Under the pieces are notes generated by a model. The model saw only the letters and a list, made by a program, of their open reading frames with translations. It did not search any database and was not told where the DNA came from. A program made the position numbers and the translations under genes. A stretch of DNA of 64,000 nt from Clostridia bacterium (GTDB lineage: Bacteria; Bacillota; Clostridia; JAAYHZ01), in assembly GCA_050950825.1 (NCBI GenBank), contig JBMNIH010000002.1, forward strand, positions 96,001-160,000. Reading direction: 5' to 3'. Shown in pieces: positions 1 through 64,000 of this stretch. How positions within the stretch are numbered: the first letter of the stretch is position 1; each line of letters begins with the position of its first letter.

Positions 1-1041
1 GTACTCCTCGTACATGCCGCTGATTCGGTCAAGCGAATAGTTCTTTATCGCCCACTCCCTGCAAGTTTCGGGTTTAATTCTCCAAATGTTATTCACAGCC
101 CAACAAAACTCTTCGAAAACCCTGCAGCGATAACCGGTTAAACCGTGGAGGACCGTTTCGGGAAAAGCTCCCCAATCGCTCGTGATTACAGGAGTCCCGC
201 ACATTTGTGCTTCCACATTAACACCGCCAAAGGGCTCAAGATAATAAGTAGGCATCAAGACGGCTTTTGCATTCCCTAGAAGTTTGGCTCTTTCTTCCGG
301 ACCTACGGCAGGATGATAAACGATATGCTTTTCATTACTCAAATGAATGCCTTCGTTCGGGTCTTCCAAAGAACCTTGGCCTACAATGTACAATAAATTG
401 TTTGTAGCTTTTGCAACGTCAGACGCTACTTGAACACCCTTACGATGGATGATTCTGCCGAAATACAGCAAGTAATCTTGCTTTTTAGGCCGGAAGGGGA
501 AATCCTCAGGTTCGAAATAATTGGGTATAACGGCATCGTACCATACGCCGTCATCTTGATTGATCAATCCGTAAATATAATGCATCCAAGCGTATGACTC
601 GAATACACGAAAACAGGAGAATACTCCGGTATAACCGATTCCGGGTTCTACCGTTATAAGGTCAACGGCATCGGCAACGGGCTTTTGATAATTACCCATA
701 GGACATAGCAATATATCTTGAGGTTGTTTGCGTTCCAATATAGCTTTTATGGCATTTTGATTAAAAGATTGGTGAGCGAAATCATGGGGATCATGTTTAA
801 AGAATGTTCGGGATCTGTCATAATCTCCGTATGTTTGCGAAAGAATATCTTGCGTTAATACCGGAATAAATTCATCGCATAAAACATCGGATCCTTCGAC
901 GCCGTAGAAATAGATGGTGTGTCCGTACTTTTTTAGCATTTTCGAAAGCTTTATGATTTTCTGGGTATAAGCACATGCTGAATTTTTTCTGTTGGTTTCT
1001 AAATGAGCCAATCCTAATAAATGAAATCTTAAGTGTGACAT
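1..1041 (-). CDS. Glycosyltransferase family 4 (GT-B fold), truncated by window edge
   Basis: Not in the ORF track. Manual translation from ATG at 1041 (SD GAGAGG) is open to position 1: MSHLRFHLLGLAH...LLYFGRIIHRKG...YLEPFGGVNVEAQMCGTPVITSDWGAFPETV, with the GT4 E-x7-E motif. Confidence 0.88.
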   Translation of the reverse strand, partial: MSHLRFHLLGLAHLETNRKNSACAYTQKIIKLSKMLKKYGHTIYFYGVEGSDVLCDEFIPVLTQDILSQTYGDYDRSRTFFKHDPHDFAHQSFNQNAIKAILERKQPQDILLCPMGNYQKPVADAVDLITVEPGIGYTGVFSCFRVFESYAWMHYIYGLINQDDGVWYDAVIPNYFEPEDFPFRPKKQDYLLYFGRIIHRKGVQVASDVAKATNNLLYIVGQGSLEDPNEGIHLSNEKHIVYHPAVGPEERAKLLGNAKAVLMPTYYLEPFGGVNVEAQMCGTPVITSDWGAFPETVLHGLTGYRCRVFEEFCWAVNNIWRIKPETCREWAIKNYSLDRISGMYEEY

Positions 1042-1107
1042 ATCTTACCTCTCAAAAGTTTTTATGTAGGTTACGGGCTATGTTAAACATACCCCGTAAG
1101 ATCCTTT

Positions 1108-2037
1108 TTAAGAAATAACTTCCACAAGACAGGTGGAAACGGCTATTTGGTTACCCAAGATAGCAACACCAAATGCGGTTCTCGTTACCAACTCATTATC
1201 TGTTGAACTGCCTCCGGCACTAACATTTACATTGGTACCGGTTCCAACAAAGGATTGCAGTGTAGCTCTTACACCGGCTTCACATTCCGCTTCACATCCG
1301 GTCGGTAGCGGAGAAGGCGGGTCTAAGAAAGAAAAATCGGTGAAGTTGTCATTGCCTGTCAGAGAGATAAATGCAATCCGACATATACTAATGCGTTCGG
1401 TTATAGTTCCTGCATCATTGGCTAAGTTGAAAATCGTATTATTCGTGATGCTGTGAGGTCTTCCGCTCACGGATCCGCCGGTGTCTATATTCACGACAAT
1501 ATTCGATGTCGGGAATCTCGTGATGATTTGCATAATGAGATTCTTCATTTGTGCAATACATGCGCAAGTAGCATCGGATCCCGGAGGTCCCTGAGGACCT
1601 GTTGCACCCGTTGCTCCGCTTGCTCCGCTCGGACCGGTAGCACCCGTTGCGCCGCTTGCCCCGCTCGGACCGGTAGCACCCGTTGCGCCGCTTGCCCCGC
1701 TCGGACCGGTAGCACCCGTTGCGCCGCTTGCTCCGCTCGGACCGGTAGCACCCGTTGCACCGATTGCTCCGCTCGGACCGGTGGCTCCCGTTGCTCCGCT
1801 TGCTCCGCTCGGACCGGTTGCTCCCGTCGCCCCGGTTTTTCCTCTTAAACCCATCGGACCGGTTTCGCCTTTCGGACCGGGAGGGCCGGGCGGGCCGGAA
1901 GGGCCGGGTATACAACAACAGCAATGGCATAAATTATCACAGTAGTAAGAACATTTCCATACGTTCATGCCGTTTCTGACCTCAACAAGTTTACACTCGA
2001 CATTAAAAATAGGTTTATGCTTATTAATAGTGATCAC
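1108..2037 (-). CDS. Collagen-like (BclA-type) spore surface/exosporium protein with Cys-rich N-terminus
   Basis: About 35 Gly-X-Y triplets rich in [10 protein letters not shown]-terminal CHCCCC, Cys-containing C-terminal globular domain, upstream sigmaK-like promoter. Start codon uncertain (see findings). Confidence 0.85.
1595..1830 (-). repeat. 36-bp tandem repeat (about 6 copies) encoding [12 protein letters not shown]
   Basis: The unit ggaccggtagcacccgttgcgccgcttgccccgctc and close variants recur at 1631, 1667, 1703, 1739, 1775 and partially at 1811. Confidence 0.9.
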
Positions 2038-2051
2038 CTCCTTTTGCTAAC

Positions 2052-2078
2052 AGTATATGAACAGGGAGGTGTTAGTGT
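2052..2078 (-). promoter_or_regulatory. sigmaK-type promoter of the collagen-like gene
   Basis: Minus strand ACA-ctaacacctccctgtt(16 nt)-CATATACT matches the sigmaK consensus ACA-N16-CATANNNT. Confidence 0.65.
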
Positions 2079-2335
2079 GTACGAACGGATCCGAGAAAAA
2101 ATTATTATGTAAACAACAAAAAAGGAACATTTGAATGAACTGCTAATAGAGTTGAAAAAAAATCGGGTAGGAGACTACTCATTAATTGAGTAGCCGTCCT
2201 CCCACACCACCGTACGTACCGTTCGGTATACGGCGGTTCAACAAGAGTTCAATTTCTTAAGCAAGTTCAGCTATAAAGCCAGTGTATCCGCGCTTCTGAA
2301 GGCGCTCGTTCGTAATGGTTTGTGAAAGTATGGGG

Positions 2336-3727
2336 CTATTGGCAATTCTCCAGTAGCCTTTTCTTGTATTGGCAAATTTCCCTCCAGTAGCCTTTTCTTG
2401 TATTGGCAAATTTCCATGCTTTCTGTCTGTCCAATCCCAGTTTCACTAGATTTTGAAAACGGGTACGGATTTTCTTCCATTGTTTCCAGATACACATTCG
2501 CAGTCGCCTGCGTGTCCATTCATCCAGTGAACGTGCGAGAGATTTCATGTCCGCAATTCTGAAGTAGTTGACCCATCCTTTGATGAGTTGCTTTATCTTC
2601 TGCAGGCGAACGTCTATACTCACCCCGTTGCTCCTTGATGTTATGTTGCGTATCTTTTCCTTTAATCTCTCTACGGACTTTTTGTGTACCCGGATTCTCA
2701 CGCCTTCTTTCCCGTGATAGAATGAGAATCCAAGGAACTTTCTCTTCCACGGTCTGTCAACCGCGCTCTTCTCGCGGTTAACTCTTAACCTCAGTTTTCC
2801 TTCCAGAAATTTAGTGACACTCTGCATCGTGCGTTCAGCCGCTTTCCTGCTTCTCACATAAATATTGCAGTCATCAGCATAACGGCAGAATTTATGTCCC
2901 CTCTTCTCCAGTTCTTTATCCAGTTCGTTCAGCATAATGTTGCTTAACAGGGGACTGAGTGGTCCGCCCTGTGGGCATCCTTCTTCAGTTTCGATTACGA
3001 CCCCGTTTACAGTTTCGATTACGACCCCGTTTATCATGACGCCCGCTTTCAGATATTCCCGGATAAGCTTCAGTACCCTCTTGTCTTTTACCCTCCTTGC
3101 CACCAGCGCCATGAGTTTATCATGGTTCACAGTATCAAAATATTTCGCAAGGTCGATGTCCACTACCCAGTCATACCCTTCATTTATATATCCCTGTGCT
3201 CTTTTTATTGCTTGGTGAGCACTTCTTCCCGGCCGAAATCCAAAGCTGTTCTCCGAGAATTCAGGGTCAAATATGGATGCAAGTACTTGGGCAATGGCCT
3301 GCTGAACCATCCTGTCGACTACCGTGGGAATCCCCAGTAACCTGACTCCTCCGTCCGGTTTCGGTATCTCCACTCTCCGAACGGGCTTGGGACGATACGT
3401 CCCTGCCTTCAATTCCCCGATTAGATTATTGCCCTTCTCTTTCAGGTATGGCAGAAGTTCATCCACCTTCATACCGTCAATTCCATGGGAGCCTTTGTTC
3501 CTTACCACCTGTTTATAGGCAGCGTTCATGTTGTTTCTACTCAATATCTTCTCGAGCAAATCAAAGGTACTTACTTCTCCATTGTCCTGTCCGTTTGTTT
3601 CCGCCGGAAGGGTTCTCCGCACTCCTCTCCGCACTCCTGCCATATCTCGGGGTTCCACCCCTGCCTCTGGCAGGTAGTCTTCATATGAAGTTGTCTGCTC
3701 TCTACAAATCCTTCCCGAGTCCTTCAA
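2336..3727 (-). CDS. ltrA: Group II intron reverse transcriptase/maturase (no endonuclease domain); C-terminus frameshifted by a 34-bp duplication
   Basis: RT motifs IPKPDGGVRLLGIPTVVDR, DIDLAKYFD, GCPQGGPLSP, RYADD; domain X GWVNYF...RRRLRMCIWKQWK. Confidence 0.93.
   Translation of the reverse strand: MKDSGRICREQTTSYEDYLPEAGVEPRDMAGVRRGVRRTLPAETNGQDNGEVSTFDLLEKILSRNNMNAAYKQVVRNKGSHGIDGMKVDELLPYLKEKGNNLIGELKAGTYRPKPVRRVEIPKPDGGVRLLGIPTVVDRMVQQAIAQVLASIFDPEFSENSFGFRPGRSAHQAIKRAQGYINEGYDWVVDIDLAKYFDTVNHDKLMALVARRVKDKRVLKLIREYLKAGVMINGVVIETVNGVVIETEEGCPQGGPLSPLLSNIMLNELDKELEKRGHKFCRYADDCNIYVRSRKAAERTMQSVTKFLEGKLRLRVNREKSAVDRPWKRKFLGFSFYHGKEGVRIRVHKKSVERLKEKIRNITSRSNGVSIDVRLQKIKQLIKGWVNYFRIADMKSLARSLDEWTRRRLRMCIWKQWKKIRTRFQNLVKLGLDRQKAWKFANTRKGYWREICQYKKRLLENCQ
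2348..2415. repeat. Perfect 34-bp tandem duplication in the RT 3' end
   Basis: ctccagtagccttttcttgtattggcaaatttcc at 2348-2381 and 2382-2415. Confidence 0.95.
2986..3033. repeat. Perfect 24-bp in-frame tandem duplication in RT
   Basis: cagtttcgattacgaccccgttta at 2986-3009 and 3010-3033, giving NGVVIETVNGVVIET. Confidence 0.95.
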
Positions 3728-4144
3728 TCTTTCAGAACCTCCTGTTGTTCGGCCCTTCCGCTCCGTTCATGACCGCTGCGTACTATGGCCTCTGCTGACT
3801 TCTGACCGTTCAGCCGTACATTGCTGCACGGGTTGCCTTGTGGAAGTTCATCCGACTCAGCGTACCGGTCAGATCTCCGCGGGTAAGCGCGCGCCCCTTC
3901 ATCCCATATACCTGCTTCATTTACACCGCAAGCCTCGGATAGCATTGGACTTCGTTTTGTTATGCAAACTCGTCCGACTTGCATATGCCTCATATGAAGT
4001 TCCTGTTCGTCAGGCCGGGATTTTGCCTCCGACTTCCTTCAGATTCCACCTCACGATGGACACCCTTGTCTTTGGCTAACGGTTGGTGCTATCAACCCCC
4101 GTAACGGACTTTCACCGTCAAGGTCGCGCGCATGCCGCGCGCAC

Positions 4145-4181
4145 ATAAAAAAGGTATATCAAGTATAAAACTTGATATACC
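4145..4181 (-). terminator. Intrinsic terminator of the mscS-ParB gene; intron IIC target site
   Basis: Minus strand GGTATATCAAG-loop-CTTGATATACC followed by TTTTTTAT, then the intron GTGCG. Confidence 0.88.
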
Positions 4182-4197
4182 CGTCTTAACGGAATTT

Positions 4198-5427
4198 CTA
4201 ATGTTCTTTGCTGTCTCGAATATCGGATTTTTCTCCTTGGATAATGGCCGGGATTGTTCTCCATCCTAATCGTTTACATGCTTCATAGCGCAAGTGACCG
4301 GCCAATATTTCATAGGTTCCTTTAATCGGATTTCTATTCAGCAAAATCGGCTGCAGGAGTCCTTGGGTGGAAATGCTTTCAATAATCGGCTCAAGCTCCG
4401 CATAATCCACTTTCAAATCCGGTTCTTGGATATGGGACATATCGATGTCCTGAATATGAGGCATGCTTTTATGCTTGCTGGCGTCCGCTTCTTTACGTTC
4501 CGCTCCGGCTTTCGAAGAATATATATAAGGTATGGCCATATCCACATTCGGATTATTCTGAAACTCTTGGAATATCATCTTGTTGATATTATACGATATT
4601 TCCGCTCTTCTCTGTACTTGGGTTTGGTATCGTAATCTCAAATAAACCCCGTAATCATACAGGTCGGATCGTATGTAGGGCTCGCTGCCTGTTTTCTCGA
4701 TGATCTCTTTTGTTACCTGTCTTGCAGCATCCAATAGAATCCGCTCCGCCGTCTTCCAGTCGGAATCATATGTGATACGAATAACGACTTCGTCCAGCAT
4801 ATATGCCGCTTCCTGTTTTACCGTATAGTTGATGACTACCTGATTAAATAGCATGGCGTTCGGAACCAATATGTATCGGCCTACGGCTTCTTCACTTCCG
4901 ATGCTACCTCCTACTTGGTCCAACCGGGTGTACATCGCGCCGATGTCCTTTACGTCACCTACCAGTCCGAGGGAAGGGAATTGTATACGATCACCCGGTC
5001 GGAAAGGTCTTTTTACCGATACAAGAATCCATGCGGCAAAACCACTGACAGGAGCTTGCAAGGACCAACCTAAAAGCATTCCGCCGAACATAGCAAAGAA
5101 ATCGCTGAAGGCTTTTAACTTTCCGAATGCAAAACCGATGCTTAAGATCACCGCAAAAAAAGCTATCAGTTTGTAAAGGCGTGATAACATCATCCCTTCC
5201 GCTATGGGTTTTTGCTTTGCTTGCATCAACCAAACCGTAACAACCGTTAACAGAAACGTTGCCGCTAAAATCAAAGCGACATTCATAAACATTCGGGGAA
5301 TCGTAATACCGGATTCTAATACTTGCCAATCAAACGGAAGGTAGTTTTCTGCCGCAAAAAAGACAACCGCAACCGCAGCGGAAATTGCCAGCGAAACTAT
5401 CGTTTTCTTTTTAAATTGATTCTCCAT
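4198..5427 (-). CDS. MscS-family mechanosensitive channel fused to a C-terminal ParB/Srx-like N-terminal domain
   Basis: N-terminal TM helices, MscS core (LLGWSLQAPVSGF...KRPFRPGDRI...GDVKDIG...VPNAML), charged linker, then IIESISTQGLLQPILL...YEILAGHLRYEACKRLGWRTIPAII. Confidence 0.85.
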   Translation of the reverse strand: MENQFKKKTIVSLAISAAVAVVFFAAENYLPFDWQVLESGITIPRMFMNVALILAATFLLTVVTVWLMQAKQKPIAEGMMLSRLYKLIAFFAVILSIGFAFGKLKAFSDFFAMFGGMLLGWSLQAPVSGFAAWILVSVKRPFRPGDRIQFPSLGLVGDVKDIGAMYTRLDQVGGSIGSEEAVGRYILVPNAMLFNQVVINYTVKQEAAYMLDEVVIRITYDSDWKTAERILLDAARQVTKEIIEKTGSEPYIRSDLYDYGVYLRLRYQTQVQRRAEISYNINKMIFQEFQNNPNVDMAIPYIYSSKAGAERKEADASKHKSMPHIQDIDMSHIQEPDLKVDYAELEPIIESISTQGLLQPILLNRNPIKGTYEILAGHLRYEACKRLGWRTIPAIIQGEKSDIRDSKEH

Positions 5428-5462
5428 AAGCGTACCTCATCTTTTTAAGATTAGCTATATTT

Positions 5463-5491
5463 ATTATATATTTTAAACTTCGCATTGACAA
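5463..5491 (-). promoter_or_regulatory. sigmaA-type promoter of the mscS-ParB gene
   Basis: TTGTCA-17 nt-TATAAT on the minus strand, about 35 nt upstream of the ATG. Confidence 0.6.
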
Positions 5492-5641
5492 CCGGCTGAA
5501 TGAAGGGTTGAAGATATAGTATAAAATATCCTTGCTTCCAAAAATATCTATATCATGAAAGCAAGGATGAGGGTTCGACGGATTGTATTCTTGCCCAAAT
5601 TCCGAGTTACGAAAACAGTAAAAGGCATAAATTACATCTTT

Positions 5642-6283
5642 TTATATCTTCGTATACCCGTCATGAAAAACAATGGCATCCAGCTTACGACCTTCTTTAC
5701 ACATTTCGCAATCCTTCGGGTCAAATAACTTGTACCCGGGAATATCTTCGCTCGTAAACAAAGAGTGAATCTTTTGGGTGAGTTTTTCCGGATAAGCATT
5801 GAATAAAGCGGAAATCCATGCAAGCCGGCCCCCGTAATAGGACAAAAGCTCCAAAATACCGTTCACCGTTATTCCCGTCGATATGGACGATATGAGAAGC
5901 AGTACGTTTTGATTGAAAACCATTTCTTTTACATTGTCCTGAAACATTAATTTTCTGTGGATATTATTCAGCGGCGTCACAACATGAATATCTTTTCCGC
6001 TGTTAATGACGGATGTTCCCGATTTTCGGAGTTCGTCCGCCATATAGGCACCTATAACCTCCGTTCCTTCGATACAAACAATGGTATCGATCGGAGTCGC
6101 GGCTAAATAAGGGGTTATTAATTCTACAGCTACCTCTTTGGCAATCCGTGCATTTGTTTTTAGATCACACAGATCAAGATAATAATTCAGATGGGAGTGG
6201 CTGGTCGTAAAATGCCCGGGTATCACTCTGACGGCAATGGACGGATTTCTTGTCAACGAGATTTTAAAGCTCCGTCTTTCCAT
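5642..6283 (-). CDS. Type I phosphoribosyltransferase-fold protein (PyrE-like) with degenerate PRPP loop
   Basis: GHFTTSHSHLNYYLD hood motif, VLLLISSISTG at the PRPP-loop position, C-terminal CEMC. SD GGAGG. Confidence 0.65.
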   Translation of the reverse strand: MERRSFKISLTRNPSIAVRVIPGHFTTSHSHLNYYLDLCDLKTNARIAKEVAVELITPYLAATPIDTIVCIEGTEVIGAYMADELRKSGTSVINSGKDIHVVTPLNNIHRKLMFQDNVKEMVFNQNVLLLISSISTGITVNGILELLSYYGGRLAWISALFNAYPEKLTQKIHSLFTSEDIPGYKLFDPKDCEMCKEGRKLDAIVFHDGYTKI

Positions 6284-6698
6284 TTTTCATTCCTCCTTTT
6301 CACACCCATTATTTACTTACAATATATATCAATATATATAAGCCTTATGGTAATCGATGCATCCGTGTAAAAATTGCATTTGCAATGCCGGTTATAGAAT
6401 GAAGCCGTCTGCAAATAAAAACGGATGTCTCAAATCGCCCGGTCAAAAATCTTCAAAATGAAAAGTAAGAAGAAGACAGAACTTACATATTACCCGATAC
6501 CGTGTCACAAGCCTTCGATTGATTTTTGTCGATTCCGTCTTTTAACGATCTCTCTAATATATATGCCTTTAATATAAGCAATAAATGGTTCGCCTTTAAA
6601 CCTTTAAGCCTTTAATATACAATGAGTTGTATTAATGTCGATGGATTCCCTTTAAAAATATCTTAGCATGATTATTTTCGAATATCAATATGATCGGT

Positions 6699-7568
6699 TT
6701 ATTTGTTATTAATTGAGAACCGTCCCTTCAAATTGACGATGACCAGCTCGGGAGGATTAAAGAATCGAAGCAGGATGCTTTTACTCAATCCTCGGCTGAC
6801 TACCAAAAAGGCTTCGTTTAACGGATAACAGCCGCCGGTATATTTCGGGAAGAAGCCTTGGTGAGGTGCATAAAAACCGTTAAGGATAAACGGTATACGA
6901 AATTGTCCCCCGTGAGCATGTCCGGAAACGATCAAATCGTAACCGCTTTCCACATACTCGTCTATCAATTCGGGGCGGTGAGACAGCAAAACGGAGTAAT
7001 AGGATTCTTCCCTTTGCGTTTTGCAATTGTGCAGTTGGTCATAAAAGCTCTCTCCCTTGGTGTGTTCCGTTCGATAACGAGGATGAAACGCTTCGGGATC
7101 GTCCAAACCCGACACCTGTATTTTTTGTCCGTCTATTGATAGGACTTTTGTTTCTCCCTCCAAAACGGTCACACCGTAGGATCGAATCATATCTTTGATT
7201 TGATCGGCATGTCCGGACCATATTTCATGATTTCCGGACACATAAAAGCAAGGATACTTCGATCCGATTACGGACAGAAGCTCCTCGACGGCATCATGAG
7301 GCTTACGATCGTCGGCAATATCACCAACCAGAAGAATCATATCGGGTTCTTGGTTTCGGATGGCTTTTATGAGTCCTTCTTGATTCTTTCCGAAATAGCA
7401 ATCGTGTAAATCCGCAATAACCGCTATCTTCACCGAAGCTTTCACCTTATCCGACGAGATATTATAGGTTTTTACGACGATGCCGTGCCAAAAAGCCGTA
7501 ACAAATACCCCGATAAGCAAAGCGATAAAAAGGTATGGAATCATGATTTTCTTTTGACCGAATGTCAT
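6699..7568 (-). CDS. Membrane-anchored metallophosphoesterase (YkuE/YaeI-like)
   Basis: N-terminal TM; motifs DLH, GD, GNHE, LSH, GHAHGGQ, SRGL. Confidence 0.88.
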   Translation of the reverse strand: MTFGQKKIMIPYLFIALLIGVFVTAFWHGIVVKTYNISSDKVKASVKIAVIADLHDCYFGKNQEGLIKAIRNQEPDMILLVGDIADDRKPHDAVEELLSVIGSKYPCFYVSGNHEIWSGHADQIKDMIRSYGVTVLEGETKVLSIDGQKIQVSGLDDPEAFHPRYRTEHTKGESFYDQLHNCKTQREESYYSVLLSHRPELIDEYVESGYDLIVSGHAHGGQFRIPFILNGFYAPHQGFFPKYTGGCYPLNEAFLVVSRGLSKSILLRFFNPPELVIVNLKGRFSINNK

Positions 7569-7781
7569 TTGTCCCCCGTTTCTTTATATTTCATTCATTC
7601 CCATTATACACATTTATTCCGTGAAACTCATTCCATCCTTTTATTTTTACTTCAATATCCGTGAAAATTTGATTAGAAACACCGTGACTTCGAATCGATC
7701 TATGATACAATGGATGTATGTAAAGCGAAGATCCAAGGTTTTTAAAGCAACGAAATTGAAAACTTATAAGGAGGATCTTTC

Positions 7782-9050
7782 ATGGAGAAACTGGCAATTC
7801 TTGGCGGCGCAAAAGCCGTAAAAAGTGATGTAGGCGACATATTCACTTGGCCCATCATAACCGACGAGGATCGGAACGCCGTTTTGGATGTGTTGAACGA
7901 TCGAGCCATGTCGGGTACGGATATTACAAGGTTGTTTGAAGTAGAATATGCCGCTTGGATCGGCAGAAGGTACGCATTAGGCTTCAATAACGGTACTTCC
8001 GCATTGCATGCTGCAATGTATGCCGTTGGAATCGGAAAAGGCGACGAAATCATTTGCCAAAGCAATACGTATTGGGCTTCTTGTCTTCCCTGTTTTTCTT
8101 TAAAGGCAACCGTCGTTTTTGCCGATATTGAAAGACACACCCTATGCATAGACCCGCAAGATATCGAACATCGAATTTCGGAAGATACCAAAGCGATCGT
8201 TGTCGTTCATTACAACGGATATCCCGCGCCCATGGACGAAATTTTACGCATTGCAAAAAAGTACAATTTGAAAGTCATAGAGGACGTTTCCCATGCCCAC
8301 GGTGCCTTATACAAAGGAAAGCCGGTCGGCACTTTCGGTGATGTTGCAGCCATGTCCTTGATGACGGGAAAAGCATTTGCCATCGGTGAAGCAGGCATGT
8401 TGGTTACCGACGATAAAAAAATCTACCAAAGAGCGCTGGCATTCGGTCATTACGAGAGGAATTCATCCCAATACATCGATGAAGAAGAGCTTCTTCCTTA
8501 TCTCGGTCTTCCCTTGGGAGGATACAAATACAGAATGCATCAAATGAGTGCCGCCGTAGGTCGGGTTCAATTAAAGCACTATAATGAACGAATGGAAGAG
8601 ATTCAACGGTCCATGAATTACTTTTGGGACTTGTTGGAAGGAGTCCCGGGAATCAAGGCACACCGGCCCGATAAGAACTCCGGAAGTACCATGGGAGGAT
8701 GGTACAATCCGAAAGGCTTGTATTATGCGGAAGAATTGGGGGGCTTAAGTATCGAAACGTACATAAAAGCGTTGAAAGCGGAAGGAGTTTCTTCCTCCGC
8801 AGGCGGAAACATACCTTTGCATACCCATCGACTGTTCCGGGATTGTGATATATACAACGACGGCAAACCCACCCGAATCGCCCATGCCAAACGGGACGTA
8901 AGAGAATTGGATAAATCCATCGTAATAGGAGAAAAAATCAACCGCATGTCTTTAAGAGTTCCATGGTTTAAAAAGTTCCATAAAGACATCATCGAAGAGC
9001 ATGCGGAAGCTTTCCGGAAAATCGGCGAGCAATACAAGGATCTGTTGTAA
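7782..9050 (+). CDS. DegT/DnrJ/EryC1/StrS family PLP-dependent aminotransferase
   Basis: NNGTSALHAA, VIEDVSHAHGA, SLMTGKAFAIGEAG (PLP lysine), GYKYRM. Confidence 0.9.
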   Translation: MEKLAILGGAKAVKSDVGDIFTWPIITDEDRNAVLDVLNDRAMSGTDITRLFEVEYAAWIGRRYALGFNNGTSALHAAMYAVGIGKGDEIICQSNTYWASCLPCFSLKATVVFADIERHTLCIDPQDIEHRISEDTKAIVVVHYNGYPAPMDEILRIAKKYNLKVIEDVSHAHGALYKGKPVGTFGDVAAMSLMTGKAFAIGEAGMLVTDDKKIYQRALAFGHYERNSSQYIDEEELLPYLGLPLGGYKYRMHQMSAAVGRVQLKHYNERMEEIQRSMNYFWDLLEGVPGIKAHRPDKNSGSTMGGWYNPKGLYYAEELGGLSIETYIKALKAEGVSSSAGGNIPLHTHRLFRDCDIYNDGKPTRIAHAKRDVRELDKSIVIGEKINRMSLRVPWFKKFHKDIIEEHAEAFRKIGEQYKDLL

Positions 9051-9052
9051 AA

Positions 9053-9108
9053 TAAGAAGGCATGTGTCTTGACTATGAATCGCTCACTGTTTTGACACAT
9101 GCCTTTTC
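9053..9108. terminator. Inverted repeat between convergent genes (probable terminator)
   Basis: aaggcatgtgtc ... gacacatgcctt followed by a T run. Confidence 0.55.
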
Positions 9109-9164
9109 GTATCATTTTTTCTTTGTTGTCTCAATCGTAACCGTAATCGATCGACGATTCTCCT

Positions 9165-10535
9165 CTATCGTTCCGCAATCGGAACGTATTCCTTGCGCGA
9201 AGCCACGCTTTTGTATGCGGGTCGAATGATTTTTCCCGCGTTTATCAGCTCTTCCATTCGATGTGCACTCCAGCCGGCAATACGGGCGACGGCAAAGATC
9301 GGAGTGTACAGCTCGACGGGCAGATCTAGCATGTCATAAAGAAAACCGCTGTAGAAATCCACGTTTGCCGATACGCCTTTAAAAATCCGTCGTTTCTCCG
9401 CTATCACTTTCGGTGCAATTTCTTCGACTAAAGAATACAAATTGTATTCGTCTTCTTTTCCCTTTTCTAGAGACAAAGTTTTCACGTATTCTTTCAATAT
9501 TTCCGACCTCGGGTCCGAAAGAGAATATACGGCATGCCCCATACCGTAGATAAGACCGGACCGATCAAAAGCCTCCTTGTTAAGCAGCTTTCTCAGATAA
9601 TGCGCAATTTTGTCTTGGTCCTTCCAATCGTCCACGTTCTTCTTCAGGTCTTCAAACATCTGTACAACTTTAATATTCGCACCGCCGTGCTTCGGACCTT
9701 TCAAAGAACATATGGCGGCGGCAATTGCGGAATACGTGTCGGTTCCGGATGAGGTAACCACGTGCGTTGTAAAGGTGGAGTTGTTTCCTCCCCCGTGTTC
9801 GGCATGTAACACCAAAGCGATATCCAATACTTTTGCTTCCAAAGACGTATACTTTTTATCCGGCCGCAACAGTCTTAAAAAATTCTCCGCCGTCGAAAGC
9901 TCCGGTAAAGGTGTATGGATGTAGAGACTTTCTCCTTTATGATAATGCCGATATGAATGGTATCCGTATACGGACAAAAGAGGAAATATGGCGATCAACT
10001 GGAGGCACTGTCTTAAGACGTTCGGAAGAGAAGTGTCGTCCCCCTTATCGTCATACGGGTAAAGAGTAAGAACGCTTCTTGACAACGTGTTCATCATGTC
10101 GTGACTGGGAGCCTTCATAATGATATCTCTTACAAAATTCGTAGGCAGCGAGCGATAACGAGTCAACAAACCGTTAAATTCTTTTAACTCCTGCTCCGTA
10201 GGCAATTCTCCGAACAAAAGTAAATACGTCGTTTCTTCAAAGCCGAACCGCCCTTCTTTTGCGAAGCCGTTAACCAAATCCTTTACGTTAACACCTCGAT
10301 AATACAGCTCCCCGTAAGCGGGAACGCTTTCTCCTTGTTCATCTTCTTTTGTTGCAACGATCTCCGAGATTTCCGTTAAGCCGGTTAAAACGCCTTTTCC
10401 TTGTAAATCTCTCAAACCTCTTTTGACGTCGTATTTTTGATAAAGTTCAGGATCAATGGAGCTGTTTTTTATACATAATTCGGAAAGCTGAATTAATCCG
10501 GGCGTGACTTCAGTGAACGGATTCGTTTTCTTCAT
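9165..10535 (-). CDS. gltA: Citrate synthase (Si-type / 2-methylcitrate synthase family)
   Basis: LHAEHGGGNNST, GPKHGGAN, GMGHAVY...DPR, ANVDFYSG, ARIAGWSAH. Start placed at MKKTNP (SD AAGGGA); the ORF track extends to 10562. Confidence 0.9.
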   Translation of the reverse strand: MKKTNPFTEVTPGLIQLSELCIKNSSIDPELYQKYDVKRGLRDLQGKGVLTGLTEISEIVATKEDEQGESVPAYGELYYRGVNVKDLVNGFAKEGRFGFEETTYLLLFGELPTEQELKEFNGLLTRYRSLPTNFVRDIIMKAPSHDMMNTLSRSVLTLYPYDDKGDDTSLPNVLRQCLQLIAIFPLLSVYGYHSYRHYHKGESLYIHTPLPELSTAENFLRLLRPDKKYTSLEAKVLDIALVLHAEHGGGNNSTFTTHVVTSSGTDTYSAIAAAICSLKGPKHGGANIKVVQMFEDLKKNVDDWKDQDKIAHYLRKLLNKEAFDRSGLIYGMGHAVYSLSDPRSEILKEYVKTLSLEKGKEDEYNLYSLVEEIAPKVIAEKRRIFKGVSANVDFYSGFLYDMLDLPVELYTPIFAVARIAGWSAHRMEELINAGKIIRPAYKSVASRKEYVPIAER

Positions 10536-10878
10536 ACTTATCCCTTCTTTCTCCAAATTCATTGCAATTGTTATGTTTAATTTTGTTGATTATTCCGACC
10601 CGTACCTTAATTAAATATGGTAATAAATTAAAGAAAATTATACCGGGAAGCGCATATGAAGTAAAGATAAAATTTTTCAATGAAAGTCGGGAACAGAAGT
10701 AACCAATCGGTATTTACTTTTATAGCGGTTGTGATATCATGATATTTATCAATGAACCATGAATAGTTTTTAGTATTAATAAAAGAAAGGTGGTGTAGTA
10801 CCCGGTTTTTAGGCGAATCGAATAAAAGAACATGGATTTTTTCTTTTTGACTTTCGATTATGAAACCGGGTAATCCAA

Positions 10879-12042
10879 ATGATTGTTGGTATTCCGAAAG
10901 AAATAATGCCTGGTGAAAACCGTGTGGCTGCTATTCCGGCAACGGTTTCGAAAATGATCCAAGACGGTGTAGAAGTTTTAGTTCAAAAATCCGCCGGAGA
11001 CGGGTCTTTTTATCACGATGATGAATACATAGCGGCAGGAGCAAAAATTATTGATAATCCTGCAGAGCTGTATCAAAAGTCCGATTTAATCCTTAAAGTT
11101 AAAGAGCCCCAATTTAACGAAGCGTTAAATGTTCATGAAGTGGACTTGATGCACGAAGGTCAGTATCTGATTACATTTTTACATCCTGCTGCACCTGCCA
11201 ATCATGAAATGGTCAATCGATTGGCTCAAAAAGGAGTTATCGGACTTACGTTAGACGGTATTCCTCGAATTTCCCGAGCTCAAAACATGGACGCGCTTAC
11301 CTCCATGAGTACATGCGCGGGGTACAAAGGCATGCTTATGGCTGCCAATTACTTACCGAAATTCGTTCCTCAGATATTCACCGCAACCGGTATGATTAAA
11401 CCGGTCAACGTTCTCGTCATCGGAACGGGAGTTGCGGGTCTTCAAGCCATAGCCACCGCCAAAAGACTCGGTGCCGTTGTTTATGCGGCGGATATTCGTA
11501 AAGAAGCTGCCGAGCATGCAAAAAGCTTAGGTGCCAACATCATTGATATCGGTGTGCCCGACCGTGTGTCTGTAGGAAAAGGCGGCTACGCCAACGAACT
11601 GCCGGAACAATGGCTGGAGGTCGAACGAAAAGCATTAGCGGAAAAACTGCCTTCGATGGATATCGTATTTTTAAGCGCTTTGGTTCCCGGAAAAATTGCT
11701 CCCGTTTTGTTAACCGACGAAATGGTTGCCTCCATGGCTCCGGGCTCATCCATCGTAGATATCTCCATTGACCAAGGCGGTAACTGCGCCTTGACCGTTC
11801 CCGGCGAGGTTGCCGTAAAGCACGGCGTTACCATCATTGGTATCAAAAATATTCCGGGATTGCTGCCTACAAGCTCAACATGGATGTTTGCCAATAACAT
11901 ATACAATCTATTTAAATATATGTTGAAAGACAAGAAAATCGTATTGGATAAAAAAGACGAGATCGTTTCATCGATTTTGACCACCATCGACGGAAAAGTC
12001 GTTCACAAAGGTGCCCTTGAAGCGATGAAAAAAATGAAGTAA
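10879..12042 (+). CDS. pntA: NAD(P) transhydrogenase subunit alpha, domain I
   Basis: GIPKEIMPGENRVA, RISRAQNMDALTSMS, GTGVAGLQAIATAKRLGA, DISIDQGGNC. Confidence 0.93.
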   Translation: MIVGIPKEIMPGENRVAAIPATVSKMIQDGVEVLVQKSAGDGSFYHDDEYIAAGAKIIDNPAELYQKSDLILKVKEPQFNEALNVHEVDLMHEGQYLITFLHPAAPANHEMVNRLAQKGVIGLTLDGIPRISRAQNMDALTSMSTCAGYKGMLMAANYLPKFVPQIFTATGMIKPVNVLVIGTGVAGLQAIATAKRLGAVVYAADIRKEAAEHAKSLGANIIDIGVPDRVSVGKGGYANELPEQWLEVERKALAEKLPSMDIVFLSALVPGKIAPVLLTDEMVASMAPGSSIVDISIDQGGNCALTVPGEVAVKHGVTIIGIKNIPGLLPTSSTWMFANNIYNLFKYMLKDKKIVLDKKDEIVSSILTTIDGKVVHKGALEAMKKMK

Positions 12043-12105
12043 AAATCAAAAAATTGTGACCGTTTTCTCCGACCGGTTCGGAAAAACGTCGGAAAGGAGT
12101 TTTCA

Positions 12106-12396
12106 ATGCAGGCTCTCTTACTGATTCTCGTATTCCTCGTAAGCACCGTAGTCGGCTACATGATTATTAAAAACGTGCCTAGTCTTTTACACACTCCTTT
12201 AATGTCCGGAATGAACGCCTTGTCCGGGATTACCGTTTTGGGTGCCTTGACAACCGCAGCCATTGCGATACAGACGGGAAGCAAAATCCTAGGCTATTTG
12301 GCCATCGTATTGGCGATGATTAATGTAGCCGGAGGTTTTACCGTTACCGGAAGAATGCTAAAAATGTTTAAGAACAAAGGAGATGACAACAGATGA
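12106..12396 (+). CDS. pntA: NAD(P) transhydrogenase alpha subunit part 2 (membrane)
   Basis: VPSLLHTPLMSGMNALSG, INVAGGFTVTGRMLKMF. Confidence 0.92.
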   Translation: MQALLLILVFLVSTVVGYMIIKNVPSLLHTPLMSGMNALSGITVLGALTTAAIAIQTGSKILGYLAIVLAMINVAGGFTVTGRMLKMFKNKGDDNR

Positions 12397-13772
12397 GTGA
12401 CATTGTTTTCTATATCCTTTGCGGGATATTGTCGGTTGCGGTCTTAATCGGTATAGCCATGATGAGTAAAGTCAAAACGGCCGTTACGGGAAATCGAATC
12501 AGCGCTATTGCCATGGTTTGTGCCATTGCTCTGGTTTTGGTCAAATACGAAATCATTTCCGTTCTTTCATTGTGGATATGTATGGCCTTAGGTCTTGCTA
12601 TCGGTATCCTGTGGGCGTACAAAGTAAAAATGATCGAAATGCCTCAAATGGTAGCCTTGTTAAACGGGTTCGGCGGAATCGCTTCGGCTATTGTCGGAAC
12701 AATTTTGATGGTAGATTCCTCCGGTATGAACTCGTTTGAGTTGATTACCGCCGCCTTGGCATTGGTCGTCGGTATTGCCACCTTTACCGGTAGTATGGTG
12801 GCTGCAGGAAAGCTGCATAAAGTCATCTCCCAGAAACCGATTATTTTAAAGTATCATCAATTGATTACCGTTGTTTTATTGATATTATCCGTTCTGTCCG
12901 TTGTTTTGGCAATTTTATTACCCGATGCTCTTTTCGTAAGCATCGCTGCAGGCTGGATAGCGGGCGGCTTGTTCGGTATCGTTTTTACCGTAAGAGTCGG
13001 CGGTGCGGATATGCCCATTACCATCTCTCTTTTAAATTCCCTTTCGGGTGTGGCAGGTTCCATTGCCGGTATGGCGGCTAACAATTACCTTACCGTTGCC
13101 GTCGGCGGCATTGTCGGAGCTTCGGGACTTTTGTTGACGCAAATTATGTGCCGATCCATGAACAGACGGCTAGGCGATATTCTTTTAGGAAAAACCACCG
13201 TAGCCTCCTCCGGCGGTGCGACGAAAAAGGATTCCGCAGAGGAAAGTGCGGATGAAAAACCGGAAGAATCCCTCGATTTGGCCGGAATAATAAAAGCGGC
13301 GAAACGAGTGATTATTGTTCCCGGCTACGGTATGGCTTTGGCCCAAGCCCAACACTTGGTTTCTCGCCTCTCGGAAGCGCTGGAGAAAAAGGGTGCAACG
13401 GTAGATTTCGCCATTCATCCGGTAGCGGGAAGAATGCCGGGGCACATGAACGTATTGTTGGCCGAAGCCAATGTCCCCTATGAAAAGCTAAAAGAAATGG
13501 ACGATATCAACCCGGAATTCGCAAACTGCGATCTGGCAATCGTTGTCGGTGCCAACGACGTTATTAACCCTGCCGCAAATACGGCGGAAGGAACACCGAT
13601 CTACGGAATGCCGGTACTTAACGTGGAACAAGCAAAGCACATCGTCATATGCAATTACGACTTAAATCCGGGATATGCGGGCGTCGAAAATGCATTGTAC
13701 AAAAAGAAGAATGTTATCATGAAGTTGGGAGACGCAAAAGAAACCGTTTCCATGCTTATCGATTTGATATAA
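12393..13772 (+). CDS. pntB: NAD(P) transhydrogenase subunit beta
   Basis: EMPQMVALLNGFGG, GGADMPITISLLNS, VPGYGMALAQAQ, HPVAGRMPGHMNVLLAEA. Confidence 0.95.
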   Translation: MSDIVFYILCGILSVAVLIGIAMMSKVKTAVTGNRISAIAMVCAIALVLVKYEIISVLSLWICMALGLAIGILWAYKVKMIEMPQMVALLNGFGGIASAIVGTILMVDSSGMNSFELITAALALVVGIATFTGSMVAAGKLHKVISQKPIILKYHQLITVVLLILSVLSVVLAILLPDALFVSIAAGWIAGGLFGIVFTVRVGGADMPITISLLNSLSGVAGSIAGMAANNYLTVAVGGIVGASGLLLTQIMCRSMNRRLGDILLGKTTVASSGGATKKDSAEESADEKPEESLDLAGIIKAAKRVIIVPGYGMALAQAQHLVSRLSEALEKKGATVDFAIHPVAGRMPGHMNVLLAEANVPYEKLKEMDDINPEFANCDLAIVVGANDVINPAANTAEGTPIYGMPVLNVEQAKHIVICNYDLNPGYAGVENALYKKKNVIMKLGDAKETVSMLIDLI

Positions 13773-13799
13773 CGAAACAATAAAATATATACTGATTTT

Positions 13800-13825
13800 A
13801 ACAGGGTTTTATACCCTGTTTTTTT
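13800..13825 (+). terminator. Intrinsic terminator of the pnt operon
   Basis: aacagggt-tttat-accctgtt followed by a T run. Confidence 0.8.
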
Positions 13826-13912
13826 CATCTTTTTATACCGGAAGAAAACAGTTGATTATTCCGGGTTTCTTTGGTAACATTTGAATATGCTAAGGAAAGA
13901 AAGGTTTTTAGG

Positions 13913-14299
13913 TTGAAAGTATACGAGTCTGCAGAAAACTATTTGGAAACCATTTTAATACTGAAAAGGCGAAACGGGTACGTTCGATCCATCGACATCG
14001 CAAAAGAAATGAACTTTTCAAAGCCGAGTATCAGCAATGCCATGAAGCAATTTCGCAAATCCGGTTATATTGAAATGGATGAAAACGGATTTATCGAGCT
14101 GACGGAAAAAGGGTTGGCTTTGGCGGAACGTGTTTATGAGCGACATTGCCTGCTGACCCAATACCTGGTGTCTCTCGGTGTTCGAAAAGAAACGGCAAAA
14201 GAAGATGCGTGTCGCATCGAGCATGTTATCAGCGACGAATCCTTCGAAAAGCTGAAAGAACATACCGGCAAACTCATGGAACAAAACAAGAATGAATAA
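13913..14299 (+). CDS. mntR: DtxR/MntR family metal-dependent transcriptional regulator
   Basis: ESAENYLETI, VRSIDIA, YERH, DACRIEHVIS. TTG start at 13913 is likely; the ORF track starts at 13871. Confidence 0.85.
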   Translation: MKVYESAENYLETILILKRRNGYVRSIDIAKEMNFSKPSISNAMKQFRKSGYIEMDENGFIELTEKGLALAERVYERHCLLTQYLVSLGVRKETAKEDACRIEHVISDESFEKLKEHTGKLMEQNKNE

Positions 14300-14300
14300 T

Positions 14301-14330
14301 AAAATCCGCCGTCACTGCGGCGGATTTTTT
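14301..14330. terminator. Bidirectional intrinsic terminator
   Basis: aaaatccgccg-tcactg-cggcggattttt between convergent genes. Confidence 0.85.
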
Positions 14331-14339
14331 ATGTCTTTT

Positions 14340-15497
14340 CTATTTTAATAGCCAAGCCTCGTCAAAAATCGCAAAGTCAAGATCGCTGGTTGGCGGGGGT
14401 ACGCTCCGATAATGACTGATTCCCAACAAGATACGGCCGTCGTCCAATTGGATGACACCGTGGTTGCTCAATTGGTTGGTCCCGGTTTCGTTGCCGATGA
14501 TTTTCGCTTCGCTCCAAGTAGTGCCGCCGTCCTTCGACAAAGCCGCAACAAGAGGATATCTCGGTCTTTGGGTTGTTGAAGAAACATTGTTCCATACGGC
14601 TAAAAGGTTTCCGCTTTGAAGCTTGATCATACGGGTCATGGATTCCGGCGCCGTCAGCGGAGACGGTTCCGATTCGCTCCAGGTTTCTCCCCCGTCGGAT
14701 GAATAGGTTCGATATACATATCCCCCTTTGGTTCGAAACATGGCGATCAGCTTGTTCGGCGCAATTTCAGCCATTTGAATTTCCATAACTCCTCTCGGTG
14801 TCGTAGATATGATTTCACCGCTTCGCCGCCAAGTTTCACCTTCATCGTCCGAGAGCAAGCAAGCGCCGGTAAAATGTTGAACAGGATTTGATAAATCGCC
14901 GATGCGTTCGGGATCCATAAACGTAAATGCCGCTATGATACGGCCGCTCGAAAGCTGTATAACATTATCGATGGATCCGTAAAACTTGGTGTAGGGCAAT
15001 TCTTTTCCGCCTGAAATTAGCGACCAAGGAATTTCCTTTCCGTGATCAAAGGTTTCCCCTCCGTCTTCGGAAATTTTTAAGAAAATACGGGTGCTGCTTT
15101 TGAAATAGTTGCTTCCTCTGACAAGACGGTGTGTTTTTCGGTCGACCTCAATGTGATGGCGAGTGCGAGTATGAAGCATTAACGTTTTTGACGAATCCCG
15201 AAGACGCAGCATATGCACGAAGTACGGTACTCCCCCGAGAAAATCCGCCATAAACACTTGGGGATCCGACCAAGTGAGACCTCGGTCTTCGGATACGGAA
15301 TAAAGCTTAACGGCGTTACCGGAGCATTCATCATAATCGTATGCACTCCAGTACATTAAAACTCTGCCGTCGGCATACTGATAGAATTTAGGCTCCTGAT
15401 GATAATCGCTCCCAATGCCGCCTCGAATGAATTGGTAATATGAAAGCTCACCGGGCTTGTAATCCATGGATCGGATGTTCGTAATAATCATTTTCAT
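14340..15497 (-). CDS. Asp-box (BNR) beta-propeller protein, sialidase-like, no signal peptide
   Basis: Five Asp boxes: SEDRGLTW, SEDGGETF, SDDEGETW, SSDGGETW, SKDGGTTW. Confidence 0.8.
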   Translation of the reverse strand: MKMIITNIRSMDYKPGELSYYQFIRGGIGSDYHQEPKFYQYADGRVLMYWSAYDYDECSGNAVKLYSVSEDRGLTWSDPQVFMADFLGGVPYFVHMLRLRDSSKTLMLHTRTRHHIEVDRKTHRLVRGSNYFKSSTRIFLKISEDGGETFDHGKEIPWSLISGGKELPYTKFYGSIDNVIQLSSGRIIAAFTFMDPERIGDLSNPVQHFTGACLLSDDEGETWRRSGEIISTTPRGVMEIQMAEIAPNKLIAMFRTKGGYVYRTYSSDGGETWSESEPSPLTAPESMTRMIKLQSGNLLAVWNNVSSTTQRPRYPLVAALSKDGGTTWSEAKIIGNETGTNQLSNHGVIQLDDGRILLGISHYRSVPPPTSDLDFAIFDEAWLLK

Positions 15498-15515
15498 TTC
15501 CCCCTTAATCCGAGT

Positions 15516-16001
15516 TTAATAATCCTCACGATTTCCGAACTCGGCGGATTCCACCCAATCTTCGGCTTTCGTCAACAGCTCGATCAAGCCTTCAAACACA
15601 TTGTAGTGCTCTGTCTCCTGCTTTATCAACAATTCGAAAATTTCCTTTTCCTTCGGATCTTTCGCCTCGTTTTTCATTTCCTTGTAAAGGTCGATACTTT
15701 CTTGCTCCTTCCGAAGGGCGCTTTCGTACACATCCCGCTGCCGAGGAATGTCAAAGGTTTCGCTTTTGATGAACTCCCCGTCATTAAAAATCTTCTCGGC
15801 TTTGGTCAGAGCGGTGCTTACCTTTATTTCATAAGGCAATCCGTTCAGCTTGCTTTCCAATATCTTCGCATGATGTTCTTCTTCATTCGCCAAAGATAGA
15901 AATACCGCTTTCAAGCCCTCATCTTCGCTCAGCTCCGCCTGTTTCAAGTAAAAGTCCCGGCCTTCATACTCAATCCGGATCGCAAATTCCAAAGTATTCA
16001 T
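15516..16001 (-). CDS. Ferritin-like / rubrerythrin family protein
   Basis: AIRIEYEGRDFY, EEEHH, ALRKEQESIDLY, QETEH: duplicated diiron E...ExxH motifs. Confidence 0.85.
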   Translation of the reverse strand: MNTLEFAIRIEYEGRDFYLKQAELSEDEGLKAVFLSLANEEEHHAKILESKLNGLPYEIKVSTALTKAEKIFNDGEFIKSETFDIPRQRDVYESALRKEQESIDLYKEMKNEAKDPKEKEIFELLIKQETEHYNVFEGLIELLTKAEDWVESAEFGNREDY

Positions 16002-16222
16002 ACCGTGCTCCTTTCCATGACTTTTTCTATTTATTTAAAATTATTTTCCAAAGTCGATGCCCCGCGGCAATAAAGATCGACCGCTTATAAGAAATTATTG
16101 TAAATTTAGCTTTGAGTTCATTATAACACAAAAATGCATATTTCAAGTTGAAAGATTTCACAAATCCTTCGTTAAGGTTATATATTATATAAAAAACTTT
16201 ACTTCAAATTAACGCTGAATAC

Positions 16223-16250
16223 TTGACAGACAAACGGAGTGTTATATAAT
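16223..16250 (+). promoter_or_regulatory. sigmaA promoter of aspartate kinase
   Basis: TTGACA-16 nt-TATAAT. Confidence 0.7.
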
Positions 16251-16299
16251 TGCTTATCAGAACTTAAAAATAGTGAATTGTTTTTTTACGGAGGTAGAG

Positions 16300-17649
16300 A
16301 TGAAAGTTGCAAAATTCGGCGGTTCCTCATTAGCGGATGCCAATCAAATAAAAAAAGTGTGTAAGATCATAACAAGCGATCCCGAGCGTAAGATCATTGT
16401 CGTATCGGCACCCGGGAAAAGGTTTAAGACGGATATCAAAGTTACCGACATGTTGATCCAATGTGCCGAAGCCATGTTGACAACAGGTAACGCCGATAAA
16501 GAAGTAAAGGATGTGATTGCTCGTTTTGAGAGCATTGCAAACGATTTGGCTATGTCCTCGGATATTATCCGGGTTATCTACGATGATATTATGGACAGAG
16601 TCAACTTCTCTACCGAACACAAAGGTAAATATATCGATAACTTAAAGGCGGCGGGAGAAGACAACTGCGCCAAGCTGGTTGCGGAATACTTGAACAGTAT
16701 CGGGATAAAAGCTCAATACGTAAGTCCGAAAGACGCCGGCTTGTACTTGACGGAATCCTTCGGAAACGCAAGAATTCTTCCCGAATCCTACGAAAATTTA
16801 GGCAAGCTAGCGCATATGGACGGCATTGTCGTATTCCCCGGCTTTTTCGGATATACCAAAAACGGCAATGTAGTCACCTTCTCGAGAGGAGGCTCCGACA
16901 TCACCGGTTCCATTTTGGCCGCTGCGGTCAATGCGGATCTTTATGAAAACTTTACCGACGTGGACTGCATCTATGCCGTTAATCCCAATCTGGTGGAAAA
17001 TCCGACGGCAATAACGGAATTGACGTATCGTGAAATGAGGGAGCTGGCCTATGCCGGTTTCAGCGTCTTTCACGAAGAAGCCCTCACACCGGTTTACTAC
17101 AGCAACATCCCGGTGAATGTAAAGAATACCAACAATCCTTCGGCCCCCGGCACCACCATACTGCCGAAGCTGGAAAATCCCACACGACCGGTGGTAGGAG
17201 TAGCCGGAGACAAGGGCTTTTGCAGTATCTACGTTCGTAAGTACTTGATGAACCACGAAATCGGTTTCGGGAGAAAGCTCTTGGAAATTCTGGAAAGCGA
17301 AGGCATTTCCTACGAACACTCTCCTACCGGTATCGACGATATTTCCGTTGTTATTCGTGAAAAGCAATTGACGGAAGAAATCGAAAAACGATTGGTTCAA
17401 AACATTAAAGAAAAGCTGAAGCCGGACGATATTTATATCCAAAGAGGCCAAGCGTTGATTATGCTGGTAGGCGAGGGCTGCAAAAACACCATCGGTATTG
17501 CGTCGAAAGCCACGAAAGCATTGGCCGATGCCGGTATCAACATCGAAATGATCAACCAAGGTTCCTCGGAAGCCAGTATTATGTTCGGCATCCGAGGAGA
17601 CCGCTGTAACGACGCTATCGTAGCGTTGTACAAAGCCTTTTTCGAATAA
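16300..17649 (+). CDS. lysC: Aspartate kinase (YclM/AK III-like)
   Basis: MKVAKFGGSSLA, VVSAPGKR, TFSRGGSDITG, ENFTDVD, two ACT domains. SD GGAGG before ATG 16300. Confidence 0.92.
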   Translation: MKVAKFGGSSLADANQIKKVCKIITSDPERKIIVVSAPGKRFKTDIKVTDMLIQCAEAMLTTGNADKEVKDVIARFESIANDLAMSSDIIRVIYDDIMDRVNFSTEHKGKYIDNLKAAGEDNCAKLVAEYLNSIGIKAQYVSPKDAGLYLTESFGNARILPESYENLGKLAHMDGIVVFPGFFGYTKNGNVVTFSRGGSDITGSILAAAVNADLYENFTDVDCIYAVNPNLVENPTAITELTYREMRELAYAGFSVFHEEALTPVYYSNIPVNVKNTNNPSAPGTTILPKLENPTRPVVGVAGDKGFCSIYVRKYLMNHEIGFGRKLLEILESEGISYEHSPTGIDDISVVIREKQLTEEIEKRLVQNIKEKLKPDDIYIQRGQALIMLVGEGCKNTIGIASKATKALADAGINIEMINQGSSEASIMFGIRGDRCNDAIVALYKAFFE

Positions 17650-17655
17650 TCGGCA

Positions 17656-20600
17656 TTATTGACGTAAAATGGTAACCAATATACTGTGCATATTACCGGG
17701 CAGATCCACAGGGACTCTGCCCTCTTTGTATTTCATCCCGTCTACCATGATTTCAATAGGTCCTTGGCAGACACCGTAGGGGTTTTGCACCGTTATGAAG
17801 AACTTGGAGTCCTTTACTTCCATATAGACGGAATAGGTTTTCCAATTTCTCGGTACGCAAGGCTCTACGACGATGTGTCCGTCTTCGATTCGTATTCCCA
17901 AGATATAGTTTAAACCGGCTTGGTACAGCCATCCGGCGGATCCCGTGTACCAGCTCCATCCTCCCCTGCCCGAGTATTCGGGAGAAGAATAGACATCGGC
18001 GGCTACGGCATAAGGCTCGGTTTTGTATTTCATCATACTCCAATAGTCTCCGGTATGATTGACCGGGTTGATCAAATTGAAAAGCTCATAGGCTTCGTCC
18101 CCTTTGCCCAGCTTGGTATAAGCCACGATGTTCCAAACGGCACCGTGGGTATACTGACCTCCGTTTTCGCGGATACCGGGGAAATACCCTCGGATGTATC
18201 CCGGATTCGGCTCAAAGCGTTCGAAAGGCGGTGTCAAAAGCTTGACCAGCCGTTCCTTTTTATCCACCAGATATTTGGCCACGGATTCCATGGCTTTATG
18301 TTTTCGTTCCGAATCGGTTCCGTCGGATATGACAGCCCATGATTGGGATATGGAGTCGATCATGCATTCCGAATTGTTTTTCGAACCGATAACCGAGCCG
18401 TCATCGCAATATGCTCGAACGAACCAATTTCCGTCCCAGCATTCCCGGTTTATCGCATCTTTGTATTCTTCGATTCGCTTCAATAGCTCCTCGGCATAAT
18501 CACAGTCGCCCGTCCTTATTGCAATGGGAATAAACTCCCTCATTACGGTAATTAAGAACCAAGTTAGCCACACGCTTTCTCCCTTACCCCGGATGCCTAC
18601 TCGATTCATACCGTCGTTCCAGTCGCCGCCCCCCATCAAAGCTATTCCTCGTTCTCCTTTTGTATAGCCTTTTTCAATGGCTCTTTTGCAGTGCATATAT
18701 ACGTCCTCGCATACACTGCTTACTTCCGGTATCTTGTAGGATTCATGTTCTTTTTCTCCTAAAAGATCCGATTGAATGTAATAAACCTTTTCTTTGAGGA
18801 TGGAGGTGTCCCCGGTGACCTTGATGTAATAGGAAAGAACGTAAGGAAGCCATAAGAGGTCATCGGATATTTTGGTTCGTACTCCTCTTCCGTCTTCGTC
18901 GTGCCACCAATGCAAAACGTCCCCTTCCGTAAACTGATGCATGCAACAGCGGATGATTTGCTCCCTTGTGATGGACGGATCAAAATAAAGTAAAGAAAGA
19001 GTATCCTGCAGCTGGTCTCGGAATCCGTATGCGCCGCCGCTTTGGTAATAGGCGGACCTTGCGTACATTCGGCACACCAGGTTTTGGTACATTAAATGGC
19101 CGTTCATGATGGTATTGAAGGAGTCGTCCGGTGTATTGACGCGAACCCGATTCAAAAATTCCATGTTGTGCCGCTTTACTTCATCGAAGCAGGCCGCCAC
19201 ATTTGCAATATCGGAATAACGGCTGCACATCTCGATGATCTTTGCATAGTCGTCGCTTTGTCCGAACATAAAAGCGATATGTTTATCCGAATTCGCCTGC
19301 AGGGTGCAGTTTACCGATATGACACCGCAGGGGATGTAGCCTGCACCTACATTGCAGGACAGGTTGACCCCGTAAGCGCTTATAGGAGATCGTAAGGACC
19401 CGCTCTTCCCTATAAATTCGGTCTTATCTCCGGTCCATGAGTCCACGGTCTCGCTGCAGCCGATAAAAGCAATATGGTTCTTAAAATCTTCCGTATATGA
19501 ATTTTTTGCATAAAAGATGTTGTTCTTTATATCCATCTCCGTGAGGATATAGGGAGCGCTGACCTCCCTGTCCACACCCAGTACCAAATCCACGTAAAAG
19601 TACAGAACCACGGATCGGGTCGCGTCGGTATTGTTCCTGATATTCAACCAATAAATCTTCACGGGATCGTTCTTATCGGCAAACAGGTTCATGGTCATGG
19701 ACAAACCCGCCGTATTGTGCAAAAACGTCGTATAGCCGTATCCGTGGCGGATGCGGTATTCCTCGTCATCTCTTACGGGAAGGGCCGTAGGTGAGCACAA
19801 ACGTCCGCTTGACATGTCGTATACATACACGATTTCCGACGGCATGTCCGTCACGGGATCGTTTCTCCATGCGGACAGCTTGTTTTCTCTTGAGTTTTTA
19901 AACCATGTATATCCCCCTCCGGATTCCGTTACCGTGAATCCGAATATTTTGTTAGCGATGACATTGATCCAAGGCAAGGGCGTGGTCTCTCGATTTCTCA
20001 GATGGATCACATATTCGTTTCCGTCGTAAGAGAAGCCCCCGATTCCGTTGTAATATTTCAGGTTTTCCATAGGCAGCTCTTCATTGACGAATTCGGTTTT
20101 CTGCGTACGTATCACTTCTTTTTTGACAATGCTGTCTTCGTACAGGATTCGGCGGGTTTTCTTTAAATTGAATCCCGATTTTGAATCAATCACGATTCTT
20201 GCAACGGATGTGACCAATGTAACAAAATCTTTCTCCACCTCGGAGGTACTTAAAATATGAATCCCTTTATTAACGGAGCCGGGATAAAACACCTTCACGT
20301 CGGCCAAAATGTCTCGTATCCGATTGGACAAGTTGCTGTGGTATCCGGAGGACTCGTCGGTTAAAATGACCAAATCGGAGTCGATACCGTTCTTGTTAAA
20401 ATACTCGTAGCAAGACACCATTTCTTTTACCGTCGGCAGATCTTTTTCATTGTATATTTTCACTAAAATGATCGGATGATCGCCGGAAATGCCGTATTTC
20501 CAAAAGCTTTTTTGACCCAAGACATTTTGCTTTAATACATCTACCGGTCCTCGCAATAAACGGGAGGGATAATACAAGCTCCCTACCAAGTTCAAGTATT

Positions 20601-23600
20601 GGTTCACCTTATGCTTATCCAGCCCCAGGTATTTCATTTCCACTTCGCTGTCCACACGAGCTACATTGAATATATCATCGCAATAGTTGCTGTTTTGGTA
20701 CAATTCCGCAATGGCCGTCGCCTCTTTCGCGGAATCGGCAACACCGATTATGAAAAAAACCACGGCCTTCTTTCCGGGAGGGATGCTTAAGTGCACCCTT
20801 TCCGCCATTACCGTATCCAATCGGTTTCCCGCGTTGTTTGACAAAGGCAGATCGGATTTCATGGCATTCGGCGAACGAAGGCTTCCGTGTCTTCCTAAGA
20901 ATTGGTAGCGATCCGTTTCATACTCCACGGAATGGGATTGTCTCCCGTCCGTTATACAAGTTAAAAAAGCATATCTTTCTTTTTCATCTCCTTGGCGAGG
21001 ACGTCTTCGTACCAACAAAACGTTCTTGTCCCTTACATATTCCGTGCTCAAGAACATCTTCGAAAAAGCGGGATGGGCATTGTCGTTGGCCATCAAATCC
21101 AACACCGGCTCAAAGTACAAGGTGGCATCCATATCCGCTTTTTCTTTACGGCGGTTGATAATGGAGACTTTACGTATTTCCACATTATGCTTCGGCGATA
21201 CGGTGATCTCGGTCTTCGTTTCGATATTAAAATCCTCTCTTAAGAATTCCGCCCGGTCCGGATGGAATTCCACACTGTACCGGTCCGGAGTTAAGCATAC
21301 CGGCATATAGGAGGTGCTCCACATCTTGTTTTCGTTGTGCAGCCGAATATAGATAAAAATTCCTTGAGGTTGCCCGATGGAGTCGGATTTCCATCGATTA
21401 ATCATTTTATCCCCGTATTTGCTGAAGCCTTCACCCGTGGAAGTCAGCATCACCGTATACCCGTTGTTGGAAATGACATGGCATACCGGATATTTGGGAT
21501 TGCATATTCCGATCCTTCGGTAATCGGCCTTCACCGGCTTAGCCGCTTCTTCCTTGTATGGTTTTTGAACAATGACGGGATCGTCCTTTACGATCAATCC
21601 GCTGGGACTGCGTTCTTCCAATATCAAATCCACGCTTTTGGTTTCGTCGTTACGGTTGAAGCGCTTGACGGTAATAAAGTCATTTAAAAGATTGTTAAAG
21701 GCCGCCAAAGTCATGCCTTGGTGGTGGATCATATAGCTTTTGATCAATTTGCATTCCGGTTTCATGTTTTTGGCCGGCTCCATAAAATCCATGGCTTCAT
21801 AAAACCCGAGCATATCTTCTCCGCCGTATTCTCGAAGCCTATGCATATTGTCGTAGGCACGGTAAACGGCAAAGGGCATGGCGATAAAGCAGGCATAAGG
21901 AGCGATGACCAAGGATTTTTTAATATCCGACCGCAAACCGATGCCCGGAACGCCGAAGGCTCGGTATTGGTAATTGAGCTTCTTATCAAATTTGTAATAG
22001 CCGGATTCCGATATCCCCCAAGGCACGTTTTTAGAAAGGCAGTATTCGATTTGCTTTTCGATCACCTTGCGACATGTAACATCCATCATACTTCCTTTGA
22101 TTTGCTTTAAGAAAATCGAGGGCAGCAAATATTCAAACATGGTACCGCTCCATGACAGCAGGGTTGCTTTTCTTCGTATCACCGTAAAAGGACGGCCTAA
22201 CTTGAACCAATGCTTTAAGGGTACCTGGTTCCTTGCAATGGCCAAATAGCTTGCCAATCGGGCTTCGGAAGCCAACAAATCGTAATGGGTACGGTCGTAC
22301 TCCCCTGTGGTGCTATTGTAACCGATATGGAAAAGATGCTTCTTGCTATCGTACAATTTGGAGAAGTCCATTTGATACAGCAGAGCTCTGCATTTTTCCG
22401 TCAAGGTATCGATTCTCTTTAAAAGAGCCTCCTTATCTTCCTCGTTCGCATGGGTAATGGATATTGTACCGTCCTTCAGCAATGTTTTAACGTCCCTTTG
22501 GAATCGTTCGCACATCACGTAAAAAATGGACGTCCATTCCGCGCTTTTCCCCTGTCGATTTCGGTCCTTTAAGACGCAATCCAATAAAGATACAAGATCC
22601 GCATCCTCGTCAAAAGCATTTTCTTTAAAGTCAGCCAATTTTTTTGTCATGTGAACCGCATCCAAAATGTCCTTTTGATCCCACTTTCTTTGGGGCAGCT
22701 CCTTTAAAGCTTCGATGGCCACTATCAAGCATGCGGCAAGGTTGCCGCTGTCCGCCGTCGACACGTAGCCCGGCGGAAGCACCTTGTTTTTCACGGTATC
22801 GTACCAATTGAACAAGTGACCGTTCCACTTTTCCATATCCGTCATGATATCGACCAAGTTTTCCGTGATTTCAAGAAAACCGTGAACTCCGATAAAGCCC
22901 ATATCCAAAGCGCAAATCCCGGAAAGAAGCTGAAATCCTAAGTTGGTAGGCGAAGTACGGTTTGCCTGCATAAACGTAGGAATGATCTGGCAGTTGTCCG
23001 GAACCGGTCGGTTCGGATTTTTGATCATAAAATATTCAAAATATCCCCATACCTTGCGAGCGACAAAACGAATGTCCTCTCGGATATGCAGAGGCAATTC
23101 CTCTTTGTCTTCGATTTTTCTTCCGATGGCCGCCGTTATGAAGGGAGATAAAACCAAAAACACGCCTAAAACCGACTTGAACACAGGTTCGCTTTTCATA
23201 ATGACAATAGGATACAGCATCAGAAACAGTCCGATCCCTATGCTCGGTATCATTTTAACGACATATTTGGCGGTCTCACTCTCCCCTAAGCTTTCGCAAG
23301 CCTCTGCCGTTTGCCATTCGAGCAAATTCCTTTTGCTAATATACAACCGAAACAAGGTTCTTAAAACAGCGTCAACGGCAATATGGGCTTTTAGCGGCAG
23401 GAACAAAAAGTTGAAAAACAGCTTTGAAAGGGATTTTCCCAAAGTCTCATAGAAATTGGACACGAATATCCCTACCGTAGCGGTTCGTATTTTCACCCAT
23501 AAAAATACAAGAATGTCTTTCGTCAAAAGGATCAAATCGCCGGCAAATATCACGAAAAGCATTTTTAATACCGGCACCTCGGTAAAAATGCAAAAAAGCA

Positions 23601-26073
23601 GTATCCAGATTTGGGACACCGGATACAAGGACCGGATCAAGTTGTCGGCGATTTTAAACCGAGACAAGCAGGACATTCCCTTCTTTTTAGAAAGCCAAGG
23701 GAGCAGCTGCCAGTCTCCTCGAATCCAGCGGTGTTCCCGTTTAAAAAAGGCGATAGGAGTTGTGGGAAAACCGTCCATTAACATGATGTCGCCGGCATAA
23801 GCGGCTCGTAAATAGCAGCTTTCCAAAAGGTCGTGGCTTAAGATGGCGTTTTCCGGCAGCTTTTTGCCCAAAACGGTGTGGAATGCATCCACGTCGTAAA
23901 TCCCTTTGCCGGTAAATATCCCTTCTTCAAAATAGTCTTGGTACAAATCATAGGTTTGGGAGGAATAGCAGTCAATCCCCGTAAGCCCGGCAAACAACTT
24001 GGAAAACCGTGTTGCCAGCGCATTTTCCATCCTCACTCCTACCTTAGGCTGAATAATCCCGTAGCCGTCAATGACTCTCGACCGGCTCTCGTCCACCACC
24101 GCTTTGTTAAGGGGATGGGCAATGATACCGCATAACTCATGGGCGGTGCCTTTGTTCAATTCCGTATCCGCATCAACGGTAATTACGTACTTTATGCTTT
24201 GTAACAGCTCCTCGTCGTATTCATGAGGAAAGAAGGTCGTGTCCTTGCTTCCCCTTAACAGAGCATTGAACTCTTCCAGCTTTCCTCTTTTTCTTTCGTA
24301 TCCCATCCAACAATGTTGCTTGGGATTGTACAAGCGTTTACGAAAAAAAACCATAAAACGATTCTCAATGCCGCTTTTATCTTTAAAATACGCTTTTATT
24401 TCGGGAGAATCCGACACTTCTTGTATACATTTTTTAGCATACTCCATCAACTCCCGGTCGTATGGAGCGGTTTCTTCTTTATAATCTTTAAAATCCGCCA
24501 AGACCGCCATATACAAGTTTTTGTCCCGATTGGCCAGCCAATATATTTTAAGTTTTTCAATATACTCCTTCATTTTTTCCTTCGAATCGGTGATAACCGG
24601 AATAACGGCAACGGTTCTGCTTTCATCCGGTATGCCGAATCGATAGTCCAATTGAGGCAGGATTCCCTGCTTTGACATTTTTCCGATGGAATCGTTCACA
24701 AGGGATTTCGAAATTTGATACCCCAAAGGAAACCCGGTGACCACAAGCAAAAGGGTCTTCCATGAAAACACGGGGTAACCGAATAAATATCTCGTAAAGA
24801 ACCCTGTTAAAATTAAACCGAACAAAACCACCGACAAAGCATAGAAGGCAAACCTGCTTTTTAAGTTGCCCTTGTAGGTATCGGAGATTATTTGGTTAAA
24901 GTTTCGATTGATCAAGTAGTAGCCGATATAGACGCTTTTATCCTCCTTACCGGGTTTCGAATCGGCTGCTTTCACCCGCTCCTTGCATCGTGCCACAATT
25001 TTGCTTGCAATGTCCCATTCCTTCAGTCCGGTTTTGCGTGCAATTTCTTCAATTTTTTTATGGTAGGCCACCTTCGTTTTAAAATTGCATCGGTTGTATA
25101 CGCCGGTAGGGTCATTGGCCAATACGGATTCTACCTTGCTCAGCTGCAAGTAAATGTCTTCCCATAAAAGCGAAGAAATATCGTTTAAGCCCATAATCAA
25201 GGAAGTGATACGGACCTGCAAGTGGGCCTGCTCGGAGGTTTCGGAGGAAATCACGTCGTTGACGTTTTCTTCTTTCAGGTAAAGGCGTTCGATAATTTCT
25301 TTGATTTGATTCGTCTCTTCCGAATCCATTTCCTGACACCGATAAAAGATATGGCTTAAGTATTTCTTTGTGTCCTCCGGACTCTTGCTCAGTTTTTTTA
25401 TTAAATAGCCTTCGATATTGCTGCTTTCCATAGCTTCTTTCAATATCCGGTCGGCTTTTTTCTTTTGACGAATGATTTTAACGGTTTTTTCCGCTAAAGC
25501 CGTGATATGCTCCAGCATACAAAGCTTTAAAATCAAAGGCATAAGCCAGATTTCGGAACCTAAAAGCGGATCTTTCTCTTGAAACCGGTTAATGGCTTGC
25601 ACCAATTGGATGTCATTCACATGAAAAGAATGACTGTTCAATATACGATTCGCCAAATGATAGATTCGAGCCACACGCCGCCCGTTGGCATAGTAAGGCA
25701 GCTTGCGGATCGTTTTGCGATGGATGCTTCTGCTGATATTGCTTTGCTCCCGATTGATGACGTAATAATTGTCTACCAGCCAATTAACGGCGGGAATCAA
25801 ATCCGCATATCCGTCCCGAGATTTGTATATGATACGCACCAACTTTTTTAATTTAGCAGTATAGTGTATACGAAGCTTAATATCCCAATAAGAGTAATCG
25901 GAACCTTTGTAATATGTCTTTTGCTCTTTTTGCAAATCCGGACGATCTTCGTTTTCTCCGGTAAAGCTTTCATACTTATGCCGATACTCGTGCTTAATTT
26001 CGTAAAGATAACGCTGAAATAACCCGTAAACAAAAAAGACGAGTATCAGGACTGCTGCTAAAATAGGTACCAT
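17656..26073 (-). CDS. ndvB: Cyclic beta-1,2-glucan synthase (Cgs/NdvB/ChvB-like): GT84 + central cyclisation domain + GH94 phosphorylase
   Basis: About 2800 aa. WMGYERKRGKLEEFN, VDADT, LSHDLLE, HRWIRGDWQL (GT84); RTSPTNLG, YDLLASEARL, SWSGTMFEYL, PWGISES (central); YQSGGAYGFRDQLQD, GDWNDGMN, ENGGQYTH (GH94). Start at 26073 with SD AAGGAG; the ORF track gives 26142. Confidence 0.9.
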   Translation of the reverse strand: MVPILAAVLILVFFVYGLFQRYLYEIKHEYRHKYESFTGENEDRPDLQKEQKTYYKGSDYSYWDIKLRIHYTAKLKKLVRIIYKSRDGYADLIPAVNWLVDNYYVINREQSNISRSIHRKTIRKLPYYANGRRVARIYHLANRILNSHSFHVNDIQLVQAINRFQEKDPLLGSEIWLMPLILKLCMLEHITALAEKTVKIIRQKKKADRILKEAMESSNIEGYLIKKLSKSPEDTKKYLSHIFYRCQEMDSEETNQIKEIIERLYLKEENVNDVISSETSEQAHLQVRITSLIMGLNDISSLLWEDIYLQLSKVESVLANDPTGVYNRCNFKTKVAYHKKIEEIARKTGLKEWDIASKIVARCKERVKAADSKPGKEDKSVYIGYYLINRNFNQIISDTYKGNLKSRFAFYALSVVLFGLILTGFFTRYLFGYPVFSWKTLLLVVTGFPLGYQISKSLVNDSIGKMSKQGILPQLDYRFGIPDESRTVAVIPVITDSKEKMKEYIEKLKIYWLANRDKNLYMAVLADFKDYKEETAPYDRELMEYAKKCIQEVSDSPEIKAYFKDKSGIENRFMVFFRKRLYNPKQHCWMGYERKRGKLEEFNALLRGSKDTTFFPHEYDEELLQSIKYVITVDADTELNKGTAHELCGIIAHPLNKAVVDESRSRVIDGYGIIQPKVGVRMENALATRFSKLFAGLTGIDCYSSQTYDLYQDYFEEGIFTGKGIYDVDAFHTVLGKKLPENAILSHDLLESCYLRAAYAGDIMLMDGFPTTPIAFFKREHRWIRGDWQLLPWLSKKKGMSCLSRFKIADNLIRSLYPVSQIWILLFCIFTEVPVLKMLFVIFAGDLILLTKDILVFLWVKIRTATVGIFVSNFYETLGKSLSKLFFNFLFLPLKAHIAVDAVLRTLFRLYISKRNLLEWQTAEACESLGESETAKYVVKMIPSIGIGLFLMLYPIVIMKSEPVFKSVLGVFLVLSPFITAAIGRKIEDKEELPLHIREDIRFVARKVWGYFEYFMIKNPNRPVPDNCQIIPTFMQANRTSPTNLGFQLLSGICALDMGFIGVHGFLEITENLVDIMTDMEKWNGHLFNWYDTVKNKVLPPGYVSTADSGNLAACLIVAIEALKELPQRKWDQKDILDAVHMTKKLADFKENAFDEDADLVSLLDCVLKDRNRQGKSAEWTSIFYVMCERFQRDVKTLLKDGTISITHANEEDKEALLKRIDTLTEKCRALLYQMDFSKLYDSKKHLFHIGYNSTTGEYDRTHYDLLASEARLASYLAIARNQVPLKHWFKLGRPFTVIRRKATLLSWSGTMFEYLLPSIFLKQIKGSMMDVTCRKVIEKQIEYCLSKNVPWGISESGYYKFDKKLNYQYRAFGVPGIGLRSDIKKSLVIAPYACFIAMPFAVYRAYDNMHRLREYGGEDMLGFYEAMDFMEPAKNMKPECKLIKSYMIHHQGMTLAAFNNLLNDFITVKRFNRNDETKSVDLILEERSPSGLIVKDDPVIVQKPYKEEAAKPVKADYRRIGICNPKYPVCHVISNNGYTVMLTSTGEGFSKYGDKMINRWKSDSIGQPQGIFIYIRLHNENKMWSTSYMPVCLTPDRYSVEFHPDRAEFLREDFNIETKTEITVSPKHNVEIRKVSIINRRKEKADMDATLYFEPVLDLMANDNAHPAFSKMFLSTEYVRDKNVLLVRRRPRQGDEKERYAFLTCITDGRQSHSVEYETDRYQFLGRHGSLRSPNAMKSDLPLSNNAGNRLDTVMAERVHLSIPPGKKAVVFFIIGVADSAKEATAIAELYQNSNYCDDIFNVARVDSEVEMKYLGLDKHKVNQYLNLVGSLYYPSRLLRGPVDVLKQNVLGQKSFWKYGISGDHPIILVKIYNEKDLPTVKEMVSCYEYFNKNGIDSDLVILTDESSGYHSNLSNRIRDILADVKVFYPGSVNKGIHILSTSEVEKDFVTLVTSVARIVIDSKSGFNLKKTRRILYEDSIVKKEVIRTQKTEFVNEELPMENLKYYNGIGGFSYDGNEYVIHLRNRETTPLPWINVIANKIFGFTVTESGGGYTWFKNSRENKLSAWRNDPVTDMPSEIVYVYDMSSGRLCSPTALPVRDDEEYRIRHGYGYTTFLHNTAGLSMTMNLFADKNDPVKIYWLNIRNNTDATRSVVLYFYVDLVLGVDREVSAPYILTEMDIKNNIFYAKNSYTEDFKNHIAFIGCSETVDSWTGDKTEFIGKSGSLRSPISAYGVNLSCNVGAGYIPCGVISVNCTLQANSDKHIAFMFGQSDDYAKIIEMCSRYSDIANVAACFDEVKRHNMEFLNRVRVNTPDDSFNTIMNGHLMYQNLVCRMYARSAYYQSGGAYGFRDQLQDTLSLLYFDPSITREQIIRCCMHQFTEGDVLHWWHDEDGRGVRTKISDDLLWLPYVLSYYIKVTGDTSILKEKVYYIQSDLLGEKEHESYKIPEVSSVCEDVYMHCKRAIEKGYTKGERGIALMGGGDWNDGMNRVGIRGKGESVWLTWFLITVMREFIPIAIRTGDCDYAEELLKRIEEYKDAINRECWDGNWFVRAYCDDGSVIGSKNNSECMIDSISQSWAVISDGTDSERKHKAMESVAKYLVDKKERLVKLLTPPFERFEPNPGYIRGYFPGIRENGGQYTHGAVWNIVAYTKLGKGDEAYELFNLINPVNHTGDYWSMMKYKTEPYAVAADVYSSPEYSGRGGWSWYTGSAGWLYQAGLNYILGIRIEDGHIVVEPCVPRNWKTYSVYMEVKDSKFFITVQNPYGVCQGPIEIMVDGMKYKEGRVPVDLPGNMHSILVTILRQ

Positions 26074-26146
26074 TTGCGACTCCTTTTCGTTCTTTGATCC
26101 ATAGAATAATAATGACCGCCTTTTTGAAAATAAAGGCAGCATACAA

Positions 26147-26176
26147 TATCATGTCCGAATCGAACGAAAAGTATAC
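26147..26176 (-). promoter_or_regulatory. sigmaF/sigmaG-type forespore promoter upstream of the glucan synthase
   Basis: GTATA-15 nt-GGACATGATA, which also reads as GTATA-18 nt-CATGATA. Confidence 0.55.
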
Positions 26177-26199
26177 GTAAAGCCGCTATTTCTATAACG

Positions 26200-27126
26200 T
26201 TACATTCCCGTAAAGTACTGAATAATCGCCGCGATAATCGGGATGGTGGCGATGGAAAAGATCGTAGAAAAAGCTACGTTTTTCGATGCGGTTAAAATGT
26301 TTTTATCGAACTTTTCCGCAAACAACACCGTATTGGCTGCAACCGGCATACCGGATAAAATCGTGCACACGGCCGTTACGGTAGAGGGAAGCTTTAGCAA
26401 TAGAGCAGCGAAAAGAATGATGCAAGGCATGACAAGAAGGCGCAAAAAAGAAACAATGTACGTATCCGTTCCCTTGAATACCTCTTTTAAAGGTGTTCCT
26501 GCAATGGTAGAGCCGATCATGATCATCGACAGCGTAATGGTGATTCCCCCTGTGGTTTCCAAGGCTTCTGCAACCTGAGAAGGAAACTTGATTTGAAATA
26601 TAAAGGTCAGCATGCCCAAGAAAATGGCGATGATGCTGGGGTTTTTCAATACGGCGATAAGGGATTTAAAGCTTTTCTTCCCTGTAAAAAGCATCAAACC
26701 GTACGTCCACAAAAGGACATTAAAGTGGATGATGAAAATGGAGGTTAAAAAGATTCCTTCTTTTCCCAAAAAACTGCCGATTACGGGAAAGCCCATAAAT
26801 GCGCAGTTGGAGAATATTAATGAGAATTGAAAAATGGCTCTTTGTTCGGGCTTGCACTTCCTTGATACGATAAAGGCAAATACGATCATGATAAAATAAA
26901 CCAAAAGTCCGAAAAGAAAGGTTTGCCATGCCATTTTGACACGATCGGATGTCAATTCGATTTGGTAAGACGATAGTATTAAAACCGGAATCGTGACATA
27001 GATCAGCAAGTCGGTAAAAACCTTATTGGACTTCTCATTGATTACCTTTGCTTTTCGGGCGATATACCCGATGATCATAATAAAAAGGAGTACCATGACC
27101 CTGTCGAATACCGTATTGATCGTCAT
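26200..27126 (-). CDS. AEC (auxin efflux carrier) family transporter
   Basis: About 10 TM helices; FSNCAFMGFP, NPSIIA, MPVAANT motifs. Confidence 0.85.
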   Translation of the reverse strand: MTINTVFDRVMVLLFIMIIGYIARKAKVINEKSNKVFTDLLIYVTIPVLILSSYQIELTSDRVKMAWQTFLFGLLVYFIMIVFAFIVSRKCKPEQRAIFQFSLIFSNCAFMGFPVIGSFLGKEGIFLTSIFIIHFNVLLWTYGLMLFTGKKSFKSLIAVLKNPSIIAIFLGMLTFIFQIKFPSQVAEALETTGGITITLSMIMIGSTIAGTPLKEVFKGTDTYIVSFLRLLVMPCIILFAALLLKLPSTVTAVCTILSGMPVAANTVLFAEKFDKNILTASKNVAFSTIFSIATIPIIAAIIQYFTGM

Positions 27127-27273
27127 TTTTTCGTTTTCCTCTCTCTTTTGTCAATATAAATATATCGAATTATATCATACAACGGCATGCAAAGAAAAAA
27201 GAATAGAGCGAATTCTCGCTTTTGATGATATAATAGGTGTTATCGTTTGACTAAAAGAAAACGGAGTACACAT

Positions 27274-28221
27274 ATGGCGAATATTATCTTTACCGTTAAT
27301 TGCGTTTTACCTGTATTTCTTGTTATTTTAATCGGATATTTTTTAAAGAGGTTCGGATTAATGAAGCAATCCTTTGCCGACAATGCATCCGATCTTGTAT
27401 TCTGGCTCTTCTTACCTGCCATGATATTCAGGCAAATATCCGCGGTGGACCCGAGCACCCTTCAAGGATTTGAGAAAACGGCTCTTGTAGGTGGATTGAG
27501 CGTAACGGTTCACTTTCTTTTGCTCACTGTCATATTCAATAAAGTCATCAAAGATCCTCTTTCAAGAGGCGCTTTCATACAAGGATCCTTTCGCTGCAAT
27601 TACGCTTTAATCGGCGTTCCTCTGGCCATCAATTTGTTCGGCTCGGAGGGTGCCGTCAAAAGCGCCGTAATGTTAGCGGTGACAATGCCTTTTTTTAATA
27701 TTTATGCGGTAATCACCTTGTCTCTTAATTCCGGCAACGGAGAAAAAATCAGCATTCCCAAAATGCTTTTAAAAATATTAAAAAATCCCTATATCATCGC
27801 CATCATTTTAGGCTTGATATTTTCCTTTTTCACCATCCCGGTTCCCGAAGTCATCGGAAAGACCTTGGACTATATGGCAAGCACGGCTACGCCGTTGGCA
27901 TTGTTGACCATCGGAGCCTTCTTAAACGTTTCGGATGTCAAGAACAACATAAAGCTTGCTCTATCGGCTTCTTTGATAAAAACGGTGGCGATTCCCTTGA
28001 TATGTCTTCCTTTGGTTCTTTTGGCCGGGTTCAGGGGTACGGATTTGGGCGTTTTGTTTATCCTCTATACCGCCCCGGCTTCCGTTACCAGCTTTATTAT
28101 GGCGAAAGGAATGAAATCCGATGCTTCTTTAGCGGCCAATATCATTGTTATATCCACGGCTCTTTCCTGCTTTACGGTATTTATCGGCGTGCTGCTTTTA
28201 AAAAACTTCGGATTCATCTAG
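27274..28221 (+). CDS. AEC family transporter
   Basis: QGSFRCNYALIGVPL, KNPYIIA, TPLALLTIG, APASVTSFIMA. ATG 27274 with SD GGAG. Confidence 0.85.
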   Translation: MANIIFTVNCVLPVFLVILIGYFLKRFGLMKQSFADNASDLVFWLFLPAMIFRQISAVDPSTLQGFEKTALVGGLSVTVHFLLLTVIFNKVIKDPLSRGAFIQGSFRCNYALIGVPLAINLFGSEGAVKSAVMLAVTMPFFNIYAVITLSLNSGNGEKISIPKMLLKILKNPYIIAIILGLIFSFFTIPVPEVIGKTLDYMASTATPLALLTIGAFLNVSDVKNNIKLALSASLIKTVAIPLICLPLVLLAGFRGTDLGVLFILYTAPASVTSFIMAKGMKSDASLAANIIVISTALSCFTVFIGVLLLKNFGFI

Positions 28222-28305
28222 AGAAGAACCGGAACGATTTGCATATTTTTGATAAAATACATAAAGTATTCAAGGAAAACGATTCCGTGAAGAAGGTTTT
28301 CATAC

Positions 28306-29073
28306 ATGACAGACAATAGCCAAAAAAATCGTCCAAATAAAAAGAACGGACAAATCAAATTGGGAGCCCGATTTTATATTCTCCTCGGCATCCTTGTCCT
28401 TTTTATCGGACTTCTTTTCATAATTCCCGATGTTCGCGCCTTCATCGAACGTTTGTGGCATGTCATGAAGAATCCGGATGATCTGCAGCAGTACATTCGC
28501 GAAGAAGGAAAATGGGCGCCCCTTGTATTTATTTTCGTTCAGATCCTCCAAGTGATTATCGCACCGATCCCGGGCAACGTAACAACCCTTGTCGGAGGGC
28601 TTTTGTTCGGCTATACCTTAGGATTTATATACGGAGCAACCGGCTTAATCATAGGATCCTCCTTGGCTTTCGGGCTGGCCCGATACTACGGAAAACCGGT
28701 CATTATCCGCTTTGCCGGTATGGAGCGATATGAAAAATACAGCCGGCTTTTTACAAAGAAGGGCCGCGTTCTTTTGTTCATGCTGTTTTTAATGCCCTTT
28801 TTCCCGGATGATATTCTTTGCTTAATCGCCGGCGTCTCTTCCATGACCTATTGGAATTTTTTGCTTTTTGTCATTTTCGGCCGCTTGCCCGGAGTATTTG
28901 TTACGGTATTCATCGGAAGTGGAAGCTTAAAGCTGCCGGTTTTTGCTTGGGTGTTGCTCGGTTTGGGAACCGGCGTTGTCCTCTATTTTTCCGCTCGCTA
29001 CGGAGAAAAAATCGAAGACTTTCTTTTAACCAAGCTTAAAAAACTGTCTAAAAGCGATTTAAAAGGAGATTAA
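28306..29073 (+). CDS. TVP38/TMEM64 (DedA superfamily, VTT domain) membrane protein
   Basis: QVIIAPIPG, GSSLAFGLARYYG, LMPFFPDDILCLIAG, GRLPG. Confidence 0.85.
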   Translation: MTDNSQKNRPNKKNGQIKLGARFYILLGILVLFIGLLFIIPDVRAFIERLWHVMKNPDDLQQYIREEGKWAPLVFIFVQILQVIIAPIPGNVTTLVGGLLFGYTLGFIYGATGLIIGSSLAFGLARYYGKPVIIRFAGMERYEKYSRLFTKKGRVLLFMLFLMPFFPDDILCLIAGVSSMTYWNFLLFVIFGRLPGVFVTVFIGSGSLKLPVFAWVLLGLGTGVVLYFSARYGEKIEDFLLTKLKKLSKSDLKGD

Positions 29074-32000
29074 CCTCATAATCGACACGGCATAGATATA
29101 GACATTGTTTACTTTTTCGCCGGTGATTCTTTCCAACGCTTTTTTATATAAAGAAAGCTGTACTCCGTACCTTTCCAAGAAGGTTTCCGTAACATTTTCA
29201 AAAATTCGGTCCGTTTTGTAATCCACAACGGTGATTCCTTCTTCGTCTTTGTACCACAAATCGATAATTCCCTGCATCAGGATGGGAGGCATTCCTTCGC
29301 AGGAATCGCACAAGGCTTCTCCTTTAAAGGCGTAGTATTCCGCAGGGTCCAACAGCAAGTAAAAAGGCATTTCACGGCGGTATTCTTTTGCATCCAACCA
29401 CCTTCTTCCGGGCCGTGTGAAGAAAAAGTCGGCTAGCCTCCTGCTGTTTATTACGCTTGCTTGATCCTCACGAATAATCTTTTTCGAAACCATGTCGCGA
29501 ATCAAGTCGTCAATTGTTTCCGTAATTTTTTCACGGCTTCGGTCATTTTTGAACTTTTCGATATCGATATGCTGGTAGATATAGTGAACCGTATTCCCAT
29601 AGTCCAAGTACCGATTGTCCTCGCTTAGGAAAGAAGGTTCTTTAAAAGCGGGATCCTCGCGGACCAAAGGAGTATCCTCGTCGGAAGACTCCTCGTTTCC
29701 CATTCTTTTCAGTTCGGTAACCGTTATTTTCGCCGGAATTTTGGCATAGTCTTGGTAAGGGTATTCCCAATCCAACAAGCTTTTCACGTTTTTCATTACC
29801 GAGGGATCCGGTTCAGGCCATGCCGTTTCTTCCGCCGTTTCCTCTTCCTCCGGATCCGGTACCGAAGGCTCTATGATCTTCATTATGAAATCGGAAAATT
29901 CGTAGCTTATACGGTCTTCCGTTATTTGATAGCGAGGGTTTTTCCATACCCCGTACAAGATCCATTCCAAAAAGCTTTTTCCGTGAGCCAAAAAGGATTG
30001 AGGTACCCGCCGGATATTTAAAAGCTCCAATAAGCGGCATTTTTCGATTACGCCATCGATATCCTTGCTGCATCCTACAAAAAACAGCTTGTTTTTCGCC
30101 CTTGTCGCCGCCACGTACAAAATCCTCATTTCTTCCGCCAAGGATTCTTCTTTATGCTTAATTAAAAGCGCTTCTTTCTGCAGGGTCGTGCAGGTAAATC
30201 TCAGCACGGGATCTACGTAATCCGCTCCGATGCCGTACTTATGGTGTATAACGGCCAAAGAGGATTTTGTTCTGAGATTGAACCCTTTGCCGCATCCGGC
30301 TACAAACACAACCGGAAACTCCAAGCCTTTGCTCTTATGAATGGACATGACACGGACCACGTTTTCGTTTTCCCCTAAGGTAACCGTTCCGGGAGAATCG
30401 GCTTCACTTAAAACCGCTTTATCGATATACCGTAGGAATTGGTAAACGCCGCTCCACCCCAACTTTTTAACACCTTTGGCTTTTTCATACAAAAGCTTTA
30501 AATTGCCGTTTCGTTGAAGTCCCTCCGGCAACGCCGTCACGTAATCCAAATAACCGGTTTCCACATACAAATGCCATAGCAATTCGTCTACCGGAATTTC
30601 TCCCGCCAATTCTCTCCATTTTTTTAACCGCTCCAAAAAGCTTCTCGTCTTCTTTGCCAACAGAGGGTCATAGAGATTTTTTGGTATTTCCTCATGCGAT
30701 TTTTCTCCGTAGCTTTTTAATGCGCTGTAGACGGTATTTTCTCGATCCGTCAAACGGATCTTCGCAACTTCCTCTTCTGTAAAATCGCCGATAGGCGATA
30801 ACAAAACGGCGGTTAAGTATATATCCTGCAAAGGATTGTCAATGATGCGAAGAAGCGCCAATGCGGTATTGACTTCAACGGTGTCATAGTATCCTCCCCC
30901 CACATCGCAATAGGCGGGTATGCCGCATTTGTTTAGCTCCGCCGTAAAAGGCTCCGCCCAATTGGTTTTTACCCTTGTCAATACGGCGAAGTCCTTGTAT
31001 TCGACTTTCCTGTACTCGTTTTTCTTTGCATCGAAAATCTCATAGCCGGATCCCGTCATTTCTTTAATGATTTTGGAAATGACATGTGCTTCCGGTATAC
31101 AGTTTTGCGGTTTTTCTTCGTCTTTATATATTTCATCCAAACGGCTTGTATCAACAACGATGATTTCCGTTTTTTCATCGTCTTTGACGGGTTCGGTTCT
31201 ATCCGATTTCGGAATCAATTTTTCTTCTTCGGTATAGTCGATTTCGAACATTCCACCCGTCATGATCCTTTCAAAGATACGATTGACCGCGTCAATGATA
31301 CAATTTTCGCTTCGGAAGTTTTTGTACAGCTTAATCAAAATACCGGGTTTTTTCGTTTTCGTATCTTCCGAATAGGTTGCAAACTTTTCCAAAAACAACA
31401 AGGGTACCGATTGTCGGAATCGGTATATACTTTGTTTTACGTCTCCCACCATAAAAATGTTGCTTGAGTTCTTGGATACGGCCGTCAAAATGGCTTCCTG
31501 GACATAATTGCTGTCTTGGTATTCGTCAATTAAAATCTCTTCAAAGGTTTCCGAATACTCCCTTGCAATCGGAGACGGCTTCATTCCTTCCGGTGTTTCT
31601 TCATACAAAACCTTTAATGCCATATGCTCAAGGTCGGAAAAATCCAAAAGCCTTCTTTTTTTCTTCTCTTCCGAAAAGGCTTCCTCCAGCAAACGCACCG
31701 TCCGACATAAAGTCTTTAATACGGGGTATTGCTTGTTCATGACCTCTCGTATTTGCTCGTTGCTCCAAGAAAGGTATTTTTCCGTAAGAAGAGCAATCGT
31801 GTCTTTCGCATTTTGTCGAACTCTCTTCACCTGCTCTCGTATCTCTTCGTCGTATTCTCCCTTTATGCGTTTTAGCGTTTTGAAAGATATTTCGCTCGAA
31901 AGATGCAAAAGGTCGTCCCAACACCCGATACCCTTCAAAGCTCCGGCCAGCTGCTCGATGATGCCCGATATCTGTTGTGCATCCGATTTCAACGTTTCCG

Positions 32001-32745
32001 CGTCCTGTAAAAAAGTCGGAATGCTCTCAAGGGTCTCTATAAGCCCTTCCATTTCCATAAGTACGTATTCCAAATTGTCTTTAATATGGCCAATGAGGAT
32101 TTTCCCCCAAAAGGTCCGAGAAAACTCGAAGGATTCATTGACACGGTATTCTTCCACGGCTTTCTCCAATGTTTTTACCGTATCGGGACAGCTTCGGGTA
32201 AATTCATACAAGGTTTCCACCAGCGCCTTTAAGCGTCTGTCATCCTTCCCGTACCCGAAGGTATCCACAAGCAGCGTAAATCCCGGTAAAATATCCTCGG
32301 TATACAAGTCCTCGAACAGCCGGTCCAGTGTTTCATAAAAAATCATGGAGCTTTCGGAGGCGTCCGCCAAACGAAAATCCGAATCCGGATTCAAGAAATG
32401 AAAATTTTCATGAATCACTTTGTTGCAAAAGGAATGGATCGTCATAATATTGGCTTTTTCCATTAAGGCGAATTGGCGCTGAAGACCTTCGTTTTCCGGA
32501 TCCTTTTCCAACATTTCATACAAGCGGTTCTTTACCCGCTCTTTCATTTCCGATGCCGCCGCATTGGTAAAGGTAACGGTAAGCAGACGATTGATGTCTG
32601 TCGGATTTTTTTGATCGGTGATTTTTCTCAATATTCTTTCTACCAAAACCGCCGTTTTGCCGGCACCGGCTGCTGCAGAAACCAAAATATTGGCCCCTCG
32701 GGTTTCAATGGCCTTTATTTGTTCATGAGTCCACTTTGTCGCCAT
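29059..32745 (-). CDS. addA: Helicase-nuclease AddAB subunit AddA
   Basis: SAAAGAGKT, TFTNAAA, DEYQD, VGDVKQSIYRFR, SIHKSKGLEF, YVAATRA, nuclease GIID...VDYKT. Confidence 0.95.
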   Translation of the reverse strand: MATKWTHEQIKAIETRGANILVSAAAGAGKTAVLVERILRKITDQKNPTDINRLLTVTFTNAAASEMKERVKNRLYEMLEKDPENEGLQRQFALMEKANIMTIHSFCNKVIHENFHFLNPDSDFRLADASESSMIFYETLDRLFEDLYTEDILPGFTLLVDTFGYGKDDRRLKALVETLYEFTRSCPDTVKTLEKAVEEYRVNESFEFSRTFWGKILIGHIKDNLEYVLMEMEGLIETLESIPTFLQDAETLKSDAQQISGIIEQLAGALKGIGCWDDLLHLSSEISFKTLKRIKGEYDEEIREQVKRVRQNAKDTIALLTEKYLSWSNEQIREVMNKQYPVLKTLCRTVRLLEEAFSEEKKKRRLLDFSDLEHMALKVLYEETPEGMKPSPIAREYSETFEEILIDEYQDSNYVQEAILTAVSKNSSNIFMVGDVKQSIYRFRQSVPLLFLEKFATYSEDTKTKKPGILIKLYKNFRSENCIIDAVNRIFERIMTGGMFEIDYTEEEKLIPKSDRTEPVKDDEKTEIIVVDTSRLDEIYKDEEKPQNCIPEAHVISKIIKEMTGSGYEIFDAKKNEYRKVEYKDFAVLTRVKTNWAEPFTAELNKCGIPAYCDVGGGYYDTVEVNTALALLRIIDNPLQDIYLTAVLLSPIGDFTEEEVAKIRLTDRENTVYSALKSYGEKSHEEIPKNLYDPLLAKKTRSFLERLKKWRELAGEIPVDELLWHLYVETGYLDYVTALPEGLQRNGNLKLLYEKAKGVKKLGWSGVYQFLRYIDKAVLSEADSPGTVTLGENENVVRVMSIHKSKGLEFPVVFVAGCGKGFNLRTKSSLAVIHHKYGIGADYVDPVLRFTCTTLQKEALLIKHKEESLAEEMRILYVAATRAKNKLFFVGCSKDIDGVIEKCRLLELLNIRRVPQSFLAHGKSFLEWILYGVWKNPRYQITEDRISYEFSDFIMKIIEPSVPDPEEEETAEETAWPEPDPSVMKNVKSLLDWEYPYQDYAKIPAKITVTELKRMGNEESSDEDTPLVREDPAFKEPSFLSEDNRYLDYGNTVHYIYQHIDIEKFKNDRSREKITETIDDLIRDMVSKKIIREDQASVINSRRLADFFFTRPGRRWLDAKEYRREMPFYLLLDPAEYYAFKGEALCDSCEGMPPILMQGIIDLWYKDEEGITVVDYKTDRIFENVTETFLERYGVQLSLYKKALERITGEKVNNVYIYAVSIMRLISF

Positions 32746-35700
32746 CGTTACGCTCCTTGTTCAGTTTTTCCGAAATCCGCCGGAGAATTTCATTTTTCTC
32801 CAGCTTGGGAAGGAAATTGTATCGACATCCTCGAAGGTCGGGGTCAAACCCGCACAGCCCCTTGTAAAGGCAATATTGGCAGCCCTTGTAATCTCCCTTT
32901 AATACGGGATAGCGTCGAATGTCGCCTTTTCCGATATCGTTGACAATGTTTTTCAATAAGTATTCGGTATACTCTTCCATGATTTTAAATTCTTCCAAGG
33001 AAGCGGTGTCGGAATTTTTTGAAAAACTTCCGTCCTTGTTTCGTTTCACGTTGATAATAATAGATCGGTCCGAAAAGCTTCTATCCATGGCTTTGATTAC
33101 CGGCTCCTGATCCAACACAAGTCCTTTTAACATTAATTGCTTTGCCACAAGCTGCTCGATTTCCGAAGGATCCGCACCGTATCGGGTTTTTACGACGGGG
33201 TCATCGATGTTGTAATACAGTATTCCTGCAGGGATTACTTGACGAATGCCGAAAACAAGCTTAAAGTAATCTTGGTTTTCCAAAAGAGCTTTTAAATATA
33301 CCGGCAGCTGCATTTGCAGTCCGTAATAGAAATCCTCTAAGGAGAAGTCTTTGGTCCCCGTTTTATAGTCAATGATGCGGATATAGGCGGTGTCGTCCTG
33401 TTTATACATATCCAGTCGGTCGATCTTTCCGGATAAAATCCCCTTGCTATGCTCTCCGATAATTTCAACCGGTTTCAATCCTCTTTTGCCTCCGAAGGTC
33501 ATTTCTTGACGGACGGGACGAAAATCTCCTCCGGTAATATGCCCTAAAAGAGTCTTCGCCGTTAAGCTCAACGTATTGCCGTATCGATCCAGTAAATACT
33601 CGTTTCTTTTAGAGGATAAAACGTTCTTTCCCCAAACAATGGCCGCGGCACGTTTCATTTCTTCCGCAATACACCGGTTCAAATAATCATCCGATATATC
33701 GCGATAATCCGGCCGAATTTCTTGGATATGTCGGAAAAACATCTCCAAAACCGTATGGGCAACGGACCCGATACCCAAAGGCGTGATTTTTGAAACCTCT
33801 CGTTCCTTCGCCCTTATGCCGTACTCTAAAAAGAAAGAGAAAGGACAGGTTACGTAAGATTCAAAAGCCGAAACGCTGCCGATCAGCGGACGGCCGAAAA
33901 GCTCTTCCGCCAGACGAGCATCCATCGACTTATCGATATATGTCATGTTATAGGCTTTGTAAAGAAGGCGAACCCGTTCCGCCCAATCCTCCTTTTCTTC
34001 AAACCATTTCCTTACGGCATACCAGCCGGGCTCCTTATGCAAGCGCTCCTTGTCCGCCATTGCCCTTATCCATTCTTTAAAGGTGGATTCCGGCGTACCG
34101 ATGCATTCCTCGAAGGACTTGTCTTTTTTGCTGACATTGCCTTCCATGGAAAGGGCGGAAAAAAGTCTTTTGATAACGGTGAAAACATAAGCCGGCCTAA
34201 GGTTTGCCCCCTTCATGTCCATGGAGGAGCAGCTGATAAAAAGCTTTTCCGAAGGAAGGCACAAGGTTTTATATAAAATGTATTTCGTCTCAAAGGTTCG
34301 GCTCAAGGTGTCCGGTGCCAACTCGATTCGGTGTTTTTCCAATAGACTCCTGTCGCCGTCCGATAAAATACCCTCGTCAAGGTTGATTCCCGGAAACTTT
34401 CCTTCGTTGGCTCCCAATATGAATACGGCTTTTACCTTACGGTTCATGGACCGCTGCACGTTTCCTACGTTCACTTGCTCCAAAGCCGGAGGCACGCTGC
34501 CGGATTCGTAGCCGGTTATACCGGATTCGATGAAATCTCTGTACCGAAGTACGGTATATTTTCGGTCTTTTAAGACATCCGTCGCCGTATCCAATAAATT
34601 CATGAAAGCGTTGTAGGCGGAAATGAAACGATTGGCATTCTCAAGGTTTCCTTCCTCCTTGAACTTTGCCGTCATTTTTTTATAATTTCTTAATACGCCG
34701 TATTGATCCAAAAATCCGTAAAGCCTAAAAAAGAAGGTTTTCGGATCGGACCTTGTCGGAAGTCCGTTGAAAAATGCTCTTATCTCCTCGATTACCGCAT
34801 TTTTAATAATATTGATGTCGTCCTCGTTAAACAGGACGACGGAATTTCCTTGTTCCTTTATGAAATTCCATTCGATTTCTTCATTCCACCAAGAGCCTTG
34901 GATCCCGAATTTCAGTACGTAGTTTTCCAACATATCGATCTCTTCCATAGAGACATCCGTAAGTCCCGTTTTCAACAAAGAGAAAATATCTTCGGAACGA
35001 TATCGATAGATATGGATGGAAAAGAGCGTACGGACGAATACAATCAATGGATTGTCGTCAATGGGTTTTTTCATATCGATAAAATACGGGATACGGTATT
35101 GGGTAAAAATCGAGCGAATATAGCTTTCGTAGTTTTCCATATCGGAACAAACAACGGAAATATCGCCGTATTTGTACCCCGAATCTCGTACCAGCCTCGT
35201 GATTAGAGATGCCGTTTCCCGAATTTCTTCGTAGATGTTTTCATAGATGTTTAGCCTGATATTTCGGACCGGTTCCTCGTACACTTTGGATGCGGCCGAG
35301 AAAAGGTTTTGTTCCAAATGAACAAGCTCTTTCGAGGCAAATCCTCGGGAAGAATCGGCTAATTTTAACGGTTTTTCAAAAGGCAAATTTTTCTCTTTTG
35401 CCAAAACCATAATCTTCTCGCAGGTGCGTATTACGGGGTAAAACAGCTCTCCAATAATAACTCTCTCGTCGGAGATTCGGTCGGTACAAGCGGTGATATT
35501 CACTCTTTGCGCATTCTCCATCAACCGATGTATCACTTCGTATTCGCAAGGAGTAAAGCCGTCAAATCCGTCGATCCATATTTCGTAATCGGTAAACAAG
35601 CGATCCTCCCGAATGGTTTGTGCCAACCAATACAAAGAATCGTCCGGATCCGTCAGATCCTCTATGGCCTTTTGGTACGCCCCGTATAAAAGAGCAAGAT

Positions 35701-36172
35701 CATGAACTTTACCGTAGATGCTCGTGTTTTTATCCATTGAATTCAAGCATTCCTTAAGCTTTTCCTCTCGGACACCGTACCGCTTGAATTCGCTGATTAA
35801 GCTTGACAACCGGTTTATAAACGATACGGGGTCCTCCAAGCCTCCGTAAAGCATAAGCCGGTCTTTTTCTTGAAACAGAATATCGGTGAGTATCAAATTT
35901 TTGCCGGCCTTATTCACCTGCTTTTCATTGACGATGCCGTACTTGTTTTTCACCCAAAAGGAAAGCCTTTTAAAGCTGCACACCAAAACATCCGCCGCTA
36001 TTTTTTCGCCGCCGATAGACAAAAGCTCCATTTCGCTTTGAAAGGAGAACTGCTCCGGTACAATCAACATGTAATTTACGTCGGGATTGCGAAGCCTTCT
36101 TTCGCATATTTGGTTCAAGCAGGCTCGGCTTTTCCCGCTTCCGGCTCTACCGTATATAAATCGTATGCTCAC
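32723..36172 (-). CDS. addB: Helicase-nuclease AddAB subunit AddB
   Basis: GRAGSGKS, VPEQFSF, TCPF, GKIDRLD...IIDYKTG, C-terminal CQYC...LCGFD Fe-S ligands. Confidence 0.95.
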   Translation of the reverse strand: MSIRFIYGRAGSGKSRACLNQICERRLRNPDVNYMLIVPEQFSFQSEMELLSIGGEKIAADVLVCSFKRLSFWVKNKYGIVNEKQVNKAGKNLILTDILFQEKDRLMLYGGLEDPVSFINRLSSLISEFKRYGVREEKLKECLNSMDKNTSIYGKVHDLALLYGAYQKAIEDLTDPDDSLYWLAQTIREDRLFTDYEIWIDGFDGFTPCEYEVIHRLMENAQRVNITACTDRISDERVIIGELFYPVIRTCEKIMVLAKEKNLPFEKPLKLADSSRGFASKELVHLEQNLFSAASKVYEEPVRNIRLNIYENIYEEIRETASLITRLVRDSGYKYGDISVVCSDMENYESYIRSIFTQYRIPYFIDMKKPIDDNPLIVFVRTLFSIHIYRYRSEDIFSLLKTGLTDVSMEEIDMLENYVLKFGIQGSWWNEEIEWNFIKEQGNSVVLFNEDDINIIKNAVIEEIRAFFNGLPTRSDPKTFFFRLYGFLDQYGVLRNYKKMTAKFKEEGNLENANRFISAYNAFMNLLDTATDVLKDRKYTVLRYRDFIESGITGYESGSVPPALEQVNVGNVQRSMNRKVKAVFILGANEGKFPGINLDEGILSDGDRSLLEKHRIELAPDTLSRTFETKYILYKTLCLPSEKLFISCSSMDMKGANLRPAYVFTVIKRLFSALSMEGNVSKKDKSFEECIGTPESTFKEWIRAMADKERLHKEPGWYAVRKWFEEKEDWAERVRLLYKAYNMTYIDKSMDARLAEELFGRPLIGSVSAFESYVTCPFSFFLEYGIRAKEREVSKITPLGIGSVAHTVLEMFFRHIQEIRPDYRDISDDYLNRCIAEEMKRAAAIVWGKNVLSSKRNEYLLDRYGNTLSLTAKTLLGHITGGDFRPVRQEMTFGGKRGLKPVEIIGEHSKGILSGKIDRLDMYKQDDTAYIRIIDYKTGTKDFSLEDFYYGLQMQLPVYLKALLENQDYFKLVFGIRQVIPAGILYYNIDDPVVKTRYGADPSEIEQLVAKQLMLKGLVLDQEPVIKAMDRSFSDRSIIINVKRNKDGSFSKNSDTASLEEFKIMEEYTEYLLKNIVNDIGKGDIRRYPVLKGDYKGCQYCLYKGLCGFDPDLRGCRYNFLPKLEKNEILRRISEKLNKERNDGDKVDS

Positions 36173-36302
36173 TGTAAACTCCTAACCTCTAATAATGATG
36201 GATTCGCTACTATTATAGCATATGGTTATTGTCTCATACCGCCTTTTCATATACAATAAAGTACGGTACCGAAAGAAAGCAAAAAAAGAACGGAGCTTAT
36301 TT

Positions 36303-36836
36303 ATGAACGGATTAGGAAATGAAAGAGAATTGGTTCAAGACAAATTGGTTTTACTTTATATTCTGAAAAAATTAGATATGCCGATTACCAACCGTCAGCT
36401 GACCCAGCTGGTTCTTTCCCATCGCCTTATGAATTACTTTATCATGCAGCAAATGCTGTTGGAATTGATCGACAGCGGCTACGTAGACGCCCAAATCGAT
36501 GAAAACAAAGAACAAATAAAAATATCGCAGCAGGGTATCGATGTGCTTCAATACTTTATCGGTATGATACCCCCTTACCTTAAATTGAAAGTAGATACCA
36601 AAGTGTTACCGGATAACTCCATCGATAAGTTAACAAAGTATGCCACCGGGGAATACTATCCCGTAGGCCTTAAAAACTTTAACGTTCTTTTGAACATCAA
36701 CCGGTCGGAAGAACATAACATGAAGATTACGTTAACGGTGGATGATTTGGACCTGGCCAAGAAAATTACGAAAAATTGGAACGAAAAATCCGATCTTTTG
36801 GCCGATCGGATTCTCGATATATTAAAAGATTCATAA
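36303..36836 (+). CDS. DUF4364-like winged-helix protein
   Basis: KLVLLYILKKLDMPITNRQL...MNYF motif resembles this Clostridial family. ATG 36303 with SD GGAG. Confidence 0.65.
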   Translation: MNGLGNERELVQDKLVLLYILKKLDMPITNRQLTQLVLSHRLMNYFIMQQMLLELIDSGYVDAQIDENKEQIKISQQGIDVLQYFIGMIPPYLKLKVDTKVLPDNSIDKLTKYATGEYYPVGLKNFNVLLNINRSEEHNMKITLTVDDLDLAKKITKNWNEKSDLLADRILDILKDS

Positions 36837-36839
36837 ATC

Positions 36840-37127
36840 TCAGAGCATAATAATCGGTTCTTCCTCGTTTCTCTTGTACAAAACGAATTTTCTGCCGATG
36901 ACTTGCACTACCTCCGCCCCGGTTTGTCTTGCGATTTCATCGCTGATTTGCTTGGTGCTTTCCGGTACGTTTCTTAAGACGGATATTTTAACAAGTTCCT
37001 TATCAAATAATTCCCTGCGAGCTTCGTTGATCACGTTCTCGTTGATGCCGCCTTTCCCTATTTGTATCGTCGGGTCCAAACGGTTGCCCATCTTTCTCAG
37101 CATGGCTCTTTGTTTGCCGTTGATCAT
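36840..37127 (-). CDS. yhbY: Ribosome assembly RNA-binding protein YhbY (CRM domain)
   Basis: KQRAMLR, QIGKGGI, ELVKISVL, VQVIGRKFVLY. Confidence 0.92.
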   Translation of the reverse strand: MINGKQRAMLRKMGNRLDPTIQIGKGGINENVINEARRELFDKELVKISVLRNVPESTKQISDEIARQTGAEVVQVIGRKFVLYKRNEEEPIIML

Positions 37128-37131
37128 TCAT

Positions 37132-38406
37132 TCACCTCCTGTATTCAAATTCAAAATCAATAAAGCGGACCGTATCTCCTTCTTGTATTCCTAAATCCTC
37201 CAATTCGTCGATAATACCGATTCTTCGTATGATTTTTTGGAAATAGCCCATGGATTCAAAATCGCCAAAGTTCGTGGAATTTAAGATTCTCTCTGCACGC
37301 TTTCCTTCCACGACAAATACGTCTCCTTCTTTTCTTACGGTATATCCTTTGTCCTCCTCGACGGTAAACAGAATTTCCTCCTCCGTTTGGTCGTACAAAA
37401 CAGGCTTCGGAATATCCTTCAAAAGCTCGGCCGCATAATGCATCAGCTCTTTTAAGCCCTTGCCTGTTGCGGCGGATACGGGAAATACCTTATGACCTGT
37501 GGATTCTAACTCTTTTACGAAGTGATCGATCAGCTCCGCATCGTCCAATACGTCGCATTTGTTGGCCGCGATGATTTGCGGTTTTTCGGACAAAATCTTG
37601 CTGTATCTCGACAGTTCTTCGTTAATATGATGGAATGCATCCAAGGGTTCTTCTTTACCGTATCCGGATACGTCCACAACATGAATGATCAAGCGGGTTC
37701 TTTCAATGTGTCTTAAAAATTGATGACCTAAACCCGCACCTTGATGGGCACCCTCAATCAATCCCGGTATGTCCGCCAGTACAAACCTCGTATCGTCTCC
37801 TAAGGATACGATACCTAAATTCGGGGACAAGGTGGTAAATTCATAATCCGCAATTTTCGGTTGAGCGTTGGTCACTTTGGACAAAATGGTGGATTTCCCT
37901 ACATTGGGATACCCCACCAAGCCTACGTCCGCCAAAAGCTTTAGCTCCAACCGAACCCACATGGAATCTCCCTTTACACCGCTTTGTGCAAAATTGGGTA
38001 TTTGTCTTGTAGGGGTTGCAAAATGACGATTTCCTTTTCCTCCCCTTCCGCCTCTTAATACCGTGACTTCTTGTCCGTTAACATTCAGGTCGGCAATAAC
38101 TCTGTCCGTTTCGGCATCTTTGATAACGGTACCTACGGGAACCTCGATAATGATGGAATTCCCGCTTTTACCGCTGCAGTTGGCTCCTTGTCCGTTATGG
38201 CCGTTTTCGGCTGCGTATTTTCTTTTATATTTAAAATTCAAAAGCGTATTCATCGCGTCGGTCGCTTTAAATATAACATCGCCGCCGCGTCCGCCGTCGC
38301 CGCCGTCCGGTCCACCGTTGGGTATAAATTTCTCCCTTCGGAAGGATACCGCACCGTTTCCGCCGTCGCCGGATTTTATGAATATTCTTGCACTGTCGAT
38401 AAACAT
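37132..38406 (-). CDS. obgE: GTPase ObgE
   Basis: MFIDSARI, Gly-rich Obg domain, GYPNVGKST, DIPG, NKCD, C-terminal OCT domain. Confidence 0.96.
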   Translation of the reverse strand: MFIDSARIFIKSGDGGNGAVSFRREKFIPNGGPDGGDGGRGGDVIFKATDAMNTLLNFKYKRKYAAENGHNGQGANCSGKSGNSIIIEVPVGTVIKDAETDRVIADLNVNGQEVTVLRGGRGGKGNRHFATPTRQIPNFAQSGVKGDSMWVRLELKLLADVGLVGYPNVGKSTILSKVTNAQPKIADYEFTTLSPNLGIVSLGDDTRFVLADIPGLIEGAHQGAGLGHQFLRHIERTRLIIHVVDVSGYGKEEPLDAFHHINEELSRYSKILSEKPQIIAANKCDVLDDAELIDHFVKELESTGHKVFPVSAATGKGLKELMHYAAELLKDIPKPVLYDQTEEEILFTVEEDKGYTVRKEGDVFVVEGKRAERILNSTNFGDFESMGYFQKIIRRIGIIDELEDLGIQEGDTVRFIDFEFEYRR

Positions 38407-38425
38407 ATTCTTCCTCTTATCTGTC

Positions 38426-38452
38426 AAAAAACCCCTTGTCTCCAAGGGGTTA
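38426..38452 (-). terminator. Terminator/attenuator after rpmA
   Basis: Minus strand AACCCCTTG-GAGA-CAAGGGG followed by TTTTT. Confidence 0.75.
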
Positions 38453-38456
38453 AGAT

Positions 38457-38714
38457 TTATTGTTCTACGATTACGCTGACTTGCTTTCTGTCTTTACCAA
38501 GTCTCGAGAATTTTACGATGCCGTCCGCTACTGCGTACAAGGTATCGTCTTTTCCTTTTTTAACGTTCAAACCCGGATGAATTTTGGTCCCTCTCTGTCT
38601 TACCAAAATATTACCGGCTAAAACGAATTGACCGTCTGCACGTTTAACGCCGAGTCGTTTCGATTCGCTGTCTCTACCGTTTCGAGAGCTTCCTACGCCT
38701 TTTTTATGTGCCAT
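38457..38714 (-). CDS. rpmA: 50S ribosomal protein L27 (no N-terminal pro-peptide)
   Basis: [24 protein letters not shown]...[22 protein letters not shown]. Confidence 0.97.
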
Positions 38715-38753
38715 TAAGAGAACACCTCCTTATGTCGGATTCATCATTTCAAA

Positions 38754-39074
38754 TTATTCGTTAGCAGGGAATATCAATTGATCAATGCGTACTTTCGTAT
38801 GCGGTTGTCTGTGTCCTTGCTTTTTCGCATAATTCTTTTTCGATTTGTACTTGAAAACAATAATTTTCTTGTCTTTTCCTTGACCTAAAACGGTTGCTTT
38901 CACGGATGCGCCTTGGATATACGGAGTTCCCCATATGATGTTGGTATCGTCCGATAAAGCCAAAACCTTATCGAATGCATACTCTCCTTCATCTACGCCG
39001 AGCTTTTCTACGAAAATGACGTCATCCTGCTGTACCTTATATTGTTTTCCGCCTGTTTCAATTATTGCAAACAC
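38754..39074 (-). CDS. rplU: 50S ribosomal protein L21
   Basis: AIIETGGKQYKV...KKQGHRQPHT; GTG start. Confidence 0.97.
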   Translation of the reverse strand: MFAIIETGGKQYKVQQDDVIFVEKLGVDEGEYAFDKVLALSDDTNIIWGTPYIQGASVKATVLGQGKDKKIIVFKYKSKKNYAKKQGHRQPHTKVRIDQLIFPANE

Positions 39075-39095
39075 TTACGTTGCACCTCCTCTGTC

Positions 39096-39156
39096 CTGTC
39101 TCGCCTAGTCGGGCAGCATTTTTACATGCTTTTAAAGCCTTTTTAGAGCGGCTACC
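39096..39156 (-). ncRNA. Putative L21 leader cis-regulatory RNA
   Basis: GTAGCCGCTC...CCCGACTAGGCGAG directly upstream of rplU, resembling the Firmicutes L21 leader. Needs a covariance-model check. Confidence 0.5.
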
Positions 39157-39392
39157 GAAACATATTAACATAAATGACGATTAAAAGTCAAATAATTTCA
39201 TCGATTTTCTTAAAAATTGTCGGTCGGAAAACCGTTCTTTTATCGAATTTTTCTTCTTTTCCGTATTCTATCATGCACCGTATTTTTAACTTTATTCTAC
39301 GGTCCTTCATGGAATTGCAAGCCGTATGTGCATTGAAAAATCCTTCTCGTTTTCAAAGAAGGATTCAAAATAAACCGGTTCCGCGATCTTGC

Positions 39393-40169
39393 TTACTTGC
39401 TTTCTTCACGAGCTCTTTTTTTCGATAGGATAAAAATCATACCCGTAATACCCGTTATTATCGAAAATATACTAATCCATTGGGACGTAGAAAAAATCCA
39501 CAAAAAACCTCTTTCCGCATCGTATCGCAGGGTTTCCATATAGAATCTTCCGATACCGTAAAGGAGAAGGTATGTCCATAAAACGAGTCCTTTTCCTTCT
39601 TTAGATCGGCGTTTGAGTATCAAAAGAACGATAAACACAAACACATTATATACCGCTTCATAAATTTGTACGGGATGAAGAGGTATACCGGCAGGAGCGG
39701 ACAAGCTTTCCTTCGGATAAATTACCGCAAAAATACCGTCGTAAGGTTTTCCGTAGCAGCACCCGGCGGCAAAACAACCCAAACGTCCGAATATGTGGCC
39801 TACCGGAAGACCTAATGTAATACTGTCGGCCATTTTGAAAAAGTCCACTTTGTATTGTCGCGTATAAAGGTACCCTCCGACAATCCCTCCGATTAATCCT
39901 CCGTAAAACACCATTCCCGAGGAAAGGGTGTATTTGAGTATGGAGGGATCTTCTACGATTTTTCGAAGGATGGTAATGATATACAGGATCTTTCCTCCCG
40001 CCAACCCGCCGATCATCGCATAAAGAGAACAATAAAAAATGTCCGATCTTATGGGCTTATCCTTCGGATCGCCGTAGACGGCGACCAATATTCCGAAGAA
40101 TATGCCCAACAGACCGGTCAGCGTATATGTATATATACTTACGGGTCCGATATGAATAATAGGATGCAT
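39393..40169 (-). CDS. lgt: Prolipoprotein diacylglyceryl transferase
   Basis: GMVFYGGLIG, GRLGCFAAGCCYG, HPVQIYE, RFYMETLR, STSQWIS. Confidence 0.9.
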   Translation of the reverse strand: MHPIIHIGPVSIYTYTLTGLLGIFFGILVAVYGDPKDKPIRSDIFYCSLYAMIGGLAGGKILYIITILRKIVEDPSILKYTLSSGMVFYGGLIGGIVGGYLYTRQYKVDFFKMADSITLGLPVGHIFGRLGCFAAGCCYGKPYDGIFAVIYPKESLSAPAGIPLHPVQIYEAVYNVFVFIVLLILKRRSKEGKGLVLWTYLLLYGIGRFYMETLRYDAERGFLWIFSTSQWISIFSIITGITGMIFILSKKRAREESK

Positions 40170-40181
40170 AATTTTTTTACT

Positions 40182-40514
40182 TTACATTGCTTGAGAGCAT
40201 GCGGCGATACCTATTGTTCCTACAATACAAGCCGCACACAAAAAGCCGATTCCTGCAATTGCCGTACCGATAATGGAGCAGATAAGGCCGGCCATGGACA
40301 TGTTCTTGACTTCCTTTAACCCGGGATCCGTTTCCACGTTATCACCAATGGCTTGCAGTTCTTTGCGTATGTTAACGCTTAATATGATCCCGACAATACC
40401 GATAATCAATCCGGCTAAAGCGAAAACTCCGGTGAAAACACTGATTACCGCCAATACGCCACACACAAGAGAGGCTATCGCTTTGTTTTTTAAATCCATT
40501 TTTATATCCTCCAT
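40182..40514 (-). CDS. Small membrane protein (DUF4190-like)
   Basis: AIASLVCGVLA...GIILS...AGLICSIIG pattern. Confidence 0.6.
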   Translation of the reverse strand: MEDIKMDLKNKAIASLVCGVLAVISVFTGVFALAGLIIGIVGIILSVNIRKELQAIGDNVETDPGLKEVKNMSMAGLICSIIGTAIAGIGFLCAACIVGTIGIAACSQAM

Positions 40515-40556
40515 TTAAATAATAAGGTTCATATTAAGGTACAAGGTTATGTAATG

Positions 40557-40898
40557 GCGAGTAAGTCTGTAAGCCGGGTTCTGTCTTGAACAATCATCTA
40601 TCTCCGCATTGCATTACTGCAATGCTTTAGCCACCTTTAGGACGGACGGGCAATCCTATATGTCCTTTATGCGGTGTTGCACCGGGCGGGGTTTACAGAG
40701 CGCAAATCCGTCGCCGGATTGCCGGTGAGCTCTTACCTCACCTTTCCACCCTTGCCTGCCAAGCAGGCGGTTTATTTCTGTTGCACTTTCCTTGAAGTCG
40801 CCTTCACCGGGTATTACCCGGCGCCTTGCCCTACGGTGCCCGGACTTTCCTCGGATACAACCTTTCGGTTTGTATACGCGATTGTTCGGCTTACTCGC
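40557..40898 (-). ncRNA. rnpB: RNase P RNA (type A)
   Basis: P1 GCGAGTAAG/CTTACTCGC; GAGGAAAGTCCGGG, GGAAAGTGCAACAGAAA, ACAGAACCCGGCTTA. sigmaA-like promoter at 40911-40938. Confidence 0.96.
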
Positions 40899-40982
40899 AG
40901 CTTTACATAAATTATAACATACCTTTTTGATATTTCAATGGGAAAAGAAGGTTTTTTGACAACGAACTCCCTTGCAATATCA

Positions 40983-41786
40983 TTACCTTGACTTTAGTAC
41001 GGGTGTTTCTTTTTCCGAAGGAATAAATTCCGTGTCGGGAACTTTTGCTTTTAAACGTTTGGCTAAAGCTTCTTTATAAATCACTTCACTTTCGTAATGC
41101 CCTACCAAAACCGTATCCAGCCCGTAAGCAAAGGCATCCAAAACATCGTGGTACTTCATCTCCCCGCTCACGTATATATCCGGCCGTTGTGCCAAAAGGG
41201 GAGCAAAATTCCCGTCAAAGGAGCCGGAGCAAAGGGCCACCTTCTTAATGATTTTATCGTTGCTTCCTGTATACCGAAGGGTAGATACCTTAAAAGATTT
41301 CTTTATAATGTCTAAAAAGTCGAACAAGGAAATTTCCTTTTCCAAAACGCCGATTCTTCCTACAACGGTCGGTTTGGCTTCGGATTCTTCGCATAAGGGT
41401 CTTACATTCTTTAATCCCATAAGCTCCGCCATAAGATCACAGGTTCCGTCTTTCGATACATCCATATTGGTATGAGCGGCATAAATGCACAAACCGTTTC
41501 GTATGGCCTTATAGACCGTATCCTGAACCGGAGTTTCCCCCGATATTCTGGAAAGAGGCTTAAAGATCAGGGGGTGATGAGACAGAATCATTTGGCAGCC
41601 CTTTTCAATGGCTTCATCCGCCGTTTTACTCGTTACATCAAGACAAAGCAGTACTTTTTGAACCGGCTGGCTGCGATACCCTATAAGCAAACCGACATTG
41701 TCCCGTTCCATGGCTTTATGAAGCGGAAACATTTCCTCCAAAACATCGCATATGCTACCGCAAAGGGCCATAATCCTCTTTTCCAT
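40983..41786 (-). CDS. Nif3-like dinuclear metal centre hexameric protein
   Basis: DNVGLLIG, LSHHPLIF, YAAHTNMD, GEMKYH, GHYESE. Confidence 0.9.
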   Translation of the reverse strand: MEKRIMALCGSICDVLEEMFPLHKAMERDNVGLLIGYRSQPVQKVLLCLDVTSKTADEAIEKGCQMILSHHPLIFKPLSRISGETPVQDTVYKAIRNGLCIYAAHTNMDVSKDGTCDLMAELMGLKNVRPLCEESEAKPTVVGRIGVLEKEISLFDFLDIIKKSFKVSTLRYTGSNDKIIKKVALCSGSFDGNFAPLLAQRPDIYVSGEMKYHDVLDAFAYGLDTVLVGHYESEVIYKEALAKRLKAKVPDTEFIPSEKETPVLKSR

Positions 41787-42489
41787 CCTTTCTTTCGTTC
41801 TTTATATCCTTCAGCTTATTAATAATTTCTTTTAACTCGTCCGTTCTCTCCGAATCCGGGTCTTTCGCCCTCTTCATGCCGGACCGGATGCGGGTCAGCA
41901 ACCCGATTCTTCGTTCCAAATATTTAAGCACAAGATCCGTTTTTTGCTCTAAAAGAGAGGGGCTTGCATGGTAAAATGCCGGATGAACTTTTTTAGGCAG
42001 TCCCCCGGGGATAATACTCATGGCGGTATACAATTTGTTTCTGTCGCAGCAAATCCTTTCTTCCGATATATCCAATCCGTTTTTGTAACAGTATTCGCGA
42101 ACCATTTCATCGGCATACATACACTGTATGATCAACCGATTGCATATATCGACTTTTCTTTTGTTCTTTTCCAGCATTTCCGTGATCGTTAATCCGCCCA
42201 TGCCGCATATTAATACGGTATCCACTTCATGGTCCTGAATACAATCCAAACCGTCTCCCAATCTGAGCTCGATCATATGAGAAAGGCCGTGCTCTTCGAT
42301 ATTGTTTTTTGCGATTCGCAAAGGGCCTTCCCGAATATCCGTTGCAATGATTTTTTTACACAAATCCATTTGTGCCGCATAAAGGGGTATATAGGCATGG
42401 TCGGTTCCGATATCACACAATACCTCACATACCGGAATCATTTGCGCTATCATGAAAAGTCGCGCTTCCAAATCGATTGCTTTTGTCAT
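41755..42489 (-). CDS. trmK: tRNA (adenine22-N1)-methyltransferase
   Basis: DIGTDHAYIP, RLGDGL, ICGMGG; conserved position near sigA and nif3. Confidence 0.9.
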   Translation of the reverse strand: MTKAIDLEARLFMIAQMIPVCEVLCDIGTDHAYIPLYAAQMDLCKKIIATDIREGPLRIAKNNIEEHGLSHMIELRLGDGLDCIQDHEVDTVLICGMGGLTITEMLEKNKRKVDICNRLIIQCMYADEMVREYCYKNGLDISEERICCDRNKLYTAMSIIPGGLPKKVHPAFYHASPSLLEQKTDLVLKYLERRIGLLTRIRSGMKRAKDPDSERTDELKEIINKLKDIKNERKDGKEDYGPLR

Positions 42490-44405
42490 AGAATCTCCCG
42501 ATCTTCCGTTTTTTGCTTATCGGCAATATACCGTTTTGCCTGCATAGTAAACAATCGGCTGTAGGGTCCGCCGTTTTCCATCAATTGCTCATGGGTTCCC
42601 ATTTCCACTAGCTTTCCGTTCTCTAAGAACAGAACCTTTTGCGAAATGGTGGCACTGGACAAACGATGGGACACGAATATGGCCGTCTTTTCTTCCTTCA
42701 TCTCCTCCAATTGCTTGAACAAATTGTATTCGGCTTCCGCATCCATGGAAGCGGAGGGTTCGTCGAATATAAGGATTTCACCGTTTCTGAAAAAAGCTCG
42801 GGCAACGGCGATTTTCTGCCACTGTCCTACCGACAGCTCCAACCCGTTTCGGTCGAATTGTCTTGTTAACTCCGTATCGTACCCGTTTTCCAGCTTTTCT
42901 ATGAATTCATCCGCATTGCTGCTTTTCGCTGCATTTTTAATGGCCAACAAATCGTTGATGTTATCCAAATTTCCCAATGCAATGTTTTCACGGATGGAAA
43001 AAGCCAGCTTGCCGAAATCTTGAAAGACAACGGAGTAGAGCTTATACAAATCATAAGGATCGTACTCACGAATGTCCGTACCGTCCAAAAGAATTTTTCC
43101 CTCCGTAGGATCGTATAAACGAAGAAGCAGTTTCAAAAGGGTGGTTTTTCCCGCTCCGTTGTGACCTACCAACGCAACGGTTTGCCCTTCTTCGATAACA
43201 AAAGACAAATCATCCAACACCTTCTTATCCGTACCGGGATAGGAAAAGGAAACGTTTTGAAATTCGATTCTGTGCTTTTGGTTTATTTTGACCCTTTTCG
43301 GAGGTTCAACGGCGGGTTTAATCGTGATTTCTTGTTCCAAAAACTCTTTCAAATTATCAATAAACAAACTGCCTTCATAGATGCCGGAAACGGTACTCGT
43401 TATATTCACAACGGATCGTTCGATATTGGTTGCGGCTCCGGTGAAAAACGAAAAGTTTTCCAAGGAGATAATGCCCTTTAATGTACTGATGCCCATATCT
43501 ATGTACACCCAAGCCAAGGTAACCAAGGAGCATAGGCTTCCGAAACAAGTCCATTTGATAATCAATTTTTGAAGCGCTTTGGTTTGCTTGTACGCGCTTT
43601 CAAATGCCTCTTTGTACTTTTCAATCAAAAGATCGCACATGTCGTAAAGCTTGACTTCCATTACGGTATAGCGATTGGTCACCAACGAAGAGTAATAGGA
43701 CATTTTCCTTCGTTCGACGGATTGGCGTACATGGAGTCGATAGTTTCGTCCCCTAATATACATGCTGATGTACCCTACAGGGATGCTGGATATCAAGAGC
43801 AAAGCGGCGAACAAGCGGTTGTATGTTGCTACAACCGTTACAAAGCTGATGATACTGATAATCGAGGATATCAATTGATAGGACGAGTTCATTATGGAGA
43901 TGGGGCGGTTGCCGGCTTCGTTGTTGGCATTTTCCATTTTGGAATAGAATTCCGCATCGTCAAAGCAGGCCATATCGATTTCACCGGCTTTTTTCATAAT
44001 TTTAATCTTAATATTCCTGGCCAACACGTCTCCCATCAAACGGCTTAACGCCGAATTGAATGTATTCGCCAAACGGGTTGCCAATGTCAAGCCGAAATAC
44101 AAGCAGGAGTAAAGAATCAAAAGGCGAGCCGCCTCTTCCTTGAATCCGCCGGACATGCTTTCCGCCAGTATGCCGATTACTTTCTTTCCCAGCCACACCG
44201 ACGCCACAGGCTGAAGACCGGTGAACAAAACGATTCCTGCGAAAGCAAGCATGATCCACTTGTTTGTTTCCCAGATTAAGCTGTAAACGTAAAGAACTTT
44301 ATTAATCGAGTATACCGCTTTTTGAAAAAAATTACGATTATCGACGTAATCTCGGTAAGGATTCCGGGAGAGATCTTTTAATCTTATCTTATCATTATTA
44401 TCCAA
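42486..44405 (-). CDS. ABC exporter, fused permease + ATPase
   Basis: TM domain, Walker A GHNGAGKT, signature LSVGQWQ, IFDEP, SHR. TTG start with SD AAGGAG. Confidence 0.9.
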   Translation of the reverse strand: MDNNDKIRLKDLSRNPYRDYVDNRNFFQKAVYSINKVLYVYSLIWETNKWIMLAFAGIVLFTGLQPVASVWLGKKVIGILAESMSGGFKEEAARLLILYSCLYFGLTLATRLANTFNSALSRLMGDVLARNIKIKIMKKAGEIDMACFDDAEFYSKMENANNEAGNRPISIMNSSYQLISSIISIISFVTVVATYNRLFAALLLISSIPVGYISMYIRGRNYRLHVRQSVERRKMSYYSSLVTNRYTVMEVKLYDMCDLLIEKYKEAFESAYKQTKALQKLIIKWTCFGSLCSLVTLAWVYIDMGISTLKGIISLENFSFFTGAATNIERSVVNITSTVSGIYEGSLFIDNLKEFLEQEITIKPAVEPPKRVKINQKHRIEFQNVSFSYPGTDKKVLDDLSFVIEEGQTVALVGHNGAGKTTLLKLLLRLYDPTEGKILLDGTDIREYDPYDLYKLYSVVFQDFGKLAFSIRENIALGNLDNINDLLAIKNAAKSSNADEFIEKLENGYDTELTRQFDRNGLELSVGQWQKIAVARAFFRNGEILIFDEPSASMDAEAEYNLFKQLEEMKEEKTAIFVSHRLSSATISQKVLFLENGKLVEMGTHEQLMENGGPYSRLFTMQAKRYIADKQKTEDREIL

Positions 44406-44440
44406 AACACTACTCCTTTTACCCGTTTTTTGTCGACATA

Positions 44441-44472
44441 CAAAAAATGTCGAAGCATTCTACTTCGACATT
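44441..44472 (-). terminator. Terminator after the tRNA pair
   Basis: Minus strand AATGTCGAAG-tagaatg-CTTCGACATT followed by TTTT. Confidence 0.75.
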
Positions 44473-44479
44473 CAACGGT

Positions 44480-44556
44480 TGGTGGGCCTTCAGGGACTCG
44501 AACCCCGGACCGGCCGGTTATGAGCCGGCTGCTCTAACCAACTGAGCTAAAGGCCC
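44480..44556 (-). tRNA. tRNA-Ile2 (anticodon CAT, lysidine-modified type)
   Basis: GGGCCTTTAGCTCAGTTGGTTAGAGCAGCCGGCTCATAACCGGCCGGTCCGGGGTTCGAGTCCCTGAAGGCCCACCA; the body resembles Firmicute Ile2 rather than Met. Confidence 0.88.
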
Positions 44557-44559
44557 GAA

Positions 44560-44635
44560 TGGCTCCCCAAGTAGGACTCGAACCTACGACCCTGCGGTTA
44601 ACAGCCGCATGCTCTACCGACTGAGCTATTGAGGA
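44560..44635 (-). tRNA. tRNA-Asn (GTT)
   Basis: TCCTCAATAGCTCAGTCGGTAGAGCATGCGGCTGTTAACCGCAGGGTCGTAGGTTCGAGTCCTACTTGGGGAGCCA. Confidence 0.96.
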
Positions 44636-44673
44636 ATGTCTTGAACCCTGTTTTCCTTAAGGGCACATTCTGT

Positions 44674-44702
44674 ATTATACACATCGAGGGTAGGCAGGTC
44701 AA
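44674..44702 (-). promoter_or_regulatory. sigmaA promoter of the tRNA operon
   Basis: TTGACC-17 nt-TATAAT with extended -10 TG. Confidence 0.8.
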
Positions 44703-44760
44703 GAGTTTTTTGTGCTTTTTTATCGTTTCCAAATCCGTTTTTCGGCCTTTTTCTTCATCG

Positions 44761-44796
44761 GCAAAAAACTCCCGACGGTTCTCGGGAGTTTTTTGC
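44761..44796 (-). terminator. sigA terminator
   Basis: gcaaaaaactcccga-cggttc-tcgggagttttttgc. Confidence 0.85.
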
Positions 44797-44836
44797 TTCT
44801 ATCTTTTTATTGCTTGTTTTTTAATTTTCTTTTCCT

Positions 44837-45907
44837 TTAATCCAAATAATCCTTCAATTTTTTGCTTCGGCTGGGATGGCGCAGCTTTCTTAACGCCTTC
44901 GCTTCGATTTGGCGTATTCTTTCTCGTGTTACCCGGAATTCTCTTCCCACTTCTTCCAGCGTTCGAGCTCTTCCGTCATCCAAACCGAATCTCAAGCGCA
45001 GAACCTTTTCTTCTCTCGGTGTCAAGGTATCAAGAACATCGTTTAACTGTTCCTTCAGTAAAATATGGGCTGCCGCTTCCGCCGGAGCCGGCGCATCGTC
45101 ATCGGGAATAAAGTCGCCTAAATGGCTGTCTTCTTCTTCTCCGATAGGCGTTTCCAAAGAAACCGGTTCTTGAGATATTTTCATGATTTCTCTTACCTTT
45201 TCCACCGGTATGTCCATTTCCTCGGCAATTTCTTCCGGCTTCGGATCTCTTCCCAATTCTTGTACCAACTGTCGCGATACCCTTATCAGTTTATTAATGG
45301 TTTCAACCATATGTACGGGTATACGTATGGTTCTCGCTTGGTCGGCAATGGCTCTTGTTATGGCTTGCCGGATCCACCAGGTTGCGTATGTGCTGAACTT
45401 GTAGCCTTTGCGGTAATCGAATTTTTCGACGGCTTTAATTAGACCTAAGTTTCCTTCCTGAATCAGGTCCAAAAACTGCATACCGCGTCCCACATAGCGT
45501 TTTGCAATGCTAACCACCAAACGAAGGTTGGCTTCCGCAAGTCTTCTTTTGCATTCTTCGTCTCCCTTTTCCATTCCCTTTGCCAATTCGACTTCTTCTT
45601 CCGCCGTTAATAAATCCACTTTCCCGATCTCTTTTAAGTACATTCTTACGGGATCGTCGATAGCAATTCCTTCCGGCAGACTGAGATCAAAGTCTTCCGC
45701 TTCAAGATCCTCGGGATCCTCCGGTTCCGTTTCTCCGTCCAACGAAATCCCCGATTTCTCGATAATTTCGTATATTTCTACGATTTCTTCGGGTGAAATA
45801 TCCACCTCTTCGTATGCATCTATAATATCTTGATCGGTTAATTTCCCTGTTAGCTTTCCTTTTTCAAGAAGATCATTTAATATTGATTTTTTATCTGTAT
45901 TAACCAT
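44837..45907 (-). CDS. sigA: Primary RNA polymerase sigma factor SigA/RpoD
   Basis: [65 protein letters not shown]. Confidence 0.98.
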
Positions 45908-46005
45908 ATTTTCCCTCCGGTCGTTCTTTTATATCTATTCCGAAATTCGTTCCCTTAAGCCTATTTTTTATATTTTCCGATTTATCGACGCAATCTATAC
46001 TGATT

Positions 46006-47763
46006 TTATCGCTTTAATTTTTTCAGTTCGCGGTTTAAAATAGCAAACTCATTTTTCAATTTTTCACGGGTTTCATCGTCCCTTGTATTCTTCAAAGCCG
46101 CAAGCACTTCGTTGTATTGCCTTTCGGTTTTTGCCAGCCGATGCTTTCGAATCGCTTCGTCGATGGCTTTTTCGATCAACTCCTTGGATTCGAAGTGGGT
46201 CGTTTGAAGCACTTGGGCAAACAATGCGGCCTTGTTTTCATCGACCATCTGCATCAGCATTGCCGGCGTCACCGTTTTTTTATCCCGGTAACTTCGGAGC
46301 ATTTCTTTGAAAATCAGCAAATGGTCGTTATCTTCAAAAAACGAATCTCCTTCCTTTTCATAAAATTCGGGTATGTAATCGTTATCCATCGCTAACAGAA
46401 TCAACAATCGTCGTTCGTTTTCCGTCCCGTCGTTTTTACTCTCAACGGAAGGAAAACTCAAAGGATTCGACGGAGGCTGCACATTTTTTGTTGTATACAT
46501 TTTTTCGTCTTTGTATACTTCGGACAGTATTGCCTCCGGGGAAATATCGTAGTCTTGAGCGATTTTTTTCCCGTACATCTCCACTTCCATCCGATTGTCG
46601 ATCTTTGACAACGCTTCGGCAACCATTTTCAGAAAACGGACCTTTCCCGCCGTGGTTTCCATGTCGCATTGCTTTTTAAAAACCTTCGCCTTGTATTCCA
46701 CCAGCGAGTCCGCTTTTTCAATCAGTTTTCTGAAGGCTCCCGCACCTTCTTTTTTAATAAAATCGTCGGGGTCCTTTCCTTCCGGAATAGTAATGACCTT
46801 CACATTACATCCCTTTTCGGCCAAGGTATCCATTCCCTTTAATGTTGCCGTTTGTCCCGCCAAATCGGCATCGTAGCAAATGATCACATTATCCGTATAT
46901 CTTTTTAAAAGCAAGGCTTGTCTTGCCGTTAGAGCCGTTCCTAAAGAAGCCACCACATTATCGATTCCGGCTTGGTACAGCGAAATGGCGTCCATGTAGC
47001 CCTCCACAATAACCATGTCGTTTTGTTCGGATTTCCTTGCAAAATTCAGGCCGTACAGGTTTTCCTTTTTCCTGTAGCATGCCGTTTCGGGAGAGTTGAT
47101 ATATTTCGGTAACCCGTTGTCCAATACTCTCCCTCCAAATGCAATGACATTTCCTCGAACATCAAAAATGGGAAACATCAGCCTATTTCGAAACCGATCA
47201 ATAAGGGTCTTGCTCCTCGTTCTTATACCTAAGCCCGCCGCAAGAATATCTTCTTCCGTGTAGCCCTTCGACAACAAATGCTTGATCAACAGATCCCATG
47301 AATCCGGTGCGAATCCCAATCCGAATTTTTTCACGGTAGCCGGCATGATCTGCCTTTTCTTTATATACTCCAGCGCCTCCTTTCCGTAGGCTGATCTTAA
47401 GTTTTTATGAAAAAACCGGGCTGCAACCGTATTCATTTCGATGATTTTGTTAACAAGCTTCGCCTTTTTTACATCGCCTTTTTCTTCTTTTTCCGGCAAT
47501 TCCACTCCGGTCTTGTCCGATAAATATTTTAAGGCGTCGTAATAGTCCAAACCTTCTTTCGTTCGGATAAAGGTAATGACATTACCTCCTCTTTTACAGC
47601 CAAAGCAATAATAGGTTTGCTTTTCTCGGCTGACATGAAACGACGGGGTTTTCTCACCGTGGAAGGGACATAATCCGACATATTCGTTACCTTGCCTTTT
47701 CAGTGTCGTATAATCGGATATAATGTCCACTATATCAATTTTGCTTAAAAAATCGTCGCTCAT
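46006..47763 (-). CDS. dnaG: DNA primase
   Basis: CPFHGEKTPSF...YCFGC zinc finger, FGGR, KYINSPET, VEGYMD, CYDAD, KDPD. Confidence 0.96.
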   Translation of the reverse strand: MSDDFLSKIDIVDIISDYTTLKRQGNEYVGLCPFHGEKTPSFHVSREKQTYYCFGCKRGGNVITFIRTKEGLDYYDALKYLSDKTGVELPEKEEKGDVKKAKLVNKIIEMNTVAARFFHKNLRSAYGKEALEYIKKRQIMPATVKKFGLGFAPDSWDLLIKHLLSKGYTEEDILAAGLGIRTRSKTLIDRFRNRLMFPIFDVRGNVIAFGGRVLDNGLPKYINSPETACYRKKENLYGLNFARKSEQNDMVIVEGYMDAISLYQAGIDNVVASLGTALTARQALLLKRYTDNVIICYDADLAGQTATLKGMDTLAEKGCNVKVITIPEGKDPDDFIKKEGAGAFRKLIEKADSLVEYKAKVFKKQCDMETTAGKVRFLKMVAEALSKIDNRMEVEMYGKKIAQDYDISPEAILSEVYKDEKMYTTKNVQPPSNPLSFPSVESKNDGTENERRLLILLAMDNDYIPEFYEKEGDSFFEDNDHLLIFKEMLRSYRDKKTVTPAMLMQMVDENKAALFAQVLQTTHFESKELIEKAIDEAIRKHRLAKTERQYNEVLAALKNTRDDETREKLKNEFAILNRELKKLKR

Positions 47764-47819
47764 ATCTCTCTCCCGATAATACTCGCACGCATAGATACAT
47801 AGCTGTCACTAAAGTAATA

Positions 47820-47848
47820 TAATTCGACAAGCATTAAAAATATCCTTC
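47820..47848 (-). promoter_or_regulatory. sigmaH-type promoter upstream of dnaG-sigA
   Basis: Minus strand AAGGATATT...GTCGAATTA (AGGA-17 nt-GAAT). Confidence 0.65.
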
Positions 47849-47906
47849 TTTTACGAAGAGAAATCAAATCTATGTTCTATTTCTTTATTCACGGATTTTC
47901 CCTATT

Positions 47907-48926
47907 TTATACATCGATACTCATCCAAAATTTAGGAACGAAGTATTTTTCAAATATTTTAACGGCAAAACGGTCGGTCATTCCGGCAATATAGTCGCAT
48001 ATCGTTCTTTCTTTCGGAACGTTTTTACTCGTAAATTCCAATTCCTTTTCTACGACTTCGAAATTCTTATCCAAATACATATACAAATATTCTAGCATAT
48101 TTTCCGCCTTTTTTTCTTCCTTTTTTGCAATGGAATCCACGTATACGTATTCAAACATAAAATTTCGCAAAGCTTCCATAGCCTCGAAAAACTCTTTACT
48201 CATAACGATATCGTTTGTTTCTTTGCTGTTTTGAACGATGTTTTTTACCATGAAGTCGATTCTTTCGCCGATGGTTTTGCCAAACATCTTTACACACTCT
48301 TTCGGAATCTGCTGTGCCGTAATGACCTTTCCGGAGATAGCGTCTTCGATATCGTGGTTAATGTAGGCGATGCGGTCAGCCATCCGAACGACTCTTCCCT
48401 CTAGAGTACACGGCAGGTTGTCGCCGGTATGGTTTAATATACCGTCTCGAACCTCGAATGTCAAGTTCAACCCTTTCCCCGCCTCCAATGCGTCCACAAC
48501 CCTGAGACTGTGTTCGTTGTGTTTGAATCCCAATGGACAGATTCGGTTTAATACTCTTTCCCCGGCATGGCCGAAGGGGGTATGTCCGATATCGTGTCCG
48601 AGGGAAATGGCTTCCGTCAAATCCTCGTTAAGCCTTAAGCAGCGGGCTATGGTTCTTGCGATCTGTGAAACCTCCAATGTATGGGTAAGTCTTGTTCGAT
48701 AGTGATCTCCTTCCGGAGATATAAAGACTTGGGTTTTATGCTTCAATCTCCTGAATGCTTTGCTGTATAAAATACGATCTCGATCCCTTTGAAAATCCGT
48801 TCGGATTTCACATTTGGTTTCCGTATCGTATAGCCTCCCTTTGGAATTCTTACTCAAGGTGGCCAAGGGAGATAAATATTGCTCTTCAAAACTCTCTCTT
48901 TCTATTCTTAAGTTCAGGAGAATCAC
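47907..48926 (-). CDS. dgt: Deoxyguanosinetriphosphate triphosphohydrolase-like (HD domain)
   Basis: RTDFQRDRDRI, RRLKHKTQVF, RTRLTHTLEV, HDIGHTPFGHAGE, DYIAGMTD. True start may be CTG at 48917. Confidence 0.92.
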   Translation of the reverse strand: MILLNLRIERESFEEQYLSPLATLSKNSKGRLYDTETKCEIRTDFQRDRDRILYSKAFRRLKHKTQVFISPEGDHYRTRLTHTLEVSQIARTIARCLRLNEDLTEAISLGHDIGHTPFGHAGERVLNRICPLGFKHNEHSLRVVDALEAGKGLNLTFEVRDGILNHTGDNLPCTLEGRVVRMADRIAYINHDIEDAISGKVITAQQIPKECVKMFGKTIGERIDFMVKNIVQNSKETNDIVMSKEFFEAMEALRNFMFEYVYVDSIAKKEEKKAENMLEYLYMYLDKNFEVVEKELEFTSKNVPKERTICDYIAGMTDRFAVKIFEKYFVPKFWMSIDV

Positions 48927-49157
48927 CGCCTTTTTTTATGACTTTAACAACCTATCTTCTATTCATATTTTTTCAATACATTTTATCAAATTCCTTTTCT
49001 TTTTCCTATTTATATGCATGTTTTCTTCGATAAAAAATTAAAAAAATCCTTCTTCGACAAAAAGACAAAAAACCAAGAAAAAAAGGTAGCGAAGCTTCTC
49101 AAACGGTTTGACCATGCTTCACTACCTCTTTATTCTTATGTCACGATGCTTTGATAT

Positions 49158-49442
49158 TTATGCGAAACGTAAATCTTGAATAACTTCATATACAGACACA
49201 GGGGTGACGATGTGTCTTTTCAAAAGCGAGACCAGCCAATGAATCTCTTCCTCGTCACCGGTGTACTCCTCAATTCTCACCGACTCTAACTCGGTATCTT
49301 GAATTTTCTTCTTGACTTCGAAGCCGTAAACAGGATTTGCCGAATTATCACCCTTTTCCGTTACCAATATATGGTATTCCAGTGTGTAGCAGTTGGTATC
49401 TTCGCAGATAAATGACTCTTTTCCGATGATAATGTTCTTCAT
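49158..49442 (-). CDS. Small conserved hypothetical protein (DUF6514-like)
   Basis: LEYHIL...YGFEVKK...VTPVSVYEVIQD pattern; SD GGAG. Confidence 0.6.
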   Translation of the reverse strand: MKNIIIGKESFICEDTNCYTLEYHILVTEKGDNSANPVYGFEVKKKIQDTELESVRIEEYTGDEEEIHWLVSLLKRHIVTPVSVYEVIQDLRFA

Positions 49443-49660
49443 ACGATCCCACTCCTATCAATAAGTTTGTCTTAACCACAACATATATGGTTTATCACGC
49501 GTGACACCTACATTATAATGTGTTGTACTCCAATTGTATAGAACAACTTATCGACAAATATCGAGGAATTTTCAAAAATCTCGTACAATTGTCGTCAGAA
49601 TTGTAGAATTTTGTCGAATTTATACCCATTTTTGTCGTACAATTTTGAAATATCATAAAG

Positions 49661-50905
49661 TTATATATAGTTTTTTCTGTTCTTCACCCAATTATTTTTA
49701 ATTATTTCCAATTTTCTCGTTATTATTTCCAAAGATTCTCCGTTAATCAACATGGAATAAAAGGTCTTAATCAGGGAATGAATCGTACTTTCCTTCTCGA
49801 TACCGCAGACGATTTCGATGGCATTGTCAATACCTTGTTCTTCAACGATTTTTGTAACCTGTTCGGATCCGGGATCGTCCTTACCGCGGAATAAAAATCC
49901 GGAAGCGATTCCCAGACATATGGCCGTCGGCAGAATATCGTTTTTCATGCATAGCTTTGCCGCTCCCGCCAAACGATCCTCGGGAGAAAGCTTTCTTTTT
50001 GTGTCTCTTCCTACGCGGTCCACCGTATCTCCTAACAGCGGGTTTTGAAAACGATACAGCAAATCTTCGCCGTGGCAAATCAATTCCTTCATATCAACCG
50101 AATGCTCTTGTGCTAACGCCATAGAGGATTCCAACAACGCTTTTGTCACCGGTACTTTGACGGAAGGATCCTCGCAGGCTTGCCATAAAGCTTCGTATCC
50201 TTTGTATTTCCCCAAGTAAGCCGTCATTGCGTGGGCCATGTTATGCATGTACAGTTTGCGTTGAATATAAAAGTCGAAGGGCTCATACGGAACCATATTT
50301 TTTACATATGGTATTGATCCTTTGAATCCTTTTTTATCGACGGGAACCACGTTATACTCTTCCACATAAACCCTTAACGGATTATCGCCCTTCATTTCGT
50401 CTGTCATCACCGGAACCATTCTTCCGATGGACGCTTCCACCAATCCGATATTTTCATCGAACCAAGGATGCATACTTTCGGGAAGCTTGTCCTTTAACAG
50501 CTTTTCCAAAAATTTATCGGCACCGATCAAGTTTTCACAAATGATAATATTCAAAGGCTCGGAATTTTTCATCTCAAATCTTTTTGCGATGCCTGCCGCA
50601 ATGGGACCCGCAATATAGGGCAACACATTCACCCCTACGGCGGTCGCCATAACATCGGCGGCGGCTATCGTTTCCGCAGTCATTTCCACGTTTTTCCCGT
50701 TTACCGCGCTTACGTTTTTAACCGTTATTTCTTCATATCCGTCTCTTCGTGCTATTTTTACGGGATAACATCCGTCTTTGTTTAAACGGTCCACAACGGA
50801 ATCCGCAATGTCGATAAAAACAACATGATAACCGGATTCGCTGAACAATTGACCGATAAAACCTCTTCCGATATTACCTGCACCGTACATTACCGCTTTC
50901 TTCAT
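49661..50905 (-). CDS. mtlD: Mannitol-1-phosphate 5-dehydrogenase family protein
   Basis: KAVMYGAGNIGRGFIG, TAVG, ICEN, RMVP, RKLYMHNMAHA, RFQNP...RVGRD..RKL. Confidence 0.8.
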   Translation of the reverse strand: MKKAVMYGAGNIGRGFIGQLFSESGYHVVFIDIADSVVDRLNKDGCYPVKIARRDGYEEITVKNVSAVNGKNVEMTAETIAAADVMATAVGVNVLPYIAGPIAAGIAKRFEMKNSEPLNIIICENLIGADKFLEKLLKDKLPESMHPWFDENIGLVEASIGRMVPVMTDEMKGDNPLRVYVEEYNVVPVDKKGFKGSIPYVKNMVPYEPFDFYIQRKLYMHNMAHAMTAYLGKYKGYEALWQACEDPSVKVPVTKALLESSMALAQEHSVDMKELICHGEDLLYRFQNPLLGDTVDRVGRDTKRKLSPEDRLAGAAKLCMKNDILPTAICLGIASGFLFRGKDDPGSEQVTKIVEEQGIDNAIEIVCGIEKESTIHSLIKTFYSMLINGESLEIITRKLEIIKNNWVKNRKNYI

Positions 50906-51042
50906 TCTATCGCAACCTCCCATAGGATTTTGCCGTTATTATGCATATTGTTTACAAAAAGACAACATATTTATTTTACATCAACCGGATTTTTCAAACA
51001 AGGTTTTTAAAGTTAAAAAAATAAGGCTTTTTGAAAAGCCCG

Positions 51043-52188
51043 CTACCGTTTTCGAACCATCCGTTCCAGTGCATCCAAAGCGTAATCGATTTCGTTAATG
51101 TGGTTGTATATACCGAAGCTGAATCGCACCAAGCCCTTATCCTCCGTTTTTAAGTAGCGATGCAAGTTCGGAGAGCAGTGAAATCCTCCTCTTGCGCATA
51201 TACCGTAGTTCGAGCTTAATATATGAACGGCTTCTTGAGAATCCATTCCGTCGATATCGAAAGATACGATACCGCAATTGTCTTCAGGAACATAAGGGGT
51301 AATCCCCTTGATATTCTCCAATCCCATCAACATGCGGCTTATCAATGTCTTTTTATGACGATGAATTTTTTCCGAGCCGATGTTGCTTACGATTCGAACT
51401 CCTTCCGTCAGCCCAACGATTCCGGGAAGATTTAAGGTGCCGGCTTCCAACATGTCGGGGCTTACGTTTGCAGGATCCGGGAGCATACTGTCGGTTCCCG
51501 TTCCTCCGTAAAGAATCGGTATTAAATCAAATTCGTTCGTGCATACGAACCCGGTGCCTTGAGGGCCGTACAAATCCTTATGACCGGTTCCTACAAGGAC
51601 ATGGATGTTGTTTTCGATCATATCCGGACGAAGTGTTCCGGCTCCTTGGGATACGTCGACAACAAAGAACAATCGGCGGTCCTTGCACAGCTCCCCGATT
51701 TCCTTCACGGGCAGAATGTAGCCCGTAATGTTCGAAGCCAATGAAACAATGACCGCCAGCGTATTTTTTTGAATCTTGCTTTCAATATCCTTCGGGTAGA
51801 TACGGCCGTACGGATCGGGCAAGCATATGTCGTAGCTTAACAGGCCTTTTTTTGCATAGTGATACACGGGTCTTATTACCGAGTTGTGTTCATAGGATGT
51901 GAATACCACATGACCTTTCATGGCAGCCAAGGTTCCGATGACCATATTAAGTCCTTCGGTTGCATTTTTCATAAATACCGTCTTCAAAGGATCCTTTCCG
52001 TTGAAAAACTCCGTTAAGGCCAATCGTCCTCGGAACACCGCCTCATCCGAAAGCATCGCCAAAGAATGTCCGCTTCGTCCGGGATTAGCACAGAAATTTT
52101 CCATGCAGGACGTCATGGCCGATATTACGGAAGCGGGTTTCGGAAAAGTGGTGGCTGCATTATCGAAGTAGATCGTTCTTTTTCTCAT
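51043..52188 (-). CDS. Cysteine desulfurase family (aminotransferase class V)
   Basis: IYFDNAATTFPKP, EHNSV, TGHKDLYGPQGTG, EAGTLN, RGGFHCSP. Confidence 0.88.
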   Translation of the reverse strand: MRKRTIYFDNAATTFPKPASVISAMTSCMENFCANPGRSGHSLAMLSDEAVFRGRLALTEFFNGKDPLKTVFMKNATEGLNMVIGTLAAMKGHVVFTSYEHNSVIRPVYHYAKKGLLSYDICLPDPYGRIYPKDIESKIQKNTLAVIVSLASNITGYILPVKEIGELCKDRRLFFVVDVSQGAGTLRPDMIENNIHVLVGTGHKDLYGPQGTGFVCTNEFDLIPILYGGTGTDSMLPDPANVSPDMLEAGTLNLPGIVGLTEGVRIVSNIGSEKIHRHKKTLISRMLMGLENIKGITPYVPEDNCGIVSFDIDGMDSQEAVHILSSNYGICARGGFHCSPNLHRYLKTEDKGLVRFSFGIYNHINEIDYALDALERMVRKR

Positions 52189-52209
52189 AATAAAAACACC
52201 TGTTGTTCG

Positions 52210-52785
52210 TTACATTAAGACCGGTTGGTATTGTTTTTTCTCAAGAGCCGATTCCATCACGGGTTTTAGCAGCTCAAAGTTTGCTATCAGCGAGTTTTTC
52301 TTGCTGTGAGGTGCATCTTGTTTAAAAGGAATAAAATAGATATTTTTCATGTTCATCAAAAGTCCGATATTCTTTAAATTGGCTCCTAAGCCGTCGTTGG
52401 TAGACAGTCCTAAAACTACCGGCCGGTCGTTTCGAAGATGGGCTTTGACGGCCATGGTAACCGAAGAATCGGTTATCCCGTTGGCCAATTTGGCCAAGGT
52501 GTTTCCGGTACAGGGTATTACGGCAAGAATGTCGAGAAGCTTATTGGGACCGATCGGTTCCGCTTCCTTAATACTCGTTATGACTTTTTTATCGGTTAGA
52601 ATCTCCAACGTACGGATTAATTCGTCCGCTTGGATAAATCTCGTATTGGTGACGGATACGATTTCCGATAGGATGGGATAAACATCGCATCCTTCCTTCA
52701 CGAGGTCTTCCACCACGGGAAGGACTTGGGGAATGGTGCAAAAGGATCCTGTCATGGCGACTCCCACTTTTAAGTTTTTTAACAT
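52210..52785 (-). CDS. spoVFB: Dipicolinate synthase subunit B
   Basis: TGSFCT, AEPIGP, PCTGNTLAKLA, KAHLRN, STNDGL, QYQP. Confidence 0.95.
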   Translation of the reverse strand: MLKNLKVGVAMTGSFCTIPQVLPVVEDLVKEGCDVYPILSEIVSVTNTRFIQADELIRTLEILTDKKVITSIKEAEPIGPNKLLDILAVIPCTGNTLAKLANGITDSSVTMAVKAHLRNDRPVVLGLSTNDGLGANLKNIGLLMNMKNIYFIPFKQDAPHSKKNSLIANFELLKPVMESALEKKQYQPVLM

Positions 52786-52786
52786 T

Positions 52787-53635
52787 TCACTCACTCTCCA
52801 GAATAGAATTCTCACGTAAAATTTTATATATGACCGAGGAAGCCGAATAATTGAACAGTTTGCCGGGCAAACTCAACGCATGATTGGCTTTGATTCCTCT
52901 TTTTTCGGCATATTCAAAATCGGTTCCTCCGGGAATCGAGGCCAGATCAATGATGATGGCATCTTGTTTTACACGATCTAAAACCTCTTTCGTCAGCACG
53001 ATGGCAGGAATGGTGTTGATGATGATGTCAAATTTATGAATCTCCTTTGCGATATCTTCGGTATGAATCCCTTTGTACCCGTTTACCGATATGTAAGTCA
53101 AGTCTTTTTCTTTACGAGCCGTGACCGTAAAATCACCCCGGAAACCGGCCAGCAGATTGCAAAGAGCCTTGCCGATTCTTCCGTAGCCTAAAACCAGCAC
53201 ATTGGCATCTTTTAACGTAATGTTTCCGTTGCTCAGCGCAATCATTATCGCCCCTTCCGCCGTTATTTCCGCATTTAAAATTTGAAACTCTTCGGTATTG
53301 GCATAATCAAAAACAGAAACGCCTTTTTCCGAAGCGAATTGCGCCAAATCCTTCGGAATGATCCCGGCCGTAAATACGCTGCCCGGTTTCATTTTGTTAA
53401 CGACCTCGTACACATCGGCATAATAGCCTTCTTTTGCGTTTAAAAGCGGTGCCGGCTTACATAAAGGTACGGGACCGATTAGAACATCCAAGTCAAAGGA
53501 ATGAGGCAACTTATCTTTTGAGTTTTCGACATCCATGTAATACGCATCGGGCGTGCATCCTGTTTCCCGAATGATGTTATACAAGCTGACCATTCTTTTG
53601 TCTCCGCCTATGAATCCGATCTTTTTTTTCTCCAT
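52787..53635 (-). CDS. spoVFA: Dipicolinate synthase subunit A
   Basis: GGDKR, NAEITAEGAI, LGYGRIG, IDLASIPGGTDF, SLPGK; adjacent to spoVFB. Confidence 0.92.
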   Translation of the reverse strand: MEKKKIGFIGGDKRMVSLYNIIRETGCTPDAYYMDVENSKDKLPHSFDLDVLIGPVPLCKPAPLLNAKEGYYADVYEVVNKMKPGSVFTAGIIPKDLAQFASEKGVSVFDYANTEEFQILNAEITAEGAIMIALSNGNITLKDANVLVLGYGRIGKALCNLLAGFRGDFTVTARKEKDLTYISVNGYKGIHTEDIAKEIHKFDIIINTIPAIVLTKEVLDRVKQDAIIIDLASIPGGTDFEYAEKRGIKANHALSLPGKLFNYSASSVIYKILRENSILESE

Positions 53636-53678
53636 ATTTTAATCCTCTTTTGGTATACATAAAATAATCTCGCTTTAC

Positions 53679-53705
53679 ATTCTATGAAAGCCGGCGGTAA
53701 GATGT
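53679..53705 (-). promoter_or_regulatory. sigmaK promoter of spoVFAB
   Basis: ACA-16 nt-CATAGAAT; spoVF is sigmaK-dependent in B. subtilis. Confidence 0.75.
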
Positions 53706-53765
53706 GAGAAAAAGACAAAAAAAGAAGGCCTTGTAGCCTTCTGTTTCGTTCCTTATAAACTGTTT

Positions 53766-54989
53766 TTATATTTTCCCGATAAAGGCAAAACCTCGCTCTT
53801 TATCCTTAAAAAGCAGCTCCGTAAATTTCGCAACGTCTTCTTTCGTGATGGCCATAATTTCTTCCGTTATTTCTTCTTTCGTACGTACATTGCCGTAAAG
53901 CAGCTCCGATTTACCGATGGCGTTCATACGAGCTCCGGTGGATTCTTGAGACAAAAGGTATCCGCCCTTCAGTTGCTCCTTCGCCTTAGAAAGCGCATCT
54001 TCATCCATTTCGTTTTTGACAAACTCGGCGATTTCCGCATCCATAAGATCGATGACTTGCTTTAAGCTTCCCGGGTTCATACCGGCATAGATAACAAACA
54101 GCCCTTCCTTGTTGTAGAACACGGGATAGGAGTAGATGGTATAGACAAGTCCGTATTCTTCACGGATTTTCTGGAAAAGCCTCGAGCTCATGCCGCCGCC
54201 CACCACATTGTTGATCAGCATTACGGGATAAACCTCTTTGGTTCCGGCCGGAACGCTCTTGTATGCGACGCAAAAATGGACCTGCTCCGTATCCTTCTTG
54301 ATTTTATTCTCTACAGGCGTAAATACGGTTTCATCACAGCAAGGCTTTTGCGAGTCGGTCTTCGGCCAATTGCCGAAGTATTTTTCCACTTGCTCCGCCA
54401 AAGCTTTCTCGTCGATGTTTCCGGCTACGGCAATGACGCAGTTTTCCGGATAATACATACGGCTCATGTAGTCCCTGATTTCGGCTTCGCCGATAGCCTT
54501 CAATACTTCGGGCGTACCCAATACCGGCATGCCTAACGCTCCTTCCGGCCATACCGTCTGCTGAATCACATCGTGAATCAACTCCTCGGGAGAATCGTTG
54601 TACAGGTTTATTTCTTCCAAAACCACGTTTTTCTCCACATCCAAATCTTCTTTTCTGAATTTGGAGTTAAACAACATATCCGACAATAAGTCCAAGGATG
54701 TTTCGAAATGATTGTCCAACGTTTTGGTATAATAACAGGTCATTTCTTTTCCCGTAAAGGCGTTGATTTGACCGCCGATGTTGTCGATTTCTTCCGCAAT
54801 TTGCTTTCCGGTTCTCCTCTCGGTACCCTTAAAAAGCATATGCTCGATCAAATGAGAAATTCCGCGCTCGTTATCCCTTTCGTATCTTGATCCTGCGCCG
54901 ACCCATATACCGGTACTGATCGAACGTACATAGGGCATTTTTTCATATACGATGCGCAGGCCGTTTTTCAGTGTAATTTTTCCGTTCAT
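53766..54989 (-). CDS. M16 family zinc peptidase (MlpA/YmxG-like)
   Basis: HLIEHMLFKGT (HxxEH), NAFT, SSRLFQKIRE..GLVY. SD GGAGG before ATG 54989. Confidence 0.92.
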   Translation of the reverse strand: MNGKITLKNGLRIVYEKMPYVRSISTGIWVGAGSRYERDNERGISHLIEHMLFKGTERRTGKQIAEEIDNIGGQINAFTGKEMTCYYTKTLDNHFETSLDLLSDMLFNSKFRKEDLDVEKNVVLEEINLYNDSPEELIHDVIQQTVWPEGALGMPVLGTPEVLKAIGEAEIRDYMSRMYYPENCVIAVAGNIDEKALAEQVEKYFGNWPKTDSQKPCCDETVFTPVENKIKKDTEQVHFCVAYKSVPAGTKEVYPVMLINNVVGGGMSSRLFQKIREEYGLVYTIYSYPVFYNKEGLFVIYAGMNPGSLKQVIDLMDAEIAEFVKNEMDEDALSKAKEQLKGGYLLSQESTGARMNAIGKSELLYGNVRTKEEITEEIMAITKEDVAKFTELLFKDKERGFAFIGKI

Positions 54990-55076
54990 GATACCTCCAA
55001 TCGACTTTATCTTGTATATTTTGTCCGATCTTTTCGGTTCCATTCGAGACAATAGGAAAAATTTATGTTTTGTGTC

Positions 55077-55106
55077 AAAAGACCGCATGTTAATCTGCGG
55101 TCTTTC
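55077..55106 (-). terminator. pnp terminator
   Basis: aaagaccgca-tgttaatc-tgcggtcttt. Confidence 0.8.
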
Positions 55107-55128
55107 TCTTTCTTTATATTATATTCCG

Positions 55129-57249
55129 TTATTTCGCTTTCTTCTTTACGTCTTTTTCTTGGTCCTTAAGAGCGTCTTTTCTGGAAAGATTGATTCGACC
55201 TTGTTTGTCGATTTCAATAACCTTTACCAAAATTTCATCTCCCACGTTCACGATGTCTTCCACGCGATTCACGCGGTTCGTATCCAATTTGGAGATGTGG
55301 ACCATACCCTCTTTGCCGGGCAAGAACTCAACAAAAGCACCGAAATTCATTATCCGCACCACTTTACCCATGTATACGGATCCGACCTCCGGTTCGTTTG
55401 CAATGCCTTCCACGATTTGAATGGCTCTGCGGCCCATTTCTTCATTGTCGGTATAGACATAAACGTGTCCGTCGTCGTCAATGTCGATTTTAACGCCGGT
55501 TTCATCGATAATCTTGTTGATGACCTTACCGCCGGAACCGATAACCTCACGAATCTTATCGGGATGAATCTTCGTTTGGAATATCTTAGGCGCATACTTG
55601 CTTAATTGTTCTCTCGGCTTGTCGATGACCTTCAGCATGCATTCGTCCAAAATGAAGTACCGACCTTTTCTCGTAATTTCAAAGGCTTCTTCGATAATAT
55701 CATAAGTCAAGCCGTCCACCTTAATATCCACTTGGATGGCGGTGATTCCGTTTTTCGTACCGGCAACCTTAAAGTCCATATCGCCGAAGAAGTCTTCGAT
55801 TCCTTGGATATCCGCAAAGGTTACGTGGCGGTCCGGGTTTTCTTCGTCAATCACAAGCCCCGCCGAAATACCGGCAACCGGTTCTTTGATCGGCACACCG
55901 GCATCCATTAACGCCAAGGTACTGCCGCAAACACTTCCTTGGGAGGTGGAACCGTTGGACATCATGACCTCCGAAACAACGCGGATTGCATACGGGAATT
56001 CTTCTTCCGTCGGAAGAACCGGCAAAATCGCGCGTTCCGCCAAGGCACCGTGTCCGATTTCTCTTCTGCCTGCGCCTCTTGAGGGTTTTGCTTCGCCCAC
56101 GCTGAAGGACGGGAAGTTATAATGGTGCATATACCGCTTGGTTTCTTCCAAGCCGATACCGTCCAGCATCTGTACTTCCGCCATAGCGCCTAACGTAACG
56201 GTAGAAATAATTTGGGTCTGTCCTCTTTGGAACAGAGCGGAGCCGTGGGTTCTCGGAAGCAGTCCTACTTTTGCATTTAAAGGTCTTATTTGGTCCAAGG
56301 AACGTCCGTCCACTCTCTTTTTGTTTTCCAGAAGGTTGGTACGAACGATCTTTTTCTGCAGCTTGTACAAAGAGTCGGTAATAACGTTAGGTGTTTCGAT
56401 GTACTTTTCACCGAACTTTTCTTGAACAATTTCCGTCACTTTATTGACATTCAAATCTCTTTGGGCTTTATCTTCGACGAATAATGCTTCGACCATCATA
56501 TCATGGGCAAACTCCCCGATTTCTTGGTAAGCTTCTTCGGGAACCGCCATGGATTCGTATTCGAATTTGGGTTTACCCACTTCTTTCGTGATTTCTTCAA
56601 TAAAAACAATCAGTTTTTTAATCTCTTCGTGACCTGCTTTTATCGCTTCTAACATGATCCGGTCATCCACTTCTTGGGCCCCGGCTTCGATCATAATGAT
56701 TTTATCCTTTGATGCGGCCAGCATCACATTCATTTTGCTGACTTCCGATTGCTTGGAGGTGGGATTGAAAACGAACTTGTCGTCAACAAGTCCGATAATG
56801 ATTCCGCCGACCGGTCCGTCGAAGGGAATGTCCGAAATGTTTACGGCAATAGCCGCTCCGACCATTCCGGTAATTTCCGGTGAATTGTCTTGGTCTACGG
56901 ATAAAACGGTACAGTTAATAACCACATCATTCCTTAAGTCGCCAGGGAACCGAGGTCTTAAGGGGCGGTCGATGGCTCTTGCGGCCAGAATGGCTTTTTC
57001 CGAGGGTTTTCCCTCTCTCTTTACATATCCGCCCGGAATTTTTCCGACGGCATACAGCTTCTCTTCAAAATCAACGCTTAAAGGAAAAAAATCAATTCCT
57101 TCTCTCGGCACGGATGAAGCAGTGGCTGTGCACAACAATACCGTATCGCCATAGCGTATCAATACGGCACCATTTGCAAATTGAGCAACTTCGCCGGTTT
57201 CAACAATTAACTCTCTGCCGGCATAATCGGTCTTAAATACTTTATGCAT
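55129..57249 (-). CDS. pnp: Polyribonucleotide nucleotidyltransferase
   Basis: DFFPLSVD, RREIGHGALAE, SNGSTSQGS, GDMDFKVAGT, KH and S1 domains. Confidence 0.97.
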   Translation of the reverse strand: MHKVFKTDYAGRELIVETGEVAQFANGAVLIRYGDTVLLCTATASSVPREGIDFFPLSVDFEEKLYAVGKIPGGYVKREGKPSEKAILAARAIDRPLRPRFPGDLRNDVVINCTVLSVDQDNSPEITGMVGAAIAVNISDIPFDGPVGGIIIGLVDDKFVFNPTSKQSEVSKMNVMLAASKDKIIMIEAGAQEVDDRIMLEAIKAGHEEIKKLIVFIEEITKEVGKPKFEYESMAVPEEAYQEIGEFAHDMMVEALFVEDKAQRDLNVNKVTEIVQEKFGEKYIETPNVITDSLYKLQKKIVRTNLLENKKRVDGRSLDQIRPLNAKVGLLPRTHGSALFQRGQTQIISTVTLGAMAEVQMLDGIGLEETKRYMHHYNFPSFSVGEAKPSRGAGRREIGHGALAERAILPVLPTEEEFPYAIRVVSEVMMSNGSTSQGSVCGSTLALMDAGVPIKEPVAGISAGLVIDEENPDRHVTFADIQGIEDFFGDMDFKVAGTKNGITAIQVDIKVDGLTYDIIEEAFEITRKGRYFILDECMLKVIDKPREQLSKYAPKIFQTKIHPDKIREVIGSGGKVINKIIDETGVKIDIDDDGHVYVYTDNEEMGRRAIQIVEGIANEPEVGSVYMGKVVRIMNFGAFVEFLPGKEGMVHISKLDTNRVNRVEDIVNVGDEILVKVIEIDKQGRINLSRKDALKDQEKDVKKKAK

Positions 57250-57422
57250 GAACAAATCCTCCATAATACGTTTATTCATACACTGCATTCATCGTGCAAA
57301 ATTCCAGAAAACTGACACCGAAGAGCATCTTTCCTGTATGAAACATGCTCTTCGGTCTCAATTTTCTGTTGCCAATGAATGCAAGTGTATTGTATTAAAT
57401 TTATTAAAATTATGTTATTTTA

Positions 57423-57453
57423 TAACAAAAGGGGGCATTCCCCCTTTTTTGTT
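57423..57453 (-). terminator. rpsO terminator
   Basis: aaaaggggg-catt-ccccctttt hairpin directly after the stop codon. Confidence 0.75.
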
Positions 57454-57712
57454 ACTTTCTTAAGTTTAGTTTCTCAATGAGTTCACGATATTTTTCGATA
57501 TCGGAATCCATTAAATAGTTTAACAATGCACGACGGCGTCCAACCATTTTTAACAGACCTCTGCGGGAATGATGATCGTTCTTATGAATTTTTAAGTGTT
57601 CGTTCAAATGGTTGATTCTTTCCGTCAGCAAAGCAATTTGGACTTCCGTCGATCCGGTATCGTTTTCATGAAGCTTGAATTGATCGATAACCTCTTGCTT
57701 GCTTCTTTTCAT
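57452..57712 (-). CDS. rpsO: 30S ribosomal protein S15
   Basis: [32 protein letters not shown]. Confidence 0.98.
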
Positions 57713-57714
57713 GG

Positions 57715-57790
57715 TTTTACCTCCTTTTCATTCAATCACCGAAAGCCAGGTAAGAAGTCGGAGACTCTTCAAACTTAGCAACCGGTTATA
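57715..57790 (-). ncRNA. Putative S15 autoregulatory leader
   Basis: About 75-nt structured 5' UTR (AACCGG...CCGAC...CGGT) between the promoter TTTACA-17-TATAAT (57800-57828) and rpsO. Assignment rests on position and resemblance only. Confidence 0.45.
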
Positions 57791-58051
57791 CAAAGTAGGA
57801 TTATAGCATATTCCCGTTAATTTGTAAATAAAAATTTATCTTTCTCTTTTGTCTTTAACAACTATGCATACATCTTATTATATGCTATTATATTTACTAT
57901 AAAAAAGGGTGATGTAGGAATATTTAATAGCTAATCCCGTATGTATGAAGATGTATAGGGTGACTTTCCAATTTTATGTACGTTTTGTACTATAAATAAT
58001 ATTTTTGCATCGTATCTGTTTTAAAACATTATAATTAGGAGTGTTCATATC

Positions 58052-59596
58052 ATGATTAACGTCTCTTTTATGGATATGTTAAGAGAAATTGGCACTAGCG
58101 GCATAATCATCATTGCCATCATTATTTTTGTCTTTATTGTAGCCTTATTAACAAATTTTATTACGATTCTCCGATATAAATCGATTTCGAGCTGTTTTGA
58201 TAACAAAAAGCAAACAAAAACCGGTATATTCAGCAACGAGCTTTTGAACAGTATCGTTCAGGAATATAAAATTGCGGCAAAAAATAGTCTCAGCGAGGTT
58301 AACACCCAAGCGATCATCGAAAAAAGCTTCAATGAAAATATGAAATTAATGTCCATTGCCGAGTCTTTTGTGAAAAAAAGCCCTGCCATATTGGTCATCC
58401 TGGGTCTGTTCGGAACATTCTGGGGCTTGACGGCTTCCGTAACAAAGCTGATTGAAATCATCACCTCCAACATCATCAACGATGTGGAGGTCAATATGGG
58501 ACAGCTTTTGGAAAGCTTGTCCGGAACGGCTTCCGGCATGGGCGTAGCCTTTTCTACCAGTTTATTCGGGATCGCCTTCAATATCTTATTGACGGTAATA
58601 TTCATCTTTGCAAGCTGCGAGGATGCAAGGGTATCTTTGATGGTTATCATTGAAGAATATTTGGATAATACCGTTTCCATCGTCATTTCGAAGGACAAAC
58701 AAACGGAATACACGATGCTGAACAACATTTTAAGAGAAACCTTCGTGGAATTCGGTGCCAAAATACAAGAATCCATGACAAAGACCGTGGAAGACTTCGG
58801 TGAAAAATTGACCCACGTGGTTATGGACGTTTCTCTATCCTCCCAGACCTTGGACAATACGGTGGAACGGTTTGACAAATCCCTTGAAAACTTTGCCGTC
58901 AATATGCGAAGCTTAAGCGACTTCAATACGAATATGAGAAACAATATTCAATTGATGGACGTGAACTTTATACGAGTAACCGAAGCTTTAAACGAATCCG
59001 CTTCGGTCATCACCGAAAATTACTTAACGATCAAAGAGTTTTCCGATAAGGTGAAAGTCATTGCCGACCAAATTACGGCCTTTAATACCGACATCGTATC
59101 CCAGATCGAAAGTGTCGTAGACCAAATGGAACACACCGTTTCCTTTGTGGGCAAGTTATCGGAGGAATTAAAATCGAATACCGACACATCTTCTTGTGAA
59201 TTAAGGAAGATACAAGAAAATTTCATTGAATCCTTACATACGTTCAATCAAGACCTGAAAGAATCCGGAGCACAGCTTGCCCAAGCCATCACCGATGCTT
59301 TGGGCGTAGGCATCGGCCGGATGTCGGAAGACGTGGCAAATCGTATAGATACCGCTTTAAAGGGTGTCATGAATTCATTGGAAAACTTCGAAGAAAACGA
59401 AAAATCCTTGGCAAAAACCATTGCGCTTTTGCCCCAGCAGGTCATGGCATATAACAAAGTGGCTTCCGATCAAATGCAAGAAAAATTGGATGAGTTGGTC
59501 AATACGGTCGGAAAAATCGAAAAAACTCAAACAATTGCCGTTTCCGAGCAAGAAGAAGCGATGCCGAAGAAAAAAAGAGGCCGGTTGAGAATATAA
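58052..59596 (+). CDS. MotA/TolQ/ExbB-family proton channel with long C-terminal helical tail (ZorA-like)
   Basis: TM1, then PAILVILGLFGTFWGL and GMGVAFSTSLFG, followed by about 320 aa of heptad-rich helical sequence. Confidence 0.8.
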   Translation: MINVSFMDMLREIGTSGIIIIAIIIFVFIVALLTNFITILRYKSISSCFDNKKQTKTGIFSNELLNSIVQEYKIAAKNSLSEVNTQAIIEKSFNENMKLMSIAESFVKKSPAILVILGLFGTFWGLTASVTKLIEIITSNIINDVEVNMGQLLESLSGTASGMGVAFSTSLFGIAFNILLTVIFIFASCEDARVSLMVIIEEYLDNTVSIVISKDKQTEYTMLNNILRETFVEFGAKIQESMTKTVEDFGEKLTHVVMDVSLSSQTLDNTVERFDKSLENFAVNMRSLSDFNTNMRNNIQLMDVNFIRVTEALNESASVITENYLTIKEFSDKVKVIADQITAFNTDIVSQIESVVDQMEHTVSFVGKLSEELKSNTDTSSCELRKIQENFIESLHTFNQDLKESGAQLAQAITDALGVGIGRMSEDVANRIDTALKGVMNSLENFEENEKSLAKTIALLPQQVMAYNKVASDQMQEKLDELVNTVGKIEKTQTIAVSEQEEAMPKKKRGRLRI

Positions 59597-59647
59597 CAAA
59601 AATTGAATGTCCTTTGCTTGTTTTATTTATTTGCGGGGTGAAAAAAA

Positions 59648-60676
59648 TTGAAAGATAGAAGAAGAAATTTTACGAAAACGGCACATGAAGAGAGCTATTG
59701 GCCTTCATTTGCCGACGTCATGTCCACTTTTTCGCTGGTTATGCTGTTTTTAGTGGTTATGGTGTTCCTGAAAAACATATCCATATCCATCAATTTAAAA
59801 GGAGAGCAGCAGAAGCTAATCGATACGAGACATGCACTTCAAGAACGTGAGGCCGAACTGACGGAAAAACAAAATCTGTTAATCCAATTGGAATCCCTTT
59901 TAAACGCCAAGGAAGAAGCCTTGATCATATTAGGTCAAGAACTGAACGCCCTAGAGCAAGAATTGGAAACCAGCAAAGAGGAACTGAAATCCATTAATGA
60001 AGAGAAAAAGAATGCCGAAGAGTTGCTGGTAATCCTGATACAAAGCTTGGAAGAAAAACAACGGATTATCGCGGTTAACGACGAAGAATTGAAGCTTCTA
60101 AGAGGGAAATTGGAAGAAATCTCCGTTATGAGAGCGGAATTGTTCGCTTCGGTTAAAGAAACCGTTGAAGCCCAATTGGGTACTACCAACGAGCAAGGTC
60201 TTCCCCTTGTCGAAATCGGCGATAACGCCAACATCATCATAAACGAAGCCGTATTATTCGATACCGCCCAGTGGACCATCAAGCCCGAAGGGAAGAAACT
60301 TTTGGATGAATTTGCCATTGCCTTTGAAAACATCCTGAAAAATCCGGGAATGAGAGATATCATTGACTCCATAACCGTAGAGGGCCATGCGGACAAAACC
60401 GGGGACGAATTTTCGAATATGACACTGTCGCTGAACAGAGCCAATGCGGTAATTCGCTATATGTTCGAGTCCAATCCCAACCTGTTGTTGAATTACAACA
60501 ATTACTTCGCAGCCGCCGGATATTCGGAATTCAGACCCATAGATCCCGGCGACTCGGCTCAAGCGTTAGCGAAAAACCGGCGTATCGAATTCGCCATCAA
60601 GATTAAAGACTCCACCATCCAAAAGGTTATCAACGACTATTTGGAAGAAACGGAAGGAATAACGGATACCGATTAA
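59648..60676 (+). CDS. MotB/OmpA-family protein with coiled-coil linker (ZorB-like)
   Basis: YWPSFADVMS (TM Asp), coiled coil, OmpA domain VLFD...VEGHAD...NMTLSLNRANAV...GYSEFRP...NRRIEF. Confidence 0.85.
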   Translation: MKDRRRNFTKTAHEESYWPSFADVMSTFSLVMLFLVVMVFLKNISISINLKGEQQKLIDTRHALQEREAELTEKQNLLIQLESLLNAKEEALIILGQELNALEQELETSKEELKSINEEKKNAEELLVILIQSLEEKQRIIAVNDEELKLLRGKLEEISVMRAELFASVKETVEAQLGTTNEQGLPLVEIGDNANIIINEAVLFDTAQWTIKPEGKKLLDEFAIAFENILKNPGMRDIIDSITVEGHADKTGDEFSNMTLSLNRANAVIRYMFESNPNLLLNYNNYFAAAGYSEFRPIDPGDSAQALAKNRRIEFAIKIKDSTIQKVINDYLEETEGITDTD

Positions 60677-60696
60677 TAAAGAGAGGACAACGATTC

Positions 60697-61671
60697 ATGG
60701 ACCCTTCTGTGATAGAAATAAGGAAAATCAAATACGGCGACTATGTCGACAAGCATCCGAACAAACCCTACGGTTATTATGCTTTAGGCGAGTTGGAGCT
60801 CATATGCAAGTCTTACGATAAAGCCATGACCTATTTTGCCAAGGCACTGCACTTAAACCCGCAATACAAACGGGCAAACATCGGATACATCATTTGCTTA
60901 ATACAGCAGCAAAAATATATGCAGGCCGTACGGCATTTTCGAAAACGTTGCCGGGACATTGAAGATAAAACGGTTCTGATGAAAGACTTGGTCCATGCCA
61001 TATGCTCGGATTATCCTTTATCGAATCCCGATATTCGTATTCCCGTCGAATGCAAAGCGCCGGACCTGAAGGGAAAGATTTACCGCATCCTTTGGAGCTA
61101 TAAAATAAGCGGAAATATCGTTGCAGGCGTTTTGTTGGCCTTGCATTTTATGAATAAACCGAATAATAAGCTATTTGAAAATACAAAATATACCTTGTAT
61201 ACGGATATGGTCGCTTTACCCGGTATTGTAGAAAGCTTACGCTGGCACATGGTGAAGTTTTTGTCATTACGTATGCCGAAAATAAAGGAGCAACGATCCG
61301 TAGCTTCCCTGTTTTTTTACATTCCTTCTAACGACATGTCCCCGGAATATGCAAACATCGTTTTTTCGACGGCATTGAACGGCAAAAATCCGGAACGGAT
61401 CAATAGAATCCGAAAATCCATGGAGAACCGTTTGATTCCCGTTACCCAAGAAAATATGTGGCGTTATATATACTTTGCTCGGCAAGAATATCGTTACAAC
61501 GAGCAGGTTATGAAGGATTGCTTGTCCTTGATACGGTCGGGTTGGGTTGACCCCGTTATCGCCGAAGCCCTAAACGACATGATTCTGCTGAAAATGAAAG
61601 GTTACACGGAAAAGGATTTGGAAACCCTTCGTTTCTACGGGTTCGATATATCCGATTCAAGTTCCTTGTGA
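60697..61671 (+). CDS. Tetratricopeptide repeat protein
   Basis: YGYYALGELELICKSYDKAMTYFAKALHLNP TPR consensus; SD GAGG; 20 bp after the motB-like gene. Confidence 0.7.
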   Translation: MDPSVIEIRKIKYGDYVDKHPNKPYGYYALGELELICKSYDKAMTYFAKALHLNPQYKRANIGYIICLIQQQKYMQAVRHFRKRCRDIEDKTVLMKDLVHAICSDYPLSNPDIRIPVECKAPDLKGKIYRILWSYKISGNIVAGVLLALHFMNKPNNKLFENTKYTLYTDMVALPGIVESLRWHMVKFLSLRMPKIKEQRSVASLFFYIPSNDMSPEYANIVFSTALNGKNPERINRIRKSMENRLIPVTQENMWRYIYFARQEYRYNEQVMKDCLSLIRSGWVDPVIAEALNDMILLKMKGYTEKDLETLRFYGFDISDSSSL

Positions 61672-62115
61672 CGAGTCGTATAAATCGGCCAGAAAAACCG
61701 TATTAAGCAAATCCATTAAGAATCGGCAGTTCTCACCGGATCCTTTGAGAACAAGGTCCGTACCGTACCGAAAGGCGATGCGCACGTGAATTCGTGAGGA
61801 TGATTCGAAGGTTTGAAAATCGTGGTCGTGTTTCATAACCTGTACCGTCGCCACGTTATGATCCGTTTTATAGAAAACGTATTTTTCCTCGGCGGCAAAA
61901 TTTCTAACTTCGCATATTATTTTGCCGGAAATAAACACAATGTTTTCAAAGACTTTCGTTTGATCCGAACGCAAGAATTCGGAAACATAGACCTTCTGCG
62001 GCGTGAAACCGTTGAATTGAGCCAATCGGTTTTTTATTTGGTCGGCCTTTTGCTTCAGTTCCGTATCCAAACCGATCAAATCGAAATATTTCAAAGAAAT
62101 CATAGCGGTGTACAT
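61657..62115 (-). CDS. Hypothetical protein
   Basis: Open frame with SD AAGGAAGGA before ATG 62115; no recognised motif. Confidence 0.6.
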   Translation of the reverse strand: MYTAMISLKYFDLIGLDTELKQKADQIKNRLAQFNGFTPQKVYVSEFLRSDQTKVFENIVFISGKIICEVRNFAAEEKYVFYKTDHNVATVQVMKHDHDFQTFESSSRIHVRIAFRYGTDLVLKGSGENCRFLMDLLNTVFLADLYDSSQGT

Positions 62116-62199
62116 TCCTTCCTTTTTTCGGATCGTTATGTACACCGCTTGAATATTCCCATCTTATGCTTTCCGGATTTTCATTACGTTATGAATTTC

Positions 62200-63276
62200 T
62201 TACAAAATTTCTTTTAAGAAAGCCGGCTTGTACCCTCTTTCGGCAACCAATTTCACGGCATCCCATATTTTTTGCTCGTAATCCGGCTGGTATTGGATAT
62301 AGTGGGGATGATAGTATTGTTCATGAATCATCAGCTCAATAAACCTTGATGTATGAGGGTTACTTAGGGTTTTTTCCAAAGACGGTATGATGTCTTCTCT
62401 TTTGAAGGTATTGACCACCATATCGTTTTTAATGAAAGTCAGTCCGAACTCCGTATCGCGATAGATATCTCTTTGGTTGATGTGTTTTGTGTAATATTCG
62501 TCGAAATAATAGGATACCAAGGGCTTCCCGTCGACCATTTCAAAATATCCCACAAGGCCTTTAAAACCGAAATCCTTAAGGGCTTTACAGCCTTCCCTGT
62601 TCACCGCGCCCCAATGAATGGTGGTGTAGTCGCTTAACACTTCTTCACCGGCAAAACGTTTAATCTCGTCGGTAACCATTTGGCAGTGGGTGTATATCTT
62701 TTCATAGGTTGTGTTTTCGTAAGGCTTGTCCGGATCGTTGGCAAGAGCATGGAAGGTCAATGCGATCCAATCGGAATTGGCAATAAACTCGCCCTTGTAC
62801 TTTTCCGGCATCATGGAAAGGTTAAAGTCGGCTTCGTCTTGATAGTAAATATTAAAATGTACCTTGGTACCGAAAGCATCGTGTAATTTCTTAAAGAAAG
62901 CTAAAAACGGGTTATCGAACAAAGATTTATACACGGAAGCGTTTTTGGCAAGGTCTCTCAGCCACCAGATATTGTCATCCAACGAGAAACGGTATTTCAT
63001 ATCCGTATTTTTTGCCCAATAAAGCCGGATTTCGTCCAAAACCCGATTGTCTTTATCGGTAAGAACGATTTTGCTTTCATAGCCCGTAAGAACCGCTTCC
63101 CCTTCGTATACACCGTTTTCGGCTTTCATCGGCCGGCCGTTTAAAAACAATTCGGATCCCGACGGTGCTTGTACGGTAACCGGTATAAAAAGCGCATTGT
63201 CTTTTTCATAACCGTCTTCCTTATACATAAAGTCGCCGTTCCACGGTTTGATGATTTTAATGTTTTTCTCCTTCAT
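62200..63276 (-). CDS. Hypothetical protein, possible polysaccharide deacetylase (NodB/CE4-like) fold
   Basis: RFSLDD, LTFH and ELMIHEQY resemble CE4-like motifs; N-terminal beta-rich region. Confidence 0.55.
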   Translation of the reverse strand: MKEKNIKIIKPWNGDFMYKEDGYEKDNALFIPVTVQAPSGSELFLNGRPMKAENGVYEGEAVLTGYESKIVLTDKDNRVLDEIRLYWAKNTDMKYRFSLDDNIWWLRDLAKNASVYKSLFDNPFLAFFKKLHDAFGTKVHFNIYYQDEADFNLSMMPEKYKGEFIANSDWIALTFHALANDPDKPYENTTYEKIYTHCQMVTDEIKRFAGEEVLSDYTTIHWGAVNREGCKALKDFGFKGLVGYFEMVDGKPLVSYYFDEYYTKHINQRDIYRDTEFGLTFIKNDMVVNTFKREDIIPSLEKTLSNPHTSRFIELMIHEQYYHPHYIQYQPDYEQKIWDAVKLVAERGYKPAFLKEIL

Positions 63277-63311
63277 AGTTGCACTCCTTTATCATTCCAT
63301 TAATCGTTATA

Positions 63312-64000
63312 TTAAACATCGGCATCTAAGATTGCACCTAAGTCTCTTAATCTATTCTGAAGATCCGGTATGGATACCTCTCTTACGTCCTTCGTCCTTA
63401 GAGCCATGGATGCCGCAACGCCTGCCGCTTCCCCCGTAGCAAAGCCCGGTGCCATCCTGCGAACGGAAGAATGGGCGGATTGGTCGGTGGAAATACACCG
63501 TCCGGTTACGATCAAGTTGGAGATCTCCCGGGTTACCAAGGACCGGTAAGGTATGGAATAGCTCTTTTTCAACGTGTAATATACGGCTTGTCCGTCGTTT
63601 TGAGAATGAATATCTACGGGACAGGAAGCTCGGGCAATTCGGTCCTCAAAGTTTCGACCGGACAAAACATCTTCCCGGTTTAAAATATAGAGCCCTTTGA
63701 TTCTCCTCGTTTCCCGAACGCCGATTACGGGAGCCGTCTGTTCGATATAGGCATTTTCAAATCCGGGCAAAAGCTCCTTGAATACCTTTAAAATATCCCA
63801 TGCTTGCCGTCTGCACTGCAACGTGGCATTCGTTAAATCCGCCGCTTTGATACCGCTCATTCCGTAAACTTCCGTCATGTTAAAGTATGCGCTGCCTTTC
63901 CGAGGATGAGGGAAAATACATACGGTTCGGCAGCTGACGGCATGTTTATCATAGATCTCCTTCATTTTATCAACCGGCAGACATTTTTCAAAGTCAATCC
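63312..64000 (-). CDS. FAD-dependent oxidoreductase, partial (5' end beyond window)
   Basis: IGVRETRRIKG, VDIH, YSIPYRSLV, NLIVTGRCIS, TGEAAGVAA; frame stays open to the window edge. Confidence 0.85.
   Translation of the reverse strand, partial: IDFEKCLPVDKMKEIYDKHAVSCRTVCIFPHPRKGSAYFNMTEVYGMSGIKAADLTNATLQCRRQAWDILKVFKELLPGFENAYIEQTAPVIGVRETRRIKGLYILNREDVLSGRNFEDRIARASCPVDIHSQNDGQAVYYTLKKSYSIPYRSLVTREISNLIVTGRCISTDQSAHSSVRRMAPGFATGEAAGVAASMALRTKDVREVSIPDLQNRLRDLGAILDADV

Follow-up and report, generated by a model that had tools for sequence, protein, structure and literature searches.

Can a domain of the ParB/sulfiredoxin (Srx) fold serve as the cytoplasmic input of a mechanosensitive channel? 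The question is raised by a gene in the window (the whole stretch of 64,000 nucleotides analysed here) that combines, in a single chain, an MscS-type channel, a disordered linker and a ParB/Srx domain without a helix-turn-helix (HTH), an architecture that proved to be real and conserved across many phyla. MscS-like channels that carry extra domains are believed to have functions beyond the emergency release of pressure, and almost none of them has a known input; the ParB-CTPase fold is described as a versatile NTP-binding module that has been recognised only recently. If the tail of the protein binds nucleotide, these two fields would be linked, with a simple test system at hand (one gene, no partners, 184 species); if it is only an adaptor, the gene would be a modest addition to MscS diversity.

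A channel gene with a ParB-like tail

The gene and its parts are arranged as follows:

4198..5427, minus strand: coding sequence of the MscS-ParB_N fusion (P0001), a single intact ORF of 409 aa plus stop
5463..5491, minus strand: sigma-70/sigmaA-like promoter candidate, TTGTCA-17 nt-TATAAT, 11 of 12 matches, with the -10 box ending 36 nt 5' of the ATG
4152..4182, minus strand: intrinsic terminator, a 13-pair hairpin followed by TTTTTTAT (T-run)
5011..5427, minus strand: predicted membrane part, aa 1-139 (DSSP on the AlphaFold2 model; HMM alignment)
4522..5010, minus strand: predicted cytoplasmic cage, aa 140-302 (PF00924, weak PF21082, Foldseek, alignment insertion, invariant columns)
4453..4521, minus strand: flexible linker, aa 303-325 (YSSKAGAERKEADASKHKSMPHI), with pLDDT below 50 over aa 303-321
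4237..4452, minus strand: minimal ParB/Srx-fold domain, aa 326-397 (PF02195, profile against PDB, tail model, Foldseek)
4348..4362, minus strand: C-motif (Box I) loop GLLQP, aa 356-360 (conservation in 193 members; literature motif definitions)
4288..4299, minus strand: P-motif (Box II) GxxR, here GHLR, aa 377-380 (conservation in 193 members)
4276-4278, minus strand: codon of C384, the sole cysteine of the protein, 3' of GHLR (translation; conservation)
4198..4236, minus strand: variable C-terminal extension of 12 residues, aa 398-409, plus stop (the Pfam match ends before it)

Translation agrees with the uninterrupted 409-aa ORF of the initial annotation, which had named no strand, and places it on the minus strand. 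The same annotation had credited the gene with a sigmaA-like promoter and a terminator of its own. The terminator hairpin is borne out, and a promoter-like site is present as well; the latter call rests on position and not on statistics because such sites are as frequent in shuffled sequence as here (mean of 3.9 against 4 seen, i.e., no excess). RNA-library contigs cover the gene at 4183-5700 (run X15), 4190-4751 and 4731-5442 (X16), and 4190-5234 (X18). Contigs of these three runs end at 4183-4190, near the terminator, and in X16 one contig ends at 5442 and the next begins at 5486, with a transcript start possibly lying between them; both are weak hints. As originally noted, there is no parA in the window, all seven PF13614 matches in the genome being located on other contigs.

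The channel part had been described as a complete MscS with TM helices, beta domain and alpha/beta domain, and this description stands. MS_channel_2nd (PF00924) matches aa 127-202 with an E-value of 2.7e-10 and 40.6 bits (cut-off 20.2), and although the match of MS_channel_3rd (PF21082; aa 213-291) scores 13.6 bits, under the cut-off of 21, the whole-protein AlphaFold2 model (pLDDT 82.2) matches E. coli MscS (5aji) over ~300 columns with a Foldseek E-value of 5.7e-13. DSSP assigns to the membrane part of this model four predicted helices (aa 2-29, 43-70, 75-100 and 104-124) and TM3b (aa 126-139). The pore helix GGMLLGWSLQAPVSGFAAW aligns with GLAVGLALQGSLSNLAAG of E. coli MscS in the 9h2v chimera (HMM alignment); the Gly/Ala-rich TM3 is followed by RPFRPGD, compared with RPFRAGE in E. 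coli MscS, and these columns are invariant or nearly so. Among 51 sequences, G116, G120, Q124 and P126 of the pore are invariant, with M117 and W121 present in at least 90 %. The cage consists of a beta domain with a family-specific insertion (QVGGSIGSEE), an alpha/beta domain and a terminal conserved strand, D-x-A-I-P-Y-x-Y-S. The core is unusually conserved, with 63-74 % identity over aa 40-305 to matches named from other phyla. By fold, beta domain and pore motif, as judged from sequence and model, the protein is a member of the MscS family. Only one further mechanosensitive channel is detectable in the genome (97 % completeness), and no MscL was found there, so the protein probably matters to the organism.

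Across 193 members, the linker is 16-46 aa long (median 23) with a median net charge of 0. The domain that follows matches ParB_N (PF02195) over aa 326-397 with an E-value of 6.8e-13 and 48.9 bits (cut-off 26.3), covering profile positions 9-78 of 95, and comprises ~72 aa in beta-alpha-beta-beta-alpha-beta topology. Comparison of the tail profile with PDB retrieved Noc (4e-20), ParB (~1e-15), and SerK, Srx and SbnI (~1e-6). The tail-only model (pLDDT 87.7) produced Foldseek matches to ParB, Noc, KorB, Srx, SerK and SbnI with E-values from 2.8e-7 (ParB-CTPgammaS, 7bnr) to 5e-4, and its match to A. thaliana sulfiredoxin (6ky4) has TM-scores of 0.74/0.74 and an rmsd of 1.5. Profile and structure concur with the assignment to the ParB/Srx fold that had been made from motifs, and the motifs then quoted (QGLLQPILL, YEILAGHLRYEACKRLGW, IPAII) are all found in the translation.

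Two motifs stand out in the tail, following the definitions of the C and P motifs of ParB folds (Jalal et al. 2021; Kaljevic et al. 2025). The Box I helix (aa 342-355) leads into the GLLQP loop, which in ParB-CTPase folds makes contact with the base and the residues of which are kept in 189 (G), 186 (L), 182 (L), 181 (Q) and 192 (P) of the 193 members. In the GxxR motif, correctly read as GHLR from the start, G377 is present in 192 members and R380 in 187 (Q in 3, K in 1, gap in 2). One clade (L032, L035, L051, P0277) has Gln for Arg, and L027 has Lys. Two forms are tail-less (L060 and P0302). Purifying selection acts here on precisely the pair of motifs by which nucleotide recognition is defined in ParB folds of the non-canonical kind.

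PF02195, the fold, the C motif and the GxxR P motif all place the tail within the ParB-CTPase (ParB/Srx) fold, and the tail lacks the hallmarks of a canonical ParB/Noc CTPase clamp, namely P-motifs 1 and 3, the HTH, the C-terminal dimerisation domain and a ParA partner. In profile and HMM alignments a 4-residue gap lies opposite NRFQPR of Noc, where P-motif 1 would be; P-motif 3 (Box III) is absent: the Pfam match reaches only position 78 of 95, and the chain stops 12 residues further on (the extension past the ParB fold measures 0-42 aa, median 13, in the 193 members). The equivalent of the catalytic-candidate Glu of GERR (E102) is His here (His in 129 and Glu in 8 of 193 members), so no hydrolysis is predicted. 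C384, four residues past the Arg of GxxR, is kept in 185 members, with V, A, G and Y as rare substitutes. Neither HTH_ParB nor any other HTH family is among the four Pfam families matching at E<=1, as the initial annotation had it; this, together with the mild acidity of the tail (median net charge of -1 in 193 members), argues against DNA binding.

Occurrence and genomic context of the fusion

The two domains, both above their Pfam cut-offs on the one chain, recur far beyond this locus. Relatives are encoded by 184 species genomes, both Pfam domains are present on all of the 120 best full-length relatives, and identity across phyla is 54-84 %. Of 1205 matches at E<=1e-20 obtained with the channel core only, the best 120 were inspected, and 110 of these carry both Pfam domains. 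A near-identical stretch recurs in DNA from 14 runs (13 studies) and in RNA from 6 runs, and contigs from three RNA runs (metatranscriptome) bridge the junction between channel and tail. The proviso that the fusion might be unique to one assembly can be dropped, and, as far as can be judged from these sequences, the fusion is more than chance.

The gene was found in 5 of 61 genomes of the same class. In a quick tree of 79 rows (SH-aLRT support only, with 20 of 76 forks open), phyla cluster without forming single clades: 23 label changes are required, against a minimum of 13 and a shuffled mean of 44.7. The distribution thus appears patchy, and we claim nothing further on HGT or mobility. No operon partner was detected among clustered ORFs of at least 70 aa from 80 loci. 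The largest non-self neighbour cluster, an ABC-transporter family, is present at 15 of the 80 loci, at distances of 115 to 4872 nt and on either side. Because no neighbour gene is conserved, any regulatory input is probably built into the chain itself.

A tail-only phmmer search against 1.84 billion representatives gave 4097 matches at E<=1e-3, of which 26 reach E<=1e-10. There is no clear stand-alone tail among the eight short top matches that were inspected: P0124, P0131, P0133 and P0141 begin in the terminal strand of the cage and are C-terminal fragments, P0122 and the tail of P0063 are identical, and P0123, P0132 and P0146 begin with a Met upstream of the domain. PADLOC pointed to no known anti-phage defence protein; its sole match (12.3 bits, E 0.013) links the ParB part to a methyltransferase model.

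Finally, an archaeal sister family (P0273, P0274, P0275, P0280, P0282 and P0289, from Thermoproteota and Bathyarchaeia MAGs by source names) has the same special core, with QVGGS(I/V)GSEE, PYVRSD-YDYG and VDFAIP-IYSY, and holds in common with the fusion the strand AIPxIYSYKRG and a similar linker; P0274 shares 45-48 % identity with the protein of the window. In this family, the cage module is tandem-duplicated (two alignments, P0274 aa 5-297 and 299-480) and ParB_N is replaced by a CxC...CxxC zinc ribbon (PF13240/DUF7577, sub-threshold matches). The presence of a zinc ribbon at the same position favours a swappable or generic adaptor and weakens a specifically nucleotide-based reading of the tail.

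Possible roles of the tail

Our preferred reading, held tentatively and with somewhat less than even confidence, is that the tail may be a non-hydrolysing nucleotide-binding sensor on the channel cage. The gene would encode an expressed MscS-type channel standing on its own and presumably heptameric, like every solved MscS homologue. Below the cage, each subunit would go on into a flexible linker of ~23 residues and then into the 72-residue minimal ParB/Srx domain. In the manner of PadC or sulfiredoxin, this domain would bind an NTP, with CTP and ATP as candidates, via the GLLQP loop and the Arg of GxxR. The loaded and the empty tail would affect the cage or gate differently, through the opening threshold, inactivation or portal access, and solute release would thereby be coupled to the nucleotide or precursor status of the cell. 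The conservation of both pocket motifs is consistent with such a sensor (181-192 of 193 members for GLLQP, 187 for the Arg), as are the joint inheritance of core and tail (110 of the 120 best core-only matches), the lack of a conserved neighbour gene, and the acidic, HTH-less tail, which speaks against DNA binding. Orphan ParB folds offer precedents: 11 of 28 purified ParB-fold proteins are reported to bind CTP, ATP or GTP, NTP binding is lost when the Arg of GxxR is changed to Ala, GLLQS is among the loops found in CTP binders, and Box III is often absent (Kaljevic et al. 2025). Folds of the size of Srx have been solved with ATP or ADP bound (1xw4, 3cyi), and in Staphylococcus aureus cellular K+ falls only if a ParB-like gene is expressed jointly with mscS (10.64898/2026.05.29.728642). 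Against a nucleotide sensor stand the missing P-motif 1 and P-motif 3/Box III, the 17 of 28 surveyed ParB folds reported to bind nothing, the Gln clade and L027 (Lys) at GxxR, the tail-less L060 and P0302, and the zinc ribbon of the sister family.

Several of these observations also fit a nucleotide-independent adaptor that uses the ParB fold as a scaffold and docks to the cage, to neighbouring channels or to some other partner. The swap for a zinc ribbon indicates a modular position, variants without a tail persist alongside the R-to-Q clade, and NTP binding was not observed for those 17 purified proteins (Kaljevic et al. 2025). However, the best-conserved residues of the tail are the pocket motifs, some of which are also fold-core positions, rather than a separate surface patch, and no conserved neighbour gene presents itself as a partner; we regard an adaptor as possible but doubtful. 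A complex prediction of three cage copies (aa 127-305) plus the tail (aa 322-400), run without controls, gave scores of 0.01 and 0.00, compared with a mark of 0.32, values that weigh on neither side of the docking question.

Returning to the putative nucleotide sensor, one may ask whether the tail is a true CTP/NTP receptor gating or licensing an MscS-type channel, with ParBL-MscS of S. aureus as the split form of the same device. On the sequences and reports at hand, we consider this unlikely. If true, this would be the first instance of a ParB-CTPase fold governing an ion channel, and ParB-fold control of turgor and K+ release would be widespread in bacteria, perhaps reporting the CTP-dependent supply of envelope precursors.

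A ParB-like CTP switch, in which tail-tail dimerisation (N-engagement) within or between heptamers clamps or clusters channels, is quite improbable. The nearest solved relatives of the tail are indeed the CTP-binding N-domains of Noc (4e-20) and ParB (~1e-15), and GLLQP resembles the loops of reported CTP binders. However, CTP in ParB is sandwiched by alpha1-alpha3 and alpha3' of the partner, with dimerisation through a swap of alpha3/alpha4 (Jalal et al. 2021), and the tail ends before alpha3. Because the helices that form the CTP-sandwich dimer are absent, a canonical CTPase switch appears unlikely, and the tail would at most be a PadC- or Srx-like binder. The tail also lacks the catalytic candidates, the Q58 segment being deleted and the E102 equivalent being His (Glu in 8 of 193), and seven tails cannot all pair.

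The close fold match to sulfiredoxin (6ky4, TM 0.74/0.74, rmsd 1.5), the profile matches to SerK, Srx and SbnI (~1e-6), and a cysteine conserved four residues past the GxxR Arg (185 of 193 members) might point to an enzyme, i.e., sulfiredoxin-like activity or SerK/SbnI-like phosphotransfer on a substrate at the channel. This appears highly improbable. The catalytic cysteine of sulfiredoxin sits inside its G-C-H-R phosphate motif, a signature that the tail does not match, having GHLR at this place and its only Cys four residues past the Arg; SerK and SbnI depend on a second domain, which the fusion lacks. C384 was considered as a redox or catalytic residue and rejected: it aligns with Val/Ala of Noc, which suggests a packing position, and its substitutes V, A, G and Y fit a buried helix position. 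Least tenable is the view that the fusion arose in assembly or gene calling, or is a remnant in decay, devoid of function: the relatives all come from metagenome-assembled genomes and the Pfam model of the alpha/beta domain stays under its cut-off, but the intact frame, the strongly conserved columns, the spread over 184 species genomes, the 54-84 % identity across phyla, the recurrence in DNA (14 runs, 13 studies) and in RNA (6 runs), and the junction-bridging contigs of three RNA runs refute this reading as far as sequence data allow.

Comparison with known channels and ParB-fold proteins

Literature searches found no paper describing an MscS-ParB fusion, in keeping with the remark in the initial annotation that no characterised example was known; nor is a membrane channel among the fusion partners in the main text of the ParB-fold survey (Kaljevic et al. 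2025). With E. coli MscS and YnaI (5aji, 2oau, 9h2v), the fusion shares its pore helix, its beta and alpha/beta domains and the strand at the end of the cage. It differs from E. coli MscS in an extra N-terminal helix, which makes four helices before TM3b, in Met and Trp in place of the two constriction leucines, which we take to be L105 and L109, in the 9-residue insertion of the beta domain (QVGGSIGSEE), and in the C-terminal linker and ParB-fold domain.

The bCNG channels follow the same design, with an MscS-like core and a nucleotide-type ligand domain at the cytoplasmic end. Their appended fold is cNMP-binding, whereas that of the fusion is ParB/Srx, and no cNMP-binding family is among the Pfam matches of the fusion at E<=1. 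In a 2026 review, bCNG is the only nucleotide-type MscS fusion named, its role is given as unknown, and its occurrence is mostly in cyanobacteria; the fusion is found mostly in anaerobic uncultured lineages.

Functional coupling of a ParB-like protein to an MscS-type channel has been reported for parBL-mscS of S. aureus (SAUSA300_0361/0362), where intracellular K+, c-di-AMP and oxacillin resistance fell only when both were co-expressed (Shah, Kanampalliwar and Bae 2026, bioRxiv 10.64898/2026.05.29.728642). There, the two are separate genes, with parBL first and annotated as a putative regulator, in contrast to the single chain seen here. Such pairing is not general: among 20 Bacillota MscS regions picked from 150 listed (origin-proximal or with an ORF of ~295 aa), a ParB gene lies within 4 kb of mscS in only 2, both in the noc-soj-spo0J origin cluster of one genus.

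Among ParB-fold proteins, the N-domains of ParB, Spo0J and Noc (7nfu, 7ol9, 6sdk, 7bm8, 7bnr) have the same fold and are the closest sequence relatives of the tail. In contrast to them, the tail has no P-motif 1, Box III, alpha3/alpha4, HTH or C-terminal dimerisation domain, carries GHLR in place of GERR, has no ParA partner nearby, and is located at the C-terminus. PadC (6ryk) and sulfiredoxin (6ky4, 1xw4, 3cyi), which are ParB/Srx folds that bind nucleotide without the ParB CTPase cycle, illustrate what the putative sensor might resemble. Sulfiredoxin and the tail are equal in size (TM 0.74/0.74), and sulfiredoxin has its catalytic Cys in GCHR. PadC, which lacks equivalents of Q58 and E102 and is described as having no noticeable CTPase activity (Jalal et al. 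2021), is a bactofilin-bound recruiter of ParA, unlike the channel-linked tail. Neither PadC nor sulfiredoxin is attached to a membrane channel, whereas the ParB/Srx domain of the fusion is joined through its linker to the cage of one.

The fusion gene and its occurrence

The channel gene is a single unbroken ORF of 409 aa, as described in the initial annotation, which omitted its strand (minus, 4198..5427). Two Pfam domains lie above their cut-offs on this one chain, MS_channel_2nd (40.6 bits, cut-off 20.2) and ParB_N (48.9 bits, cut-off 26.3), confirming the observed MscS-ParB_N fusion; the MS_channel_3rd score is under its Pfam cut-off, and in NCBIfam the Noc/ParB and MscS models match at the domain level only, each scoring far short of its whole-protein cut-off. 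The reported absence of an HTH (none in Pfam at E<=1) and of a ParA-type gene from the window (all 7 PF13614 matches of the genome are on other contigs) holds, and the proposed promoter and terminator were both found. The region has no excess of promoter-like sites over shuffles (4 versus 3.9), and the promoter is therefore inferred from its position.

Features of the fusion gene and its surroundings (window coordinates unless stated)
5491..5463, minus: promoter-like site TTGTCA-17-TATAAT, 11/12 match
aa 2-29, 43-70, 75-100, 104-124, 126-139: predicted helices (AF2 model)
5065..5079, minus: Met117-Trp121 (aa 117-121)
aa 127-202: MS_channel_2nd (PF00924)
4867..4896, minus: QVGGSIGSEE insertion, acidic, family-specific (aa 178-187 region)
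aa 326-397: ParB_N (PF02195)
4276..4278, minus: Cys384
4182..4152, minus: terminator, 13-pair hairpin plus T-run
2336..3727, minus: reverse-transcriptase ORF of the group II intron
3888-4060, 3752-3835, 2162-2238: Rfam matches of the intron
4183-5700: RNA-library contig, run X15
4190-4751 and 4731-5442: RNA-library contigs, run X16
4190-5234: RNA-library contig, run X18
Contig C10 of the same genome, 136409-136678, 137313-137582, 154243-154524: ParB-family genes

Directly after the T-run of the channel-gene terminator, a group II intron encoding a reverse transcriptase (about 2150..4144, minus strand) begins with GTGCG. Its first 265 nt occur in five identical copies in the genome (also loci L112-L116), all directly behind a stable hairpin and T-run, and RNA-library contigs show the same terminator-intron junction at another copy. 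Such placement is the terminator targeting of bacterial class C introns and is known biology.

The fusion is real and widespread, not unique to this assembly. Of the full-length relatives, each of the 120 best (54-100% identity) has both Pfam domains; MAGs of Planctomycetota, Brocadiia, Anaerolineae, Elusimicrobiota and Firmicutes are among their named sources. Scanning a single genome for each species yielded 254 pattern matches, 184 encoding a relative, from which 80 loci were kept (at least a dozen phyla, all MAGs), and in the ESM Atlas two clusters (114 and 58 members) combine the two domains. Near-identical copies of the window's stretch turned up in 13 studies (14 DNA runs, from bioreactors and sludge; the source sample may be among them) as well as in 6 metatranscriptome runs. 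The junction is spanned as well: RNA-library contigs of three runs (X15, X16, X18) bridge the linker-coding nucleotides 4453-4521 and end at 4183-4190, the start of the terminator; those of X20 break within the linker, at 4478-4480, and leave it unbridged. Since DNA can contaminate RNA libraries, these contigs are supporting evidence, short of proof, for expression of the fusion gene.

Of 61 genomes in the window's class, 5 carry the gene: the two of its own genus, another from the same family and two that are distant. In a quick tree of 79 rows, the window groups with two Clostridia MAGs (support 100) and phylum labels cluster but not as single clades; a patchy distribution with some transfer is weakly supported. 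The 80 loci share no conserved neighbouring gene, and the fusion gene is therefore a one-gene device.

The channel core and its archaeal sister family

The protein belongs to the MscS family. In its AF2 model (51-row alignment, pLDDT 82.2, pTM 0.45) the helices are followed by the beta and alpha/beta domains, a low-confidence stretch (aa 303-321) and a beta-alpha-beta-beta-alpha-beta tail (pLDDT 93-97); chains of E. coli MscS match this model at E 5.7e-13. HMM alignment with the MscS portion of a solved chimera places GGMLLGWSLQAPVSGFAAW of the window protein opposite GLAVGLALQGSLSNLAAG; Met117 and Trp121 fall at the two constriction-leucine positions of E. coli MscS (L105 and L109), and the beta domain has, relative to E. 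coli MscS, the 9-residue insertion QVGGSIGSEE. The columns of both features are invariant or nearly so in the family alignment, and a tryptophan ring at the gate would be unusual. Only two PF00924 genes were found in the genome, the other at C2:24826, and MscL (PF01741) was not found in this 97% complete genome.

When the core alone (aa 40-305) was scored, the search returned 1205 hits at E<=1e-20. Among the best 120 of these, 110 have both Pfam domains and 7 are archaeal (P0273, P0274, P0275, P0276, P0280, P0282, P0289; source names Thermoproteota and Bathyarchaeia). The archaeal proteins carry a tandem duplication of the beta/alpha-beta cage module, seen in P0274 as two alignments to the window protein (aa 5-297 at 45% and aa 299-480 at 48% identity), and six of them end in a CxC...CxxC zinc ribbon in place of the ParB domain; P0276, labelled partial, is without it. 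Because these proteins share the core and have another tail, the unusual, highly conserved core constitutes a subfamily of its own, and the occurrence of either tail on one core indicates that the small domain behind the AIPxxYS strand is exchangeable. This argues against co-evolution of the special core features with the ParB tail.

The other three of the best 120 are P0277, with a degenerate tail (GxxR R-to-Q, ParB_N at E 0.0032), the tail-less P0302, and P0296, the gene of locus L063 read out of frame, with the tail intact in another frame. The R-to-Q variants (L032, L035, L051, P0277) form one clade, and L027 has Lys instead of the GxxR Arg. Tail-less L060 is nested among tail-bearing rows of the tree, and its tail loss is therefore secondary. 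The R-to-Q clade, the Lys sequence and the two tail-less forms could act as natural controls.

The ParB-fold tail

The window protein also falls within the ParB/Srx fold superfamily, though it is no canonical ParB. With a profile built from 44 tails, the best matches were the N-domains of Noc (E 4e-20) and ParB (about 1e-15), followed by SerK, sulfiredoxin and SbnI at about 1e-6. The tail-only model (pLDDT 87.7) matches ParB-CTPgammaS 7bnr (E 2.8e-7) and Noc, and aligns with A. thaliana sulfiredoxin 6ky4 over nearly the whole length of both chains (TM 0.74/0.74, rmsd 1.5). Together with the Pfam score, these matches bear out the ParB-like tail originally proposed.

The ParB phosphate motifs are defined as P-motifs 1-3 and the C-motif is alpha1 plus the alpha1-beta2 loop (Jalal et al. 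2021), or the Box I helix plus loop, with GxxR as the P motif and Box III often missing from orphan ParB folds (Kaljevic et al. 2025). Among 193 distinct members, the C-motif loop GLLQP is kept (G 189, L 186, L 182, Q 181, P 192), as are the Gly (192) and Arg (187; Q 3, K 1, gap 2) of the P motif. Unlike canonical ParB, the tail lacks P-motif 1 (a 4-residue gap opposite NRFQPR of Noc), the Glu of GERR (His in 129/193, Glu in 8/193) and everything from Box III/alpha3 onward; of the nucleotide motif proposed earlier, the GxxR itself stands, whereas its canonical companions are missing. The only cysteine, Cys384, four residues past the GxxR Arg and kept in 185/193 members, occupies a position that is Val or Ala in Noc, and may serve in packing or present a thiol beside the pocket. 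With a median net charge of -1 and a pI of about 6.1, the tail core is mildly acidic; the linker measures 16-46 aa (median 23), and binding of DNA or membrane by charge is unlikely. Three canonical-length ParB-family genes (ORFs 282-285 aa) lie on C10, one adjoining a Soj/ParA gene at C10:153410.

Possible roles and comparison with known systems

The interpretation given in the initial annotation is partly supported. We tentatively favor, at somewhat less than even chances, a non-hydrolysing nucleotide sensor on the channel cage. A nucleotide-independent adaptor is a somewhat less likely reading, to which the archaeal zinc ribbon swap at the tail position lends real weight. A ParB-like dimerisation switch is improbable: ParB CTP is sandwiched by alpha3 and alpha3' and the dimer forms via an alpha3/alpha4 swap (Jalal et al. 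2021), and with alpha3 onward absent from the tail the canonical clamp cannot form. An enzymatic tail is very improbable, and an artefactual fusion, given the 184 species genomes, is scarcely credible; the remaining probability is kept for mechanisms not thought of. The closest functional parallels are PadC, reported to show no noticeable CTPase activity (Jalal et al. 2021), and sulfiredoxin. The fusion is easy to test and deserves a biochemical look.

Among 20 hand-chosen Bacillota MscS regions, a ParB gene lies <=4 kb from mscS in two, both the origin cluster of one genus (L103, L104), where mscS is directly downstream of noc-soj-spo0J; this origin-proximal arrangement resembles the S. aureus parBL-mscS region. 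At L092, mscS adjoins ychF.

The main text of a ParB-fold survey is without the terms mechanosensitive, MscS or channel, although its supplements may list the architecture (Kaljevic et al. 2025), and the available text of an MscS review of September 2026 names bCNG as the nucleotide-type fusion, with no mention of ParB. Our literature search returned no paper pairing PF00924 with PF02195 and, for MscS and ParB, one relevant paper among the matches listed, an S. aureus preprint (10.64898/2026.05.29.728642). According to this preprint, parBL (SAUSA300_0361) and mscS (0362) share their regulation, K+, c-di-AMP and oxacillin resistance fall only when both genes are expressed together, and the biochemical role of ParBL is described as unknown. 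In S. aureus the ParB-like protein and MscS are encoded by two separate genes; in the fusion, an MscS channel and a ParB-fold domain lie on one chain.
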